This document shows, piece after piece, positions 1 through 64,000 of a stretch of DNA of 64,000 nucleotides. The position numbers and the translations under genes were made by a program. Source of the stretch: Candidatus Norongarragalinales archaeon. Its GTDB lineage: Archaea > Micrarchaeota > Micrarchaeia > Norongarragalinales > Norongarragalinaceae. Each line of letters starts with the position of its first letter. The stretch's first letter is position 1. Below the pieces are notes generated by a model. That model made no database searches, was not told the origin of the DNA, and saw only the letters and a list, made by a program, of their open reading frames with translations. Location of the stretch: NCBI GenBank assembly GCA_038884755.1, contig JAWABJ010000001.1:64001-128000 (forward strand), read 5' to 3'.

Positions 1-2
1 GC

Positions 3-986
3 GCACCCAAAATTGCTATTGTCGGGGCCGGCGGAAGCGGAACGAACACTCTCAACCGCCTTGCGGAGCTCAGCGTCGCGGGCGCGAAGGTTTTTGCAAC
101 TAACACTGACGCCCAGCACTTGATGACCATCAAGGCTGACAAGAAGATTCTGATGGGCAAGATGAAGACCAAAGGCAGGGGTGCCGGAAGCAATCCTGAA
201 GTCGGCGAGGCTGCTGCCCTCGAAACGCGGGAGGAGTTCAAGAAAGCGTTGGAAGGATATGACTTGGTTTTCGTGACTTGCGGGCTTGGCGGCGGGACTG
301 GAACCGGAAGCGCGCATGTGATAGCTTCTTCTGCCAAGGAGAACGGCGCGCTCGTGATAGCGGTTGTCACCTTGCCGTTTACTTCCGAAGGCACCAAGCG
401 CATGCGCAACGCGATGGTAGGGTTGGAAAAGCTCAAGAAAGTCGCCGACACTTGCATAGTCATTCCAAACGACAAGCTGCTTTACTTTGTTGCTGACCTT
501 CCTTTGAATTCGGCGTTCAAGACGAGCGACATGGTGCTCGCGAATGCAGTCAAAGGAATAACCGAACTCATAACGAAACCTGGACTGGTGAACTTGGATT
601 TCGCCGACGTGCGCACCATCCTGGAAAAAAGCGGGAGTGCGATGATTGGGTTGGGGGAAGTTTCTACTCCCGACCAGCGCAACAAAGTGGTGCTTGCGGC
701 TGAAAAGGCGTTGAGTTCTCCGCTGTTGGACTTGGACATAAGGCAGGCGGACAAGGTTTTGATAAACATCACGGGCGGGAGCGACATGACTCTTGGCGAA
801 GCCGAGGCTGCGGTGCAGGCGATAGGCGCGAGAGTAGCGAAAGAAGCGCACATAATTTGGGGCGCGGCGGTCGACAACACGATGCAGAACACGAACGTGC
901 GAGTTCTTGCAGTTCTCGCTGGCATCAAGGACGAAGGAGCGCCCGGCGGGGAAGAGCAAGAGCCCATAGATTTGGAGTTCATTTGA
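3..986 (+). CDS. ftsZ: Cell division GTPase FtsZ (5' end outside window)
   Basis: Frame open from base 3 (APKIAIVGAGGSGTNTL...NTDAQHL); tubulin signature GLGGGTGTG; NLDFADVR; followed by secE-spt5 as in archaeal ftsZ1 loci. Confidence 0.97.
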   Translation, partial: APKIAIVGAGGSGTNTLNRLAELSVAGAKVFATNTDAQHLMTIKADKKILMGKMKTKGRGAGSNPEVGEAAALETREEFKKALEGYDLVFVTCGLGGGTGTGSAHVIASSAKENGALVIAVVTLPFTSEGTKRMRNAMVGLEKLKKVADTCIVIPNDKLLYFVADLPLNSAFKTSDMVLANAVKGITELITKPGLVNLDFADVRTILEKSGSAMIGLGEVSTPDQRNKVVLAAEKALSSPLLDLDIRQADKVLINITGGSDMTLGEAEAAVQAIGARVAKEAHIIWGAAVDNTMQNTNVRVLAVLAGIKDEGAPGGEEQEPIDLEFI

Positions 987-1038
987 TTTTTCTTTCTTTT
1001 TGAAAAGAAAGAAAACGGGAAAAGGTTTTTTTTTGAAA

Positions 1039-1227
1039 ATGGTTGACTTGAGCGGAATCGGGCAGGGCGTGAGCGGGTTCATCGAGCAGTCGCAGCGCGT
1101 CATAAGCATTACTTACAAGCCTAGGGACGTGGAGTTCAGGCAAATGGCTTTCACCACCGCGATAGGAATGCTTTTGCTCGGCGTGATAGGGTTCGTGATT
1201 ACGCTCGTTTCTTTCGTGTACCGTTGA
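1039..1227 (+). CDS. secE: Protein translocase subunit SecE/Sec61-gamma
   Basis: MVDLSG...RVISITYKPRDVEF followed by one TM helix (GMLLLGVIGFVI); conserved position between ftsZ and spt5. Confidence 0.92.
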   Translation: MVDLSGIGQGVSGFIEQSQRVISITYKPRDVEFRQMAFTTAIGMLLLGVIGFVITLVSFVYR

Positions 1228-1248
1228 TTGGGGAGTTGAAAAAACAAA

Positions 1249-1698
1249 ATGTTGTTCGCATACCGGGTTACCGCGGGGCAAGAGAGCATTGTCGCTGATT
1301 TGCTTTCCGAGAAAGTGCGCAAGTCGAGCGCGCCCATTCAGGCTATAATCGTTTCCCCCCGCTTGAAAGGGTATTTGATGGTGGAAGGGGCGGACCAGGC
1401 GGAAGTGAAAAAGCTCGTCGCAGGAGTTCCGCACGTCAAGGGGGTTTTGGCGAAGAGCATCGAGATAGGCGAAATCAAGGAGCTTTTGGAAAGCGCGCCA
1501 GTGGAAATCAACCTCGAGCGCGGGCAGCTCGTGGAAATAACGAGCGGGCCGTTCAAGGGAGAAAAGGCGAAGATAGTGCGCATCGACGAGGCGAAGGAAG
1601 ACGTGACTGTGGAGTTGGTGGAAGTGGCGGTGCCTATCCCTGTCACAATCAAGCTCGACACGATTAAAGTCTTGCCTCAAGGCCAGCAGCACGGCTGA
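1249..1698 (+). CDS. spt5: Transcription elongation factor Spt5/NusG
   Basis: NGN domain (VTAGQE, LKGYLMVE) plus KOW motif (VEITSGPFKGEKAKI). Confidence 0.96.
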   Translation: MLFAYRVTAGQESIVADLLSEKVRKSSAPIQAIIVSPRLKGYLMVEGADQAEVKKLVAGVPHVKGVLAKSIEIGEIKELLESAPVEINLERGQLVEITSGPFKGEKAKIVRIDEAKEDVTVELVEVAVPIPVTIKLDTIKVLPQGQQHG

Positions 1699-1701
1699 GC
1701 C

Positions 1702-3420
1702 TCACGCGCTTTTGATGCATTCGGGGATTATTCTCCTTGCAACAGCAAACCCGTTTTTGATTCCGTTCCTGCAGATGTTTCCATAAACCACTTTTCCCTT
1801 GCTGGAGCTTGCGTGAATCATGGTGCACTCGCCGTAAGGCGCGTTCGGAATAGCGTTTCCAACGTAAAGCATCACGTGGCTCATAGTCTGCCACGAATAT
1901 CTTTTTCGGTTGGGGTTCACCCGCAGGAAAAGCAAATCTCCCGGAACTATGTCTTTCCGGTTTACGGCAACGCCTTTGGTCGCCTGGAGCGTTGCGAGGT
2001 GCGCGAGCGGAATTCCTATTTTCTGGTAGGCTTTCAGCGTCAATCCCGAGCAATCCACTCCCCTCGTTATGCTTTCGCCACCCCAAACGTACGGGAGGTT
2101 CAAGTACCTCTGGGCTTCCTTGATTACCTTTTGCGCCTGCTCTTGGCATTTGGACGTGGTTTTTTTGTTTTCGGGGTTGCTGACAGGCTCTAGTTCGGAG
2201 GAAACAGAATTAAATTCCTCGAGGCTCACTTGCCGTTCGTAATCCCGCTTTTCTTCTGGCGTGGTTTCAACGTGGTTGACCTTCACGACTATCGGAATGC
2301 TTTTGCTTTCCGCCTGTAGCCTCGAAAAGAAGACGAATAGTTTGTTTTGCGATTCGTCGAAGTCGAAAAACCCGTACTCGTCCGTGTCCCTGCTGGCGAA
2401 GTCGGCGTTGATTTCGAAAGAGTATTGTGTTGGCGTCGTTTGCCTGGTGGTTACCTGAAGGTAGTCTTTACCATCGCCTTCAACCCTTACTAGCGCAGAA
2501 CCCAAGTCGACCTTGGATTCAGCGGTGAATTCCAGGACGTCGGTCGGTTCGTCCTCGCTTATTTCGAGGATTACCGATTGAGGCAGCTGTGGGAATTCGA
2601 ATCCAGTGATGTCGGTTTGCTGGCTTTGCCGGGTTATGTTGGCCTGCGTTTGCTTGAGGCGGTCGAGAAAACTTTGGGGCGGCGGCGTTGGTGAACCCGA
2701 GGGGGAGACGATAGTCGCAGGAGTCGGGGTTGCCGAAGCCTCGTCTTTCGCTTTCTTCACTTCGTCCAGAAACTCGCCCAACCCTTTCGCGGTTTCCTCG
2801 ACGGTATTCTCGTTTTGCCTTGCTTTGAGCATGGCTTCGTTGAGCTTTTCCTCGAAAACCTCCCTTTCGTCGTCTTCCATGCGCTCCAACAGAGAGCTTG
2901 CCTTGCGCAAGACTGGCTCGAGGGTTTTCTTTTCCTCTTCGCTCAATCCTTTCGGCGAGAAAACGTGGATGGGCTTTTTGGCTATGGGGAACAAAGTGAA
3001 TTTTTTGCTTTCAGTCTTGCGCTCGAAAGACTGTCCCGGTCCGAGCGTAATCGCAGTATGCCTCAAGACCGGCGGTTCGCTGTTGTCGAAAAACGTGGTT
3101 TTCGCTTCAGCCCGCTCGGAGTTCGCGAAAAACACTTCCTGCGAGTTTTCGGCTACAGACGGAGGAATGACGTCTATCACTCCGAACTCGACGCCTTGCG
3201 TGCCTTGATTTTCGTAAACCACAACGTCCCCCGTGGGGGTGAAAGTTTTTTTGACTGCGACGGCCTGCCCGTCGATGGAATAGTTTTTCCCTTCGGGGGT
3301 TTTTTGCTTTGACGTCTCCAAAACAGGAGGACTGGGGTTGAGGATTGCAAGCAAGGCGAGCAGAACGAAGAAAATTGCGATGCCAACTTTGTAGTCGGAA
3401 AGTTGCATAGCATTCAACAC
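1702..3420 (-). CDS. Membrane-anchored protein with C-terminal NlpC/P60 (C40) cysteine peptidase domain
   Basis: N-terminal hydrophobic anchor; P/T/S linker; C-terminal PYVWGG...DCSGL...PGDLLF...SHVMLYVG...MIHASS with Cys-His-His triad. Confidence 0.9.
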   Translation of the reverse strand: MLNAMQLSDYKVGIAIFFVLLALLAILNPSPPVLETSKQKTPEGKNYSIDGQAVAVKKTFTPTGDVVVYENQGTQGVEFGVIDVIPPSVAENSQEVFFANSERAEAKTTFFDNSEPPVLRHTAITLGPGQSFERKTESKKFTLFPIAKKPIHVFSPKGLSEEEKKTLEPVLRKASSLLERMEDDEREVFEEKLNEAMLKARQNENTVEETAKGLGEFLDEVKKAKDEASATPTPATIVSPSGSPTPPPQSFLDRLKQTQANITRQSQQTDITGFEFPQLPQSVILEISEDEPTDVLEFTAESKVDLGSALVRVEGDGKDYLQVTTRQTTPTQYSFEINADFASRDTDEYGFFDFDESQNKLFVFFSRLQAESKSIPIVVKVNHVETTPEEKRDYERQVSLEEFNSVSSELEPVSNPENKKTTSKCQEQAQKVIKEAQRYLNLPYVWGGESITRGVDCSGLTLKAYQKIGIPLAHLATLQATKGVAVNRKDIVPGDLLFLRVNPNRKRYSWQTMSHVMLYVGNAIPNAPYGECTMIHASSSKGKVVYGNICRNGIKNGFAVARRIIPECIKSA

Positions 3421-3539
3421 TCAAAACAAAGTCTTAAATAATTGCTTTGGGCAAGTTTTGTTGCAGCTTCTATTATTTCGAATGCGTTGTTAGATAGTTT
3501 AGTTTGGAGTTTTGAATTTCAAAAAAGGTGTTTGCACAT

Positions 3540-4034
3540 ATGGCGAGACAGACGATTGCGGCGATGGTTGAAGGCGGGAAAGCGAGCGCAGCCCCTCCTT
3601 TGGGTCCGGCTCTCGGGCCAAGCGGATTGAACATTGGCGAAGTCATTGCTAAAATCAACGAGAGGACGAAAGATTTCGCTGGGATGCAGGTTCCCATTAA
3701 AGTGATTTTTGAAAAAGGCAGCAAGACTTTCGAAATCGAAGTTGGAACGCCTCCAACGAGCGCGTTGGTGAAGAAAGAACTTGGCATCAACGCGCCGGTG
3801 AAGGAAGAGGCGGGAGTGAAAGGAAAGAAGACAATCGGAAACCTGAGCATAACGCAAATAGTGAAGATTGCGAACATGAAGCGCGATTCTTCGCTCGCTA
3901 CCACTCTCAAGCAGCAGGCGAAGGAAGTTGCCGGAACGTGCTTGAGTTTAGGAGTCACAATTGAGGGGAAGAATGCGCGAGAATTTATTAAGGTAGTAAA
4001 TGAAGGGTTGTTCGACTCGCAACTGGCGGGCTAG
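3540..4034 (+). CDS. rpl11: 50S ribosomal protein uL11
   Basis: GGKASAAPPLGPALGP and FEIEVGTPPTSALVKKE motifs. Confidence 0.97.
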   Translation: MARQTIAAMVEGGKASAAPPLGPALGPSGLNIGEVIAKINERTKDFAGMQVPIKVIFEKGSKTFEIEVGTPPTSALVKKELGINAPVKEEAGVKGKKTIGNLSITQIVKIANMKRDSSLATTLKQQAKEVAGTCLSLGVTIEGKNAREFIKVVNEGLFDSQLAG

Positions 4035-4067
4035 TGTTTTTATTTTCGTTCGACTCCTATTTTTCTC

Positions 4068-4781
4068 ATGCCAAAATCGGAAGGTCCGCGACTCGAATTT
4101 GTGGAATTGTTTCCTCACGTTGGCTTGAAATCTCGTGGTAGGGTAAAGCAAGCACTAACCTCGTTTTTAAACCACCATTCGGAAGAGCAGGCGAAAAGAC
4201 TAGCAGCTTTTATTGGCGCGCACGTGTTGCACGGAAAAAGATTGAATCAAGAACGAGTAACGAGTTTTTACAAGCACGTTGGATTTTTCATTGAAAACCC
4301 TCAAGCTGTTGACGCAGTTCGAACTCTTGTCGGAGAGGCAAATGCGGTTGTTGGAAGCATGAACGCGTTCAAGAGAGACATGCAGCTATCCAAGGCAGAA
4401 GAGCGGGCGCGTCATCTACAAAGCGGGCACACTCTCGAATCTAGTTTGATAGAGTTTTCAAAACTACTTGCAAACCACTTGTCGAGCTACGGCGTCAGCG
4501 AGCAAGCCCTAAACCATTTTGCTCCTAAAGATCCCGTTGCAATCATGAGGACGCTTACTCTAGCCCGAGTTGATAGAAAGCACTTTCGAGGCCGAGAAGA
4601 TGCGATAGCATGTAATCCGTTAGAAAAAGACCGGCGCGAGAGCTGGAAGTATTACTTGAACCAAAAATTTTCCAAGGGCATTTCTCAACGTTTGTCTAAT
4701 CTTTTTGAAAACTCTAAGTCTTTCTTTCCCGTGGTTTTAAGCAAAAAAGCAAAGCCAAAACAATACGGCTTGTTTGATTAG
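4068..4781 (+). CDS. Hypothetical orphan protein inserted between rpl11 and rpl1
   Basis: 237-aa ORF filling the gap; visibly more AT-rich than neighbours; no recognisable motif. Confidence 0.7.
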   Translation: MPKSEGPRLEFVELFPHVGLKSRGRVKQALTSFLNHHSEEQAKRLAAFIGAHVLHGKRLNQERVTSFYKHVGFFIENPQAVDAVRTLVGEANAVVGSMNAFKRDMQLSKAEERARHLQSGHTLESSLIEFSKLLANHLSSYGVSEQALNHFAPKDPVAIMRTLTLARVDRKHFRGREDAIACNPLEKDRRESWKYYLNQKFSKGISQRLSNLFENSKSFFPVVLSKKAKPKQYGLFD

Positions 4782-4814
4782 GCCTAAGCCAAACGCTAGG
4801 GAAGTTTCGCTAGG

Positions 4815-4996
4815 GAAAAGGTTTTAAATCCCCGGGCGAAAGTTATTTTCTGCTCGTTTTCCCGTTACTGGCGAAAGCTTAAGCCTGAGCTTTCGCAAAT
4901 CACTGTCTTCGAGTGAAGCCAGGAGGGGCGGCAAAGCTTTGCTTTGCAACTGCTTTAAGGAAAACCGGGTTTCCACAGAGCTTAAAGTGCATTAAA
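4815..4996 (+). promoter_or_regulatory. BRE/TATA promoter and structured 5' leader of rpl1-rpl10-rpl12
   Basis: GAAAAG-GTTTTAAAT at ~4815-4829; inverted repeats 4871-4879/4888-4896, 4900-4904/4912-4916, 4931-4937/4941-4947, 4953-4959/4981-4987. Confidence 0.55.
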
Positions 4997-5653
4997 ATGG
5001 TTTTGCTGGACAAGAAGAGTGCGGACAATGCTTTAGCCGAAGCTATCGCGCAAAAGGGCGAGAAGAAGTTCGTGCAAAGCATCGACCTAGCAATTAATTT
5101 TCAGGACGTCGATTTCAAGAAGCAAGAGGGGAGGATAAACCTCGAAGTCATTCTCCCGTTCGAGCCCAAACCTTCGCGCGTTTGCGTTTTCGCCGACGGC
5201 CAGCAGGGGCTGGATGCGAAGAAGGCCGGGGCGGATTTGGTGGTTTCTTCAGCCGAGATAGACTCTTACGCGAAGGACAAGAAAAAACTCGGCGAGCTTT
5301 TGGAGTACTCGTTGCTTGCAGTGCCGCAGCTCATGGTTCCCATTGGAAAGTCCTTGGGCAAAGTGCTGGGCGCGAGGGGAAAAACGCCGAAACCCATTCC
5401 GCCGAATGCGAACTTGCAGAATTTGGTTTCTTCGGCAAAGCGCAGCTTGACGCTCAAGGCGAAGGGAAAATTCCTTCCCAGCGTGCACTGCATCGTGGGC
5501 AAGGAAAACATGCCCCGAGAGCAAATTTTGGAGAACATTCTCGCCGTTTTCGCTGCAATAGAGCGGCAGGGTTTCGACAAGAACGTGAAAAGCGTTTTCG
5601 TCAAGACGACTATGGGCAAGCCCGTGAAGCTGGGCGCGGCGAAAGCAGCGTAA
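4997..5653 (+). CDS. rpl1: 50S ribosomal protein uL1
   Basis: KKFVQSIDLAINF, LGKVLGARGKTPKP and VFVKTTMGKPVK motifs; ATG at 4997. Confidence 0.96.
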   Translation: MVLLDKKSADNALAEAIAQKGEKKFVQSIDLAINFQDVDFKKQEGRINLEVILPFEPKPSRVCVFADGQQGLDAKKAGADLVVSSAEIDSYAKDKKKLGELLEYSLLAVPQLMVPIGKSLGKVLGARGKTPKPIPPNANLQNLVSSAKRSLTLKAKGKFLPSVHCIVGKENMPREQILENILAVFAAIERQGFDKNVKSVFVKTTMGKPVKLGAAKAA

Positions 5654-5666
5654 AGGGTCGTAAAAA

Positions 5667-6503
5667 ATGGTTTCTAAGCAGGAAAAACATGGCATCGTGC
5701 TGAAAGTCAAGGAAGAGTCTAAAAGGCATTCCGTGATTGCCGTTGCTTCGATAGATTCGCTTCCGTCACGCAATTACAGTGCGATAAAGAAAAAGCTGCG
5801 CGGGCAGGCGGACATTGTTTTCGCTAGGCACACGCTTTTGAAAATGGCTTTGGAGGAAGGGAAGCCCGAGGCGAAGGAATTGCTTTCTTTTTTGGGCAAC
5901 GGCGGGGTTTTGGTTTTTACTTCGCTTCCTGCGTTCAAGCTTTACAAGCTGTTCAAGCAGAACAAGAGCAAGTCGGCCGCAAAACCGGGACAGGTTGCTC
6001 CTTACGACATTATCATTCCCGCTGGGGAAACCAATCTTGCCCCAGGGCCAGTGCTTACCGAATTGAAACAGGCAAAAATCGACGCCAAAATCCAGGGAAC
6101 AAAAGTAGTAATCGCGAAAGATGCTGTTGTGGCGAAGAAGGGCGACGTTATTTCCGACCAGGCGGCCAAGATTCTGGTAAAGCTCGGCGTGCAGCCGATG
6201 GAAATAGGCATTGACGTGAAGGCAGTTTGGGACAACGGCCTACTCTACACGCAAGACGTTTTGGATGTGGACGAGGTTGCTTTCACCGAGAGCTTGAAGC
6301 AGGCTCACGCGCAGGCAATAAACCTCGCAGTGTTCGCGGGAATAATGAACGAAGCGACAGCGCAAATAATAATCGCCAAGGCGGCTCGCGAGGCGAACGC
6401 TTTGCAGAAACTGGTAGGCTCGAAGTCCGCCGCTCCTGCGCCGGCCGAAACTCCCGCAACGCAGGAAAGCCAGGCGACGGCGGAACCCGCCCCCGCACAG
6501 TAA
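5667..6503 (+). CDS. rpl10: 50S ribosomal protein uL10 (P0)
   Basis: AKPGQVAPYDIIIPAGETNLAPGP; position in L1-L10-L12 operon. Confidence 0.96.
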   Translation: MVSKQEKHGIVLKVKEESKRHSVIAVASIDSLPSRNYSAIKKKLRGQADIVFARHTLLKMALEEGKPEAKELLSFLGNGGVLVFTSLPAFKLYKLFKQNKSKSAAKPGQVAPYDIIIPAGETNLAPGPVLTELKQAKIDAKIQGTKVVIAKDAVVAKKGDVISDQAAKILVKLGVQPMEIGIDVKAVWDNGLLYTQDVLDVDEVAFTESLKQAHAQAINLAVFAGIMNEATAQIIIAKAAREANALQKLVGSKSAAPAPAETPATQESQATAEPAPAQ

Positions 6504-6532
6504 AACCGTGATTTTAGGAGTGTGAATGAAAA

Positions 6533-6826
6533 ATGAAGGACGTATACGCGGCTTTGCTCCTGCACAGTGCAGGCCAGCCCATAAGCGAGGAAAACGTCTC
6601 CAAAGTGTTGAGCGCGGCAGGCGTCAAGGAAGACGCTACGAAAGTCAAGGCGCTAGTAGCTGCTTTGGAAGGCGTTAACATCGAAGAGGCTGTGAAGCAA
6701 GCGGCTTTCGCGCCGGTTGCTGCTGCGCCCGCAGGCGAAGCCAAGAAGGAAGAGAAGAAGGACGAGGTCAGCGAAGAGAAGAAGGAAGAAGAAGCCGCTG
6801 CCGGTCTTGCTGCTTTGTTCGGTTGA
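6533..6826 (+). CDS. rpl12: Ribosomal stalk protein P1/aL12
   Basis: [10 protein letters not shown], Ala-rich hinge, acidic tail ending GLAALFG. Confidence 0.97.
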
Positions 6827-6832
6827 AAACCC

Positions 6833-6851
6833 TTTTTTTTTCAGTTTTTTC
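6833..6851 (+). terminator. Oligo-T terminator of ribosomal operon
   Basis: TTTTTTTTTCAGTTTTTTC directly after the rpl12 stop. Confidence 0.6.
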
Positions 6852-7077
6852 AACCCGAACAATCTCAAGGCTATTCCTATTGCTATTTCTAAAACGGTTA
6901 AACTCGAAGTTTCTAAAGTGCTTTCAATAGTTTTGCAAAGCTTTCGTTAAGCTCTATTCTCTCCTTAAGGGCTTTGAAAGGCGTGAGCCACTAGGGTTCC
7001 GAAAAGTTTTCTTTCGAGTTGTCGTGGAAAGACAATTCCGACAAGTCTTTGCACGAGCATTCTTTTCTTGAGATGGT

Positions 7078-7491
7078 TCAGCCTGCTTTGCTTGCAGGCT
7101 GGCCGGGCAAGTTCATTATGCGCGTGCGCGGCACGTTGACGGGCGCGGAAACGTTGATGCCGAAAGCCAAGAGCGTTCCAACCGTGCTCGTTATATAGTT
7201 TATAGCCATGAGCACTTCCTCGGCTATTTCGTTGGGCATTTGCTTGGTTTTCTTCCACTCTTCGGTCATTTTCTTTCTTTCCTTGTCGTCAGCCTCGGCG
7301 TAAACCACGCCTTTGATGCGCATTTTGGCGTAATTGTCCTTGTACGTAGTGGCGTGTTCGAAGTGCAGTTCCAGGCGCTTGTCGACTTCCTTCAAGTCCG
7401 TTACTTGAATGTTTATGTCGTAACCCTTGAACTCGTTTCCATCGAGCTTTTCGGCGCCCAGCGATATTACCCTTCCACCGTTTACTTTCAT
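7078..7491 (-). CDS. Conserved archaeal hypothetical protein, possibly SecB-like fold
   Basis: Beta-rich N-half (INIQVTDL...LELHFEHATTY...MRIKGVVY), helices, Pro-rich end (SAPVNVP); SD-like GGAGG upstream. Confidence 0.6.
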   Translation of the reverse strand: MKVNGGRVISLGAEKLDGNEFKGYDINIQVTDLKEVDKRLELHFEHATTYKDNYAKMRIKGVVYAEADDKERKKMTEEWKKTKQMPNEIAEEVLMAINYITSTVGTLLAFGINVSAPVNVPRTRIMNLPGQPASKAG

Positions 7492-7591
7492 CGCAATCCA
7501 AACCTCCGTTAAAATGAATGTTTTGTTGCAACAGAAACAGCTTTGCTTGGAACAAAGTGTTCGGCTTTAATTATTTGGTTGCAGCGCGTTT

Positions 7592-8266
7592 TTATAAGCT
7601 AACGGTTTCGCCCACTTTCAAAACAACGGGGTTGGTTTTGGTCGAAATGGAAACGCGCCTGGCGAAATCTTCTGCGCTTGCTTTTATTCGGTCGAAAGTG
7701 TTGTAGTGCATTGGAATAGCGTTCTTCGCGCGCATTCTCTTAAGCGAGGTTACGGCCCCGATGATGTCCATGGTAAACGTGCCCCCGATGGGCACCAACG
7801 CCGTCTTCACGTCTACGCTTGCAAGATCGTAAAAATCATAAGTGTCGCCCGCGTGGTAGAGCGTTTCTCTCCCCACGCCGATGATGTAGCCTACTGGGTA
7901 TACTGATTGCGGGTGTTTTGCCGGCGTAACGCTTATTTGCGTTCCCATTAGAGTGAATGAATCGCCTTCCTGCACGGGCACGCGCGAGCGTGCCGGGACG
8001 TCGAGCAAAGCGAGGGTTTCTTCCGGCGCTACGACTTGCGCTAGCGTTCTTGATTGTATGACGCCCACGCTATAGGGGTCGCAGTGGTCGAAATGCTCGT
8101 GCGTCAGGAGAATCAAGTCGCATTTCGTGATTTGGTTGGGCGCGAGGGCGGGGGGTATCAAGCGTTCAAGCTGCCTCGGTTTAGAGTCGAGCCACGGGTC
8201 TATCAAAATAGTGCGGGGGCCCATTTCCACCAGAAAGCTCGAATGCCCGATGTAGGTTACGTTCAT
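7592..8266 (-). CDS. Metallo-beta-lactamase fold hydrolase (UPF0173-like)
   Basis: GHSSF, IDPW, THEHFDH, HAGDT and PMHYNTF motifs. Confidence 0.92.
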   Translation of the reverse strand: MNVTYIGHSSFLVEMGPRTILIDPWLDSKPRQLERLIPPALAPNQITKCDLILLTHEHFDHCDPYSVGVIQSRTLAQVVAPEETLALLDVPARSRVPVQEGDSFTLMGTQISVTPAKHPQSVYPVGYIIGVGRETLYHAGDTYDFYDLASVDVKTALVPIGGTFTMDIIGAVTSLKRMRAKNAIPMHYNTFDRIKASAEDFARRVSISTKTNPVVLKVGETVSL

Positions 8267-8333
8267 TTTTTTTTGCCTTTTCGAAAGTCGTTTCAGAACA
8301 ATCTTTAATAGCATCCGTCCGTTAAAAAAAGGT

Positions 8334-9173
8334 ATGTCTAGGGGCGTGGTTTTCGGGCCCGGCGGAGTGCCCATACAGTGCAAGGGCGGCAGCATGGCCG
8401 AGGGCGTGCTCTTCACAAAGCGCTTGGGTTTGGGTGCGATTGAGTGGGAATTGGTTCACGGCGCCAAGGTGAAGCAGGAAACTGCTGAAAAAGTAGGCTT
8501 GGCAATAAAAGAAACGCGATTGCGTTTGAGCGCTCACGCGCCTTACTACATTTCACTTATTTCCCACGAGCATCCCAAACGCAAGAAAAGCTACGAGTAC
8601 GTTTTGGATACTGCCAGGGCGGTGCACTATGCTGGCGGAGGGCGGGTGGTTTTTCATCCTGGCTTTTACGGGAAGTGGGACAAGAAGAAGGCGTTCGAGG
8701 AGATGAAAGGAGAATTCGTGTTTTTGCTTGAGGAAATTAAAAAACAAAAACTCAACGCCTCGCTTTGGCCTGAAGTGACGGGAAAGCTTTCGGCTTGGGG
8801 CTCTCTGGAAGAGCTTTTGGAAATGCGCTCGCAAGTCAAAGGCATCGGGGTGTGCATAGATTTTTCGCACGTGCACGCGCGTTCTCAAGGCGGTTTGGAC
8901 TCGAAAAAGGATTTCGAGAAAACGTTCGATTTGCTTGAAAGCTATGGCCGCGGGATTCTCGACGAAATGCACGCGCACTTCCAGAGCGTAAGGTACGGTG
9001 CGAAGGGCGAGCTTTCGCACTTGGAAATAAGCGAAGACAGCCCTCCTTGGAAGCCGTTCGTGGAGATGCTTGTCGAGAGAAATTGTGGGGGGACGATCAT
9101 TTGCGAAAGCCCGGTTTTGGAGGCCGATGCGTTGCGCATGCAGAAATACTACTCTTCCCTTGCTGGAAAGTGA
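8334..9173 (+). CDS. nfo: Endonuclease IV / AP endonuclease family 2 (TIM barrel)
   Basis: SAHAPYYISL, VVFHPG, PEVTGK, CIDFSHVHAR, IICESP. Confidence 0.9.
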   Translation: MSRGVVFGPGGVPIQCKGGSMAEGVLFTKRLGLGAIEWELVHGAKVKQETAEKVGLAIKETRLRLSAHAPYYISLISHEHPKRKKSYEYVLDTARAVHYAGGGRVVFHPGFYGKWDKKKAFEEMKGEFVFLLEEIKKQKLNASLWPEVTGKLSAWGSLEELLEMRSQVKGIGVCIDFSHVHARSQGGLDSKKDFEKTFDLLESYGRGILDEMHAHFQSVRYGAKGELSHLEISEDSPPWKPFVEMLVERNCGGTIICESPVLEADALRMQKYYSSLAGK

Positions 9174-9219
9174 AAAACGCGCTCCATCTGTTTTTAAACT
9201 TTAATTCGCTATTTTTGTC

Positions 9220-10626
9220 ATGAACACTCAGGCTTGGGTAGAGCGCTTTTCCAAGTGCAAGGCGCCGAAACTAGCGGGCGTGCTTACGGCTTTCAACGCG
9301 AACGTCGACGCGATTGTTTTGGGGCTAGGGCAGCCGAACAGGGTTTTGGCTTCGCTTTCAGATTCCGAATTGGCCGAGGTCGAGAGGAAGAGCGACAGCG
9401 AGTTCAGGGAAGTGAAGACTCCCACGGATTTTTTCGCCGCTTTGCTGCATTCAGTGAAAACCGGCAAGGCTATGCACTTGCACGCTTCGCCGGGGGTTTT
9501 CGACTGGATAGGCAGTGTTTTCACCGCTGATGAAACTCGCATTGGCGGGCAGGCGGGAATAATGGCCAACCAGCTCGCCGCTTTCAACGACTCCGTGGTC
9601 GCTTACACTTCTTTGCTTTCCCCTTTGCAAGCTTCTTTCTTCGACCCTAAAGTGTGCTTTCCTTCGGCGAGCGGCAAAAAGCTAGCATGCCTTCCAGCGA
9701 AGAAGGCGGCGCGCAAGGGCGACGCCACCAAAGTGAATTGGATTTTCGAGTTCAAGTTCGGAGAGAAGATGAGAGCGAAAAGCGAATTTCATTCTCCTCG
9801 CGCCAACCGCCTAATAATATCTTCTCCAATCCACTACACCCCCGTTTTCGAAAACGTTGACGTGAAACAACTGGCCAAAAACGCCGGAGCTGCTTTGCTT
9901 TCGGGCTTTCAACACATTCACGACTCCAAGGAATTGCCTAAGGTTTTGAAGACCATAACCTCACAAATTTCGGAAATGAAAAAAGCGAACGCGAAAATCG
10001 CGGTGCACTGGGAGTTCGTGCCGATGGAAGACAAGAAGGCCGAAAAGCTGGTTTTGCTCGGCGTGGGGAAAGCGGTCGACAGCATGGGTCTGAATGAAGT
10101 TGAGACTGCGGAAGTGTTGAAGGCGCTTGGGGCTAAAAAGGAGGCTGACAGGCTAGGCAAGCTGGAAAATGCCTACACGCTTTACTTGGGCGGGAAAAAA
10201 CTTTTGGAGTTGCTGAAGCTCAAGAGAGTGCACTTGCATTCTTTCGGCTTCCAGCTTTTGGTTTTGAGAAAGCCTTACCCCGTTGCGGTGGAAAAAGCCA
10301 GGGACTCCTTGATTTTTTCTTCCATCGTCGCCGCCCTCAAGGCGCTAAAGGGAAGCGGCTTCATTTCAAAGAAAGAGTTTGAAGACCACAAGCTCGTGCC
10401 TTCCGAAACGGGTTTCAACCAAATCCGTGCTTTGGAGGGCGGTTTGGACGAGGAACGGGTGAAAAGGTTTTCATCGATGGAGCGGCGTTCGCTTTTGGAA
10501 AACGGCATTTTCGAGCTGAAAGATCATTACGTTATCATCGTCCCTTCTCCCATAGTTCATCCGAAAAGCACAGTAGGCTTGGGCGACGTGATTTCCAGCA
10601 TGGCTTTGACTGCCGAGAGAGGCTAG
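9220..10626 (+). CDS. pfkC: ADP-dependent glucokinase/phosphofructokinase
   Basis: NANVDA, RIGGQAGIMAN, NWIFEF, PRANRLI, GLNEVE, PKSTVGLGDVIS. Confidence 0.93.
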   Translation: MNTQAWVERFSKCKAPKLAGVLTAFNANVDAIVLGLGQPNRVLASLSDSELAEVERKSDSEFREVKTPTDFFAALLHSVKTGKAMHLHASPGVFDWIGSVFTADETRIGGQAGIMANQLAAFNDSVVAYTSLLSPLQASFFDPKVCFPSASGKKLACLPAKKAARKGDATKVNWIFEFKFGEKMRAKSEFHSPRANRLIISSPIHYTPVFENVDVKQLAKNAGAALLSGFQHIHDSKELPKVLKTITSQISEMKKANAKIAVHWEFVPMEDKKAEKLVLLGVGKAVDSMGLNEVETAEVLKALGAKKEADRLGKLENAYTLYLGGKKLLELLKLKRVHLHSFGFQLLVLRKPYPVAVEKARDSLIFSSIVAALKALKGSGFISKKEFEDHKLVPSETGFNQIRALEGGLDEERVKRFSSMERRSLLENGIFELKDHYVIIVPSPIVHPKSTVGLGDVISSMALTAERG

Positions 10627-10630
10627 GCTT

Positions 10631-12040
10631 ATGCTTAAGCTATTCAACTCGCTTTCGCTGAAGAAGGAAAACTTCAAGCCTCTGCACGGAAAAAGCGTTT
10701 CGCTGTACTCCTGCGGGCCGACAGTATACAACTACGCCCACCTCGGAAATTTCCGGGCGTATTTGTTTTACGACTTGCTGCGGCGTTGGCTGAAGCACGA
10801 AGGTTACGCCTTGAGAAGCGTGATGAACATCACGAACGTCGACGACAAGACCATTCGCGGTTCTCACGAACAAGGCAAAACGCTCAAGGAGTTCACCGGC
10901 TTTTACGAGCAAGCGTTCTTCCAAGATTTGAATGCGCTGGGCATAATGCCTTGCGACTATTACCCGCGGGCAACGGATTTTGTGCCGCAAATGATACAGC
11001 TTACTGAAAAGCTTTTGGACAAGGGCTATGCTTACGAGGGCGAAGACGGGAGCGTGTACTACAAAATCTCGAAATTCAAGCGCTACGGAAAGTTATCGCA
11101 TTTAAACCTCGAGAAGTTGAAGGCAGGAGGAAGCGGAAGGGTTGGGGAAGACGAGTATACGAAAGAAAACGTGAGAGATTTCGCTTTGTGGAAAGCGTGG
11201 ACTTCAGACGACCGAATGGTTTTTTGGGACTCTCCTTTCGGGCGCGGGCGTCCTGGATGGCACATCGAGTGCAGCGCCATGTCAATGCATTACTTGGGGG
11301 AAAGCTTCGACATCCACACTGGCGGTGTAGACTTGAAATTCCCTCATCATGAGAACGAAATCGCACAGAGTGAAGCTGCAACGGGCAAGCGTTTCGCGAA
11401 GTACTGGCTTCACAACGAGCATTTGTTCGTGGAAGGAAGGAAAATGTCGAAGCGGTTCAACAACTTTTACACTTTGCGCGACGTGCTTGCGAAAGGCTAT
11501 TCTGCGAAAGCCGTGCGCTTGTTGCTTTTATCTACTCACTACCGCTCGCAGTTGAACTTTACCTTCAAAGCGTTGGACCACGCTGAGAACACGGTGAAAA
11601 AGCTGAGTGAATTCGCTTTCAGGCTCAAGAGCGCGAGCGGCGGCGAGGGAGACGCGAGTTTGGACAAGGTTTTGGTTCAAACGAAAAATGATTTTGCTCT
11701 TGCTTTGAACGACGATTTGGACGTGGCGAATGCGTTGGCTGCTGTTTTCGATTTCGTAAAGGAATTCAACAAGGCGATTGACAAGAACAAGCTTTCTGCT
11801 GTGCAGGCGAAAAGCGCTCTAGAGTTTTTGAGGGAGTTAGATTCAGTGTTCGGAGTCGTGGATTGGAACGCTTCTCAAGAGGTTTCTCTTGGCAAGGAGG
11901 TGGAAAAACTCGTGCAAGAAAGGGAGAAAGCGCGAAAAGCGAGAGACTTCAAGAAGGCGGACGAAATCCGCGCGTTGCTTAAAGCAAAAGGAATAGTTTT
12001 GGAGGATACCGCGAAGGGCGTGGTTTGGAAGAAAGCGTGA
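10631..12040 (+). CDS. cysS: Cysteine--tRNA ligase
   Basis: CGPTVYNYAHLGN, GRPGWHIECSAM, FPHHENE, KMSKR. Confidence 0.98.
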   Translation: MLKLFNSLSLKKENFKPLHGKSVSLYSCGPTVYNYAHLGNFRAYLFYDLLRRWLKHEGYALRSVMNITNVDDKTIRGSHEQGKTLKEFTGFYEQAFFQDLNALGIMPCDYYPRATDFVPQMIQLTEKLLDKGYAYEGEDGSVYYKISKFKRYGKLSHLNLEKLKAGGSGRVGEDEYTKENVRDFALWKAWTSDDRMVFWDSPFGRGRPGWHIECSAMSMHYLGESFDIHTGGVDLKFPHHENEIAQSEAATGKRFAKYWLHNEHLFVEGRKMSKRFNNFYTLRDVLAKGYSAKAVRLLLLSTHYRSQLNFTFKALDHAENTVKKLSEFAFRLKSASGGEGDASLDKVLVQTKNDFALALNDDLDVANALAAVFDFVKEFNKAIDKNKLSAVQAKSALEFLRELDSVFGVVDWNASQEVSLGKEVEKLVQEREKARKARDFKKADEIRALLKAKGIVLEDTAKGVVWKKA

Positions 12041-12865
12041 TTACAGGATTCCGCTTTGCTGGAGGACCATCATTTCCTCCCTGCTTATCTTTTCGCCCGC
12101 CTTCAGCCGGTCGTAAATCGCTTTCGCCTTGTTTTCCAGCTTCTTCTGCTGCGCTTGCATTATCCGAGCCTCGTTGCGCAATTCCCTCTGCCTCTCTTCC
12201 ATTTCCTTGAGCTTCCTTTCTCCCACGCTTTTCACCAGCGCCTCGTGTTTTTCTTCCGCAGCGCCTTCCTTTTCCTTGAGCAGTTCCATCGATTTCGAAA
12301 TGCTTTGCTGGAGTGAAGTTATGCTCTTGCTTTCGGCGATGAGCGAACCGTGAGCGGCTTGCGCCTTTTTCGAATGCTCGAGTGCCTTCTCGTGAAAGTG
12401 CTTTTCCTGTTCGATGAGCTTGCCGAGCGAAGCGCGTTCCGCAGAATAGTCTTTCAAAAGCTGTTGGAAGCCTTGCGCTTGCGGCATTTGCTTGAGCAAG
12501 TCCTTGATTTTCTTGGAAAGGTCCTTCTCTTCCTTGGGGGAAAGGTCTTCGGTTTGCAGTATCCATTCCAGCCGCTCGACTTCCTCTTGGATGGCGGCGG
12601 GGTTTCGCCCTGCCCCTTCGGAGCGCATTTTCCCGCGCATTTGCGAAAGCTTTTGCTTTGACGCGGAAATTTGCTCTTTCAGCGAATCGCGCTTGCCGCG
12701 GAATTCGTTCGCCAAAGAGTTTTCTTTATCACGCAGGACCTTGAGTTCGCTTGCCTTGGAAAAGTGCGAGCGCAGTTCGCTTATCTTGCCGCGGTTGTCC
12801 ACCGAGATGGTCCTGACTTCCCGCCTGGCGGAATCGCGTTCGTGCTTTAGCTTGCCGACGTCCAT
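12041..12865 (-). CDS. Archaeal coiled-coil protein (COG1340-like)
   Basis: Long heptad-rich helix; LEWILQTEDLSPKEEK; C-terminal AIYDRLKAGEKISREEMMVLQ. Confidence 0.8.
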   Translation of the reverse strand: MDVGKLKHERDSARREVRTISVDNRGKISELRSHFSKASELKVLRDKENSLANEFRGKRDSLKEQISASKQKLSQMRGKMRSEGAGRNPAAIQEEVERLEWILQTEDLSPKEEKDLSKKIKDLLKQMPQAQGFQQLLKDYSAERASLGKLIEQEKHFHEKALEHSKKAQAAHGSLIAESKSITSLQQSISKSMELLKEKEGAAEEKHEALVKSVGERKLKEMEERQRELRNEARIMQAQQKKLENKAKAIYDRLKAGEKISREEMMVLQQSGIL

Positions 12866-12906
12866 TTTACAATTGCCTTTTTTAGTGTAGAAAAAGATTT
12901 TTCCTT

Positions 12907-13326
12907 TCAGTAAGTCGAATTCGGCTTTTCTTCCGGAGGCAGTTCGAGCTCGATTTCGGTTATGATTTCGTCCAGCTCGGCCCTCTGCTTTTCGAGAACT
13001 TTCTTAATCCTGCGGATGCGCTTTTCGTTCAGCGCTATCTCGCGGTATTTCCTTGCGGCCTTGTTGAAATGCTCTATGCTGAGCGTGAAATACTCTTCCT
13101 CGTTCATGCTCATGGCTATGTCGCCGAGGATTGTTCCCAAAAGCATGTTTGCTTGCACTTTTACGTCGCGCTTGATTTGGTGCGGGTTTTTCATGTTCTG
13201 CTTGATTATTTTCACGACGCGCGCGTTGGGGAACGGCAGGTTTTCGCTTTCCGCCTCCTCTTCGCTGAGCTCTTCGTTTTCTAGCTCTTCAGCCGGCACT
13301 TGCTCTTCCTTCAATTCTTCAGCCAT
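12907..13326 (-). CDS. Histone-fold protein with acidic N-tail and C-terminal coiled coil
   Basis: LPFPNARVVKIIK (alpha1), IKRDVK (L1), long alpha2, FTLSIEHF (L2/alpha3), then heptad tail. Confidence 0.75.
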   Translation of the reverse strand: MAEELKEEQVPAEELENEELSEEEAESENLPFPNARVVKIIKQNMKNPHQIKRDVKVQANMLLGTILGDIAMSMNEEEYFTLSIEHFNKAARKYREIALNEKRIRRIKKVLEKQRAELDEIITEIELELPPEEKPNSTY

Positions 13327-13426
13327 GTGTAAACCACCTTGAAAAATGCCCGGGTTTTGGGAATAGTTTTTCAGTCAAAACCCTCGTGTAGAAATTAGGT
13401 CGGAGGCGGTTAAAAAACCCTTTTTT

Positions 13427-13777
13427 TCAGCGTGGTTTTCGGCTGTCAGAGTACTGGCGTATGGCTTTCGCCCACGCGGTTTTCAGGGAGATTTCGCCCT
13501 TGCTTTCGAGAATGTCTTTGAGCTCCAGTTCTCCTGGTTTTTTTTGGGTGCGTATCACGCCGTGGACGTCCATCATTTCGTGAAGTTTTGCTTTGGTCAT
13601 TAGCATCAAGAAATTCCCGGCTTCTTTGTCTGAAAGCCGCGCTTTGTACTCGTTCAGCCCTCCCCACGTGTATTCGATAGGGTCTCCGGCAGCAGTAGTG
13701 AAGTGCTTGGCCATGTCCATTACTTCGTTGCGCGTTAATTTTCCTTCGTTGACCAGTTGCTTGAGCTTTTCTAACAT
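13427..13777 (-). CDS. Hypothetical protein
   Basis: ORF from ATG 13777 (MLEKLKQL...) directly downstream of the peptidase; no motif. Confidence 0.6.
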   Translation of the reverse strand: MLEKLKQLVNEGKLTRNEVMDMAKHFTTAAGDPIEYTWGGLNEYKARLSDKEAGNFLMLMTKAKLHEMMDVHGVIRTQKKPGELELKDILESKGEISLKTAWAKAIRQYSDSRKPR

Positions 13778-13790
13778 TTTTTTCCGGACC

Positions 13791-14813
13791 TCACAAAAAC
13801 ACCGCGTCTTCGAAGCGAACTCCAAAGCGCTTCGGAACGTATATTCCCGGTTCTATTGTGAAAACCATTCCTTTCGCTAAACGCACTTCCTCGAGCTTGA
13901 AGCCGTCGTGGACCTTTAAACCCAGGCTGTGCCCCAACGCCAAGCCCGCTTTCTTGAAAGAGTGTTTTCCGAAGCCGTATTCCCTTATCACTTGCTCCGC
14001 CGTTCGCGCGAGGAGCTTTCCTTTCGTTCCAGGTTTGGCGATGCGCTCTGCCGCTTTCTTCGCTTCCGCAACGGCTTCGACCGCGTCTTTGGTTTCCTTG
14101 CTTTTTCCCCAGTAGCGCGTGGTGGTGAAATCGCCGTGGTATTGCCCGCAAGTGGCGCCGCAGTCGATCAAGGCCATTTGGCTGATTTTTTCTTGCGAAG
14201 GGGTAGAGTGGGGGATTGCCGTTTTCGTGCCCGTCGCGATTATGGGCGGGAAGGAGTCCAGCGCCAGCCCCTTCCTCCTGCACGCCCATTCCATGAAGCC
14301 GGCTATTTCGCTTTCGGTGCGCCCTTCCAGCCCGCGGTCTTCCGCCTCTTGCACGCATTTTTTCGTGGCCTGCTGCGCGGTGCGGATGAGTTTTTTTTCT
14401 TTCTCGTCTTTCAGCGCCCGAAAGCCTTCCAGCTGCCGCGAATAGTTTTCGATCTTCACTTTCGCCTTTTTTTCCATTAGCCTGAATCCCACGCGGCTGG
14501 CTTCGGTGGAAAAATCCAAGCCCACGCTTTTGACCTTGTTTTTGGCGAAAAACTTTTTGTAGAAATCCTTCGCTTTCTTCCAAGCGTGCGTTTCGCCGAA
14601 CTGGGGGAAGTCTTTTTCCTTCAGGTCTTCGGTGGTGAACGCGACGCTGGAGTTTTTGGTCACGTACGCCAGGAGGGGCTCGAGAGACCCGGAGTAGTAG
14701 TATGCGTTGGCTTCCGGGTGGTTGACTTGCGTTATGACTGCGCAGTCCACGCGCATTTCCCTTTGCAGCCTTTCCACCCTTGCCTTGAAGTCGAACACCA
14801 CGCGCACCCGCAA
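13791..14813 (-). CDS. Xaa-Pro aminopeptidase (M24 family)
   Basis: AIPH, LIDCGA, YHGDFT, GHSLGLKVHD, FTIEPGIY, GVRFED metal ligands. Confidence 0.93.
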   Translation of the reverse strand: MRVRVVFDFKARVERLQREMRVDCAVITQVNHPEANAYYYSGSLEPLLAYVTKNSSVAFTTEDLKEKDFPQFGETHAWKKAKDFYKKFFAKNKVKSVGLDFSTEASRVGFRLMEKKAKVKIENYSRQLEGFRALKDEKEKKLIRTAQQATKKCVQEAEDRGLEGRTESEIAGFMEWACRRKGLALDSFPPIIATGTKTAIPHSTPSQEKISQMALIDCGATCGQYHGDFTTTRYWGKSKETKDAVEAVAEAKKAAERIAKPGTKGKLLARTAEQVIREYGFGKHSFKKAGLALGHSLGLKVHDGFKLEEVRLAKGMVFTIEPGIYVPKRFGVRFEDAVFL

Positions 14814-14892
14814 GTCTTTTATTCGATTAAAATCAACTCAATTAACTTTTAGATAAGTATGCTTTGCTATTAAGCAGAATGGTGGTTTTGGA

Positions 14893-15177
14893 ATGAAGAT
14901 TTCTGAATTGACGCCGGGAACGGGAAACGTGGAGCTTGAGGCCGAAGTCGTCGGGATAGAAAAACCGAGGGAGATAAACAAGAACGGGCGGCTGCTGCGC
15001 GTGGCAAACGCCACGCTCAAAGACGATTCCGGAACCATTTCGCTGGTGTTGTGGAACGACGCTATCGACTCGGTCCAAGAGGGGAGCAAGGTCCGCATAA
15101 CCAACGGCTACGTGAACACTTGGCAGGACAAGATGCAACTCACGCTGGGCAAGTTCGGGAAGATGGACGTTCTTTGA
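14893..15177 (+). CDS. ssb: Single-OB-fold ssDNA-binding protein
   Basis: MKISEL...VANATLKDDSGTISLVLW...ITNGYV...LTLGKFG. Confidence 0.9.
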   Translation: MKISELTPGTGNVELEAEVVGIEKPREINKNGRLLRVANATLKDDSGTISLVLWNDAIDSVQEGSKVRITNGYVNTWQDKMQLTLGKFGKMDVL

Positions 15178-15178
15178 T

Positions 15179-16012
15179 TCAAAATCCGAGGGTTGCGAAT
15201 GCTATTACTCCGGTAAGGAGTGCGTAGAGCGTGTAGTTCCTTATTTTCTTGAGTGAAGCTGGCGTTTGGTTCAAAGCGAGGCTCCACGCGCTCACTAGAA
15301 TCAAGACGTCTGTTGCTGCAATCAAAACCATGTATGCCGGGTTTTGCGTTTGCGTCAACGGCATGAGGCTCATTACGACCGCAACGTGGAACAAGGCTAT
15401 CGCGGCGGCGACGGTTGCTTTTGCCCCTATGACCATGGGCAGGGTCTTCGCGCCTATCTTCCTGTCGCCTTTTACGTCGCGAAGCGTGAGAACAAGCTCG
15501 CGGCCCAAGCCGGCGGCGAGCGAAACCGCGATGAAAAGCATTACGAAGTAGTTTAATTGGCTTGAGACGGCGTAATTGCCGTAGAGGAACGAGATGCTCA
15601 TCGAGCTTGCTATGAACGCGTTGCCCGCCAACGGAAGTTTTTTGAATACCGGGTCGTAGAGCATGGACGCGGCCGTGAAGACCGCCGCAATCAAGAACGC
15701 GGTTTGGTTCACGAAATACGCCGCCGCGACGCCGAGAACGAACAGCGCGAGCGCAGCGTAAAAAGCGGTTTTGGGTTTTATGGCGCCTTTGACCAGCGGC
15801 CGGTCGAAGCGCTTCATCGCCTTGTCTGTTTTAATCCCGAAGTAGTCGTTCCAGGCGAACGCGCCGAGGGTGATCAGTGCTGGACCGACTGCGGGAAAAA
15901 CCATTTCCAGCGCAAAGCGCTTCGCTACGACGAACTCGCTGGCGATTACGGCAATCGCTACTATGAGCGCGTGTTCGGCGCGCGTGAGCGCAATCCAGTC
16001 TTTCAACCGCAT
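15179..16012 (-). CDS. UbiA-family prenyltransferase, likely digeranylgeranylglyceryl-phosphate synthase
   Basis: NDYFG..TD....RPLVKG and RELVLTLRDVKGD motifs; multi-TM. Confidence 0.85.
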   Translation of the reverse strand: MRLKDWIALTRAEHALIVAIAVIASEFVVAKRFALEMVFPAVGPALITLGAFAWNDYFGIKTDKAMKRFDRPLVKGAIKPKTAFYAALALFVLGVAAAYFVNQTAFLIAAVFTAASMLYDPVFKKLPLAGNAFIASSMSISFLYGNYAVSSQLNYFVMLFIAVSLAAGLGRELVLTLRDVKGDRKIGAKTLPMVIGAKATVAAAIALFHVAVVMSLMPLTQTQNPAYMVLIAATDVLILVSAWSLALNQTPASLKKIRNYTLYALLTGVIAFATLGF

Positions 16013-16068
16013 AACTATCGTTTGCGCGCCTTGTTTTTAATACTAGGGCGGTTTGTTGCAAAGAATCT

Positions 16069-19000
16069 TCATTTCGGCGCTTGGCCTTCGAACGCGGTGC
16101 CGCCTTCGGAACCGAGCCAAACAACGTCCTGGTTAAGAGTGGAAACAAGCTGTAGGGTGCGATAGTTGATTTCACTCTTCATCAAAAGCGAGTTTGCGCC
16201 TCCTGTCTTGTCCGTCCAAGTTTGCCCCGCGTCGTGGCTGTAGAATATTCCGACCTCGTCGTTTTGCGTGTAATCGTCTTTAACCAATTCTCCCGAAGCC
16301 GCGTAAACCCGCTGCGGGTATTCGGGGTCGGTGTCGACTGCGGACAAGAAAGTGTACGGAAGCCTTCTGCTCCAAGTCCATTCGCTTCCGCTTTTAACCC
16401 CTTTCCACAATCCTCCTGACGCTCCATTTGGGCTGGTGTCGCTTTGCCCTATTTTCCTGAACGCTGCTATGTAGAGAGTTCCGTCGCTCGCCAATTCCAA
16501 ATCCCTAATGTCTTTCGGGGGCTTGATGAGTTGGTTGACCGAATCTATAATGTTGAGCTGCGTCCACGTTTGCCCGCCGTCGGTGCTCTCCCACACTCCG
16601 CCTCCCCCGCTTAAACCTTCTTGGATTCCGAGGAAAATGCGGTTCAAGTCGTTTTCGCCAACTTCAAACGCGTAGATGTTGGGGTTTGAAATTCCGAGCG
16701 TGGTTGTAATGCTTTGCCAAGTAGCCCCGCCGTCGCCGCTTTTGTACAAGCCGTTGCCGTAAACCGCGGCGAACAAGACGAGGTTGTTGCCCGCGTCCCG
16801 GAACGTTTTCAAATCAGTGATTTGCCTTGCCGGCAAACCGTTTTGCGGAATCGGCTCTCCGTTCGCGTCGCGCGCGTAGTCGCCCGGGTTGTATCCGCAA
16901 ATGCTTTTAGGCTGACCTACCGTACAAGCGAAAACTTGCACCGGCGTCCATTGCTCTTGCGGCGTGTCCATGCCCGTTATCTTGAACAGCACGCCTTTGT
17001 TGTCTTTGCCGTAATTGTTTTTGAGGCCGAACCCGACGAAGACCGATTGCGTTTGCTCGTCCGCCGCGATGGCGTAAGCGTCTTGCCCGTATTCGTTGAA
17101 AATGTCGAGCGTCATTTCGAGCGTGTAATTGTGTTTCGGTATGAACGTATTGCCGCCGTCTGAGGTTGTAGTAACGCCTACGTCGAAGTGGGCGAAAACA
17201 ACGTGCTGCGCGTCCCAAGGCAGCGGCAGGATGTCGTCGGTGTACAAAACTTCCGGCCCTTTCGTGCTCCAAGTCCCCAGCCTGCGGCCGCTCCCGCCGT
17301 AATTCACGTACGGCTCGTCGGAAATCTTGTTCGAGTAAAGCCCTTGCCACGTTGCCCCGCCGTCCTTCGACTCGTAAACTTGCGACCACGTTGCAGACAA
17401 TAGGTGGTCTGAAGGGCCTAGAGTTTTAACGAAAGTGTTCCTGAACGTTCCCGCTTCGTGCCAAGAGTCTTGGAAATTGCTCGCCGTCCACCTGCCAGAG
17501 CTTGAATCGTATTCGGGAAGCGGCCTTGTTATTTTAGCCCAAGTTGCGCCTGCATTGGCGCTTTTCCACAATCCCCTGGCCCACCAGCATCCCAAGTGGT
17601 TTCCGCTCGCGTAAACGACGTTAGCGTCGGCGGGCGAGGCTGAAACGCCCAGCCACCGTTTTCCTGAAAAAGTCGGCAGCCCGCCGTTGTCCATGGTTCC
17701 TGTGTCGGCGTCGTAGAAAGAATCGCTGCAGCCGTTGTTTGAAGGGATTGGCCGGGCGTTGGCTTTAATCCAGCTTGCCTGCTTGGTCAGGGGGTTGAGA
17801 GTTCCGACGTAAACGCCCCCGTCGGGCTGACCTTGGCCGTTGGTGAACTCGTCTACGACAACGTAGAGCTTTATTCCCTGGCCTGCGGTATAGCCCAACG
17901 CCATTTTCTTTATTCCGTACTCTGCGCTTTCGTAAGCGTTGCCGTTGGACATTGCAGGCGAAGGCAGCCCTTGGTTTTCTTGCTTCCAGCTCCAAGAGCC
18001 GTCGGGATTGTGCATTCCCCGCCAGAATCCGCCTTCATTTGGAATGGTTTGGGGGTTGTCGTATTGGTATGCGAACAACTGGGACTGGTTGGTGGGGTCT
18101 ATGTACAATCCGGCTATGGATATTCCGCCGTTGAAATTGAGGTTGTAGACCGGGTCGTTGTTGCCGCCTATTGCAACGCCGTCTTGGGCGCGTATTTTTA
18201 CCGGAGTCCAGCTCGCGCCCGTCCGGTTGTAGTACAATACCGCCCCAGCGCCTCTTACTGCGGCGTAAACGCCGTGCGTTGTCGCTTGCGTTTCGTTCAA
18301 AGCCAACGCCGTAAATGGGGCGCCGTCGTTGTTCCACCCGAAGTTGTGCTGGAGGCGGGCCCAGTTTTGCCCGCCATCAGTGCTTTCGAAAAGCCCGTGC
18401 GTCGAGGCGTAAAGCAACCCCGGGTTTTTGGTTGAGGCGGCAATGTCGTAAAACACGCCGTACCCGCCCCACCCTCCTCCAATAAAACCTTTGGACGAAG
18501 GAACCCAGTTTGCGCCCGCGTCAGTGCTTTTGTAGACTGTTCCCATGTCGTTTGTTGCATAGTATGTGGCTGGAACGAGCGGGTCTGCAATGATGTTGGT
18601 GAAAGCCCCGCCTCCGCCTATGCCTTTCTGCAGCCACAAGAAATCTCCCGGAGGCGATGGACTGGGAGAGGGTGATGGCGAAGGGCTTGGAGAAGGGGAA
18701 GGCGATGCGCTGGGCGAAGCCGACGGAGAAACGCTAGGCGACGGGGAAACGCTAGGCGAAGGAGAACCTTGCGTTTGAACTTGAATTCCAACCTCCCCGC
18801 ACCACAGCTTGTCTTGCGGAAGGATGCTTATGCAGCCTTGCGGCCTTTGCAAAGAAGCGCAAAAACTCCCGTCAGGCAAAACGTATTTAGAACGGTCGAC
18901 TTGCCCGCACGCGTTCCACTGGCTTCCAGCATAACAACTGGAATCCTTAGCCAAACGCGCCCAACAATTCGTTGCCTCGACGCTTTGCGAAGCGGGGGCG

Positions 19001-19098
19001 AAGACGAAGCTGCGGAATACAACCAGCCCCACGACCGCGATGAGCAAAACCCCTGCGAGCAGAATCATGTACTCGAATGCAGCCTGCCCGCGCTTCAC
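16069..19098 (-). CDS. Class III signal peptide surface protein with Asp-box (BNR) double beta-propeller, GH74/sortilin-like
   Basis: MKRG/QAAFEY plus hydrophobic helix; Cys-rich module; Ser-Pro linker; eight SxDGGxxW-type boxes. Confidence 0.85.
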   Translation of the reverse strand: MKRGQAAFEYMILLAGVLLIAVVGLVVFRSFVFAPASQSVEATNCWARLAKDSSCYAGSQWNACGQVDRSKYVLPDGSFCASLQRPQGCISILPQDKLWCGEVGIQVQTQGSPSPSVSPSPSVSPSASPSASPSPSPSPSPSPSPSPSPPGDFLWLQKGIGGGGAFTNIIADPLVPATYYATNDMGTVYKSTDAGANWVPSSKGFIGGGWGGYGVFYDIAASTKNPGLLYASTHGLFESTDGGQNWARLQHNFGWNNDGAPFTALALNETQATTHGVYAAVRGAGAVLYYNRTGASWTPVKIRAQDGVAIGGNNDPVYNLNFNGGISIAGLYIDPTNQSQLFAYQYDNPQTIPNEGGFWRGMHNPDGSWSWKQENQGLPSPAMSNGNAYESAEYGIKKMALGYTAGQGIKLYVVVDEFTNGQGQPDGGVYVGTLNPLTKQASWIKANARPIPSNNGCSDSFYDADTGTMDNGGLPTFSGKRWLGVSASPADANVVYASGNHLGCWWARGLWKSANAGATWAKITRPLPEYDSSSGRWTASNFQDSWHEAGTFRNTFVKTLGPSDHLLSATWSQVYESKDGGATWQGLYSNKISDEPYVNYGGSGRRLGTWSTKGPEVLYTDDILPLPWDAQHVVFAHFDVGVTTTSDGGNTFIPKHNYTLEMTLDIFNEYGQDAYAIAADEQTQSVFVGFGLKNNYGKDNKGVLFKITGMDTPQEQWTPVQVFACTVGQPKSICGYNPGDYARDANGEPIPQNGLPARQITDLKTFRDAGNNLVLFAAVYGNGLYKSGDGGATWQSITTTLGISNPNIYAFEVGENDLNRIFLGIQEGLSGGGGVWESTDGGQTWTQLNIIDSVNQLIKPPKDIRDLELASDGTLYIAAFRKIGQSDTSPNGASGGLWKGVKSGSEWTWSRRLPYTFLSAVDTDPEYPQRVYAASGELVKDDYTQNDEVGIFYSHDAGQTWTDKTGGANSLLMKSEINYRTLQLVSTLNQDVVWLGSEGGTAFEGQAPK
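18650..18767 (-). repeat. Ser-Pro low-complexity linker repeat within CDS
   Basis: Encodes SPSPSVSPSPSVSPSASPSASPSPSPSP...; includes an 18-bp DNA tandem unit containing GAAACGCTAGGCGA. Confidence 0.85.
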
Positions 19099-19181
19099 AG
19101 AAAAATCTCCTCTTACGGTTTTCCCACCCTATGGAAATCTTAAAACGAAAGAGTGTTATTAATCCGTTTGCTTTTTCCTAC

Positions 19182-20198
19182 GTGATTTTCAAGAACGAGC
19201 TTGCGTTGAAGGCGGATTTCGTTCCCGATTCGCTGCCCGGGCGAGAGGGTGAGATAAACGAAATCGTTTTTTCCCTAGAGCCGGCTTTCGAAGGGCGCAA
19301 GGCGCGCAACTTGTTTTTGTTCGGGGCGACGGGGACAGGCAAAACGTCGTGCGTGAAAAAAGTTTTCGGGCGCTTCAACGAGGAGTCGAAAACCGCGAAA
19401 GCGGTTTTCGTCAACTGCTGGCAGAACCCGACCCGCAATTCCGTGCTTTCGCGCATTGCGGAAGCGTCCGGCGAAGCTTTGCCGCGCAGGGGTTTGGGGA
19501 CCGACGAGGTGCTCGAGCGGGTGGCGCAAGCTTTCCGGATGCAGAAAGCGTCTTGCGTTATTGCATTGGACGAGTGCGACCGTTTGCTGCACAACCGAGA
19601 GGATGCGGTTGTTTACGACTTGCTTCGCAGCGATTTCGTTTCGGCAATCGTTTGCATCACCAACGACGCGGGGTTTCTGGAAAAGATTGACGAGCGAATC
19701 CGCAGTTCTCTCCAGCCTTCCGCGCTTGAGTTTTCCCGCTATTCTCCGGTCGCGTTGAAGCGAATCCTTTCGGAAAGGGCTTCGCTTGCCTTCAAGCCCG
19801 GCGCTTGCGGCGAGGAAGCGATTGCGCTGGTCGCGGCTTACGCGTCGAAGCAGGGGGGCGACGCGCGCGTCGCAATCGAGGCGTTGTGGCGTTGCGGAAA
19901 GAACGCGGAAGCACGTGGAGCAAACAAAATAGAAAAGCGGGATTTCGAAATGCTCAAGGAAAACCCTTCCATGCAGAAACGCATGCAGGGACTGGGCGAA
20001 ATAGAAGCTAAGATAGTTGATTTGCTGAGGGAAAGCGAAGGCAAGAGCCTGCTTGCGGGAGAAATTTACTCTTCGCTGGGGTTGAACGACCGGACGCTGC
20101 GCAACCACCTCAAGCTTTTGGAGTCGAAGAAAATAATTTCCGTCGAGAGCGTGCAGTTGAAGGAAGGGCGTTCGAGCAGGATTTCTTTGCTTTTGTAA
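19182..20198 (+). CDS. cdc6: Orc1/Cdc6 replication initiator
   Basis: FVPDSLPGRE, Walker A GATGTGKT, VNCW, Walker B LDECD, GDARVAI, C-terminal winged helix; probable GTG start 19182. Confidence 0.92.
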   Translation: MIFKNELALKADFVPDSLPGREGEINEIVFSLEPAFEGRKARNLFLFGATGTGKTSCVKKVFGRFNEESKTAKAVFVNCWQNPTRNSVLSRIAEASGEALPRRGLGTDEVLERVAQAFRMQKASCVIALDECDRLLHNREDAVVYDLLRSDFVSAIVCITNDAGFLEKIDERIRSSLQPSALEFSRYSPVALKRILSERASLAFKPGACGEEAIALVAAYASKQGGDARVAIEALWRCGKNAEARGANKIEKRDFEMLKENPSMQKRMQGLGEIEAKIVDLLRESEGKSLLAGEIYSSLGLNDRTLRNHLKLLESKKIISVESVQLKEGRSSRISLLL

Positions 20199-21392
20199 TC
20201 ATTTTGCAAACGCGATTTCTATCGCATCCCTATGCTTCAAAACGTGGTCTTTGCCTACCAGCTGTTTCGTCTTGACGTCCACCGCCTTGATGAAATTATT
20301 GCCTATATCACTGTGGAGCTTGAAGGCGAAATCCAATGCCGTTGCATCGCCCGGCAGCAAAAAGCAATCCGGAAGAACGTTTCCGTGCTGGTCTTCAAGC
20401 TTGTTCACGCCCGCGGGGAATATTGCTTTATAGCCGAGCACTCCGAACACGGTCTCGTCCAGCGCCTGCTGCACTCCCGTGGAACCGAACTTTTGCAGTA
20501 CGCCTTGCCTTATGAATTCCAGTCCTTTCGACTGCTGTTCGCTCAATTGCTTTAAGATTTTGAATTCGGAGTCGCCGGGGTAGTATTCGATGGCGCCGTC
20601 GCGTGCTGCCTTTCGCAACGCCATTTCAGCGACTCCCGAGCAGGCGATGATTTTCAAGTGCGGGAATTCTTTCTTGAGCGCGGCAATGTTGTTTTCGGCG
20701 TGGGGCTTGTCGGCCTTGTTGGCCGCGATTATTATTGGCTTGGTGTGTGCGCGGAGGTATTTCGCGAACGACATTGTGTCCGCCTCGTTCCACTCGCGCA
20801 ATTGCTTTTCGACCAGTCCTGTCTTGCGTATCGCGGTTTCGATGTTGAAGGGCGTTGCGCCCAACCCGCTGAGGATTTGGGCTATGGCTTCGTTCCTTTC
20901 GCTCGCGCTTTTGTACGGGGTTTTGGATATTTTCGCCCAATTGCGCTGTATTATGCCGTGAAACCACAAGTCGACTTCCTTTTCCAGGAACTCTACGTCC
21001 ATGCACGGGTCGTGCGTTCCTGCCGGAACCTCTTCACCTTTTTCGTTCGTGCCGCCGCTTGCGTCTACGACGTGTATCAACGCGTCTGCCTGCCGCAAGT
21101 CGTCCATGAACTTGTTTCCCATCCCGACTCCCTTGTGCGCGTCGGGCACAAGCCCCGCGACATCGAGTATTTCAACGGGGACATAGCGAATGCCGTTCTT
21201 GCAAAACCCGCTGCGCGGGTTGCATTGCACTCCCAACTCTCGGTCTATGCATTGCACGCGCACGAAGCCCACTCCCTTGTTGGGCTCGATGGTAGTGAAT
21301 GGGTAATTGGCTATTGCTACGTCGACGAGCGTCGCCGCGCTGAAGAAAGTGCTTTTGCCTGCGCTGGGCTTTCCCACCAACCCAACTAACAT
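20199..21392 (-). CDS. ychF: Obg-family ATPase YchF with TGS domain
   Basis: GKPSAGKST, YPFTTIEPN, DVAGLV, NKAD; TGS ATALDFAFKLHSDIG. Confidence 0.95.
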   Translation of the reverse strand: MLVGLVGKPSAGKSTFFSAATLVDVAIANYPFTTIEPNKGVGFVRVQCIDRELGVQCNPRSGFCKNGIRYVPVEILDVAGLVPDAHKGVGMGNKFMDDLRQADALIHVVDASGGTNEKGEEVPAGTHDPCMDVEFLEKEVDLWFHGIIQRNWAKISKTPYKSASERNEAIAQILSGLGATPFNIETAIRKTGLVEKQLREWNEADTMSFAKYLRAHTKPIIIAANKADKPHAENNIAALKKEFPHLKIIACSGVAEMALRKAARDGAIEYYPGDSEFKILKQLSEQQSKGLEFIRQGVLQKFGSTGVQQALDETVFGVLGYKAIFPAGVNKLEDQHGNVLPDCFLLPGDATALDFAFKLHSDIGNNFIKAVDVKTKQLVGKDHVLKHRDAIEIAFAK

Positions 21393-21452
21393 GGTTTTTT
21401 ATTTGCCTCGCAAGGTAATTATTTCCTTTGTTTTTCGCGTGGTGGGCTTTTC

Positions 21453-22589
21453 GTGATTTGGACTGTGAAGCATGCGCCTAAGAGCGTGGACGAGATTGCG
21501 GGGAACGACGAGGCCAAAGCGCATGCGAAAAAATGGGCTTTGGATTGGGCGAGGGGCAAAAGGCAAAAGCCCCTGCTGGTTTCCGGGCCTTCCGGCTCTG
21601 GAAAAACCGCGTTGGTCCGAGCCATTGCGATCGAGTTCGGCTGGATTTTGGTTGAATCCGGGTCTTCTGACGTGAGGGACGAAAAGCGCTTGTCGAAGCA
21701 GTTTGGGCTTGGGACCACGGGTGGGCTGTGGGGGACGAGGCTGTTGTTCATAGACGATTTGGATTCTGTTTTCGACCGGGGTGAAGTGCCCGCGCTGTTG
21801 GAACTGCTTTCCAGCGCTTCGCAGCCCACGATTTTGTGCGCGAACGACGTTTGGGACCCCAAGCTTTCGAAAATAAGGTCGGAGTGTGCGAGGGTGGAAT
21901 TGAAGAAAATAAACAAGGCCGAGGTGCGCAGGGTTTTGCAGGGGATTTGCGAAAAGGAAAAGCTTGGCGTTGGAAAAGAGAAGATAGACGAGATTGTTGA
22001 GGCTTGCGGCGGGGACTTGAGGGCTGCGATAATCGACTTGCAAAGCGGTTTTGTTTCCGAACGCGAAGGCAAGGAAGACGTTTTCAAAACTCTCTCCTCG
22101 CTTTTCAAAGGCTCTTTCGACGGTGCCTTGAAGCTCGAGCCCGAGGATTTTGACTTGTTCTACTGGTGGATAGAAGAAAACATTCCTGCGGAGTACGAGT
22201 CTAACGAGGAAATTGCTCAAGCGTACGGTTGGCTTTCGAAAGCCGACGTTTTCAAAGGCAGGATTTCGAAAAGGCAGGACTGGGGCTTGCAAAAATTCGT
22301 CCGCGCCCTTGCGCTTGGTGGAGTTGCTTCGGCGAAAAAAACTCCGTACCGGAAATTTTCGCGCTACCAATTCCCTTCAATAATACGAATGCTTGGCTCT
22401 AGTAAAGGCGCTCGCGGGATGGTCAAAGAAATTTCTTTGAAAGCCGCCGCGGGGATGCACTGCTCTTCGCGGCAGGCGTTTTCCTCGCTCCTGCTCTTGC
22501 CCCCGTCCTCGTGGGAATCGCTGGGATTAAATGAAGAGGAAAAGTCGTTTTTGAAGGAATTGCAGGACGAGCGCTCTAATGCAAAATAG
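21453..22589 (+). CDS. rfcL: Replication factor C large subunit
   Basis: WTVKHAPKS, GPSGSGKT, GDLRAAIIDLQ, WIEENIP, LSKADVF. Confidence 0.92.
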   Translation: MIWTVKHAPKSVDEIAGNDEAKAHAKKWALDWARGKRQKPLLVSGPSGSGKTALVRAIAIEFGWILVESGSSDVRDEKRLSKQFGLGTTGGLWGTRLLFIDDLDSVFDRGEVPALLELLSSASQPTILCANDVWDPKLSKIRSECARVELKKINKAEVRRVLQGICEKEKLGVGKEKIDEIVEACGGDLRAAIIDLQSGFVSEREGKEDVFKTLSSLFKGSFDGALKLEPEDFDLFYWWIEENIPAEYESNEEIAQAYGWLSKADVFKGRISKRQDWGLQKFVRALALGGVASAKKTPYRKFSRYQFPSIIRMLGSSKGARGMVKEISLKAAAGMHCSSRQAFSSLLLLPPSSWESLGLNEEEKSFLKELQDERSNAK

Positions 22590-22600
22590 GGCGCGCGCCT

Positions 22601-23323
22601 TTACTTTCCGTTTTCTTCCTGCTTTTGTAAGAACTTGAAAGCCACTACCAGCGCAAACGCCGCAAGCAAAACCCAAAAGTAGTTTTTCTGGATGTCCGAA
22701 ACGCTTTTCGCGAAAAACTCGTTCACTTCCTCGCTCAAGCTTTTTTCCCGCGTGAATTCCACGTCCCACTTTCCGAGAATCGGGCCTTGCCAGGTTATGA
22801 CGTTCTTCTGCCTCTGCGGGCCGGGATCCGGCGAAACCAGTATTTCCTGTGCGTCTGCGGGGACTTCAAGCGTGAAGCTCATGCTGTTTCCCAGGCTTAT
22901 TTCGCCTCTGGAGGAAATGAGCGCAATGAGCGGCGTGTTGAGGCTGTATTTCGTCCCGCGCGAGGAAACTGGCTCCAAGCGCATCACTTTCTCCGCATCG
23001 TATTCCAGCGTGACGCTTGCCGCGTTGGGGTGGATTTCGTACTCGCGCGTCGCGACGATCCGCAGGTTGGATACGCCTCCGGAAAAGTGGTAGCCTATGT
23101 TTTTGGAAAACCGCTTCCAGTCCAGGAGCGTGCTTTGCCCCAAGTGCAGGTAGTAGTCGAACGCCTCTTTTTCCAAGTCGTTTTCCAGAAAGAAAACGCT
23201 TTTTTCGGTGATTCGCGCGTCGCCGCCTTCCAAAACCTTCACGTAAACGGAAAAAGACTGGTCTAGGTAAGCGAAGGCGCTGGCGCACAGCGCGAGAATT
23301 GCGAGAAAGGCGGTTAGCTTCAT
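22601..23323 (-). CDS. Secreted protein with C-terminal membrane anchor
   Basis: Sec signal (MKLTAFLAILALCASAFA), beta-rich body, C-terminal TM plus basic residues. Confidence 0.75.
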   Translation of the reverse strand: MKLTAFLAILALCASAFAYLDQSFSVYVKVLEGGDARITEKSVFFLENDLEKEAFDYYLHLGQSTLLDWKRFSKNIGYHFSGGVSNLRIVATREYEIHPNAASVTLEYDAEKVMRLEPVSSRGTKYSLNTPLIALISSRGEISLGNSMSFTLEVPADAQEILVSPDPGPQRQKNVITWQGPILGKWDVEFTREKSLSEEVNEFFAKSVSDIQKNYFWVLLAAFALVVAFKFLQKQEENGK

Positions 23324-23386
23324 GAAAACCCTATTACCGCAATTGGCTTAAAGGGCTTTCTGCTTGATGGAATAAAGAACAAACCA

Positions 23387-23980
23387 ATGAGGGCTTTCTT
23401 TTCCTTTCCCGCAGCCTTGTTTTTCGTTTTGGCGATACTGGCTTTAGCGGCCGCACACCGCGCTTTGTCTTCCTCGGCAGCCGACGCTTCGGCTGCGGTG
23501 CTGGTTTTGGAACAAAAGCATTACGCGGACGTTACGCTGAAGAAAGTTTTATCGCAAGTTTTTTCTTTGAGCGAAGGCTTTGACGAAAAACAGTCGAGCG
23601 AAAACATCGCCGAAAACCTCGCGTCGCTCGAGGGCTTTGCCGAAGGGCATTACGCGCGGCAGGGTGTCGAAGTTTCTTTGTGGTTCGGCGCTTTCGACTC
23701 TTTCGAAGAGGGAAGGGTTTTGCGCGAAACGCTTTCTTCCGGAAGGCCGGTGCGTTGTTCCCACTGTTATGCTTTGGGCGAGTGGACTGTTGATTGGGAG
23801 GGAAGGCTGGCGCGCAAGTCGGTGGAACTGGTTTTCAACCGCAGCGTTTCCAAGCGCGGGATGGTGCATACGCCTTCCTCTTCCGAGTGGGCTGGAGAGG
23901 AAATAGCTTTCGGCGCCACGTTTTACAACCCGCGCTACAAGCTGGCGTGGGTTTCGGTCGTGCGCGAGGGGTTCGGTTGA
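23387..23980 (+). CDS. Pilin-like protein (N-terminal hydrophobic helix)
   Basis: MRAFFSF plus hydrophobic helix; first gene of a pilin-like cluster. Confidence 0.6.
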   Translation: MRAFFSFPAALFFVLAILALAAAHRALSSSAADASAAVLVLEQKHYADVTLKKVLSQVFSLSEGFDEKQSSENIAENLASLEGFAEGHYARQGVEVSLWFGAFDSFEEGRVLRETLSSGRPVRCSHCYALGEWTVDWEGRLARKSVELVFNRSVSKRGMVHTPSSSEWAGEEIAFGATFYNPRYKLAWVSVVREGFG

Positions 23981-23981
23981 A

Positions 23982-24320
23982 ATGCGCAAAGCGCAATTTT
24001 CCCTGGAGTTTTTGCTTTTGCTGGCGGCTTTTTTGGCTTTTGCGGGAGTGTTCGCTTCTGCCGGCAAAGCGGTTTTCCAGAAGAGCGTTTTGCTGTCGCA
24101 AGAGGTTTCCACTGAGGAAAAGCTTTCGGGCGCATGCCTTTACATAGATTTCTTTTCCCTCGACGGGCTGCACGCCGTTTCCGGGGGCGAAAGCTTCCAA
24201 GGGTTTTCCTCTCAGGGGAGGAGGCTGTTTTTCGGGAATTTTTCCGCCGAATGCAATTCGCGCTTTCGCTTTGAAGGCGGGAAGCTGAAAGTCGAGGTTT
24301 CGGTGTTGGAGGCGCGTTGA
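23982..24320 (+). CDS. Class III signal peptide (type IV pilin-like) protein
   Basis: MRKA/QFSLEFLLLLAAFL. Confidence 0.85.
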   Translation: MRKAQFSLEFLLLLAAFLAFAGVFASAGKAVFQKSVLLSQEVSTEEKLSGACLYIDFFSLDGLHAVSGGESFQGFSSQGRRLFFGNFSAECNSRFRFEGGKLKVEVSVLEAR

Positions 24321-24641
24321 TTGTCTTTCTCTTGGGATTTTGCAGCGGCGACTGCAATTGTCTTGATTCTGGCGTGGGCTTTCGTTTCAGCGTTTTACAT
24401 TTCGTCGAATTCGCTGGCTTCCGGCTTGGCTTTCGCCGAGAAACAGCGCGCTGCGTTGTTCAAGGCGGATTTTTTGCTGAAAAACTGTTTTCCCGTAGGC
24501 ATAGCGCATTGCGAAGGCGGTTTCGCGCATTCGCATGAAGCCAGTGCTTCAGCCAACCTGACTTTCGGTGGCGGGAGTTTTTGCGTCAAGAGGCTGGTTT
24601 TGCAGGGCAATGCGGCAAGGGTGGTTGTGGTTTGCGTTTGA
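24321..24641 (+). CDS. Pilin-like protein
   Basis: MSFSWDF plus hydrophobic helix; abuts neighbours. Confidence 0.6.
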   Translation: MSFSWDFAAATAIVLILAWAFVSAFYISSNSLASGLAFAEKQRAALFKADFLLKNCFPVGIAHCEGGFAHSHEASASANLTFGGGSFCVKRLVLQGNAARVVVVCV

Positions 24642-25039
24642 ACGCTTTCGCTTCGGTCGAAGCGGTTTTGGCACTGGTTTTTGCGGCAGGCGCGTTCGTT
24701 GTCATCCTGCCTTCGTTCCACCCCGCGCTTTCTTTCACGGTTCTGCACAGGCAGCAGTTTGCTCAGGATTTTGCCGAAATTTCGCTTTCCAAGCCCGAGT
24801 TTTTCCAAGCGGTTTTGGGCTTGCGCGAAGGGCGGGAGGTTTCAAAGCGCTTTTTGAAGGCAGAATATTCGAAGATTTTGGAGGGCTTGGGGGATTTTTG
24901 CGTCGAGTTGAGCGCTGGAGGCAACGCTGTGCAGGCGAATTGCGGCTTCGAAATCACGTCGAAAGCGCGCGTGTCAAGAATGGTTTTTGACGGGCGGGAT
25001 TTTTTTGAGCTTGCCGTTTCCGTGGGCTCCCGCGATTAA
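24638..25039 (+). CDS. Pilin-like protein
   Basis: TTG start overlapping previous stop; MNA/FASVEAVLALVF with Glu at +5. Confidence 0.65.
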   Translation: MNAFASVEAVLALVFAAGAFVVILPSFHPALSFTVLHRQQFAQDFAEISLSKPEFFQAVLGLREGREVSKRFLKAEYSKILEGLGDFCVELSAGGNAVQANCGFEITSKARVSRMVFDGRDFFELAVSVGSRD

Positions 25040-25470
25040 CCGCCTCGTTTTTCTTCAAAGTTAATCTGAATTTCCCGCTTGTTTTCGAACACTGCTTGGA
25101 ATTCTCCTTTTGCGAATTCGGCTTGCCCGAACTTGACTGGGAAGCCGAGTTTTTCACGCAGGGTTTTTGTTTTGCCGGCGTGCGAGTAGTCCATGTTCAT
25201 TGTTTTCGTCGTTTCGTCGAAGGAAAGGATGGTTTCGGCTTGAAAAAAGATTTTCTCCTTCAACAGCGCTCCGAATCCCATGGTTTCGGCCTGCCTTGCC
25301 GTTCCAGCAATGCGTTGGAACGCGGAAAGCTGGGTTTGGTCTGTTATGGCTTCGCGGGTTTTTTCCTGCGCTTGCGCGTAGGCGGGGGACAGTGCGAGGA
25401 GAAACGCCGCCGACGCGGCCATTACCAGCATGAACTCCACTGAAAGCTGCGCGCGTTTTGTTTGCTTCAT
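25036..25470 (-). CDS. Class III signal peptide (type IV pilin-like) protein
   Basis: KRA/QLSVEFMLVMAA. Confidence 0.85.
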   Translation of the reverse strand: MKQTKRAQLSVEFMLVMAASAAFLLALSPAYAQAQEKTREAITDQTQLSAFQRIAGTARQAETMGFGALLKEKIFFQAETILSFDETTKTMNMDYSHAGKTKTLREKLGFPVKFGQAEFAKGEFQAVFENKREIQINFEEKRGG

Positions 25471-25658
25471 TTTATGTCCGCGATTTGGTCGAACGCCTTG
25501 TCGGTCGCGTTGCTCAGCACTTTTTTTCCTTTTTCGGCAGTGTTTTGCAACTGTGTTATGAGCACTAGCGCGACTGCCACGAGCGCCGCAATGACTATCA
25601 AAAGCTCGGCGGAAACCTGCGCTTCGTCGCTCATGCCCAAGAGCCCTTTTTCTTCCAT
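25467..25658 (-). CDS. Short class III signal peptide pilin (DUF361-like)
   Basis: A/QVSAELLIVIAALVAVALVLI; 63 aa. Confidence 0.8.
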   Translation of the reverse strand: MEEKGLLGMSDEAQVSAELLIVIAALVAVALVLITQLQNTAEKGKKVLSNATDKAFDQIADIK

Positions 25659-25735
25659 GTCAGCAAAAACAAGCGCGCTTTCGGTTAAAGCGGTTCGGTT
25701 GATTTTTTTTAAACCGGAAGTTTAAAACTGCTTTT

Positions 25736-26341
25736 TCAGAACGAGGCTTCGAACGGGTTGGATAGCATTACGGCGAAAAGCACGGCCAGCGTTATGGCCC
25801 AAACCGCCTTGTTCCAGGCGAAAACCTTGCTGCCGTCCAGGGGGAATACAGGAATCAGGTTGAACGCGCCGAGGAAGGCGTTGACTGAAATGCCGATTGC
25901 CGCGAGGGTTGAAAACTCTGTGGAGGAACGCCCCAACGCCAAAAACCCTATTGCAAGCGCCAGGTTCACGAGCGGCCCTGCCAAGGCAATCTTGCCGTTT
26001 TGCTCTTCGCTAATGCGCTTTCCGAAGATGTAGACTGCGCCGGGCGCGGCGAAAATGAAGCTCCCGTCGGTCAGGAACGCGACGAACAGCGCGATGAACA
26101 ACCCCGTAGTCCAAGAGCGGTATTCCGCTTGCGCGCCGTATTTTATCGCGACAAACTTATGTCCCAATTCGTGCAGCACGAATCCCGCTCCCAGGGTGAG
26201 GAACACGAGCGTAAAGCGTTCGAAGGAAAAAGAGCCGACCGGGAAGAGTGTGAACGCCAACGCTATCGTAATTACGGAAATGAAAATGTGCGCGGCTTCT
26301 ACCTTTCCTATGCTGAATTTTTTTACAGCCATGTTTTCCAC
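25736..26341 (-). CDS. Site-2 intramembrane metalloprotease (M50)
   Basis: HELGH, IALAGPLVN, FNLIPVFPLDG. Confidence 0.95.
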   Translation of the reverse strand: MENMAVKKFSIGKVEAAHIFISVITIALAFTLFPVGSFSFERFTLVFLTLGAGFVLHELGHKFVAIKYGAQAEYRSWTTGLFIALFVAFLTDGSFIFAAPGAVYIFGKRISEEQNGKIALAGPLVNLALAIGFLALGRSSTEFSTLAAIGISVNAFLGAFNLIPVFPLDGSKVFAWNKAVWAITLAVLFAVMLSNPFEASF

Positions 26342-26355
26342 GCGTTTCCTGAGGA

Positions 26356-26787
26356 TTAAAAGTCGATTCGTTCGGTTTCGACGAGCTTGATTGTGTGGGG
26401 GGTGAAAACTCCCGCGTATCCCAGGATGATTCCTTCGCCTTCAGCGCCGTTGGGTAGGCTGACTTTGATTTTGCTTCCCACTTTCCCGTCTTGCAGAGCG
26501 ACTGCTGGAATCATGTCGTTGAGGAAAACGCTTTGGCTTCCCTGTTGGATTTGCCTTTGCACGAACGCGAAAACCCTGTCGCCTTTCCTTATTCCGCGCA
26601 GGGCGGGCTGTGCGAATCCCGCAAGCAATGAGACTCCCCAGCTTATGGCGATGAGCTTCCACGCTTCGTTGAAAATGCTTTGTTCGCCCAAATGCAGCGC
26701 CGCGTTGATGTATGCCGAAAGGCCGTAGGCTACCAGAGATAGTGCAGTAAGCACCATTGCAATTTTGAGGGAAAGCCCGACGTTCAT
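26356..26787 (-). CDS. Two-TM membrane protein with small C-terminal beta domain
   Basis: Two hydrophobic helices then GIRKGDRV...VALQDGKVGSKIKV. Confidence 0.7.
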   Translation of the reverse strand: MNVGLSLKIAMVLTALSLVAYGLSAYINAALHLGEQSIFNEAWKLIAISWGVSLLAGFAQPALRGIRKGDRVFAFVQRQIQQGSQSVFLNDMIPAVALQDGKVGSKIKVSLPNGAEGEGIILGYAGVFTPHTIKLVETERIDF

Positions 26788-26793
26788 TTTTTT

Positions 26794-28989
<2,196 letters not shown>

Positions 28990-29120
28990 TTAAACTAAAA
29001 CCGTTGCCCTGGATTCGCACGATTAATAGGGCGTTTTTCGTTTTAAAACTTGGCTTGAACCGCGAAGGGCGAAACAAAAGGCTTTTTTTAATGGAACGGC
29101 AGAGTTTGTTGGGTATAACG

Positions 29121-30089
29121 ATGGCGAACGAGGAAGTAGTGGTTTTCATAGGGATTCTCGTGGTGATAGCGCTCATCGTGGGCGCGGTTTTCACTGCCCA
29201 GTTGCCTTTGCAGTTGGTTTTAGCGGCTTTTCTCGCCATCATAGCACTGGTCGCTTTCCACCCCAATGTTGTGGAGTTCAAGGAGTACGAGCGGGGAGTA
29301 ATGTTCCGCCTCGGAAAGTTCCGCAAGGTTGAAGGCCCGGGCTGGGTGGTCTACTTTTCCACCATAGACAGTTTCGTGAAAGTGGATTTGCGCACGCAAG
29401 TGCTGGACGTCGAGCCTCAGGAGGTGATCACGCAGGACAACGTGAAAATCACGATTGACGCGGTGATTTACTTCAGGATTGCCGACCCGCGCAAGAGCGT
29501 GGTGGAAATTCGCGATTTCCGCGGTGCGGTTTCCCATTTGCTGCGCGCGCAGCTGAGGACAGTAATAGGGCGGCTGCTTTTGGAAGAGGTTTTGGAAAAG
29601 ACTGAGGAAATCAACGTCCAGCTTTTCAACGTAGTCAAGGAAGTGGAGGACAAGTGGGGCATCGTGACTTCGCGCGTCGAGATTTCGAGCATCGAGTTGC
29701 CTGAGGGTTTGCTTTCAGCGATGCAGAAGCGTAGGGAAGCGGGAGAATACAAGGAGAAAATGGAGACTGAGGCGAGGGCGAAGCAGGTTTCGCTTGAAAT
29801 CATCGACAAGGCACTGCGTTCGATGAGCGACAGGACTATCGCGTACTTGTATTTGGACGTGCTGAAGCGCGTTGCGGAAGGAAAGAGCAACAAGATAATC
29901 TTCCCGCTGGAATTGTCGAGGTTGGCGAACTACATTTCCGAGAAAGCAGGGTGGAGTAGAGGGGAGAAGGGAGAGTTTGACGAGATTGCGAAAACCCTCC
30001 TTGCCGCGTACCACGAGCAGCAGAAGGAGACCATGAACAAGAAAATCGAAGCAGGAACTCCGGCGCAAAAGCAGCCGAAGAACAAGTGA
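29121..30089 (+). CDS. SPFH/band-7 (stomatin-like) membrane protein
   Basis: EYERGVMFRLG, VDLRTQVLDVEPQEVITQDNV, two N-terminal TM helices. Confidence 0.93.
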   Translation: MANEEVVVFIGILVVIALIVGAVFTAQLPLQLVLAAFLAIIALVAFHPNVVEFKEYERGVMFRLGKFRKVEGPGWVVYFSTIDSFVKVDLRTQVLDVEPQEVITQDNVKITIDAVIYFRIADPRKSVVEIRDFRGAVSHLLRAQLRTVIGRLLLEEVLEKTEEINVQLFNVVKEVEDKWGIVTSRVEISSIELPEGLLSAMQKRREAGEYKEKMETEARAKQVSLEIIDKALRSMSDRTIAYLYLDVLKRVAEGKSNKIIFPLELSRLANYISEKAGWSRGEKGEFDEIAKTLLAAYHEQQKETMNKKIEAGTPAQKQPKNK

Positions 30090-30127
30090 TTTTAAAACCA
30101 CTCCCGCCCTTTGTTTTTTCGGTAGGC

Positions 30128-30474
30128 ATGGAACTTAACGTGCAGTTGGTAGTGCTCGGCGTTTCGCTTGCACTGCAGTTTTTAGCAGTCTACTTTTCTT
30201 ACTCGATTTACCTTCGCCACAAGAATTATTTCCCTTGGCTGGCGAACACATCAAAAACAACGCGGCCGTGTCTTTCCGCAGGGTTTTCTCGCTGGTTTTT
30301 ACCGTCGACGCTTTTTCCGATTTGCATGAGGAGATAGACTTCGTGGATTTTGTGGTACTGCCGCTTGTGACGAGCGCGCTGCTCTTTTACGCGTTTTGGA
30401 GCATCAAGAGGGAGTTCGACTCCGCGGAAACTGCGGTTGAAAACAAGGTACGGCGCATAACACGCAGGCTTTAA
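30128..30474 (+). pseudogene. Small 3-TM membrane protein gene disrupted by a micro-inversion and frameshift
   Basis: N-half (MELNVQ...FPWLA) and C-half (SFRRVF...RITRRL) lie in different frames; reverse complement of the intervening ~25 bp encodes hydrophobic TAALFLM. Confidence 0.7.
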
Positions 30475-30480
30475 CGTTTT

Positions 30481-31326
30481 TTACCCGAGGGGGTAGGTTT
30501 CTATGAACGCGCCTATCGCGAGAAAAACTATTGCCCACGCGAGGAGTTTCGCGATGTCGTAGATTATCACCGGAAAAATTTGGCTTTTGTAGTCGCCGCG
30601 TATTATCGAAACGCTCAGGATGCCTCCTGCAAGCGCTGCAGCCAGGTACGAGAGCAGCTCGAAAATGCCGTGGGGCAGTATTCCGAGCAGTCCCAGGCTC
30701 ACGCCTGTAACCTGCCCTCCGAAAATTCCCGTCGCCCCGGTGCCCCCGTTCAATACGTATGCTTTGCTGAACTCCCCGAGGAAAACGCCTATGACCGACG
30801 CGTTCCAAATGAGTATGAACACCGCGCCGGCCCCGTATATGACCGAAAAGACGATTACGAAAAGCAAAACCTGCAAATTGTGCGTGAATATTTTTTCGAA
30901 AGCGTCGACGGTGCTTATCGCCTGCCCCAGCAGCACGCCCTGCACGTTCTTGAGCTCTTGCTTTTGCGTTTGGAAGAGCATTGCGCTGTTTTCCTGCGGG
31001 AGGACGAGATACCAAAACGCGAAGGACAACACCATGCCTAGGAAGAACGCGGCGAGAATCCTGAACGCAGAATAATGCCTGGCGAGCACGCTGCTGCCCC
31101 AGAACTTGCCTTTCTTTTCCTCTATCTCGACTTCGCACTGGAATATTTTGAGGAGGAACGGGATTGAAGGCAGGCCGATGAGGAAAAGGAACGCTGTTGG
31201 AGCCTGTTCGAGGCCTATCATGTGCACTCCGGCGACCGCTATCGAAACGAACGCGAACGACTGTAATAGTATTTCGGGGGTGCTAGGGTGGACGCACTTT
31301 TGCTCGAACCAAAATTCCAAGACCAT
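30481..31326 (-). CDS. SpoIIM/DUF95-family membrane protein
   Basis: IFTHNL, LIWNASVIG, LPHGIFEL, GAFIE. Confidence 0.85.
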   Translation of the reverse strand: MVLEFWFEQKCVHPSTPEILLQSFAFVSIAVAGVHMIGLEQAPTAFLFLIGLPSIPFLLKIFQCEVEIEEKKGKFWGSSVLARHYSAFRILAAFFLGMVLSFAFWYLVLPQENSAMLFQTQKQELKNVQGVLLGQAISTVDAFEKIFTHNLQVLLFVIVFSVIYGAGAVFILIWNASVIGVFLGEFSKAYVLNGGTGATGIFGGQVTGVSLGLLGILPHGIFELLSYLAAALAGGILSVSIIRGDYKSQIFPVIIYDIAKLLAWAIVFLAIGAFIETYPLG

Positions 31327-31470
31327 TCCAAACTACCGATTTCCTTAACTGCATGCGTCTAAATAGCCTTTCGAAACAAACATTATTAAATGGAAACAAT
31401 TCAATTTTCTTTCTTTGGGTTTGTTTTTCCAAGCCGCTAGTCGCTTTTTTATCAGGCTGAATGGCGAAAG

Positions 31471-31800
31471 GTGTTTTTTTTGGGAGAGGACGAGACTGCT
31501 AGGGACGCTTACTTGCGCGGAAGGCTCGAGGGGCTGAACGAGCTCATAGGCGTTTTGAAGGAAGCCCTGTCCGGCGGCGAGGTCGGCGCTTTGGAAAAAA
31601 GCATGGTCGAGCACATTTCCGGCGAGCTCGAGGAGATAATCGACGAGCTTGAGGGCAGCGTTCCAGAGAGGCAGTTGCGGAAGGTTTCCGAGCAGCACGA
31701 GGAGTTTAAGAAGGCGGCTGAGGAAAGCAAGCCTTTGAACAAGGAGCACGTGAAAAAGGCGGACGAGCTCATGAAAAGCCTTTTGGAAATGAAGAAGTAG
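31471..31800 (+). CDS. Hypothetical helical protein (start ambiguous at a T8 run)
   Basis: 109-aa acidic helical ORF upstream of csl4. Confidence 0.7.
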   Translation: MFFLGEDETARDAYLRGRLEGLNELIGVLKEALSGGEVGALEKSMVEHISGELEEIIDELEGSVPERQLRKVSEQHEEFKKAAEESKPLNKEHVKKADELMKSLLEMKK

Positions 31801-31822
31801 GATACGAGCGTGTTTGGAATAT

Positions 31823-32344
31823 ATGGCTGAACTTATTTTTCCGGGGAAGGAGATTGCAGTTAGCGAGGAAGCGCAGGCTTCCGGCGGCACTGCGGACGAC
31901 AACGGAGTGATTTACGCCACCGTGGTGGGAAGCGCCAAGCTCGAGGGCGGGATAGCGTCCGTTTCCAATTCGAAAAGCCCGCGCTTGTTGAAGAGCGGGG
32001 ACTTGGTTTTGGGGAAAGTAGAGGATTTGTTCGACCAAGTGGCTTTGGTGAGCTTCCAGCCTTTGGAGAAAAACATAGCTTCTTCGGTCGACCGGGCGTT
32101 CTTGAGGATTTCTGAAATCAGGGGGCGCGCCGGCGGGTTCGTAGATAATTTCAAGGAATTCCTGCGCATTGGCGACTTGATTCGCGCGCGGGTTATCGAA
32201 GTCACGGATTTGGGTGTTTACCTTACCATTGCGGAAAACGGGCTGGGTGTTTTGAAGGCTTTTTGCACCACGTGCAGGATGGAGTTGAACGAGAATTTGG
32301 AGTGCAAGACTTGCATGCACAGGGAAAGGAGGAAGATGGCATGA
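31823..32344 (+). CDS. csl4: Exosome RNA-binding subunit Csl4
   Basis: IFPGKEIAVSEE, S1 domain (GDLIRARV), CxxC...CxxC ribbon, ERRKMA. Confidence 0.93.
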   Translation: MAELIFPGKEIAVSEEAQASGGTADDNGVIYATVVGSAKLEGGIASVSNSKSPRLLKSGDLVLGKVEDLFDQVALVSFQPLEKNIASSVDRAFLRISEIRGRAGGFVDNFKEFLRIGDLIRARVIEVTDLGVYLTIAENGLGVLKAFCTTCRMELNENLECKTCMHRERRKMA

Positions 32345-32610
32345 GCGAAAAAAAGGGTTTGAAGTTTTTGGCCGAGGAAAAGGATTCGATTTTCGTCTTG
32401 CTTGAAGGCTACGACTTGGGCTTTGCGAATTTGCTTGTTGAAAAGCTTTTGCAGGACAAGGCCGTGGGCTTCGCGGCAGTGGAATACGCCCACCCGACGC
32501 AGCGCACGCCCGTCTTGAAGGTCGGAGCGAAAAACCCCAAGAAGGCCGTCGTCGACGCTTTGGGCGAGATGAGGAAGGAGCTTTCCTCTCTGAAAATCTC
32601 GAAACGCTGA
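32341..32610 (+). CDS. rpoL: RNA polymerase subunit Rpo11 (L)
   Basis: LEGYDLGFANLL...VGFAAVEYAHP; follows csl4 with overlapping stop/start. Confidence 0.88.
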   Translation: MSEKKGLKFLAEEKDSIFVLLEGYDLGFANLLVEKLLQDKAVGFAAVEYAHPTQRTPVLKVGAKNPKKAVVDALGEMRKELSSLKISKR

Positions 32611-32616
32611 GCCGAA

Positions 32617-33387
32617 ATGAAAAAAAAGCGTTCTCCAGCCATTTTAAGCGCGTCTTTTTCAGCATCGCACGTTTTGTTCGCCCTGCTCGCGTTGAGCATA
32701 GGCGCGTATGTCCTCACGCAAAACGTGTTGTTCGCCTTCGCGTCTTTCGCCTTGATAATAAGCTTGTTTGTTTCAGATTTTTCTGTCGAGCAAGGCTGGA
32801 AGCAGAACGCTCTCGAACTCGCCTACGCGCTCGGCTTTGCCGTTGCAGCGTGGTTTTTGCTTGGCTTCGCGTTGCAAACAGATTCTCCCATAAACGTAGT
32901 CACGTCGTGCTCGATGCTTCCTTCGCTGCAACGGGGGGATTTGGTTTTCATCCAAGGTGGAAGCGTGAAAGCGCCCGAAGTGCAAGCGCCTTTCGAAGAA
33001 CTGCGTTCAGTGAAAGTGAGGAAGGGCGTGTGTTATTTGAATTCAGTTCCGCTGCAGTGCACCGACCGGGTTTTGGTCGCTAACGAGACGATAGACGAGG
33101 GTTTGGACAACGACATCATCGTTTTCGACCCCAAACCCACCGGACCAGGCTTGCTCATCCACCGGGCTTTCGCGAAAATACGCACCGAGCAAGGGGTTTT
33201 TTTCTTGACGAAGGGCGACAACAATGCGGTTCTCGACCAGGAGAACGGGCGGTTTTCTTTCGTGGCAGAGAAGGACGTGAAAGGCAGGGTTGTGCTTGCA
33301 ATTCCTTACGTTGGATACCTCAAACTGTTTTTGTTCCTGCAGTTCGAAGTGCCCCCCGGCTGCGATTCGGTTTTGATGCGCGCGTGA
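32617..33387 (+). CDS. sec11: Signal peptidase I (Sec11/S26B)
   Basis: VVTSCSMLPSLQRGDL, IHR, TKGDNN, IPYVGY. Confidence 0.92.
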   Translation: MKKKRSPAILSASFSASHVLFALLALSIGAYVLTQNVLFAFASFALIISLFVSDFSVEQGWKQNALELAYALGFAVAAWFLLGFALQTDSPINVVTSCSMLPSLQRGDLVFIQGGSVKAPEVQAPFEELRSVKVRKGVCYLNSVPLQCTDRVLVANETIDEGLDNDIIVFDPKPTGPGLLIHRAFAKIRTEQGVFFLTKGDNNAVLDQENGRFSFVAEKDVKGRVVLAIPYVGYLKLFLFLQFEVPPGCDSVLMRA

Positions 33388-33472
33388 AAAGCGGAAGAAA
33401 AAGTCTTTTTAACTCTTTCCTACGCTAGATATACGCTTTGTTTTTCAATGCGCAAGGATGGTGGGAGTGCAA

Positions 33473-34213
33473 ATGGAACTGGTGATTTCAGACGCTTCTT
33501 TCTTCAAAAAATGCGTGGACGCGATAGTGAACCTCGTCGACGAGGGCACGTTCCTGGTCTCCTCTGACGGCATCCATTTGCGCACTATGGATCCTTCGCA
33601 AATCGCGATGGTCGACTTCGTTCTGCCCAAAACTGCTTTCTCTAAAATCGAGGTTGACGAAAAAACCAGCGTGGGCGTCAACCTCGCCGATTTGAGCAAG
33701 ATTCTCGCGAGAACGCGCGCAGGCGAAAAACTGAGCGTGAGCGTGGACGAGAAGGATTCCAAGCTGCTTTTGGAATTCTCAGGAGGCTCGCGCAGGCACT
33801 TCAAGCTTCCTTTGCTAGAATCTTCTTCCGCCTTGCCTAAAGAGCCTAAGGTGGAGTTCGACGCGAACGTGAAAATCAAGGGAAGGCACTTCAAGGACAT
33901 TCTGCATGACGCGGGGCTTTTGTCGAGCCACGTTGTATTGCAAGCTGAAGATTCGGAATTCGTAGTGGAAGCGCACGGCGACAGCGGCGATTTGCATGTG
34001 CAGACCAAGAAAGACAGCCTTTCGGGAATGAGCACGAAAGGCAAAAGCCGTGCAATGTTTCCCTTCCAGTATCTAGACGACATAACCAGAGCTTGTCCTG
34101 ATGAAGCGGACGTTAACGTTGACATGAAGAGCGATGCGCCAGTCAAGATTTCTTACGAAATAAGCGACGCGAAGATTGCTTACTATTTGGCGCCTCGCGT
34201 TGAAAGCATTTGA
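33473..34213 (+). CDS. pcn: DNA sliding clamp PCNA
   Basis: MDPSQIAMVD and YYLAPRVE motifs. Confidence 0.97.
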   Translation: MELVISDASFFKKCVDAIVNLVDEGTFLVSSDGIHLRTMDPSQIAMVDFVLPKTAFSKIEVDEKTSVGVNLADLSKILARTRAGEKLSVSVDEKDSKLLLEFSGGSRRHFKLPLLESSSALPKEPKVEFDANVKIKGRHFKDILHDAGLLSSHVVLQAEDSEFVVEAHGDSGDLHVQTKKDSLSGMSTKGKSRAMFPFQYLDDITRACPDEADVNVDMKSDAPVKISYEISDAKIAYYLAPRVESI

Positions 34214-34298
34214 GCGGTTTTCCTGCGCAATGCTTTATGGCGGCGGTTTATGCTCTCCTAGCTCCTTTTTTATATTCCTGGTGCCAGTTTTCTATACC

Positions 34299-35447
34299 AT
34301 GCTTGAAGAGTCCGACCCGCTTGAAAGCGAGATAGTGCGCGCGCACTCCACCAACTTCCACTTCGAGCACGAATCCACTAGAAGAGATGCGGTGGAAAAA
34401 ATCAAGGACGCTTTCCAGTTTGCGAAGGGCTACATGACTGGAACAAGGAAGAGCGGCAAGCCTGAACTCTCGCATTCTGCGGAAGTGGCGTTGATGCTGG
34501 CTAGGCACGGTCATCCCACCGATCGGATTGTTGCGGGTTTGCTTCACGACCTTCCGGAAGACCATGACGTTCGCATAGACGCAATACGCGATTTGTTCGG
34601 CGAAGAAGTCGCTTCGATGGTTTTCTTGAACACCAACCCCCGGCTTTTGGTTGACGAGAAAGGAAATGAGGTTTTGGGGAAAGGAAAAAAACGGCAGTGG
34701 ATTTTCGCCGACGACGAGCGTTTCTACCGCCTTTCCGACTCGCTTCCCAGATATGCGCCTAAAAAGGAAGAGGCAGTCCGCCGCGAGAGAAACGAAGTGA
34801 AGTACGATAAGCTTGAGCGCGAGGGAAAGGTTGACCCGTGGATAATAAAGATTTACGATTCGCACAACAACCTCGAGGACTTGGACGCTCTCCCTCCGGA
34901 CAGGCAGGACGAGTACGGGCGCGTTTTCCTCGAACGCATAGCCCCGATTTTAAACCGCCTGGACCCTCGCTCGTTGGACCACATAATGTCTTTGCTCGAA
35001 GACCGCCTGGGAAAAGGAAAGATAGACCGCCCTCCTTCAAAACCGTCTTTCGACGTTCCATACCGCATCCTCCCGCCGCGAAAAAACGTGGTCATCAGGG
35101 ACTTGCCGCCGTACAACGAAAAAAGCATTTTGATTTACACGTCTTCCGAGCCGCACAACGAGTTTGAGATAGAAATCCCGCGAAAGTACGAAACGACCAT
35201 GACCGAGGTTTTGGTGGAAAACCTGCTGAGGCCCATGCTTTTGAAGCACTCGGTTTCGCTTTTGGGCAGGTTCATGGGCGAAAGCGCTGGGCACATTTTC
35301 AGGATAAAGCTCGGGCAAGAAGTTTCAAGAGAACGGTGGAAAGAGTTTTTGAGGGATGTTTCCGCATTCCACGCGCAATACATAGCCGACACTCCCCCAA
35401 AACACCTTTCGAGAATCACTAACGAGTGGCGCAGGCTTGTCGAATAA
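34299..35447 (+). CDS. RelA/SpoT-type HD hydrolase domain protein with unknown C-terminal domain
   Basis: RKSGKPELSH, AGLLHDLPED, FGEEVASMV, IKIYDSHNNL. Confidence 0.85.
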   Translation: MLEESDPLESEIVRAHSTNFHFEHESTRRDAVEKIKDAFQFAKGYMTGTRKSGKPELSHSAEVALMLARHGHPTDRIVAGLLHDLPEDHDVRIDAIRDLFGEEVASMVFLNTNPRLLVDEKGNEVLGKGKKRQWIFADDERFYRLSDSLPRYAPKKEEAVRRERNEVKYDKLEREGKVDPWIIKIYDSHNNLEDLDALPPDRQDEYGRVFLERIAPILNRLDPRSLDHIMSLLEDRLGKGKIDRPPSKPSFDVPYRILPPRKNVVIRDLPPYNEKSILIYTSSEPHNEFEIEIPRKYETTMTEVLVENLLRPMLLKHSVSLLGRFMGESAGHIFRIKLGQEVSRERWKEFLRDVSAFHAQYIADTPPKHLSRITNEWRRLVE

Positions 35448-35513
35448 CTGCTGCATTTCCATCAATTCAATTAAATACCCTTTCGCACCTGAAAGTTTTC
35501 CTGGTGGGTTTTT

Positions 35514-36359
35514 GTGGATTCCAAGCTTATTGCAAAATATCCGTTTTTGGCCGGGGCAAAAGAACTGGTGGGCGGAGAAGTTTCTGAAACAGACTTGAAG
35601 GAAGCGATTACTTTCGCGAGAGACTGCTTCCAGCACGAAGAACATGTAGTGAAAGACGCGTCGCGCGAAGCGAAAAGCCTTTTGCTCTCGCGCATAATGC
35701 TTTGTTCGCTCGGGCTGGGCTTCCTGCGGAAATTCGCGTTCCTCAAGGCGCGCGAGTACGCGCGGCTTTTGGAGAAGGAGGAAGGCAAGGTTTTGGTGGA
35801 AATAGCGAAAGACTTTTTCCCCTCGCTCGAGAAGGCAGAGGGTGGATTCAGGGTTTCGATGGTCGAGTATTTGCAGTACGGACGCAGCTTGCCGCGGGCG
35901 AACGTCTTGAAGGGGATGGTTTTCTTCGACGAGGGGGAATTGCGAGCGTGCTTGCGAGAGGCGATTCAAGAGCGGATTGCGGATTCGGAAAAGCTTTCGT
36001 CAAAGCTTCCGGAAAACGTTTCTGGAGCGGCGCAAAAGCTCCGGGAATTTGTGCCGCGCGATTTCACTTCCCAGTTCAAGGGAAAGCTCTTGCAGCGGGG
36101 CGAATTGCAAAACATCCTAAAGGGCGTGGGTGAAGGCAAAAGGTATTACGGGGCTATGGCGGTTGCGATAGCGTGCTTGAAAGACGGGCTTTCGCGCGAT
36201 GAAGCGGCGGACGTGATGGGGTCTTACGTGGCTAATTGCGGCAAAGGCGCGCATCCTTTCACCCCGCGCGAGGGCGATGCCGTGGTGGACTGGGTTTACG
36301 CCCACCCCAACATAGGCTTTTCTTTCAGCGTGTTGAAGTCGCAAGGGCTCGTAGACTGA
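35514..36359 (+). CDS. priL: DNA primase large subunit (atypical C-terminus)
   Basis: AKYPFL N-terminal motif, VLKGMVF; directly upstream of priS. Confidence 0.8.
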   Translation: MDSKLIAKYPFLAGAKELVGGEVSETDLKEAITFARDCFQHEEHVVKDASREAKSLLLSRIMLCSLGLGFLRKFAFLKAREYARLLEKEEGKVLVEIAKDFFPSLEKAEGGFRVSMVEYLQYGRSLPRANVLKGMVFFDEGELRACLREAIQERIADSEKLSSKLPENVSGAAQKLREFVPRDFTSQFKGKLLQRGELQNILKGVGEGKRYYGAMAVAIACLKDGLSRDEAADVMGSYVANCGKGAHPFTPREGDAVVDWVYAHPNIGFSFSVLKSQGLVD

Positions 36360-36363
36360 GGTT

Positions 36364-37491
36364 ATGCAAATGGAGCATGCCGAATCCATCGCTTTCGTTC
36401 AGGAAAAATTTTCCGCTTTCTACTCGAACCGCGATTTGGCCGTTCCAGACGTGCACAAGCGCGAGTTCGGCTTTGGTACGCATAAAAAAATCGACTTTAG
36501 GCACAAGGCGTTCCGCACCAGCGCCGAGCTCAACGCATATATACGCCAGAATGCGCCTCTGTTCGCTTCTTATTCGACCGCACTGTACGAGTTTCCGGAC
36601 GCGCGGCCCATGGAGCGGAAGGTTTTCATGGGCAGTGACTTAGTTTTCGACATAGACGCGCCTACGCATTCTTTCGCGCACGAGCACAATGAAATCTTTT
36701 GCGTGGAGTGCTTCGGGCGGGTGAAGAAAGACTCGGTGCGCATAATGGATTACTTGCGGGACGACTTCGGTTTCAAAGGCGTTTCCTTGAACTATTCCGG
36801 CAACAAAGGATTCCACTTCCACCTGCGCTCGGACGAAATACGCTCTTTGTCCCAAGACTCGCGCAGGCAGCTTACCGAATACTTGACCGGTCCGGAAAGC
36901 CTTTTTATTGCAGGAGAAGAGAAAGGCAAGGACACCGAACTGCGTGGGCCTTCGGAAAAATCCTTCGGCTGGGGGAAAAAGTTTTTCGACCACGCTTTCG
37001 CTTTCGTCGAAGGGGCTTCGCTAGGCGAGCTCAAGGAAAAAGGCCTGCGGGGGAGGGGCGCGGAAGAGTTTTTCTTGAAAAAAAAGACGGTCCTCGAGCT
37101 CATGCGCAAGGGAAAGTGGGCTTTCGCGCCGAAAAAGTTTTGGGACGCGCTTTACGCCGAGTTCAAGGGCGAGAACGGCGTGGGCGTGGACGCGCACGTT
37201 ACTCTGGATTTGGCGCGCTTGATTCGCATTCCGGGTTCGCTGCACGGCGAGACTGCCTTGTGCGCAAGGGTCGTCGATGCGGAAAGGCTGCCGGAATTTT
37301 CGCTTCGCGAGTGCGTGGTTTTTTCGAGCGAAAAGACTATTAACATACTTCCGCAAATCGATATTGCGCTTGACTTTCCCGAGCGGCTGTTTTTGAAGAA
37401 AAACGAGCCTTGCGAGGTGTCCCTCGCTTCGGGTTTGTTCCTGCTGTGCAAAGGCAAGGCTACGCTCTTGCTTCGCGAGAAAACTTGGTGA
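36364..37491 (+). CDS. priS: DNA primase small catalytic subunit
   Basis: REFGF, DLVFDID, YSGNKGFH, DAHVTLDLARLIRIPGSLH. Confidence 0.96.
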   Translation: MQMEHAESIAFVQEKFSAFYSNRDLAVPDVHKREFGFGTHKKIDFRHKAFRTSAELNAYIRQNAPLFASYSTALYEFPDARPMERKVFMGSDLVFDIDAPTHSFAHEHNEIFCVECFGRVKKDSVRIMDYLRDDFGFKGVSLNYSGNKGFHFHLRSDEIRSLSQDSRRQLTEYLTGPESLFIAGEEKGKDTELRGPSEKSFGWGKKFFDHAFAFVEGASLGELKEKGLRGRGAEEFFLKKKTVLELMRKGKWAFAPKKFWDALYAEFKGENGVGVDAHVTLDLARLIRIPGSLHGETALCARVVDAERLPEFSLRECVVFSSEKTINILPQIDIALDFPERLFLKKNEPCEVSLASGLFLLCKGKATLLLREKTW

Positions 37492-37510
37492 AAGTGGGGG
37501 TGGTGAGGAG

Positions 37511-38026
37511 GTGGAATTGTCCGAAGCCAATTACGTTAATTACGATTTCCTCCGCAGCGTCCTTTCTTCGGAACGCTCGCAAAGCGGCCTCGAGCAGGTG
37601 AAGGAAGATTTTTTCTTGCAGTGCGCGGGTTTCCTGAAAGTGCAGGAGGACGGCTTGAGGGAAAATTTTTCCATCGAGCAGGCGAAGGTTTTGGAAAACT
37701 CGAGAAAGATAGTTGCGGAAGTGAAAGACATTCGCCTGCGAAAGATTTTGTTCAAGGCTTTCAAGGACTTGGAGGCGGGGACGGTTAATTCATCGGGGCT
37801 TTCGTCCGAGGAAAAGGAATTCTACCGGTCGGTGCTTTCGCTCTTGAGTTCGTACAAGCAGGACAAGCGGATTGAAGGCGTGAAAGTCAAGGTTTTGGTG
37901 GACTTGCCGGAAATGCAGTCGCCGGAAGGCGGTTCTTTCGGCCCGTTTTCGGTAGGGCAAATCGCGAGCCTGAACCCTCTGTTCGCGGAATTGCTGCTGC
38001 AGAAAAACGTGGTTGAAAAATTGTGA
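37511..38026 (+). CDS. gins: GINS subunit (Gins51 type)
   Basis: Helical A-domain (IRLRKIL, LSSEEKEFY) plus C-terminal B-domain (FGPFSVGQIASL); follows priS. Confidence 0.85.
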   Translation: MELSEANYVNYDFLRSVLSSERSQSGLEQVKEDFFLQCAGFLKVQEDGLRENFSIEQAKVLENSRKIVAEVKDIRLRKILFKAFKDLEAGTVNSSGLSSEEKEFYRSVLSLLSSYKQDKRIEGVKVKVLVDLPEMQSPEGGSFGPFSVGQIASLNPLFAELLLQKNVVEKL

Positions 38027-38043
38027 AAAGGTGAAAAAGCAAA

Positions 38044-38331
38044 ATGATAGTTCCGAAACAAAAAAGGGCGTACTGCCCCAACTGCAGGAAGTCGACGTCC
38101 CACAAGGTGAAGGTTTCGACTAGCAAGTACAAGCCGGGAAGGGCGATGGCTTGGGGCACTCGAAAGCACGACCGCAAGCTCGCGGGTTTTCACGGGAAAG
38201 TAAAGGGCAAGGCGAAGGTAAAGAAACAGGGAATCCGCAACAAGCTCATGCTCGAGTGCACCGTATGCGGCAAGAAGCACGAGCGCGTGATAAGCGGGAG
38301 AATGAAGAAAAAAGCAGAGTTGGTGAAGTAA
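38044..38331 (+). CDS. rpl44e: 50S ribosomal protein eL42 (L44e)
   Basis: YCPNC...HKV...LECTVCGKKH. Confidence 0.95.
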   Translation: MIVPKQKRAYCPNCRKSTSHKVKVSTSKYKPGRAMAWGTRKHDRKLAGFHGKVKGKAKVKKQGIRNKLMLECTVCGKKHERVISGRMKKKAELVK

Positions 38332-38352
38332 AGCTGAAAGGTGGTTTTGAAA

Positions 38353-38514
38353 ATGGGTTCTTTCTTGCACGTGAAGTGCGATTGCGGAGAGGAGAGCACG
38401 GTTTACGGAGATTCTAAAAGCGCGGTCAACTGCAAGAAATGCGGCAATGTGCTGGCGCAGCCCAGGGGAGGGCGCGCCAAAATCCACGCGCGCATCCTAG
38501 AGGTATTGCCTTGA
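38353..38514 (+). CDS. rps27e: 30S ribosomal protein eS27 (absent from ORF track)
   Basis: Hand translation MGSFLHVKCDCGEESTVYGDSKSAVNCKKCGNVLAQPRGGRAKIHARILEVLP. Confidence 0.95.
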   Translation: MGSFLHVKCDCGEESTVYGDSKSAVNCKKCGNVLAQPRGGRAKIHARILEVLP

Positions 38515-39263
38515 TGGTTTTCCCGCAGCTGGACGAATTCGTCGTAGGAAAGGTAAAGAAAGTACTGCCTTTCGGAGCCATCATAGGGCTGGAAGAGTAC
38601 GGCGGGCTCGAGTCTTTCGTGCACATATCCGAAGTTTCTTCAGGCTGGATTCGAAACATACGCGAGCACTTGAAGGAATCGCAGATAGTCGTAGGGAAAG
38701 TCGTTGCGCTGGACACTTCGAAAAACCAGGTTGACCTTTCCATAAAACGCGTTTCCGAGGCCGAGAAAAAGCGCAAACTGGAAGCGTGGCAGAACTCCAA
38801 GCGCGCTCAAAAGCTTTTGGAAATCACGCTAGCGAAGTCGGGAAAGACCATGCGGCAGGTGGAGGCGGAAGTAAAAGCGTTGGTGGGCGAGTTCGGCTCT
38901 TTGTACGACGTTTTCGACGAGTTAGCCAAGGGGACCGAAGCAAAAGCGAAGGTTTCGAAAGCGCTTTTGGCGTCGCTCGAGGAAACGGCAAAAAAGGAAA
39001 TAAAGCCCAAGCAGTTTTCCGTGCGCAGGGTCCTCAAAATCTTTTCTTACGCTCCCAACGGCGTCGAGGAAGTGAAGAAGATGGTTTCGGAAATCTCTTC
39101 CCTCGGTGCGAAAGTGCATTACGTGGGCGCGCCGCGTTATTTTGTTGACATAACTTCCGTCGACCCGAAGGGCGCCGAAAAGGCGATGCAGAAAATCGAG
39201 GGTTTCCTCGAGAAAAGCGCCAAGGGCGCAGAAGTGGAATGGAGTTTGGAAAAGGAAAAGTGA
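38514..39263 (+). CDS. eif2a: Translation initiation factor aIF2 alpha
   Basis: S1 domain HISEVSSGWIRNIRE, VDLSIKRV, YVGAPRY. Confidence 0.95.
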   Translation: MVFPQLDEFVVGKVKKVLPFGAIIGLEEYGGLESFVHISEVSSGWIRNIREHLKESQIVVGKVVALDTSKNQVDLSIKRVSEAEKKRKLEAWQNSKRAQKLLEITLAKSGKTMRQVEAEVKALVGEFGSLYDVFDELAKGTEAKAKVSKALLASLEETAKKEIKPKQFSVRRVLKIFSYAPNGVEEVKKMVSEISSLGAKVHYVGAPRYFVDITSVDPKGAEKAMQKIEGFLEKSAKGAEVEWSLEKEK

Positions 39264-39270
39264 TTTCCGG

Positions 39271-39414
39271 ATGAAGCTTGCGAAATGCGCCGCTTGCGGC
39301 GCGTTCACAATGAAAGAAGAACACTGCTCTCGAAAAACGGTTTCCGCGCATCCGGCGAAGTTTTCGTTCGCAGACAAGTACGCAGCGTACCGGCGCAAGG
39401 CGAAATTCGGCTGA
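39271..39414 (+). CDS. nop10: H/ACA RNP protein Nop10 (absent from ORF track)
   Basis: Hand translation MKLAKCAACGAFTMKEEHCSRKTVSAHPAKFSFADKYAAYRRKAKFG. Confidence 0.93.
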   Translation: MKLAKCAACGAFTMKEEHCSRKTVSAHPAKFSFADKYAAYRRKAKFG

Positions 39415-39482
39415 GCGCCCAATCGGGTTTTTATTGCCTGCTTTCCTAAGTCTTCTAGTTTCTCTAGATTCCGGTGGGTTTA

Positions 39483-40271
39483 ATGGCTTATCCTTCTTTC
39501 ACTGAATCTTTCATTCGCATCAAGAAAAAGCCGGCTTTGCGCAAGCCTTTGCTAATCGTGGGCTTGCCGGGCGTGGGGTTGGTTTCAAAACTCGCCGTAG
39601 ACCATCTTGTCACGGAGTTCAAAGCGGAAAAAATCGCCACTCTCTATTCTCCGCATTTTCCCAACCAGGTTTTGGCGATGAAAAGCGGGAGGCTGCGCTC
39701 GTTTTCGATAGGGTTTTACGTGAAGAAGTTCAAAAACCGCGACGTGCTTTTCGTGCGGGGGGATTTGCAACCTTTAACGGTCGAAGGGCAGTTCGAGGTT
39801 GCTGCCAAAATCTTGGATTTCGCCAGGCAGGCTGGTTGCACCGAGGCGATAGCGATGGCGGGCTACGCGACGCCCGAGAAAAAGGCGAAGCCGGGCATAT
39901 ACTGCGCTTGCACCAACCAAGAGTTGTTCAAAAGGATGGTTTCGTTGGGTGCGCGCAACGCGGGTAAAGTGGTGCCGATCGTCGGAATGGCAGGTTTGCT
40001 TCCTGCAATGTCCAAGCTTTACTCGATGAAAGGATGCTGTTTGCTCGTGGAAACGCCGGGAACCCCCATGGACGCAGCCGGGGCGAAAGCTCTCTTGGAA
40101 TTGATTTCGAAAATCGTGGGGCAGAAAATGGAGTTCGCCCATTTGGACGACCGGGTGAAAAAAGCGGAAAAGCTTTTCAAGAAAATCCAGCCTCCGCAAG
40201 CTTCGCCCACCATGCAACCGCCCGCGATTCCAGACGCAATAGAGAAAGACGCGTTGCGCTACATACGGTGA
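39483..40271 (+). CDS. PAC2-family proteasome assembly chaperone
   Basis: GLPGVGLVSKLAVDHL, YSPHFP, GDLQP, IVGMAGLL; conserved position after nop10. Confidence 0.92.
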   Translation: MAYPSFTESFIRIKKKPALRKPLLIVGLPGVGLVSKLAVDHLVTEFKAEKIATLYSPHFPNQVLAMKSGRLRSFSIGFYVKKFKNRDVLFVRGDLQPLTVEGQFEVAAKILDFARQAGCTEAIAMAGYATPEKKAKPGIYCACTNQELFKRMVSLGARNAGKVVPIVGMAGLLPAMSKLYSMKGCCLLVETPGTPMDAAGAKALLELISKIVGQKMEFAHLDDRVKKAEKLFKKIQPPQASPTMQPPAIPDAIEKDALRYIR

Positions 40272-40276
40272 GAATA

Positions 40277-41236
40277 ATGCTGGAAATGGCTTTGCTTACA
40301 GGAAACTCGAACCCCGCGCTTGCGGAGAAGATAGCCTCGAGCTTGAAAAAAAAGCTCGTGCCGTGCACGGTGGGACGTTTTTCCGACGGCGAGATAAGCA
40401 TTTCCATCGATGAAAGCCTGCGGGGGAAGCATGTTTTCGTGATACAAAGCGTGTGCGATTCTTTGCTGAAGGGCGGCGAGAGGATTTCCGTCAACGACAG
40501 CCTCATGGAGCTTTTGGTTTTGCTTGACGCAGTCCGGAGGGACAACGCGGAGAAGATAACCGCCGTGATTCCCTACCTGGGTTATTCTAGGCAGGACAGG
40601 AAGGCAAAGCCGCGAGAGCCCATTACTGCAAAGCTTGTGGTTGACTTGATTGCAAAGCGCGGGGTTCACGACTTGATTTCGGTCGATTTGCATTCGGACC
40701 AAATCGAGGGGTTCGTGGACTGCTATTTCGGCAACATTACCGTCTCCCAGCTCGTTCCGGAACACGTCAAGAAAATCGGTTTTGGAAGCAACACCGTTGT
40801 GGTTTCGCCGGACAGCGGCGGCGCCAAGCGCGCGAAGAGGCTTGCGGACAGGCTGAGCGGTGAAATGGCCATTGTGCACAAGCACCGCCCGAAGCCCAAC
40901 GCTTCTCTCGTGACTCACGTGGTCGGGGATGTAGAGGGTAAGAACGCCTTGCTCTTTGACGATATCGTGGACACTGCCGGTTCGCTTGCCAACGCTGTGC
41001 AAGCGTGCGTGGACAACGGGGCGGCTAGGGTAGTCGCTTTCGCGACCCACCCGATTTTGTCCGGCGACGCGGTCGAAAAAATCGAAGAGTCTCCGCTGGA
41101 AAAGCTGTTCGTGACCGACACGATTCCCTTAAAGCGTTCGAGCAAGAAAATCGAGGTCGTCAGCGTGGCGCCGACCATCGCAAGCGTCACCGATCGGGTT
41201 TACAAGGGCGAGAGCGTAAGCGTGCTGTTCAAGTGA
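40277..41236 (+). CDS. prs: Ribose-phosphate pyrophosphokinase
   Basis: FSDGE, PYLGYSRQDRK, DLHSDQI, VSPDSGG, DDIVDTAGS. Confidence 0.96.
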   Translation: MLEMALLTGNSNPALAEKIASSLKKKLVPCTVGRFSDGEISISIDESLRGKHVFVIQSVCDSLLKGGERISVNDSLMELLVLLDAVRRDNAEKITAVIPYLGYSRQDRKAKPREPITAKLVVDLIAKRGVHDLISVDLHSDQIEGFVDCYFGNITVSQLVPEHVKKIGFGSNTVVVSPDSGGAKRAKRLADRLSGEMAIVHKHRPKPNASLVTHVVGDVEGKNALLFDDIVDTAGSLANAVQACVDNGAARVVAFATHPILSGDAVEKIEESPLEKLFVTDTIPLKRSSKKIEVVSVAPTIASVTDRVYKGESVSVLFK

Positions 41237-41270
41237 GCTTTTAATTCCTTCTCGCGCAATTCTATCTTTG

Positions 41271-41741
41271 ATGGAGGCGCTCGTTTTGCACTTGAAGGCC
41301 ATGGGCTTGGAACACTATTCAGAAATCCCGCTTAAGGGCACGAACCACAAAGTACTCAAGTTTTTCTTTCCCCCGCCCAAGTACGAACTAGCTCATCGTT
41401 GGTTCTGGCCTTTCGGCAAAGGCTACGTGAAGGAAGTGGAATACGAAGATAAACTTCACAAGCTCGGCGCCCATGATGTTGTGACGCAAGACGCCTACGA
41501 AATGATCGGCAAGCATTTCAAGAGTTTGGCTAACGACCTGCTCGTCGAAACCAAAAAACGCAAGGTGGGCTTAGAGTCCGAAGTCCAAGTAAACTTCGTC
41601 GAGCTCATCCCCTTGAGCAAAAAAGGGCAAGCGATTTTGGATGAACTCAAGAAATTCCTGGAAAAGCACGATGTCCCGCACCGCGAGAAGGAATTCCAGG
41701 AGAATTCGGCCGCAGCCGAGTTTTTCGAGTGGGGCAATTAG
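41271..41741 (+). CDS. Hypothetical protein
   Basis: 156-aa ORF filling the gap between prs and endoQ; no motif. Confidence 0.65.
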   Translation: MEALVLHLKAMGLEHYSEIPLKGTNHKVLKFFFPPPKYELAHRWFWPFGKGYVKEVEYEDKLHKLGAHDVVTQDAYEMIGKHFKSLANDLLVETKKRKVGLESEVQVNFVELIPLSKKGQAILDELKKFLEKHDVPHREKEFQENSAAAEFFEWGN

Positions 41742-41775
41742 CAATCGTTTTATGCCCTGCACGACAAATTTTTTC

Positions 41776-43038
41776 ATGCTTTATTTCGTCGACTTTCACC
41801 TGCACTCGAAATACTCGCGGGCTGTCTCGCAAGCCATGAGCTTGGAAGGGCTGGTGGCGGGGGCGAGGGAAAAAGGCCTGCAGATTCTCGGCACAGGCGA
41901 CTTTTCCCATCCTCTTTGGTTTAAGGAGTTGAAGCAAAAACTTTTGCCTGCTGAACCCGAAGGCTTGTTTGTGCTCAAGGGCTTCGAAGACAGCGGCGTT
42001 CACTTTGTTTTGACTAACGAAGTTTCCACGATTGCTTCCACGCCTCAAGGCGTGAAGAAAGTACATCATTTGCTTCACGCGCCGTCGCTCGAGGTTGTCG
42101 AACAAATAAACGACGTTCTGGCGAAAAAAGGAAACTTGACTGCAGACGGCAGGCCGACTTTCGGAAACACTCTGCCTGCTGAAATAGTGGAAATTGCGGA
42201 AAGCGCGAGCAAAGATAATTTCGTCATACCCTGCCACGCTTGGACGCCGTGGTTCAGCGTTTTCGGAAGCATGAGCGGCTTCAACTCGCTTGAAGAAGCG
42301 TATGAAGACAAGGCGGAAAGCATTTTCGCGATTGAAACGGGCATGAGCAGCGACCCTGCGATGAACTGGCGGATAAGCGCGTTGGACGGAATCACGCTTG
42401 TATCCAATTCAGACGCCCACTCGAACCACCCTTGGCGTCTTGGGAGGGAATGCAATGCTTTTGAATTTCCTTCGTTGCCTTCTTTCAAGCAACTGCGCAA
42501 CGCAATTGAGACGCGCAAAAACTTTGCTTTCACGGTTGAAGTTAACCCTTCTTACGGGAAATACCATTTCGACGGGCACAGGAACTGCAAATTCTCGTGC
42601 CCGCCTGGGGAAACGAAAAAACTCAAGGGAGTTTGCCCCGTGTGCAAACGACCGCTTACGATTGGTGTTTTGAATCGCGTCGAGGAGTTGGCGGACAGAC
42701 CTGAAGGCTATACGCCGGCAGATGCCGTTCCTTTCAAGACCGTGCTGCCGCTGCACGAGCTTTTGTCCGGGGTTTTGAAAGTGCAGCTGACTTCGAAGAA
42801 AGTTTCTCTTGCAGCTGAAAAAATATTGAGTTTGGGGAGCGAACTGCGCGTTTTGCTTGAAGCGCCGAGGGACGAATTGCTGAAAGTTGCTGACGCAAGC
42901 GTGGCCGACGTGATTTTGCTCAACCGCTCTGGTGGCATTGAAGTGAAGCCGGGTTTCGACGGCGAGTATGGCGTGCCTTTGGTTTCGGAAAAAACCGCTT
43001 CGAGCCTGTTGGGGCAGAAAAAGTTAGGCGAATATTAA
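41776..43038 (+). CDS. endoQ: Endonuclease Q family (PHP domain, Zn ribbon)
   Basis: DFHLHSKYSRA, GTGDFSHP, HAWTPW, SNSDAHS, GKYH, CPVC, PGFDGEYG. Confidence 0.9.
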   Translation: MLYFVDFHLHSKYSRAVSQAMSLEGLVAGAREKGLQILGTGDFSHPLWFKELKQKLLPAEPEGLFVLKGFEDSGVHFVLTNEVSTIASTPQGVKKVHHLLHAPSLEVVEQINDVLAKKGNLTADGRPTFGNTLPAEIVEIAESASKDNFVIPCHAWTPWFSVFGSMSGFNSLEEAYEDKAESIFAIETGMSSDPAMNWRISALDGITLVSNSDAHSNHPWRLGRECNAFEFPSLPSFKQLRNAIETRKNFAFTVEVNPSYGKYHFDGHRNCKFSCPPGETKKLKGVCPVCKRPLTIGVLNRVEELADRPEGYTPADAVPFKTVLPLHELLSGVLKVQLTSKKVSLAAEKILSLGSELRVLLEAPRDELLKVADASVADVILLNRSGGIEVKPGFDGEYGVPLVSEKTASSLLGQKKLGEY

Positions 43039-43053
43039 CGCGGGGGGGGGCGT

Positions 43054-43395
43054 TCATCGCCTTAGGAACCACCAAACCAGGAGTACGAGCACAAGGCCTA
43101 TTATGGTGGTCGTGCCTTGCGCGTTGAACAAAATCGAGCCTAAAAGAATAAGCAGGAAGCCGACCATCATGAACACGAACGGTTCCATTCCGAAAACTGT
43201 CTTGTGCATTGGCATGGGCGCGGTTGCCTGTGCCATCGCGCTTCCACCCCCTCCCCCGGGGTTGATGGGAGTGACATTGCCGGTTTGAGGGTCTACGCGC
43301 ACTGCAAACCCGCAGTTGCGGCAGTAAACAACGTTGTTCTGCGCGTCTACATCCAAGTTAGGATTGCCGCACTGCGGGCAGGAAACTTCACCCAT
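43054..43395 (-). CDS. TFIIB-type zinc ribbon protein with two C-terminal TM helices
   Basis: CPQCG...YCRNCGF, Gly linker, two hydrophobic helices. Confidence 0.8.
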   Translation of the reverse strand: MGEVSCPQCGNPNLDVDAQNNVVYCRNCGFAVRVDPQTGNVTPINPGGGGGSAMAQATAPMPMHKTVFGMEPFVFMMVGFLLILLGSILFNAQGTTTIIGLVLVLLVWWFLRR

Positions 43396-43451
43396 TGAAA
43401 ATCACGCAAGCATTACAGCATTTTCGGTTTTTAAACGATATGCAATGCAAA

Positions 43452-43751
43452 CTATTGTTTTTTGAAGTAGAGCATCGCGCCGAACGCCACGCGTATTAGT
43501 CTTCCAAGCTGGAAAAGCTCGTCTTGGTCGGGAGAGAAAACCATCGAGCCCATGGCTTCGAGAATAAGGTATACGCCCGCGATTTTCCACAGGTTTTTCG
43601 GCAATGCATTCAGCAAAAACATTATTCCGATTGCGATTCGCAGCAGCCTTCCTGCGAAGAACAAGGGAATCTGGTCTGTGCTATACACTATGGAGAAAAT
43701 GCCTTCGAGAATGAGGAAAACGCCGAACGCCTTGAGCAAACCGATTTTCAT
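43452..43751 (-). CDS. Small 4-TM protein made of two tandem repeats
   Basis: GVFLILEGIFSIVYSTDQ...GRLLRIAIG versus GVYLILEAMGSMVFSPDQ...GRLIRVAFG. Confidence 0.75.
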   Translation of the reverse strand: MKIGLLKAFGVFLILEGIFSIVYSTDQIPLFFAGRLLRIAIGIMFLLNALPKNLWKIAGVYLILEAMGSMVFSPDQDELFQLGRLIRVAFGAMLYFKKQ

Positions 43752-43760
43752 TTTTGCGTT

Positions 43761-44183
43761 TCACTCGCCTATTATTTTCACTATCACGCGCTTGCGCCTT
43801 TGCCCGTCGAATTCCGCGTAGTAAATTTGCTCCCACGGGCCGAGGTCGAGCTTTCCGCCGGTAATGGGCATGACAACCTGGTGGCCGATGAGCATTCGTT
43901 TGAGGTGGGCGTCGCCGTTGTCTTCGCCAGTGCGGTGGTGTTTGTAATCGCTTTTGAAGGGGGCGAGGCGTTCGAGCATTTGCTGGATGTCGTCTATAAG
44001 CCCGTCTTCAGCGTCGTTGACGTAAACGCTTGCGGTAATGTGCATTGCAGACACGAGGCAAAACCCTTCCTTGACTTTGCTTTTCGCAACGATTTTTTCA
44101 ACGTCGTCCGTAATATTTACGAACTCACGTTTGTTTTTCGTGTTGAACCACAAGTATTCAGTGTACGATTTAATTTCAATCAC
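43761..44183 (-). CDS. yjbQ: YjbQ/UPF0047 family protein
   Basis: [31 protein letters not shown]. Confidence 0.92.
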
Positions 44184-45031
44184 TTTTTGAATAATGATGC
44201 TGCGCCAAGCACTCCGAGGTTTTCATGGGCGGTTATGCGTATTTTGGCGTGTGGTACTGGCGAACGCAAGCGAAGGTATTCTTCGCGCGTTTTTTCAACA
44301 AGCGCCTCCCATTTTCTCATTCCGCCGGCTAAAACGATTGCTTCTGGAGTGTGGGTTTGGGTAATAATCTGGAGGGCGTGAGCGAGTTTGCTTGCAACTG
44401 CATTCATTGCCCGAATTGCGTGCTTGTCGCCTTGTTCTTGCAGTTTTGCCAAGTCTTCGGAATCTTCGATTTTTTGCTTTCCTTTGTAGAACCGAACCAT
44501 AGCCCTGGTCCCGATTTGCGCTTCCAGTTCAGGTTCGTCGGGATGCAAGAGGATTTGTCCTGGTTCCATTCCTCTTACGTACGGTTCTTTCAACCTTGGC
44601 GAATTGTCTACGAACGAACCACCTATGCCCGTGCCAAGCGTCAGCAAAAGAAGTGTTTTTTCGTCGTGCCCTCCGTAGTGTAATTCTCCAAGTCCTGCCG
44701 CAATAGCATCGTTTACTGCCCTTACTTCTACCTTCAAACCTTTGGATTCCAAAGCGTTTTTGGCTTCCTGTTCTACGTTCGTGTTGTTGAAGGGAAGCGC
44801 GCCTGCCGAAACCAGTTTTCCCTTGAAGATTCCTGCAGTTCCAATTCCCACGCCCGCAATCCTTTTCTGTGCTGCTAACGTAGTTACGGCTTTTGCGATC
44901 TTAGTGAAAAGCTTTTTCTTATTCGTTGGAGTTCGAAAAGTAATCGTTTCGACAGCCTTGCCCGCCTGTAGATTTACAAGACCGCATTTTATTTTGGTCC
45001 CACCGATGTCAACGCCCACAGCAAAAGTCAT
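44180..45031 (-). CDS. ROK-family sugar kinase
   Basis: [40 protein letters not shown]. Confidence 0.88.
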
Positions 45032-45082
45032 ATGGATAATTATTCGAATTGAGAGGATTTTAAACCAATCGAGTCGGAAAAC

Positions 45083-45862
45083 TCAAACGAGTTTTTTCCT
45101 CGCGTATTCAACCGCGTTTTCGAAAACCTTCAAGCCTTCACCTTGCTTTGCTTCCCCGCGCGTCCAACGCGGGTGGTTGGTCGCGAAACAAAAAGCTTCG
45201 GGGTGGGGCATGAGCCCGAAAACCCTTCCCGTTTCGTCGCAGATGCCCGCAATGTCTTCCATCGAGCCGTTGGGGTTCCAAGGGTATTCGGCGTTTTTCG
45301 CGCTTTTCTTGTGCGGGTTGAAATAGCGGAAAACGATTTGCTTGTTTTTGTTCAGCAGCGCGAGAGTTTCTTCGCCCGCAATGAACTTTCCCTCACCGTG
45401 GCGCACTGGAAGCGCGAGTTCTTTTATTCCTTTAGTCCAAACGCTCCGCGAGTCGGCGTTTTTCAGGCAAACCCACCTGTCTTCAAAGTGCCCCGAGTCG
45501 TTGAAAGTGAGGGTGGTGGTTTGCTCGAGCGATTTAGGGTTGGGCAGCAGCCCCGCCTTCACGAGAATCTGGAAGCCGTTGCATATGCCTATAGCGAGCT
45601 TTCCGGCGTCGATGAAGTCTTGGATTTGCGTCTGCAGCTTGAAGCGCAGTTTGTTGGCGAATACTTTTCCGCTGGCAATGTCGTCCGCAAAGGAGAAGCC
45701 GCCTGGAATCGCGAGAATGTGGTAGTCTTTAAGCATGTTTTTCTGCAGAACGTCGTTGAAGTGCACGCGGTCGGCGTGGGCGCCGGCCGTTTTGAACGCG
45801 TTTTGCGTTTCGAAATCGCAGTTTATGCCGTAGCCGGTTAAAACCAGCGTTTTGACTTCCAA
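45083..45862 (-). CDS. purQ: FGAM synthase glutaminase subunit
   Basis: GINCD, PGGFSFAD, GICNGFQ, HGEG, GLMPHPE. Confidence 0.95.
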   Translation of the reverse strand: MEVKTLVLTGYGINCDFETQNAFKTAGAHADRVHFNDVLQKNMLKDYHILAIPGGFSFADDIASGKVFANKLRFKLQTQIQDFIDAGKLAIGICNGFQILVKAGLLPNPKSLEQTTTLTFNDSGHFEDRWVCLKNADSRSVWTKGIKELALPVRHGEGKFIAGEETLALLNKNKQIVFRYFNPHKKSAKNAEYPWNPNGSMEDIAGICDETGRVFGLMPHPEAFCFATNHPRWTRGEAKQGEGLKVFENAVEYARKKLV

Positions 45863-48819
45863 GCGTTTTTCAACTCCGTGATTTTCTCGTCGATTATTTT
45901 CTTGCCGTTCAGCCCCATGCAGGATAGCTTGTTTCCTTTCACCACGCCTATTTGCGCGAACTCCGTTCCTTTCATGGTTTCCTCGAATTCCTTTGCGTTC
46001 TTGTGGCTTACGCTGACAACGAACCTCCCTGCGCTTTCCGAATACAAGAGAACGTCGTTTTTCCTCGCGTCTTCGGGGGCGGTGATTTTGCGCAAGTCCA
46101 TTTCAACCCCGAGACCGCCCGCGAAGGCAGACTCTGCAATGGCAACCGCAAGCCCTCCGTCAGAACAATCGTGCGCCGACGCTACCACCCCCTTTTCTAT
46201 GGCTTTGCTCAACGCGTTGTAGAGCTTCTTGTTTTCTTCAGCATTGACGCGCGGCACGAAGCCGCCTTTCTTTCCCAGCGAAGCGTAGTACTCGCTTTCG
46301 CCCAATTCGTTCTTGGTTTTCCCGAGAATGAACACGGCATCGCCTTCTTTCTTGAAGTCCATGGAAACCGTTTTGGAAACGTCTGGAATCTTGGCGACTA
46401 CCGTAAACAACAGCGTGGGGAGAACGGAAATCTTTTTGCTTCCTGCGAAAGCGTCGTTTTTCATGCTGTCTTTGCCTGAAACGCACGGCACGCCGTAAGT
46501 TTTCGTATACTCGTATAATGCTTTGTTTGCCTTGACGAGGTCTCCGAGCTTGAGTTCGGCGTCGGGGTTTGTTTTGGAGGGAAGGGGGTCGGGCCAGCAG
46601 AAGTTGTCCAGGCAAACCATGCGTTCGAGTGAAGCTCCGGTTGCAACGCAATTGCGTATCGCCTCGTCCAGGGCGTTGGCTGCCATCAAGTACGCGTCGG
46701 CTTTGGAGTATTTTGGACACAATCCGTTTGCTATGACCAGCCCTTCCTGTGAATCGTATAGTGGCTTGATTGCCGCGGCGTCGGAAGGCCCGTCGTTTTC
46801 CGCGCCTTCGAACGGTTTTATGACGCTCAACGCCTGCACTTCGTGGTCATAGCGGCGCACTATTTCCTCTTTCGAGCAGACGTTCCAGCCGGAAAGAATT
46901 TTTTTGAGCGCGGTAGCGTGGTTTTTCGGCTCGGGCACGCTTTCGGCGCTTTCCTTCGTCTTTCTTGAGGTGGCTTTCAAGTTCAACTGGGGCGGGTTGT
47001 GGATGAATTCAAGCTCCAAAAGCCCGATGGTTTTTCCTTCAAACATCACTTGCACTACTCCTGTGTTCGTGAAAACCCCAATTTCGCTTGCCTCGACTTC
47101 GTGCTTTCGCGCGAGTTCAAAAAACCTATCGCGGTTTTCGGGCTTGATTGCGAGTGTCATGCGTTCTTGCGATTCGCTGAGGAAGATTTCCCAGGGAGCC
47201 AAGCCGGAATACTTGAGGGGCACTTTGTCCACGTGCACCACCGCACCGTTGCTCTGTTGCGCCATTTCGCCCACGCTGCTGCTCAACCCCCCGGCGCCGT
47301 TGTCGGTAATGCTTTCAATAAGTCCTTCATCCCTCGCGTCCATGACCAAGTCGATTACTTTTTTTTGCGTGAACGGGTCGCCGATTTGCACTGCACTGGC
47401 CGGCGAGGCTTGAGTGAGGCCCATTGATGAGAACGTAGCGCCGTGAATGCCGTCTTTTCCCACGCGCCCTCCGACCATTAAAATCAATTGTCCCGCCTTA
47501 GCTTTTTTTTCGTGCGTGAGCCTTCCATCCTTGAGCTTAGCAGGCATTATGCCTCCTGTTCCGCAGTACACGAGCGGCTTTCCTGCGAAAGAATCGTCGA
47601 AAGTAATCGAGCCGTTGACAGTCGCGATTCCGCTTTTGTTTCCGCCGTCTTGAATGCCTCGCACCACCCCCCACAGTATTTGCTGCGGGTGGATTTTCGG
47701 GTAAGGCCCTTTGTAATCGGGAGGGGCGAAGCAGAAAACGTCTGTATTGAAAATGGGTCTTGCCCCGAGCCCTGCGCCGAGAATGTCGCGGTTGACGCCG
47801 ACTATTCCGGTTACGGCTCCGTCGTACGGGCCCAATGCGCAGGGGGAGTTATGCGTTTCCACTTTTACTGCCACGTTCCAGTTTTTGTTGAAGGAAAATA
47901 TTCCCGCGTTGTCTTTGAATGCCGAAAGTACGAACCCAGGCTTTTCGCGCATGATTTCCTCCGCCGATTTTTTTACGAAAGTCTTGAAGAGCGAGTTGAT
48001 TTTTTCTTTTTTACCGCTTTCGTCCTCGTATTCTATGGTCGCGTTGAAAATCTTGTGCTTGCAGTGTTCGCTCCAGGTTTGCGCTATGCTTTCCAGCTCG
48101 ACGTCAGTTGCGTTTTGAGTCAAGCCTAGCTTCCTGCGTTTTTGGGCGAAAGAGCGTTCGGAGTACTTCTTTTTAACTGCCGCAAGTTCGTTTGCCGTAA
48201 GCGCGAGCAGCCTCTGTTTGGCGAGCTTTTCCAGTGCCTGCACGCTTGCGCCCATGTTAATTTCCTCGACAAGCGCGTTTTTTTCCGAAACGACCAACGG
48301 CGGGTTTGCCGGAAAGCCTTCGGTTTCTTTGAACTCGCTCCTGCCCTTCACCTGCCATTGTTCGAGCAGGTCGTTCGCCGCGAGGGTGGAAATTATTTTT
48401 TCCGCCTCTTGCTTTGTCACGCCTGAGAAGAGATACTGCCGCGAGGTGAATGCAGTGCCGTTGAAGGATGGCATCGCGTCTTTGATTGCCTGTGCGGTAG
48501 TGCGGCCTACGTTGTCGCTCACTCCCGGCTTGAATCCCACTTCCACCGCGAAATCGAATTTCCTGTCGTCTTTCAGGGCGAGTGATTCGTTTATGCAAAA
48601 CTCTTGCAGCAAGGGGTCGGCGAGAAGCTGTTTCGCCACTCGTTCCAAGTTCCAAAAGCCGCTTATGCCGCCGAGAGTGTAGACGTCGATGGTGTCAACT
48701 GCCTTGAGCTTGAATCCCGCTGCTTTGGCGGCGTGGAAGAGGGCTTCGGCAAAGGGGTTTTTCACTCCTTCCTTGAAACCGACTTCAATCCTGTGGAAAA
48801 AGCCTTTGGGCTTTTCCAT
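45838..48819 (-). CDS. purL: FGAM synthase PurL with N-terminal PurS-like extension
   Basis: QTWSEHCKHKIF, KVETHNSP, DGIHGATFSS, DNGAGG, SESQERM, SGKDS, HDCSDGG; ~990 aa. Confidence 0.95.
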   Translation of the reverse strand: MEKPKGFFHRIEVGFKEGVKNPFAEALFHAAKAAGFKLKAVDTIDVYTLGGISGFWNLERVAKQLLADPLLQEFCINESLALKDDRKFDFAVEVGFKPGVSDNVGRTTAQAIKDAMPSFNGTAFTSRQYLFSGVTKQEAEKIISTLAANDLLEQWQVKGRSEFKETEGFPANPPLVVSEKNALVEEINMGASVQALEKLAKQRLLALTANELAAVKKKYSERSFAQKRRKLGLTQNATDVELESIAQTWSEHCKHKIFNATIEYEDESGKKEKINSLFKTFVKKSAEEIMREKPGFVLSAFKDNAGIFSFNKNWNVAVKVETHNSPCALGPYDGAVTGIVGVNRDILGAGLGARPIFNTDVFCFAPPDYKGPYPKIHPQQILWGVVRGIQDGGNKSGIATVNGSITFDDSFAGKPLVYCGTGGIMPAKLKDGRLTHEKKAKAGQLILMVGGRVGKDGIHGATFSSMGLTQASPASAVQIGDPFTQKKVIDLVMDARDEGLIESITDNGAGGLSSSVGEMAQQSNGAVVHVDKVPLKYSGLAPWEIFLSESQERMTLAIKPENRDRFFELARKHEVEASEIGVFTNTGVVQVMFEGKTIGLLELEFIHNPPQLNLKATSRKTKESAESVPEPKNHATALKKILSGWNVCSKEEIVRRYDHEVQALSVIKPFEGAENDGPSDAAAIKPLYDSQEGLVIANGLCPKYSKADAYLMAANALDEAIRNCVATGASLERMVCLDNFCWPDPLPSKTNPDAELKLGDLVKANKALYEYTKTYGVPCVSGKDSMKNDAFAGSKKISVLPTLLFTVVAKIPDVSKTVSMDFKKEGDAVFILGKTKNELGESEYYASLGKKGGFVPRVNAEENKKLYNALSKAIEKGVVASAHDCSDGGLAVAIAESAFAGGLGVEMDLRKITAPEDARKNDVLLYSESAGRFVVSVSHKNAKEFEETMKGTEFAQIGVVKGNKLSCMGLNGKKIIDEKITELKNAWKSKRWF

Positions 48820-49004
48820 CAACCCACCGCCCGAAAGACACCTGGAAAAAGAACAGTTTTTTCTGAAAGGGTTTTTACGGTCTTCTCGTTAATAATGCTA
48901 TTCCCGCTGCAGAGGGGGAAATGCTCTATACGTTTAAAAACTTGAGTGCGGTTAAGTCTCACAAAACTCGCTTTTCCGTTTTTGGCTATCGGGTGTCGCG
49001 CAGA

Positions 49005-49625
49005 ATGCCTTGGAAGAAACTGTTGAACTGGCTTTTCGGCCTTTTTGGACGCAAAAAAGAATTCAGCTTGGGGCTGTACGGCCCTCCCAACGCCGGAAAG
49101 ACGACGCTTGCGAATCGCATTTCCCTCGACTGGACTGGCGAGCCTGTTGGGAAAGTAAGCGAAATCCCGCACGAAACCAGGCAGGTGCAGAAGAAAGAGC
49201 GCGTGGAAATAAGGGTGGACGGAAAGCGCCTGACCATGAACCTTTTGGACATGCCCGGCATTGCGACCAAGGTTGACTACCGCGAGTTCATCCCATACGG
49301 CATTGAGTTGAAGGAAGCGCAGCAGCGGGCTAAGGAAGCCACCAAGGGCATTATCGAGGCGATAAAGTGGCTTGAGCACGTTGACGTTGCTCTCGTGGTG
49401 CTGGATTCGACCGAAGATCCTTACACGCAAGTCAACCTCACTATCATCGGAAATCTGGAAGCACGCAAAATTCCCGTGATCATAGTCGCGAACAAGTGCG
49501 ACGCTAAAAAGGCGAAGCCCGACAAGATAAAATCGGCTTTCCCGCAGTACAAGATAGTGGAAGTTAGCGCGTTGAAGGGGGACAACATCCACAAGCTTTA
49601 CAAGGAGATTGCCGCCGCGGCGTGA
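49005..49625 (+). CDS. oapA: Era-like GTP-binding protein (OapA)
   Basis: GLYGPPNAGKTTLANRI, IPHETR, DMPG, DPYTQVN, NKCD, SAL. Confidence 0.88.
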   Translation: MPWKKLLNWLFGLFGRKKEFSLGLYGPPNAGKTTLANRISLDWTGEPVGKVSEIPHETRQVQKKERVEIRVDGKRLTMNLLDMPGIATKVDYREFIPYGIELKEAQQRAKEATKGIIEAIKWLEHVDVALVVLDSTEDPYTQVNLTIIGNLEARKIPVIIVANKCDAKKAKPDKIKSAFPQYKIVEVSALKGDNIHKLYKEIAAAA

Positions 49626-49641
49626 GAAGGTGTTCGAAACA

Positions 49642-49989
49642 ATGGCTGTGCAGATTGAATTCGTTTCTTCGAAAACCTTGAGGCAATTGTCGAGCGAAAA
49701 GAAAATCGCCATGGTTTTGGACAGCGTAAAGAAAAACTCGATTCTGGTTTTGGAAGAGCCTCTGACGCTCGATGAAGAGCGCATGCTCATTCGCGAGACG
49801 ATGAAAATAATCACCAAGAGCTTTCCCGGAATAGAAATTTCCTCCCTCTCGCCGCAAGAGGACGACTTGCGTTCTCAATTCATCCGCCTCATCGGCGGGA
49901 AGACGAGCGGGCTTACGGTAGTCGGCCCGGCTCACTTGGTCAAGGAAATGAAGAAAGACCCGAACAAGCTAAGGGTTTTAACGAAATAA
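49642..49989 (+). CDS. oapB: DUF2073 family protein (OapB)
   Basis: EKKIAMVLDSVK, ILVLEEPLT.DEE, FPGIEI, GLTVVGPA. Confidence 0.85.
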   Translation: MAVQIEFVSSKTLRQLSSEKKIAMVLDSVKKNSILVLEEPLTLDEERMLIRETMKIITKSFPGIEISSLSPQEDDLRSQFIRLIGGKTSGLTVVGPAHLVKEMKKDPNKLRVLTK

Positions 49990-50017
49990 CCCCTTCTTTT
50001 TTTCGAGGCGTTTTTGA

Positions 50018-50347
50018 ATGCACAAGTGCGTGCGCTGTTCCACAGTATACCAAAACAATGCCAAGGAGCTTCTCAGCGGATGCCCTTGCGGGGCGCGCGT
50101 GTTCGTTTTCCTCAAGGACGGAAAGGCGGCCGAGTCTGAAGAAGACTACTCGTGGTTGGAGGCCGAGTTCAAGTCTCTGGCGAAAGACAAGCCCGTGAGC
50201 GTGGATTCGGACTCGGCAGAAAACCTGCGAATTCTCGAAAAAGGAGCGTACGAACTGGACGTGAAATCTCTCATGGGCGGAAATCCGCTAGTGGTTAAAA
50301 GCGAGAAGGGAATTTACTACATCAAAGTGCCGCACTTCAAGCAATAG
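50018..50347 (+). CDS. oapC: DUF2072 Zn-ribbon protein (OapC)
   Basis: HKCVRC...LLSGCPCG..VF, LRILEKGAYELDVKSL. Confidence 0.85.
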   Translation: MHKCVRCSTVYQNNAKELLSGCPCGARVFVFLKDGKAAESEEDYSWLEAEFKSLAKDKPVSVDSDSAENLRILEKGAYELDVKSLMGGNPLVVKSEKGIYYIKVPHFKQ

Positions 50348-50365
50348 TTTTTTTTGTTTTGCAGC

Positions 50366-50773
50366 TTATTTCCTGTATCCCTTGATTCGCGCTTTTTCCG
50401 AAGGCTTTTGGAACTTGTATCCAGAAAGGTTGCGCACTGTGCGTTCGCCGAAAGCCCTCGCCCGCTCCAAATCGGTTTCGTCAAGCGAGTTTTTGAAAAA
50501 CCCTTTTTTTTCCAAAAAAATCTGGTTGACGATGCGAGCGTTCTGCAAAATGCGTATTGCTTTTTCCATGGGGTTGCTGAATTCAAGAAAGCCTTTCGCG
50601 TGGAACAACGCCACGCTTCCCGTTTCCTTACCGCCGGCTTTCGCGCAATCGAGGAAAACCAAGTCAAAACCATCCTTGAATTCGGGAGAAAATTCTACGA
50701 ATGCATTCGCTTGCCTAGCGCCTTGAGCGATTTTTTCAGCGATTTCGCCTTCCCCGACTATTAAAACCTTCAT
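50366..50773 (-). CDS. Degenerate flavodoxin-like protein
   Basis: MKVLIV...IAEKIAQG...FDLVFL...VALF...DLERARAFGE; lacks the SxTGNT phosphate loop. Confidence 0.55.
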   Translation of the reverse strand: MKVLIVGEGEIAEKIAQGARQANAFVEFSPEFKDGFDLVFLDCAKAGGKETGSVALFHAKGFLEFSNPMEKAIRILQNARIVNQIFLEKKGFFKNSLDETDLERARAFGERTVRNLSGYKFQKPSEKARIKGYRK

Positions 50774-52344
50774 TTTTCCAGCAACGCTTTGACGAACCCG
50801 TCGAACAACGGTTCGGGCTGTTCAAGCCTTGAATCAAACTCGGGATGGTATTGGGAGCCTATTAAGAATTTGTGTCCCTTCAATTCTCCGATTTTTCTTA
50901 TCTCGCGTTTTGGGTCTCGTCCTGAAAAAACCCAGCCTGCTTTTTCCAGGTCGGGAATCAAGTCCGGGTTGATTTCATAGCGGTGGCGAAAACGCTTGTG
51001 GATTTTCTCGCTTTCGTAGCACTCGAACGCCAGCGTTCCCTTTTCCACTTTAACTTCGTAAGCGCCCAAACGCATGGTTCCCCCTTTTTCCTCTACCGAG
51101 TGTTGTTCCGGCAGCAAGCATATCACGGGGTGCTTTGTCGAAGGGTCGATTTCAGTGGTGTGCGCGTCCTTCCACCCGAGCACGTTTCTTGCGCTTTCGA
51201 TTATTGCCAATTGCAACCCGTAGCACAAACCTAAATAGGGGATGTTTTTTTCGCGGGCGTATCTCACTGTCTGGATTATTCCTTCCACTCCCCTTTCCCC
51301 GAATCCCCCGGGAACCACGAATCCGTCGAACTCGCCGAGTTTTTGCGTTCCCGCTTCCACTTTTTCCGAATCTATGAGAACGGCGTTGAGCTTGACGCCG
51401 TTGTTCAGCGCCGCGTGCTGCAGCGCTTCGAAAACGCTCATGTAAGTGTCGCGCGTAGTCGCATATTTCCCGACGACAGCAATCGTTTTTTCCGTTCGCG
51501 GTTTCTTGTCGAGCAACGCCCGCCATTCTTGCAGGTCTTTTTCCTTGAGCTTGAGCGAAAGCTTTTCTGCGATTAGCTTTTCCATACCTTGCTCTTCCAA
51601 AACCAAAGGCAGTTTGTAGACGCTGTCTACGTTTGGAGAGCAGAAAACCGCTTCGGGCGAGACATTGCAGAACATGGCGAGTTTCGCGTGCGCTTCCTTG
51701 TTCAAGCGCTTTTCGCTCCTCGCCACGAGAATGTCGGGCTGGATGCCAGCCGCGAGCAGCATTTTGACTGAATGCTGCATGGGTTTTGTCTTTTGTTCCC
51801 CGGTAGTAATCGTGGGAACGAGCGCAAGGTGTATGAAAACAACTTCGTCCCCGTCGAAGCGCATTTGGCGTATCGCCTCGAGCACTACTTCGCTTTCTAT
51901 GTCGCCCACGGTTCCGCCTATTTCAACAACCAGCACTTCGGCTCCAGTCACTTTAGCGGTGGCACGAATGCGGTGTTTCACTTCATTCGTAACGTGGGGA
52001 ATCATTTGCAGCGTTTTGCCGAGGAATTCTCCCTTGCGTTCTTTTTCGATGACCGCCTTGTAAGCCTGGCCCATCATGAGGTTCTGTTCTTTCCGCGCGA
52101 AAATGTTCAAGAAGCGTTCGTAATTGCCCACATCAAGGTCGCACTCGAACCCGTCTTGAGTGACGAAAACCTCGCCGTGCTCGAACGGGTTGAGCGTGCC
52201 GGCGTCGCAATTCAAATACACGTCTATTTTCATGCAGTTCGCGTCTACGCCCTTGCTTTTGAGAATGCGAGCGATGGAAGAGGATAGCGTTCCCTTTCCG
52301 AGGGAACTCAACACGCCGCCAGTCACGAAAACAAATTTTGCCAT
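50770..52344 (-). CDS. pyrG: CTP synthase
   Basis: FVTGGVLSSLGKG, EIGGTVGDIE, KTKPMQHS, GLCYG, RHRYE, QYHPE. Confidence 0.98.
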   Translation of the reverse strand: MAKFVFVTGGVLSSLGKGTLSSSIARILKSKGVDANCMKIDVYLNCDAGTLNPFEHGEVFVTQDGFECDLDVGNYERFLNIFARKEQNLMMGQAYKAVIEKERKGEFLGKTLQMIPHVTNEVKHRIRATAKVTGAEVLVVEIGGTVGDIESEVVLEAIRQMRFDGDEVVFIHLALVPTITTGEQKTKPMQHSVKMLLAAGIQPDILVARSEKRLNKEAHAKLAMFCNVSPEAVFCSPNVDSVYKLPLVLEEQGMEKLIAEKLSLKLKEKDLQEWRALLDKKPRTEKTIAVVGKYATTRDTYMSVFEALQHAALNNGVKLNAVLIDSEKVEAGTQKLGEFDGFVVPGGFGERGVEGIIQTVRYAREKNIPYLGLCYGLQLAIIESARNVLGWKDAHTTEIDPSTKHPVICLLPEQHSVEEKGGTMRLGAYEVKVEKGTLAFECYESEKIHKRFRHRYEINPDLIPDLEKAGWVFSGRDPKREIRKIGELKGHKFLIGSQYHPEFDSRLEQPEPLFDGFVKALLEK

Positions 52345-52347
52345 TGT

Positions 52348-52466
52348 AAACACGCTTTTCCGAAAGTGAAATGCACTACGCTAGTTCACTTGATTCCGGC
52401 AGAATTAGGGTACGCGAAAAGCGTGCCTGAATAAAATTCGAGAAAACGATTTTATAAACCTTTTCG
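52348..52466 (-). promoter_or_regulatory. pyrG promoter (BRE/TATA) and multi-stem 5' leader
   Basis: Minus-strand CGAAAAGG-TTTATAAAA at 52466-52450; 10-bp inverted repeat 52351-52360/52416-52425 enclosing a 7-bp stem 52364-52370/52385-52391. Confidence 0.6.
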
Positions 52467-52474
52467 TGGCTTTT

Positions 52475-52678
52475 GAAAAAACCCGGGGTGCAGGCGGCGC
52501 AGTAACGCAGCCGCCGTGCTATCCCGGGAATCGGGAGGAGCAGAAAGAAGGAGGAACCAAAGTTCCTCCTTTCTAAACCTCTTCCTTTTACCTACTTCTC
52601 CCTCTCTACACCTCTGTGTAGCGAGGCGTTGGCGTTTTTCTTTGGGGTTGACAGACCTTTCTTTCGCAAAGAAAGGGA
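52475..52678. ncRNA. Candidate structured RNA / long 3' UTR with four hairpins
   Basis: Hairpins at 52482-52528, 52548-52571, 52601-52626, 52656-52676; T-tract after the last hairpin on the minus strand; no convincing ORF. Confidence 0.5.
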
Positions 52679-52680
52679 TG

Positions 52681-53037
52681 TCAGTGCCCGATCATGACGG
52701 TCCTCTTGTTTTCGACAGTGACCGCCCTTTTGAGTTTGACCAGCTGGTAGTAGTAGGTCGCGAGGAAGAACGCGGGGAGCGCGAGCAAGTTCATGTTGAG
52801 CAAAAGCCAGGCTCCGACTATCGCGGAGAGGATTGCGTAAACCCTGTAGCGGATGAACATCTTGTAGTTGGGCAAGTGGTCCATCATGTACTCGTAACGC
52901 GTTCCCATCACGAGCAAAGGGCGTTTTGCCTCCGCTACGGTACCGTAAATGCCCACTTGCCCGGGGTAGGGGGTTTGCACTGGCACTGCGGAAGGCATTC
53001 CCGCGGTTTCCTTCAATTCCGTTTGTTCGTTAGCCAT
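52681..53037 (-). CDS. Small helical-hairpin membrane protein, paralog E
   Basis: SD GAGGT; VPVQT...TRYEYM; two TM helices; basic C-end. Confidence 0.85.
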   Translation of the reverse strand: MANEQTELKETAGMPSAVPVQTPYPGQVGIYGTVAEAKRPLLVMGTRYEYMMDHLPNYKMFIRYRVYAILSAIVGAWLLLNMNLLALPAFFLATYYYQLVKLKRAVTVENKRTVMIGH

Positions 53038-53047
53038 TTTTCATACC

Positions 53048-53446
53048 TCATTTCGTGGAAATCAGCGCTTTGCTTTTAAACCATTCGACGCTCCAAGCGT
53101 AATTAAGCAAAACCTGGCTCCAGAAGTAACCCGTCAAATAAGCGAAGAAAGCGGCAATCCACAAGTTGATGCCGTAAAAGAATATCACGGCGATTAGCGA
53201 AAGCACGCAGTACAACCAAGCTTTGTAGACCGTTCCGAGAGACCCTTCCTTCCATTTTTCCCCAAACCAGTCAGCAATTATTTCACCCCTCGTCTTGACC
53301 ATAAGAGAGTTTACGGGCGTGCCGTCCCCGAACAGCTTGTCGGACTGCATTGGAACGTACAAGTTGGGCGCGGTGCTGGCGCTGAATGCTGTCGCCTGTC
53401 CTTTCGCGCTTGCGTGCGCTTTGAATTCCTTCAAGCTTACCGCCAT
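53048..53446 (-). CDS. Small helical-hairpin membrane protein, paralog D
   Basis: SD GAGGGG; VPMQS...TRGEII; two TM helices. Confidence 0.85.
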   Translation of the reverse strand: MAVSLKEFKAHASAKGQATAFSASTAPNLYVPMQSDKLFGDGTPVNSLMVKTRGEIIADWFGEKWKEGSLGTVYKAWLYCVLSLIAVIFFYGINLWIAAFFAYLTGYFWSQVLLNYAWSVEWFKSKALISTK

Positions 53447-53458
53447 TCAAATCCCCTC

Positions 53459-53668
53459 TTAAATCCAGTTCAAAACCATTGCCGAATAGGCAATGCTCGC
53501 GAATACTATCGCCCAAATCACTTCGTCGGGCAGGATGAAACTAGGCCCGAACATTGCTTGTTCGAAAGTCCACCCTCCGTTGGCTATGTTCACGAGGCCC
53601 GCGTCTTCAAGCAGGCTAGTTATCTGCATTGCAATGCCCGGTTCGTGGGGCTTGAATTCTTTAGACAT
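53459..53668 (-). CDS. 69-aa single-TM protein
   Basis: SD-like GGTG; C-terminal TM VIWAIVFASIAYSAMVLNWI. Confidence 0.75.
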   Translation of the reverse strand: MSKEFKPHEPGIAMQITSLLEDAGLVNIANGGWTFEQAMFGPSFILPDEVIWAIVFASIAYSAMVLNWI

Positions 53669-53780
53669 GTTTCACACCACACTTGCAAACGGCGTATTCC
53701 CGCTGGTAGTCGAAGGCTTTCGCTGCCACCGCGGTCCACGCGTTTTTTTCTCCCACGAAGTACACTATTTCTTTTTGCAT
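53661..53780 (-). CDS. 39-aa micro-protein (absent from ORF track)
   Basis: Hand translation MQKEIVYFVGEKNAWTAVAAKAFDYQREYAVCKCGVKHV; starts 1 nt after the upstream stop and overlaps the next start, filling the gap exactly. Confidence 0.65.
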   Translation of the reverse strand: MQKEIVYFVGEKNAWTAVAAKAFDYQREYAVCKCGVKHV

Positions 53781-53781
53781 T

Positions 53782-54147
53782 TTAGTCCACCAGCACTATA
53801 GACCTGTACTTTCCGAAGGTTCTGGTAATGAACGCGTCCATCCACGCTATGTCTTGAAAGCGAGCTGCCAGCGCTATCATTAGCAGTCCGCCAGGCGGGA
53901 AAGCTTGCAGCGTGAGGATTCCGAATATGAAGCAGAATATGGCTTTCACCATGTTTTTGTAACGGTCTTTTTCGTACCCCACGTATTCCGCGAGGTAGTC
54001 GTACCTCTTGTGTTGCTTCATGAAAGGCGGGCTTCCCGGTTTTACGTACAAGGGCAAGAACGACCTTTGAGGTTGGCCTGCGGCTGCTCCTGCGCCGGTA
54101 GACGCGCCGATTTGCTGCACTTCCCTCACGGGCACTTCAGCAGTCAT
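53782..54147 (-). CDS. Small helical-hairpin membrane protein, paralog B
   Basis: SD GAGGT; LPLYV...KRYDYL; hydrophobic hairpin around PPGG. Confidence 0.85.
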   Translation of the reverse strand: MTAEVPVREVQQIGASTGAGAAAGQPQRSFLPLYVKPGSPPFMKQHKRYDYLAEYVGYEKDRYKNMVKAIFCFIFGILTLQAFPPGGLLMIALAARFQDIAWMDAFITRTFGKYRSIVLVD

Positions 54148-54158
54148 TTTTCACAACC

Positions 54159-54521
54159 TCAAGTTCCTTCCAAAATCTCGCGCTTTTTGTTGACTTCATT
54201 GAAGAAAAACGCTTTCCTGGCGTAAACTCCCCACGCCCAGCCTGCCATCAAAGCCAAAACGCCCGAGACCAGGATACTCCAGCCCAAGGCGTAAAGCGCC
54301 CCAACGCCAAGAACTACGGCCGCAACGCGGGAAATCTGGATGAGCCTCCAATTGCCGAGTTCGAAGTCCATGTACTCCTGCCTGGTTGAAACCTTCATTA
54401 CCCCTTTTCCTTCGGTTTGCACTGGAAGCCATACGGGAGAATAAGTCCACTCGTGGCCCGAAGCGTGGCTGTTGCCTTTAGCCATGCCCTTCAAACCCTG
54501 CAAGTCGGTCTTAACTATCAT
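54159..54521 (-). CDS. Small helical-hairpin membrane protein, paralog A
   Basis: SD GGAGG before ATG 54521; LPVQT...TRQEYM; two TM helices. Confidence 0.85.
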   Translation of the reverse strand: MIVKTDLQGLKGMAKGNSHASGHEWTYSPVWLPVQTEGKGVMKVSTRQEYMDFELGNWRLIQISRVAAVVLGVGALYALGWSILVSGVLALMAGWAWGVYARKAFFFNEVNKKREILEGT

Positions 54522-54559
54522 TTTTCCTCCCCCTTTTGCTGTATTACTCCTTGTTTTCA

Positions 54560-54572
54560 TTATTTATAAACT
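54560..54572 (-). promoter_or_regulatory. TATA box of the small membrane protein operon
   Basis: Minus-strand AAGTTTATAAATAA about 40 nt upstream of ATG 54521. Confidence 0.55.
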
Positions 54573-54754
54573 TGTCGGTAGTAACAACTAGGAGGGCAAA
54601 GCGCCGGAAAACAGCCTTGCAGCCTATATTATATAGGTTTTCGAGCATAAGGGTGTAAGGCTGATCGTTTTCGGCCGGCTTTCGGAAATAGGGGTAGTGA
54701 AGTTTAAATACCGTCGATTCTTTCCGAAGGATTTTTCGACAGGAAGCGAATTTT

Positions 54755-54914
54755 GGAAAGGTTTAAAAAGGGAGTTTTGGATATACCTTAACTTGCGTTC
54801 AACCCGCAGCAGGTAGTTTCCCAATGCGGCGTTGTAGGCGAGTGCATATCCTTCATAGGAAAGTAAGAACAGAGAGGAAAAAACAAACTACTGTCGAAAG
54901 ACAGAGGTGGTTAC
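54755..54914 (+). promoter_or_regulatory. S-layer gene promoter and long 5' UTR with strong SD
   Basis: GGAAAGG-TTTAAAAA at ~54755-54769; GAGGTGG at 54905-54911. Confidence 0.5.
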
Positions 54915-57497
54915 GTGAAAAGTATGAATGCAAAGAGAATTGCTGCCGCCGCTGCTGGCGCTGCAATGTTGGGCGCTGCTTTTGCAGGAGCCGTTAGCGT
55001 GGACGAAGCTGGCATGTCAGGTTTCCAGTGGGTCAGCAACGGTAGCCCGAATGTAGTTTTAGTTGTAGGCTCTCGCAGTATGCCTTCCGACGCAGTTGCT
55101 GCAGCCAACGTTGCCGCAATGATCGGAAACTTGGCGTACACGAGCGGTGCTGCTGTTGAAATCACCGGCACTGACTTGCTGACTTGCACCGGCGGTTCCG
55201 GTGGAAGCGCAACCACGACTTTGACCGTGGAGACTCCTGGAGTCAACCCGGCTTTGGCGTACCAAATCAAGTCGTACGTTAACGACTATGTGGACGACCA
55301 GGCTGACAACGTGAGGGACACGACCAGGACTTTGATGACTACTTTCTCGAGCCAGAACGCGACCAACGTGTCTGTAAGCGGAAACCCGAATGCGGTTACT
55401 CCCGACGACACTCAGGTTTTGGCTTTGCCGAGCAACGGCGCAATCGCCAACCCGAAGGGCTTGACCATCAAGGAAGACCAGAGGGTGTACGTTTCGGCCA
55501 ACACCGTTTACGACACTTCTGACGACAGGCTTGAGGGACAGAGCGCCCGCGTTGCTTACGAGGTTTCCTTTGCGGACCCGATTCCGGTCTGTTTGGATAC
55601 CACCAAGTCGCAGGCTACCTGCTCTCAATCGGACTTGATCACCAAGAACCGCATCAAGATAACTTTCTTGGGCGACACTTGGGTGTTGGTTCCTTCGTCC
55701 AGCGGTGCTGCGACCTGGGGATTGAACACTGACGCCACCACCTCGATTTCCACCATCGCAATGGGTAAGGAAGTCGACTACAAGAGCTTCATGGTGCCTG
55801 GAGACTCGACCACTCTTTCCGACGGAAAGAAGGTCGTGCTGAGCGACATCACCGGCATCGGAACTGGTACGAACACCCAGACCAGGGTTACGTTCCAAGT
55901 TTACGACGCGAACGGCGGTTTGCTCGACCAGACCACGCTCTATCCTCTCGAAACCTACGACAAGAACGGAGTCGTAATCTTCGTTTGGGACGTAGTCGGA
56001 GGCGCTTTGGGTGGAACCAACTACGCTGAAGTTTCCCTCTTCGGAAACAGGCTCGTCATCGAAGACGGCAAGAAGGTTTCCGGACAAGGAGACTGGTACG
56101 CTGAAATCCAGACGCAAAACGTTTCCACGTCGCAAGGTTTGCAGAAGGTCGTCCTCATGGACACGACCACGATTGCGAACTTGGCGCCCGGAGACAGCCT
56201 GCAGTTGATAAAGAACATTCCTGGCTTGAAGCTGAGCTTCAGCGGAATCGACTTGAAGGACGACGATTACGACAATCTCACCTTCACCCTGCAGAAGAAC
56301 GCGACCATCAGCGTCGCCTCTGGAAGGACGATTTCGGGAGACTTCATCCAAGTCTCTTCGACCAAGAGCAACGCGTTCTACCAATCCGGACAGACTGACA
56401 CTTCGGGTGTCAGCAGCGTGTACGTGATGGTGAGCAACTTCGCCAACTCGTCTACCGGAACGCAGAACTACTACGCCACGACCATCTTCTACCAGAACAG
56501 CACTTCCGAGTGGGTTGCTGGCACGAACGCAAGCGTTGCTGGAGACCAGCTTGGAGTAAATGTCTCTACTACCACGTTGACGTACTACTACTCGTCAACC
56601 GAAACCGCGACCATCCGCTTCATGCAAGCGTTGAACGGAACCAGCTCGACCACGCTGAACAACGACGCGTTCGTAATCGCAGTTCCCGAGGGAACTGAAG
56701 ATTCCGACACCAGCGCGACGGTTGCGGACAACGGCGGGACTGCACAACCGTACTGGACGATTATTTACGACCAGGACGCGAGGCAGTTTGTGAGCGACAT
56801 CAACTCTACCACGATTGGAACCAACCCGTTCGGTTACGAAGCCAACAGTGCGACTGACGCGACTGGAAACTTCCTTAGGGGTGCGTTCAACTCGACTGGC
56901 GGAGTTTCGTTCGCGAACGTCGAACCCAAATACATCTCTTACAGGGGTAGCGTGGCAAACGGATTCGGAACCGATTCAGTCTCTCTGAAGTACGCGAAGA
57001 AAATCGGGCACGGTGTGTACTTGTTGACCAAGGCTGGCACTGCCGGCACTGACAACAAGGTAACCAAGGACTTCAAGGCAGGCGAAACTGCTTTGGACGA
57101 CTCTGGCTACAAGGTCACCGTTGACGCGATTAACGCGGCTGGAGCAGGCGGTGCTATCGGCGGAACCGACAACTTGAAGGTAATGGCAAACGGAGTTGAA
57201 GTCAGCTCTTTGGATGCCGTGGTTCCTCTGGACACCAGCTCTGCGCCTTTGGTAGTGTTGGACACCAACCCGCTCGCGAGCGGCTCGTCCAGCGTGATCA
57301 CCTTCGGTGGTCAAATGGTCAACAGCGTTTCGGCCAGTGCTTTGGCTGGAGCTGAGTTGACTCCCGGAAGCGAGCCTGTCGTGAAAGTGGTTGGCAGCAA
57401 GATCGTCGTTGCAGGTTACGACGCTGCTGGAACTACCGAAGCCGCCAACACGCTCATCGCGTGGTTGAGCGACAACAGGGACGCCATCAGGGGCTAA
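54915..57497 (+). CDS. Major S-layer glycoprotein (Methanococcales/Thermococcales S-layer N/C-terminal type)
   Basis: KRIAAAAAGAAMLGAA signal, VVG...SDAVAAANVAAMIG, C-terminal GGQMVN...IVVAGYDAAGT; many N-x-S/T sequons; strong codon bias. Confidence 0.92.
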   Translation: MKSMNAKRIAAAAAGAAMLGAAFAGAVSVDEAGMSGFQWVSNGSPNVVLVVGSRSMPSDAVAAANVAAMIGNLAYTSGAAVEITGTDLLTCTGGSGGSATTTLTVETPGVNPALAYQIKSYVNDYVDDQADNVRDTTRTLMTTFSSQNATNVSVSGNPNAVTPDDTQVLALPSNGAIANPKGLTIKEDQRVYVSANTVYDTSDDRLEGQSARVAYEVSFADPIPVCLDTTKSQATCSQSDLITKNRIKITFLGDTWVLVPSSSGAATWGLNTDATTSISTIAMGKEVDYKSFMVPGDSTTLSDGKKVVLSDITGIGTGTNTQTRVTFQVYDANGGLLDQTTLYPLETYDKNGVVIFVWDVVGGALGGTNYAEVSLFGNRLVIEDGKKVSGQGDWYAEIQTQNVSTSQGLQKVVLMDTTTIANLAPGDSLQLIKNIPGLKLSFSGIDLKDDDYDNLTFTLQKNATISVASGRTISGDFIQVSSTKSNAFYQSGQTDTSGVSSVYVMVSNFANSSTGTQNYYATTIFYQNSTSEWVAGTNASVAGDQLGVNVSTTTLTYYYSSTETATIRFMQALNGTSSTTLNNDAFVIAVPEGTEDSDTSATVADNGGTAQPYWTIIYDQDARQFVSDINSTTIGTNPFGYEANSATDATGNFLRGAFNSTGGVSFANVEPKYISYRGSVANGFGTDSVSLKYAKKIGHGVYLLTKAGTAGTDNKVTKDFKAGETALDDSGYKVTVDAINAAGAGGAIGGTDNLKVMANGVEVSSLDAVVPLDTSSAPLVVLDTNPLASGSSSVITFGGQMVNSVSASALAGAELTPGSEPVVKVVGSKIVVAGYDAAGTTEAANTLIAWLSDNRDAIRG

Positions 57498-57511
57498 AAC
57501 CAGGGAAAGCC

Positions 57512-57547
57512 CTTTTTATTTTCTTTTTTCGACCCTCTCTTTTTTTT
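57512..57547 (+). terminator. Oligo-T terminator after S-layer gene
   Basis: TTTTTATTTTCTTTTTTC and TTTTTTTTT tracts. Confidence 0.6.
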
Positions 57548-57623
57548 AGGGGAGGGTTCCTACTTCTTTTCGTTCTAAACCGCCTATCGCGGTTTTTTGT
57601 TTTTTTTCAAGAGGTTTTTCGGC

Positions 57624-58283
57624 TTGAACAAGACTTGGTTCATTCGCGCTGGCTTGGTTTTTCTCATCCTCTCGTTCTTCATAGGGTTTTTTTGGCCTAT
57701 TCTCTTCACTCCTGACTCGCAGCAATCGCCTTCTGTCAGTCCCACGCCTGGTTTGCCTTCGTTCACTTCGAGCGACAACACTACTGCGACGGTGAAAAAG
57801 CTTGAAAACAGGCTTATTTTCTTCTGCCAGGACGCCGGGCAAGAGCAGCTTGCGCAAATCGCGGCAGGCTTGCGGGCTGTAGAGGGGGTGGAACGCGTTT
57901 TGTCCGGCTCGACGGTATTCGACGTTTCGCTTTCCAAAAACGCTTCTTCAAGTTCCTTGAGTTCGCTTGAGCAAGCGTTTTCTTCCTTGTGCCCGTCGGG
58001 AAGCGGGTTCAGGCGAGCGGCAGAGTTGGATTTCGCTTCTTCAGTGACGTTCACTCCGCCTCAGGGCTTCGACCCTATAGTCGCGCGCTTGCCTTCGACG
58101 TTGTGCAGGCAGCCTAACTGGAGCTGCCTGGTTTTGCTTTCCACGCAGGAAAACGCGACAATATCTGCAATAGTCACTTTAACGCGTGCCGAGGACGGCA
58201 GCGAACAAGGCGTGGTGCAGGAAGTGCCAGGCTTGGACGCCTTGCCTTCACCCTCGCCTTTCCCGTCGCCGAGCGCGTCTTGA
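57624..58283 (+). CDS. Membrane-anchored exported protein with Ser-Pro linkers
   Basis: N-terminal TM (AGLVFLILSFFIGFFWPILF), four Cys, PSPSP tail; start uncertain (57597 or 57624). Confidence 0.7.
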   Translation: MNKTWFIRAGLVFLILSFFIGFFWPILFTPDSQQSPSVSPTPGLPSFTSSDNTTATVKKLENRLIFFCQDAGQEQLAQIAAGLRAVEGVERVLSGSTVFDVSLSKNASSSSLSSLEQAFSSLCPSGSGFRRAAELDFASSVTFTPPQGFDPIVARLPSTLCRQPNWSCLVLLSTQENATISAIVTLTRAEDGSEQGVVQEVPGLDALPSPSPFPSPSAS

Positions 58284-58398
58284 AAACGCTTAAAAACTTT
58301 GCACGCGCAGTTTATGTTGCTGCGTTCGTCTTGCTTTTTTCCCGTGAACGGCTTTTGCGCGCTTTTGTTTTTTTTGACTTGTTTAAGAGGGTGTTTTC

Positions 58399-59067
58399 TT
58401 GAAGGAAGGGGATTTTGCTGAAGTTGATTTCACGGGAAAAACCGACGGCAGGGTTTTCGAAACCACGCTTGCTGAAGACGCGAAGAAAGCAGGGCTTTAC
58501 GACGAAAAGCGGGTTTTCAAGCCAGTTTTGATTGTCGCCGGAAAGCGCATGCTCGTTTCGGGCTTGGACGATGAAATTGTGAAAGCCGGGGAAAACGGTT
58601 CCGGGGCAATAACCCTTGCGCCGGAAAAGGCGTTCGGCCAGAGGAACCCTAACCTCGTGCGCTTGATTTCTTTGAGCAAGTTTCAAGAACAGGGAATCAC
58701 TCCCGCGCCTGGAATGACTTTGGAAATAGACAACATGCCTGCGAGAGTGGTTTCGGCAGAAGGAGGGCGGGTGAAAGTGGATTTAAACCACCCTCTGGCG
58801 GGGAAAACCATCGACTATTCTTTTGCGGTGAAAAAGGTTTACGCCGACGCTTCTTCCAAAGTGCAGGCTGTAGCTTCCAACTTGTTTTCTCAAACCGGCG
58901 TTTCGGCGAAGCTCGACGGCCCGACCGCGAGGTTCTTCGTTCCAGCCGGAGTGCGCAAGGACGCCGCTTTCCTCGAGCAGAAGTTCAAGAGCATTGAAAT
59001 GCTTTTGGCTTTCGCGCCCGAAGTCAAGAAAGTGGTTTTTGAAGAGGAGTATTCGGCGCAGCAATAA
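58399..59067 (+). CDS. slyD: Long-type FKBP peptidyl-prolyl isomerase (SlyD-like)
   Basis: VDFTGK.DGRVFETT, PEKAFG, VDLNHPLAGK. Confidence 0.93.
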   Translation: MKEGDFAEVDFTGKTDGRVFETTLAEDAKKAGLYDEKRVFKPVLIVAGKRMLVSGLDDEIVKAGENGSGAITLAPEKAFGQRNPNLVRLISLSKFQEQGITPAPGMTLEIDNMPARVVSAEGGRVKVDLNHPLAGKTIDYSFAVKKVYADASSKVQAVASNLFSQTGVSAKLDGPTARFFVPAGVRKDAAFLEQKFKSIEMLLAFAPEVKKVVFEEEYSAQQ

Positions 59068-59134
59068 AGATTTTAAAGTGGGACTTTCTATCACAGGTTT
59101 AGAAAAAGTTTTTCCTTAAAGGTGTGGCCCGCCG

Positions 59135-59242
59135 GTGAAAGACGTTCCTTTGGACGAGTTGATTTCAATCCAAGACCACGAGCGCGTGGCGGTCGCTTTC
59201 CTGGCGATAGCGTTTGCGGTCGCGCTTTTCTACGCGATTTGA
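59135..59242 (+). CDS. Candidate 35-aa single-TM micro-protein (absent from ORF track)
   Basis: Hand translation MKDVPLDELISIQDHERVAVAFLAIAFAVALFYAI; followed by a T-rich tract. Confidence 0.45.
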   Translation: MKDVPLDELISIQDHERVAVAFLAIAFAVALFYAI

Positions 59243-59262
59243 TTTCCTTCCTTTTTCACGCT

Positions 59263-60564
59263 CTAGCGGGCGTTTATCCCGTCGAAGCCTGTATACGCGC
59301 GTAATGCTTTGGGTATTTCTACGCTTCCGTCTTTCTGCTGGTAATTCTCTAGGACAGCGCGCAGCGTGCGCGAGGAAGTAGCTAATGCAGTCGCATTGAG
59401 CGTATGCACGAATTCCTTCTTTTCTTCCCTCGCCCCTTGCTTTCCTATCCTGTAACGCAACCCCAAACCCGCGCTTTGGTATGACGTGCAGTTGCTCAGG
59501 CTGCACACTTCGCGGTATTTCTGCTCGCGCGGGAACCACGCTTCGATGTCGTATTTTTTCGCGGCGACCGTGCCTATGTCGCCCGTGCAGATGTTCACAA
59601 CGCGATAGGGAATTTCCAGCTTTCGCCATAATTCCTCCGTATTTTCCAAAAGCTTTTCGTGCCACTCCCAGCTTTCCTCGGGAGTGCATAAGACTACTTG
59701 CTCTACCTTGTTGAACTGGTGCATGCGGAAAAGGCCTTTGGTGTCGACGCCGTGCGCGCCTATCTCCCTTCGAAAGCATTGACTCAAGCCCGCGAGTTTG
59801 ATAGGGAGCGCGCTTTCCTCCAAGACTTCGTTTTGGTATTGCGCGATGAGCGGGTGTTCGCTCGTAGCGATGAGGAAAGAATCGTTTCCTTCGATTTTGT
59901 ACATTACTTTCTCGAAGTCGTCCAAATCCGTTACTGCCGCGTAAGCCTCTCGGTTTAGCATTAACGGCGGCTGGACGAATTCAAAGCCTTTCTTGAGCAA
60001 GTGGTCCAGTGCAAAGCGCACGAGCGCCTGTTCGAGCAACGCGATTTTTCCCTTTAGGAAGACGAAGCCGCGCCCGCTTATTTTTGCGGCGCGTTCGAAA
60101 TCCGCGCCGTTCAAGTCTTCGGCGACTTGCTCGTGTGTTTTCAAGAGGAAGTCGGGTTTTTTGATTTTGCCCCATTTTTTTACTTCCACGTTGTCTTCGC
60201 TAGTTTTTCCGTAAGGCACGCTTTCGTGCAGGACGTTGGGCAGGCGGGCGAGGTAGAAAGAGATTTTTTCCTTGAGGCTTTGCGTCTGGGCTTCGACCGT
60301 TTTGATTTTGTCCGGGATTTCCGCCGCTTCCTTGAGCAAGGCTTTCGCTTTCTTTTCGTCTCCCGATTTTTTCGCCTCGTTTATCTCTCGCGAAACGGAA
60401 TTGCGCCTTGCCCTCAGCTGTTCTGCCTCTGCGTTGAGCGAACGCCACTCTTCGTCTTTCGCAAGCAGGTCTTCGAACCACTTTTCCTTTTCGGCGTCGT
60501 GGCGCTTTTTCAAGCTTTTGCGTATCGCGTCTGGGTTTTCCCTGCAAAACCTGATGTCAAGCAT
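59263..60564 (-). CDS. serS: Serine--tRNA ligase
   Basis: N-terminal coiled coil, LIATSEHP, FRREIG, RMHQFNKVE, KYDIEAW, HTLNAT. Confidence 0.98.
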   Translation of the reverse strand: MLDIRFCRENPDAIRKSLKKRHDAEKEKWFEDLLAKDEEWRSLNAEAEQLRARRNSVSREINEAKKSGDEKKAKALLKEAAEIPDKIKTVEAQTQSLKEKISFYLARLPNVLHESVPYGKTSEDNVEVKKWGKIKKPDFLLKTHEQVAEDLNGADFERAAKISGRGFVFLKGKIALLEQALVRFALDHLLKKGFEFVQPPLMLNREAYAAVTDLDDFEKVMYKIEGNDSFLIATSEHPLIAQYQNEVLEESALPIKLAGLSQCFRREIGAHGVDTKGLFRMHQFNKVEQVVLCTPEESWEWHEKLLENTEELWRKLEIPYRVVNICTGDIGTVAAKKYDIEAWFPREQKYREVCSLSNCTSYQSAGLGLRYRIGKQGAREEKKEFVHTLNATALATSSRTLRAVLENYQQKDGSVEIPKALRAYTGFDGINAR

Positions 60565-60577
60565 CTGCTCACTCTTT

Positions 60578-61099
60578 TCAGCCGATTATCAAGTGCGGCC
60601 CGTCCTTGTTAAGTCTCCAATGGCCCTTGTCGACAAACGGGTGGTCCGCAAGTCCGGATTTTTCCAATGCGATTAGCGCATCCAGTTTTTCGTCATCATT
60701 CGCCCGCCTGCCTTCGACCCAGTGGTAAATCAACGCGCTGCCGTCCTGGTGCATTCTTTTAGGCAGTTTCACTCCTGCTTTTTTGAGCGCAGTGGCGTTT
60801 TCTTTTATCCAGTTGAGCCTTGCCTCGACGTCTCCGTCGTCATTAAAATATTTTACTCCAACAGACGCTTCGCCGCCGCCTTCCAGGCTGGCTACTATCC
60901 TGAACGTTTGGTGGTTGTTGCTTCGTCCCTGGTGGACGGGCGGGTTTTCTACGAGCAAGCGGTTTCCTGATTTCATTACTTTCCCGATTTCTCCGCCTTC
61001 CTTGCTGGGATGCACCGCCTTCCAAACGACGATTTTTTGGTTTCCCCTCAAGTGCAACGCTTCTGTTGCGAGTTCCATTGAAATGTTGTACATTGCCAT
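60578..61099 (-). CDS. Hypothetical protein with degenerate kinase-like (RIO/Bud32/APH-type) segment
   Basis: VGVKYF...LKKAGVKLPK...LIYHWVEG; no HxD or DFG. Confidence 0.5.
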   Translation of the reverse strand: MAMYNISMELATEALHLRGNQKIVVWKAVHPSKEGGEIGKVMKSGNRLLVENPPVHQGRSNNHQTFRIVASLEGGGEASVGVKYFNDDGDVEARLNWIKENATALKKAGVKLPKRMHQDGSALIYHWVEGRRANDDEKLDALIALEKSGLADHPFVDKGHWRLNKDGPHLIIG

Positions 61100-61108
61100 G
61101 TGTTCCGT

Positions 61109-61684
61109 TCACTTCAATTCCAGCAATTCTCCTCTCGCTTTTTCCACTTGCCCGCGAATGCTGTCTTGCTTGGGCTTGAGCGAGCCGACTAGCGAGGAAG
61201 AGTACTTCAACACCATCAAATTGTCGTAAATGCTTTCCATGCAGTCGAACAAGTATTCCGCCTTCTTTCGGTCTTTGTTGCGCAATGCGATAAGCATCGC
61301 CCTGTGCAATTCCCCGACTACATCTGCGAGTCCGGATAAAAACTGCCGGTGGTCTATGCCCAACGCTTGAAAATCGGGCAAGGGCTTTTCCTCTAGAATT
61401 GCAATTAGGCTTTTCACTTCCACGTATTCCTGGAACGCAATCGCAGCAGACCCTTCGAACCCGTCCTTGATTTCCGAAAGCTTTTTGGCTTTAGCATCTA
61501 TCTGCGCAATTAGTTTTTTCGCCTCCGGCAAAGCACCCGTATGCAAGTGCTTTATTGCATTCGCACAATCACGCACGATTTCCCGGCTTAGCATGAGCAC
61601 GCTGTCCTGGCGTTTTTCCATCTCGTCGAGTTTTTTCGCTATCGAGGCTATGGTTTTGTGCAAGTTTTTCAAAAGCCCTTTCAC
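61109..61684 (-). CDS. Translin/Trax family protein
   Basis: SREIVRDCANAIKHLH, QEYVE, GLADVVGEL, LKPKQD. Confidence 0.88.
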   Translation of the reverse strand: MKGLLKNLHKTIASIAKKLDEMEKRQDSVLMLSREIVRDCANAIKHLHTGALPEAKKLIAQIDAKAKKLSEIKDGFEGSAAIAFQEYVEVKSLIAILEEKPLPDFQALGIDHRQFLSGLADVVGELHRAMLIALRNKDRKKAEYLFDCMESIYDNLMVLKYSSSLVGSLKPKQDSIRGQVEKARGELLELK

Positions 61685-61738
61685 CGCTTACGCAGATTTA
61701 ATATACTCTTTTGGGTTTTCTTCTTATAAAGTGATTTC

Positions 61739-62005
61739 GTGAGCGAGATTTTGGGGCTTGCAGGAGCTTTTCTTGTAGTGATAGCGTGGGTTTTCGAAGT
61801 AAACCAGATAGCTAAAACCCACCATTCTCCGTTGGACTGGAATTTCGGGGTTTTGTATTTGGCCGGTGCATTGCTTTTGACTGTTTACGCCTTTCTAATC
61901 AATTCGCCTGTGTTTGCCTTCCTCAACCTTCTCGCTGCGCTGATGGCGTTGTTCGGGCTTTACTACAAGTGGAATGAAAAGAAACGGAAGGGGCGGGGGA
62001 AGTAA
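61739..62005 (+). CDS. SemiSWEET/PQ-loop-like 3-TM protein
   Basis: Three TM helices, GALLLTVYA...VFAFLN; canonical PQ replaced by FE. Confidence 0.6.
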   Translation: MSEILGLAGAFLVVIAWVFEVNQIAKTHHSPLDWNFGVLYLAGALLLTVYAFLINSPVFAFLNLLAALMALFGLYYKWNEKKRKGRGK

Positions 62006-62683
62006 ATGAAGCCGGCAGTGGTAGTTTCACTCGGCGGGAGCGTGCTTTATTCGGGTGAAAAGTTCGATTACGCCAAAGCAAAGGCGTTGTGTTCGGTTTT
62101 CGAGAAGTCTGCTGGGAAACTCAACCTAGTAGTCGTGGTGGGGGGCGGCGCTTTGGCTCAAAAGCGCGTGGAACGAGCGCGGGCGAAGGGCGCCAGCGAA
62201 TTTCATTCTGACAAGATAGCCATAGGCGCGACGCGGGAGAATGCTAAGCGCGTTGCGAAACAGTTGAAAAACGGAGTTTTCATAAGGCGTTTCAACGAAG
62301 CCTCTCCCCTGTTGAAGAAGGGCAGAATTCCCGTTTCCGGCGGAATGATGCCTGGAATAACGACCGATGCCGTTGCAGTGCTTTTCGCCGAAATGCTCGG
62401 AGCAAAGCGCGTGGTAAACGTTTCGAAAGCGGCTGGAGTTTACGATTCCAACCCTTCGAAAAACCCGAAGGCGAGAAAGTTTTCGAAAATGTCGCACGAC
62501 GAACTGGTTGGTTTGGCGATGCGCTTCGATTCGCGCAGGGCGCGAGAAAACTTCGTTTTCGACGTGGTGGCGTGCAAGCTTGCCGCGCGAAGCAAAATCC
62601 CGCTGTATTTCGTTTCCTCGGATTCTAAAGAATTGTCCAATGCTTTAGAGGGCAGGAATACTAAAGGAACCGTGGTGAGTTAA
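62006..62683 (+). CDS. pyrH: UMP kinase
   Basis: VSLGGS, VVGGG, DKIAI..TRENA, PGITTDAVA, GVYDSNP. Confidence 0.93.
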   Translation: MKPAVVVSLGGSVLYSGEKFDYAKAKALCSVFEKSAGKLNLVVVVGGGALAQKRVERARAKGASEFHSDKIAIGATRENAKRVAKQLKNGVFIRRFNEASPLLKKGRIPVSGGMMPGITTDAVAVLFAEMLGAKRVVNVSKAAGVYDSNPSKNPKARKFSKMSHDELVGLAMRFDSRRARENFVFDVVACKLAARSKIPLYFVSSDSKELSNALEGRNTKGTVVS

Positions 62684-64000
62684 TTGTGGGCTCAATCCAA
62701 CAAGAAAGTAATTTTCAACGAATCCAACATTCGCTCGTATGTCAAAGCCTGCGATTCTATTTCAGTTCAACCGAATACCGAAGCCGTGGTTTTCCTCAGA
62801 GGTTCTTTCGTGCCTTTTCTGGCGAAAGCGGTTAGAAATCCGACGCTTCTCGAACACATGCACTTCGCTCCAGCAAGCAAGTTTTTACTAGAATCTACCA
62901 ACAACTTTAGAGTTTTTTTAAGAAACTATTTTACTACGGTATTGCCTAGATACCAAAATCGGAGTTTGAACTTGCTGATAATCGACGAAGCTAAGAGCGG
63001 GAGTGCCATTTCTCGCCTTTCGGGGTTGCTTCACGCTGAACTATCCTCGCTTCAAAACCAGTATGTCGAAGACAAGCTAAAACGGCTAGCAGGTCGGCCG
63101 AGTGACCTTTCAAAAATTAGTTCGAAAGCACTGCAAAATCTTGGGCATCAACATGACGAAAGCAACAAATTTCTAGATGAAATAATGCGTAAGGTTAACC
63201 TCGGTAATCTAAAACTAATTAAAGATAATGGCGATTTCACAGAGGAAGGTGCTTTTCTTTTGAAATTGTTTGTCGAGCATGGTTTTATTCCGAAAAAAGA
63301 AGCAGACGATCTTTTTCATCACCGGGTGTTGGTTGAAGCGCGTCTTGCTGCCGAGTTCGACCCAAATCACAAGCCAAACGAGTCCCATCCCTACTATAGC
63401 ATTCCTAAAGGCGCGCATCCAAATTCGTTTAAAACAATGGAAAAGCTTGCATCCCTTAGAGACTTGCCTGTGGTATTCCCCAGACTGAAATCATGGTTCA
63501 TAATAGGCCACGACAAATTGCCGCAAAAGGATTTCGTAGAGTTTTCAAACTTAGAGTTGAATGAAGACACGCACCGGCCGATCATGCAAAAAAGCGCGCT
63601 GTACAACGCCGCATTTGCAACCCTTGTAAATTATCGCCTCTCAAAACTCTTGAGCCATTTGGGTAAAAACAAAAAAGAAATGCTTCAAACGCTGGGCGTA
63701 TTGTCTGAAAGACAAAAGGAGAAGCAATCTGCCGAAAAATACCGTTTCGCTTCAGTAAGGTCTCAGCCTTTTTTGCTATCAAGCACGAGTCCTGAAGACA
63801 GGCATTTAATTGCCGATGTTATACTCGCTGCCAGCGTTTTTGGCAGGCTCAAAATCTTAATTTATACGCTTCACGGCCGTGACTCTTTCATTACCGCCAG
63901 GTCCTATACCGCCGCAAAGGAAAAAGGGGAAATAAAACAAATAGATGTTAACAGCATAATTACAATGGATAACCCGGCCACTCCTGTCTTCTACGAGAGA
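62684..64000 (+). CDS. Large orphan ORF with PRTase-like motif, running off the window end (absent from ORF track)
   Basis: Hand translation from TTG 62684 gives 439 codons with no stop (MWAQSNKKVIFNE...VVFLRGS...LLIIDEAKSGSAISR...IITMDNP...). Confidence 0.75.
   Translation, partial: MWAQSNKKVIFNESNIRSYVKACDSISVQPNTEAVVFLRGSFVPFLAKAVRNPTLLEHMHFAPASKFLLESTNNFRVFLRNYFTTVLPRYQNRSLNLLIIDEAKSGSAISRLSGLLHAELSSLQNQYVEDKLKRLAGRPSDLSKISSKALQNLGHQHDESNKFLDEIMRKVNLGNLKLIKDNGDFTEEGAFLLKLFVEHGFIPKKEADDLFHHRVLVEARLAAEFDPNHKPNESHPYYSIPKGAHPNSFKTMEKLASLRDLPVVFPRLKSWFIIGHDKLPQKDFVEFSNLELNEDTHRPIMQKSALYNAAFATLVNYRLSKLLSHLGKNKKEMLQTLGVLSERQKEKQSAEKYRFASVRSQPFLLSSTSPEDRHLIADVILAASVFGRLKILIYTLHGRDSFITARSYTAAKEKGEIKQIDVNSIITMDNPATPVFYER

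Follow-up and report, generated by a model that had tools for sequence, protein, structure and literature searches.

Wedge-type hairpin membrane proteins include the reticulon/REEP, caveolin and stomatin-type hairpins. In mitochondria, Mic10 is the core subunit of MICOS and is described as a hairpin of two transmembrane segments, both of which contain GxGxGxG glycine motifs; its short termini face one side of the membrane, and it homo-oligomerises and bends membranes (PMC4431669). The proteins considered here are encoded by an operon of Candidatus Norongarragalinales archaeon (GCA_038884755.1, contig JAWABJ010000001.1), located in a 64-kb window that comprises positions 64,001-128,000 of the forward strand. 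The order Norongarragalinales is placed as the sister branch to all other Micrarchaeia (PMC8561730). Four of the encoded proteins, A, B, E and F, resemble Mic10, reticulons and caveolin in being small and in having a two-helix hairpin as the sole membrane part, whose two ends are predicted from charge to face one side. Further likenesses are the predicted oligomerisation, the lack of catalytic residues and the proposed structural or membrane-bending role. No sequence relationship with Mic10 was detected, and the pattern G.G.G.G occurs in only 2/85 operon sequences (A 0/21, B 1/21, E 1/21, F 0/22). Whereas Mic10 is a homo-oligomer of a mitochondrial membrane with short ends, the operon would encode a heteromer of four paralogs and a tail-anchored partner in the archaeal cytoplasmic membrane, and the predicted cytoplasmic N-terminal regions of the paralogs span 45-60 aa with conserved motifs of their own.

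DUF2061 (PF09834), a family of two-helix proteins labelled 'predicted membrane protein', occurs in bacteria and archaea and has no known function. It is similar to the hairpin paralogs in size and in a conserved Arg-containing motif before the hairpin, and the best match of the superfamily profile outside Norongarragalinales (E 2.6e-5 per genome) was to a DUF2061 protein encoded in a Micrarchaeia genome from a different order. A distant relationship was nevertheless rejected, as profile A6 and a 24-sequence DUF2061 alignment reached only 29.6% in hhalign. Furthermore, the window's proteins have no match to the DUF2061 Pfam model at E up to 1, and the invariant C-terminal YxxHERxW of DUF2061 is absent from the operon proteins.

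Two other groups of small hairpin proteins were considered and set aside. Conjugative pilins of the VirB2/TrbC/CedA1 type have a cleaved hydrophobic leader, a basic inter-helix loop and a linkage to a VirB4-type ATPase. The operon proteins show no hydrophobic window before the hairpin, their loop contains 0.0 K+R, and no VirB4-type ATPase is encoded among 92 flanking ORFs from 20 loci. The c-subunit of ATP synthase, the proteolipid, is recognised by the ATP-synt_C profile and by a conserved carboxylate in the second helix; the operon proteins yield no such Pfam match and no acidic column conserved to at least 80% inside the hydrophobic segments.

The initial annotation described six small ORFs on the minus strand behind one TATA box, and both the ORF coordinates and a reading of the sequence confirm this layout. 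Gene A (54159..54521, 120 aa) encodes a hairpin paralog of the A/E type. An upstream ATG would extend it to 133 aa; this codon abuts the TATA box, and the homologues of the same genus begin at the methionine of the 120-aa form. Gene B (53782..54147, 121 aa) encodes a B/F-type paralog, in which the uncharged hairpin is shortest, at 27 residues, and has an FPPGG apex. ORF C (53661..53780, 39 aa), a soluble micro-ORF, starts with an ATG one base past the stop of B and overlaps the start of D by 8 nt with its own stop. It is genus-specific, being found in frame with synonymous changes in 4/4 loci of the same genus and only there. In most other loci the B-D gap measures 1-16 nt, or the longest ORFs appear to overlap, which leaves no room for ORF C. 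Gene D (53459..53668, 69 aa) encodes a predicted tail-anchored subunit that is unrelated to the hairpin paralogs. It is followed by gene E (53048..53446, 132 aa), again of the A/E type, and by gene F (52681..53037, 118 aa), a B/F-type paralog representing the minimal core of the superfamily. A DNA run of the same study covers this stretch at about 3-5x, and an RNA run of that study yielded 0 contigs.

The conservation in related genomes that had been anticipated is evident, as the order A-B-D-E-F and its spacing are kept in 21/21 loci examined, with most gaps at 1-16 nt. An HMM match to gene D is present in each of these loci. Gene F was found in 56/61 genomes, representing 10/11 families of Norongarragalinales, and the superfamily in 32/34 genomes of the order, each with at least four matches. 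The operon was found in 0/266 genomes from other Micrarchaeota orders. A search of 1.84 billion representative proteins gave 147 superfamily matches, all of them assignable to A, B, E or F. Gene neighbourhoods are variable and offer no functional hint, with two recurring neighbours. The first is pyrG, encoding CTP synthase (50770..52353, minus strand; Pfam CTP_synth_N 9e-109), which lies downstream of F behind its own TATA-like promoter and holds this position in 9/21 loci from three families. The second is an S-layer protein gene (54915..57497, plus strand; Pfam S_layer_C 8.1e-14), a divergent neighbour outside the operon. It adjoins the operon in the window and four other loci, thus in 5/21, all of family f1, and in 0/7 loci of other families.

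The statement that no family could be recognised holds after searches of Pfam, NCBIfam, PHROGs, PDB and predicted folds. In Pfam, A, B, D and E matched no family at E up to 1, and F matched only TauE at 0.019; nothing rose above noise in Pfam, NCBIfam or PHROGs for any of the six proteins. In the ESM Atlas the top score of 0.81 equalled the level of shuffled queries and no usable named match emerged. Foldseek with the model of A returned no PDB match with E below 0.9, and a wide VIA-align search with the model of E retrieved generic helical hairpins only (ESCRT-III, PspA and others) at Z ≤8.9, where the bar for helical folds is about 13. The best match of a PDB sequence profile search, a CTR1-cytochrome b562 chimera (E 0.0017), was judged spurious. 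Among the article texts searched, no description of these proteins was found; the families could be listed in the supplements of PMC9258230 and PMC12892359. The article text of Meheust et al. 2022 (PMC9258230) contains 0 occurrences of 'Micrarchaeota'. By these comparisons, the superfamily is without a detectable relative outside Norongarragalinales.

Paralogy of the four hairpin proteins, previously proposed from shared motifs, is substantiated by all-versus-all hhalign. The probabilities between families amount to 98.5% for A-E, 98.1% for B-F, 97.1% for A-F, 94.2% for A-B, 89.6% for B-E and 86.1% for E-F, whereas D scores below 0.4% against each of them. The common architecture assigned to the four proteins stands as far as their paralogy, the Arg of the R-x-[ED]-[YI] motif and the basic C-end are concerned. 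This Arg is invariant in 85/85 sequences, and the basic C-end residue is kept in 21/21 sequences each for R114 of A, R115 of B and R112 of F and in 20/21 for K126 of E. The VPVQT of F, which had been counted as an instance of the shared [LV]P[VML] motif, does not stand, since it is off the conserved position and belongs to an N-terminal extension found only in the window and at loci L021 and L022. Each family has its own set of conserved residues. Invariant are P33, R47, W58, G98 and R114 in A, R48, Y51, E54, Y55, G76, F111, G112 and R115 in B, and R47, G75, Y95 and R112 in F; D conserves the acidic residues E21, D22 and D48. No His or Cys column is conserved to at least 80% in any of the operon's families. 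Conserved charges comprise the Arg/Lys at the flanks together with E54 and D121 of B and E118 of A, all outside the hairpin.

A second, distant paralog pair, G/H, is present in 17/68 genomes of the order and absent from the genome of the window. In a tree of 93 rows, the split of B+F is supported with 96/92 and that of {A,B,F} versus {E,G,H} with 96/98. The idea that G and H form another A-type/B-type pair was rejected, as each is the closest relative of the other (100/99) and the pair branches with E. Among the families A, B, E and F, the split supported by the sequences is {A,E} versus {B,F}.

Upstream of A lies a 21-nt promoter element, GTTACTACCGACAAGTTTATA (54565..54585, minus strand), which in order consists of an upstream TGTTACTACC box, a BRE-like stretch and the TATA box TTTATAAAT (about 54563-54571, minus strand). 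The window contains an exact match, and with up to 3 mismatches the element precedes gene A in 21/21 loci. It is kept more strictly across the order than the proteins of the operon. A regulon search with the promoter box across the own genome found no second site combining box and TATA, the single instance being the one upstream of A; two further exact copies of the upstream box (TGTTACTACCNNNNAG) both lack a TATA box. Shine-Dalgarno sites were scanned with k-mers complementary to the anti-SD. A 4-mer at -18..-4 is present at 6/6 operon starts, against 22/64 for the window's gene-like ORFs and 16% for random positions; the figures for 5-mers are 3/6 against 8/64. This agrees with the earlier remark that the operon has such sites and that many genes of the window lack them. 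These sites do not show that the operon is strongly translated, as had been described; Shine-Dalgarno sites are commonplace on internal operon genes in archaea. Downstream of F, a consensus scan revealed a putative terminator-like hairpin with a T-rich tail (52548..52571, minus strand), and a second hairpin of putative function, CCTTTCTTT-GCGA-AAGAAAGG (about 52656-52676), was read from the sequence. Rfam gave no match at E up to 1 over 52200-55100.

In silico modelling with AF2 predicts a helical hairpin for A, comprising residues 47-79 and 83-111 with pLDDT above 90, and assigns residues 1-33 a pLDDT below 50. The model of E has a mean pLDDT of 80.9, with helices at 53-60, 70-91 and 95-124, values above 90 in the hairpin and of about 62-80 in the N-terminal region. 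The longest run free of K, R, D and E has a median length of 35 residues in A, 27 in B, 35 in E and 33 in F (232 sequences). Over the 85 sequences, K+R averages 2.65 in the 15 residues that precede the hairpin and 1.76 in the 15 that follow it, with 0.0 in the uncharged loop, which has a mean length of about 2 residues. Because of the positive-inside rule and these very short uncharged loops, the soluble parts are placed on the cytoplasmic side, and almost nothing would be exposed outside the cell. Wedge insertion and a full double pass are distinguished here by segment length only; at 33-35 residues, a hairpin could still span a thin membrane in both directions.

A hetero-oligomeric complex would be the natural reading of the operon, given diverged paralogs, a conserved gene order and spacing, and the lack of a known family. 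We tentatively propose that the five genes, accompanied by the genus-only 39-codon ORF, build one mixed membrane complex of four hairpins and the tail-anchored D, with nearly all of its non-membrane mass probably at the cytoplasmic face and with a structural role. An ancestral pair of an A-type and a B-type gene would have been duplicated in tandem, and the resulting A, B, E and F, joined by D, would assemble into a pseudo-symmetric heteromer. Each subunit would enter the membrane from the cytoplasm, leaving its N and C termini inside. The hairpins are short and uncharged, with a Pro, Gly or Asn apex and an invariant Arg/Lys clamp on both flanks, features that would make them shallow anchors of a wedge or thin-spanning type. 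Conserved strand-like motifs, which precede the invariant Arg or lie at the C-end, may knit the subunits together at the cytoplasmic face. The complex would serve as a membrane-organising or membrane-shaping platform, and a role in catalysis, transport or S-layer anchoring would not be expected. A more specific version, which is unlikely as it stands, regards the complex as an archaeal, lineage-born counterpart of MICOS/Mic10, reticulons and caveolin. Here, two A-type/B-type pairs and an acidic tail-anchored subunit would form a heteromer in the cytoplasmic leaflet that organises or bends the membrane of ultra-small cells, under a dedicated order-wide operator.

Alternatively, A, B, E and F could together form a channel or pore, a small hetero-oligomer in which at least eight hydrophobic helices surround a path for ions or small solutes. 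Channels are commonly built as bundles of two-helix subunits, and in all families one helix retains small residues (Gly, Ala, Ser). In B, residue R96 is basic in 17/21 sequences; it is located just after the short second helix, at its cytoplasmic end, and could mark a buried functional charge. However, the hydrophobic segments contain no conserved polar or charged column, the hairpins, above all that of B, have little length for two complete membrane crossings, and the outer loop of about 2 residues lacks a selectivity-type motif. The PDB profile search did list MrpG chains (E 0.06 and 0.58) and MscS (E 1.2), albeit as non-significant matches, but no channel family of Pfam or NCBIfam rose above noise at E up to 1. 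For the Mrp antiporter subunit G (MnhG) there was no Pfam match, and no Mrp genes occur among the neighbours of the operon. A channel is considered improbable.

Similarly improbable is a function as accessory or assembly subunits that dock on a larger machine encoded elsewhere. This machine could be the A-type ATPase, a system for secretion or pili, or a pathway of lipid or glycan metabolism. Many large membrane machines include small lineage-specific hairpin subunits. In NCBIfam, ATP synthase subunit I was matched weakly at E 0.037 and a T3SS protein at E 0.023, well short of the cut-off in either case. The recurrence of pyrG after the operon, as well as a cis-prenyltransferase gene upstream of it in 2 loci of family f10, would suit such a partnership, but the neighbours vary otherwise. 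The operon also has a promoter element of its own, of which the genome contains no further copy with a TATA box, and no Rosetta-stone fusion to a known domain was found: the longest of the 147 relatives measures 235 aa, and the 12 longest show no Pfam domain above threshold.

It is very unlikely that the genes encode independent small membrane proteins, for example of a stress-response or holin-like kind, that are merely co-transcribed and form no single complex. Class II holins are small two-helix proteins with basic ends and as such similar to the proteins described here, F has a weak match to a PHROGs 'membrane protein' family (E 0.0045), and F is duplicated at one locus, L031. The fixed order of four paralog families and D, their joint retention across the order and the diagnostic residues that each family keeps order-wide argue against independence, and no lysis or phage genes are adjacent.

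A SlaB-like S-layer stalk or anchor protein combines a membrane anchor with a substantial extracellular domain contacting the lattice; this candidate was rejected, as the sole predicted external part of the operon proteins is the minimal loop and synteny with the S-layer gene is restricted to a minority of loci. The initial annotation had also offered S-layer anchoring and a host-contact junction of an episymbiont as options. An envelope complex of either kind is the least probable explanation, although the S-layer protein of the window lacks a C-terminal hydrophobic anchor in its sequence and S-layer anchoring in Micrarchaeota is described as unknown (bioRxiv 10.1101/2021.04.28.441871): there is no ectodomain, the cytoplasmic placement of the soluble parts argues against both roles, the operon was not found in other Micrarchaeota orders, at least one of which is reported in the same preprint to be S-layer-covered, and Norongarragalinales have been argued to be free-living or less host-dependent, and indeed the least host-dependent Micrarchaeota (PMC12892359).

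If the wedge-scaffold reading is correct, membrane shaping by hairpin heteromers would have an independent origin in archaea. In its more specific version as a counterpart of MICOS, the complex would be the first prokaryotic scaffold of hetero-oligomeric wedge hairpins to be described, and one invented inside a single order. Should the proteins instead form a channel or an accessory module, the operon would still define a new family. Its presence in nearly all genomes of the order, its absence from the other orders searched and its strictly conserved promoter suggest that this gene set is central for the lineage. Their small size makes the five proteins amenable to co-expression, native mass spectrometry and cryo-EM. 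As proteins without known relatives, they may thus provide a defined and tractable entry to the 'dark' membrane proteome of DPANN archaea.

All six close-set minus-strand ORFs proposed in the initial annotation were found at the claimed positions, namely ORF A (54159–54521, 120 aa), ORF B (53782–54147, 121 aa), ORF C (53661–53780, 39 aa), ORF D (53459–53668, 69 aa), ORF E (53048–53446, 132 aa), and ORF F (52681–53037, 118 aa). For A, the longest frame runs to 133 codons, with its ATG abutting the TATA box, and homologues within the genus start at the methionine of the 120-aa form; the originally assigned 120 aa is therefore right. Intergenic gaps are 10–12 nt, except around C, which starts one base past the stop of B and overlaps the start of D by 8 nt. 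A 4-mer complementary to the anti-Shine-Dalgarno sequence is present at −18 to −4 of all six operon starts, compared with 22 of 64 gene-like ORFs in the window and a background of 16% of random positions.

The operon is preceded by the 21-mer GTTACTACCGACAAGTTTATA (54565–54585, minus strand), which joins an upstream TGTTACTACC box to a BRE-like stretch and a TATA box. With at most three mismatches, this element is located upstream of gene A in all 21 loci of the locus set (the window and 20 relatives from seven families), while the identity of the encoded proteins has fallen to 26–40% in distant families. In the window's own genome the site before gene A is the only one uniting the TGTTACTACC box with a TATA box. 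In three loci the 21-mer falls within the longest ORF of A, so the start calls there were corrected. The divergent intergenic region also holds a 15-nt palindrome, CCTATATAATATAGG (54623–54637), which is TATA-like on both strands and lies some 280 nt ahead of the start of the S-layer gene; it may be the S-layer gene promoter or an operator. The spacer of about 330 nt between F and pyrG (52354–52680) matches no Rfam family and contains two hairpins (52656–52676 and 52548–52571), as well as pyrG's own TATA-like site near 52455.

A, B, E, and F (by BLAST) and D (by HMM) are present in all 20 relatives and the window. The gene order A-B-D-E-F is kept in 21 of 21 loci with gaps of mostly 1–16 nt, negative values being an artefact of over-long ORF calls. 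One relative carries a tandem duplicate of gene F (L031:1823–2447, genome G040). ORF C is confined to four loci of the window's genus, where its frame and N-terminal half are kept through synonymous changes. Protein F alone had a match in 56 of the 61 genomes sampled from the order Norongarragalinales, the window's genome included, covering 10 of 11 families. The B profile recovered its family from 32 of 34 further Norongarragalinales genomes, but from none of 266 genomes belonging to other families of the phylum sample. The joint core profile of A, B, E, and F, termed A6, gave at least four strong matches in each of the same 32; the two misses were G021, which is 83% complete, and G035, which is 89% complete and alone represents family f11. 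Among 116 genomes of other orders, A6 produced weak matches in 38 (E up to 0.1), mostly one per genome and two in a few.

Searching 1.84 billion representative proteins with A6 yielded 147 relatives at E ≤1e-3 (120 at ≤1e-10) of 72–235 aa, each of which could be assigned: 36 to A, 26 to B, 38 to E, and 47 to F. No superfamily member was found fused to a domain already known. The initial annotation had recognised no family, and searches of Pfam, NCBIfam, PHROGs, ESM Atlas, PDB sequences, and folds likewise gave nothing above noise. No description of these proteins was found in the literature searched. The best A6 match outside the order (E 2.6e-5), and the only one of any strength, is a 79-aa DUF2061 protein (Pfam 4e-12; L041:4021–4257) of another Micrarchaeia order (G235), with homologues in bacteria and archaea. 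DUF2061 was rejected as a distant relative, its family profile reaching only 29.6% against A6.

The proposal that four of the proteins are diverged paralogs is borne out by profile-profile comparison of families of 21 sequences each (A–E 98.5%, B–F 98.1%, A–F 97.1%, A–B 94.2%, B–E 89.6%, E–F 86.1%); D stays below 0.4% against each of A, B, E, and F. The arginine of the noted R-x-[ED]-[YI] motif is invariant in 85 of 85 A6 cores, and the C-end motif keeps its basic residue without exception in A, B, and F, and in 20 of 21 sequences of E. The first motif noted, [LV]P[VML], holds for A (P33, 21/21), E (P32, 21/21), and most of B, but not for F, where the cited VPVQT sits in an extension that no loci other than the window, L021, and L022 show. 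A 93-row maximum-likelihood tree, for which the tool warned of long branches, supports B with F (96/92) and separates {A,B,F} from {E,G,H} (96/98), thus dividing the four operon families into {A,E} and {B,F}. Together with the gene order, this division would fit tandem duplication of an ancestral A-type/B-type pair.

G and H are tandem proteins of about 150 aa at a second locus in relatives (L042:1259–2209, L043:1571–2427, L044:1659–2627, L045:2196–3122) and distant members of the superfamily (hhalign: G–A6 96.1%, H–A6 85.3%, G–H 97.4%). G carries an invariant C-terminal motif, WGGYAG-W-DYE-DP, and the pair is divergent from a TrmB-type regulator gene in L042, L043, and L045. G occurs in 17 of 68 Norongarragalinales genomes, among them all four others from the genus of the window, and was not found in the window's own genome (927 kb, 9 contigs, 93% complete), whose stretch is contained in a single sequencing run, a hot-spring metagenome. 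In a same-genus genome, a weaker look-alike of the promoter 21-mer, with five mismatches, precedes G.

AF2 models show A and E as long helical hairpins (pLDDT >90 in the hairpin) with poorly to moderately defined N-terminal regions; the helices span residues 47–79 and 83–111 in A, and 70–91 and 95–124 in E, which has a further short helix at 53–60. Across 85 cores, Lys and Arg together average 2.65 in the 15 residues leading up to the first hydrophobic helix, 1.76 in the 15 past the second, and 0.0 in the loop of about two residues. By the positive-inside rule, this distribution suggests that the N- and C-termini both face the cytoplasm, with next to nothing reaching the cell exterior. Among 232 sequences, the longest run lacking any K, R, D, or E, which takes in the two helices with their turn, has median lengths of 35 (A), 27 (B), 35 (E), and 33 (F) residues; its apex is formed by Gly-Trp-Ser, Pro-Pro-Gly-Gly, Asn, or Pro. 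For two complete crossings of the membrane these lengths are short, clearly so in the case of B; the hairpins may hence be of a shallow wedge type, or they may depend on a thin membrane or on buried charges. In none of the families does a His or Cys column reach 80% conservation; conserved charges are the flanking Arg/Lys, E54 and D121 (B), and E118 (A). D, which ends in a single hydrophobic helix, keeps E21, D22, and D48.

As noted initially, the operon is divergent from an S-layer gene in the window, the upstream gene matching Pfam S_layer_C (8e-14). Of the 21 loci, five carry such a gene in this place, namely the window, L022, L025, L027, and L030; all belong to family f1, in which three further contigs end too early to tell, and none of the seven loci from other families has one. 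Downstream of F, pyrG follows in the window and in 9 of the 21 loci altogether, with 7 of the 14 f1 loci and one each from f9 and f4. The remaining neighbours vary, including RadA, Hjc, cis-prenyltransferase, M24 peptidase, NUDIX, toxin-antitoxin genes, and an integrase. In L025 (525–3503), from isolate LFW-144_1, described as the type genome of 'Ca. Norongarragalina meridionalis' of the order Norongarragalinales (PMC8561730), the S-layer gene is read as two ORFs (688 and 216 aa), each matching S_layer_C, which could reflect a frameshift, misassembly, or a genuine split. Directly past the window's S-layer gene lies a 228-aa ORF (57597–58283, plus strand) without a Pfam match, with an N-terminal hydrophobic segment and a Ser/Thr/Pro-rich region. 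As the S-layer protein lacks a hydrophobic segment of its own at the C-terminus, this ORF is a better candidate for its partner or anchor than the operon.

The fixed order, the tight coupling, the retention of every one of the four paralog families, each marked by diagnostic residues of its own, and the dedicated promoter argue for a single predicted stoichiometric heteromer of A, B, D, E, and F. Since no catalytic or pore-lining residues are seen, the hairpins are short and clamped, and their predicted orientation is cytoplasmic, a structural, membrane-organising role is favoured; a channel, or a part accessory to a larger machine, is possible. An S-layer anchor or host-contact complex, an option raised by the initial annotation, is improbable in view of the topology predicted, the patchiness of the synteny, and the operon's absence from the sampled genomes of other Micrarchaeota orders, among them that of a cultivated Micrarchaeon whose S-layer anchoring is described as unresolved (10.1101/2021.04.28.441871). 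For the favoured membrane-organising role, the closest functional analogues would be wedge-type hairpin proteins, Mic10 among them. The defining Mic10 motif is described as GxGxGxG (PMC4431669) and occurs in just 2 of 85 sequences of this superfamily, so the resemblance is one of design and not of membership.
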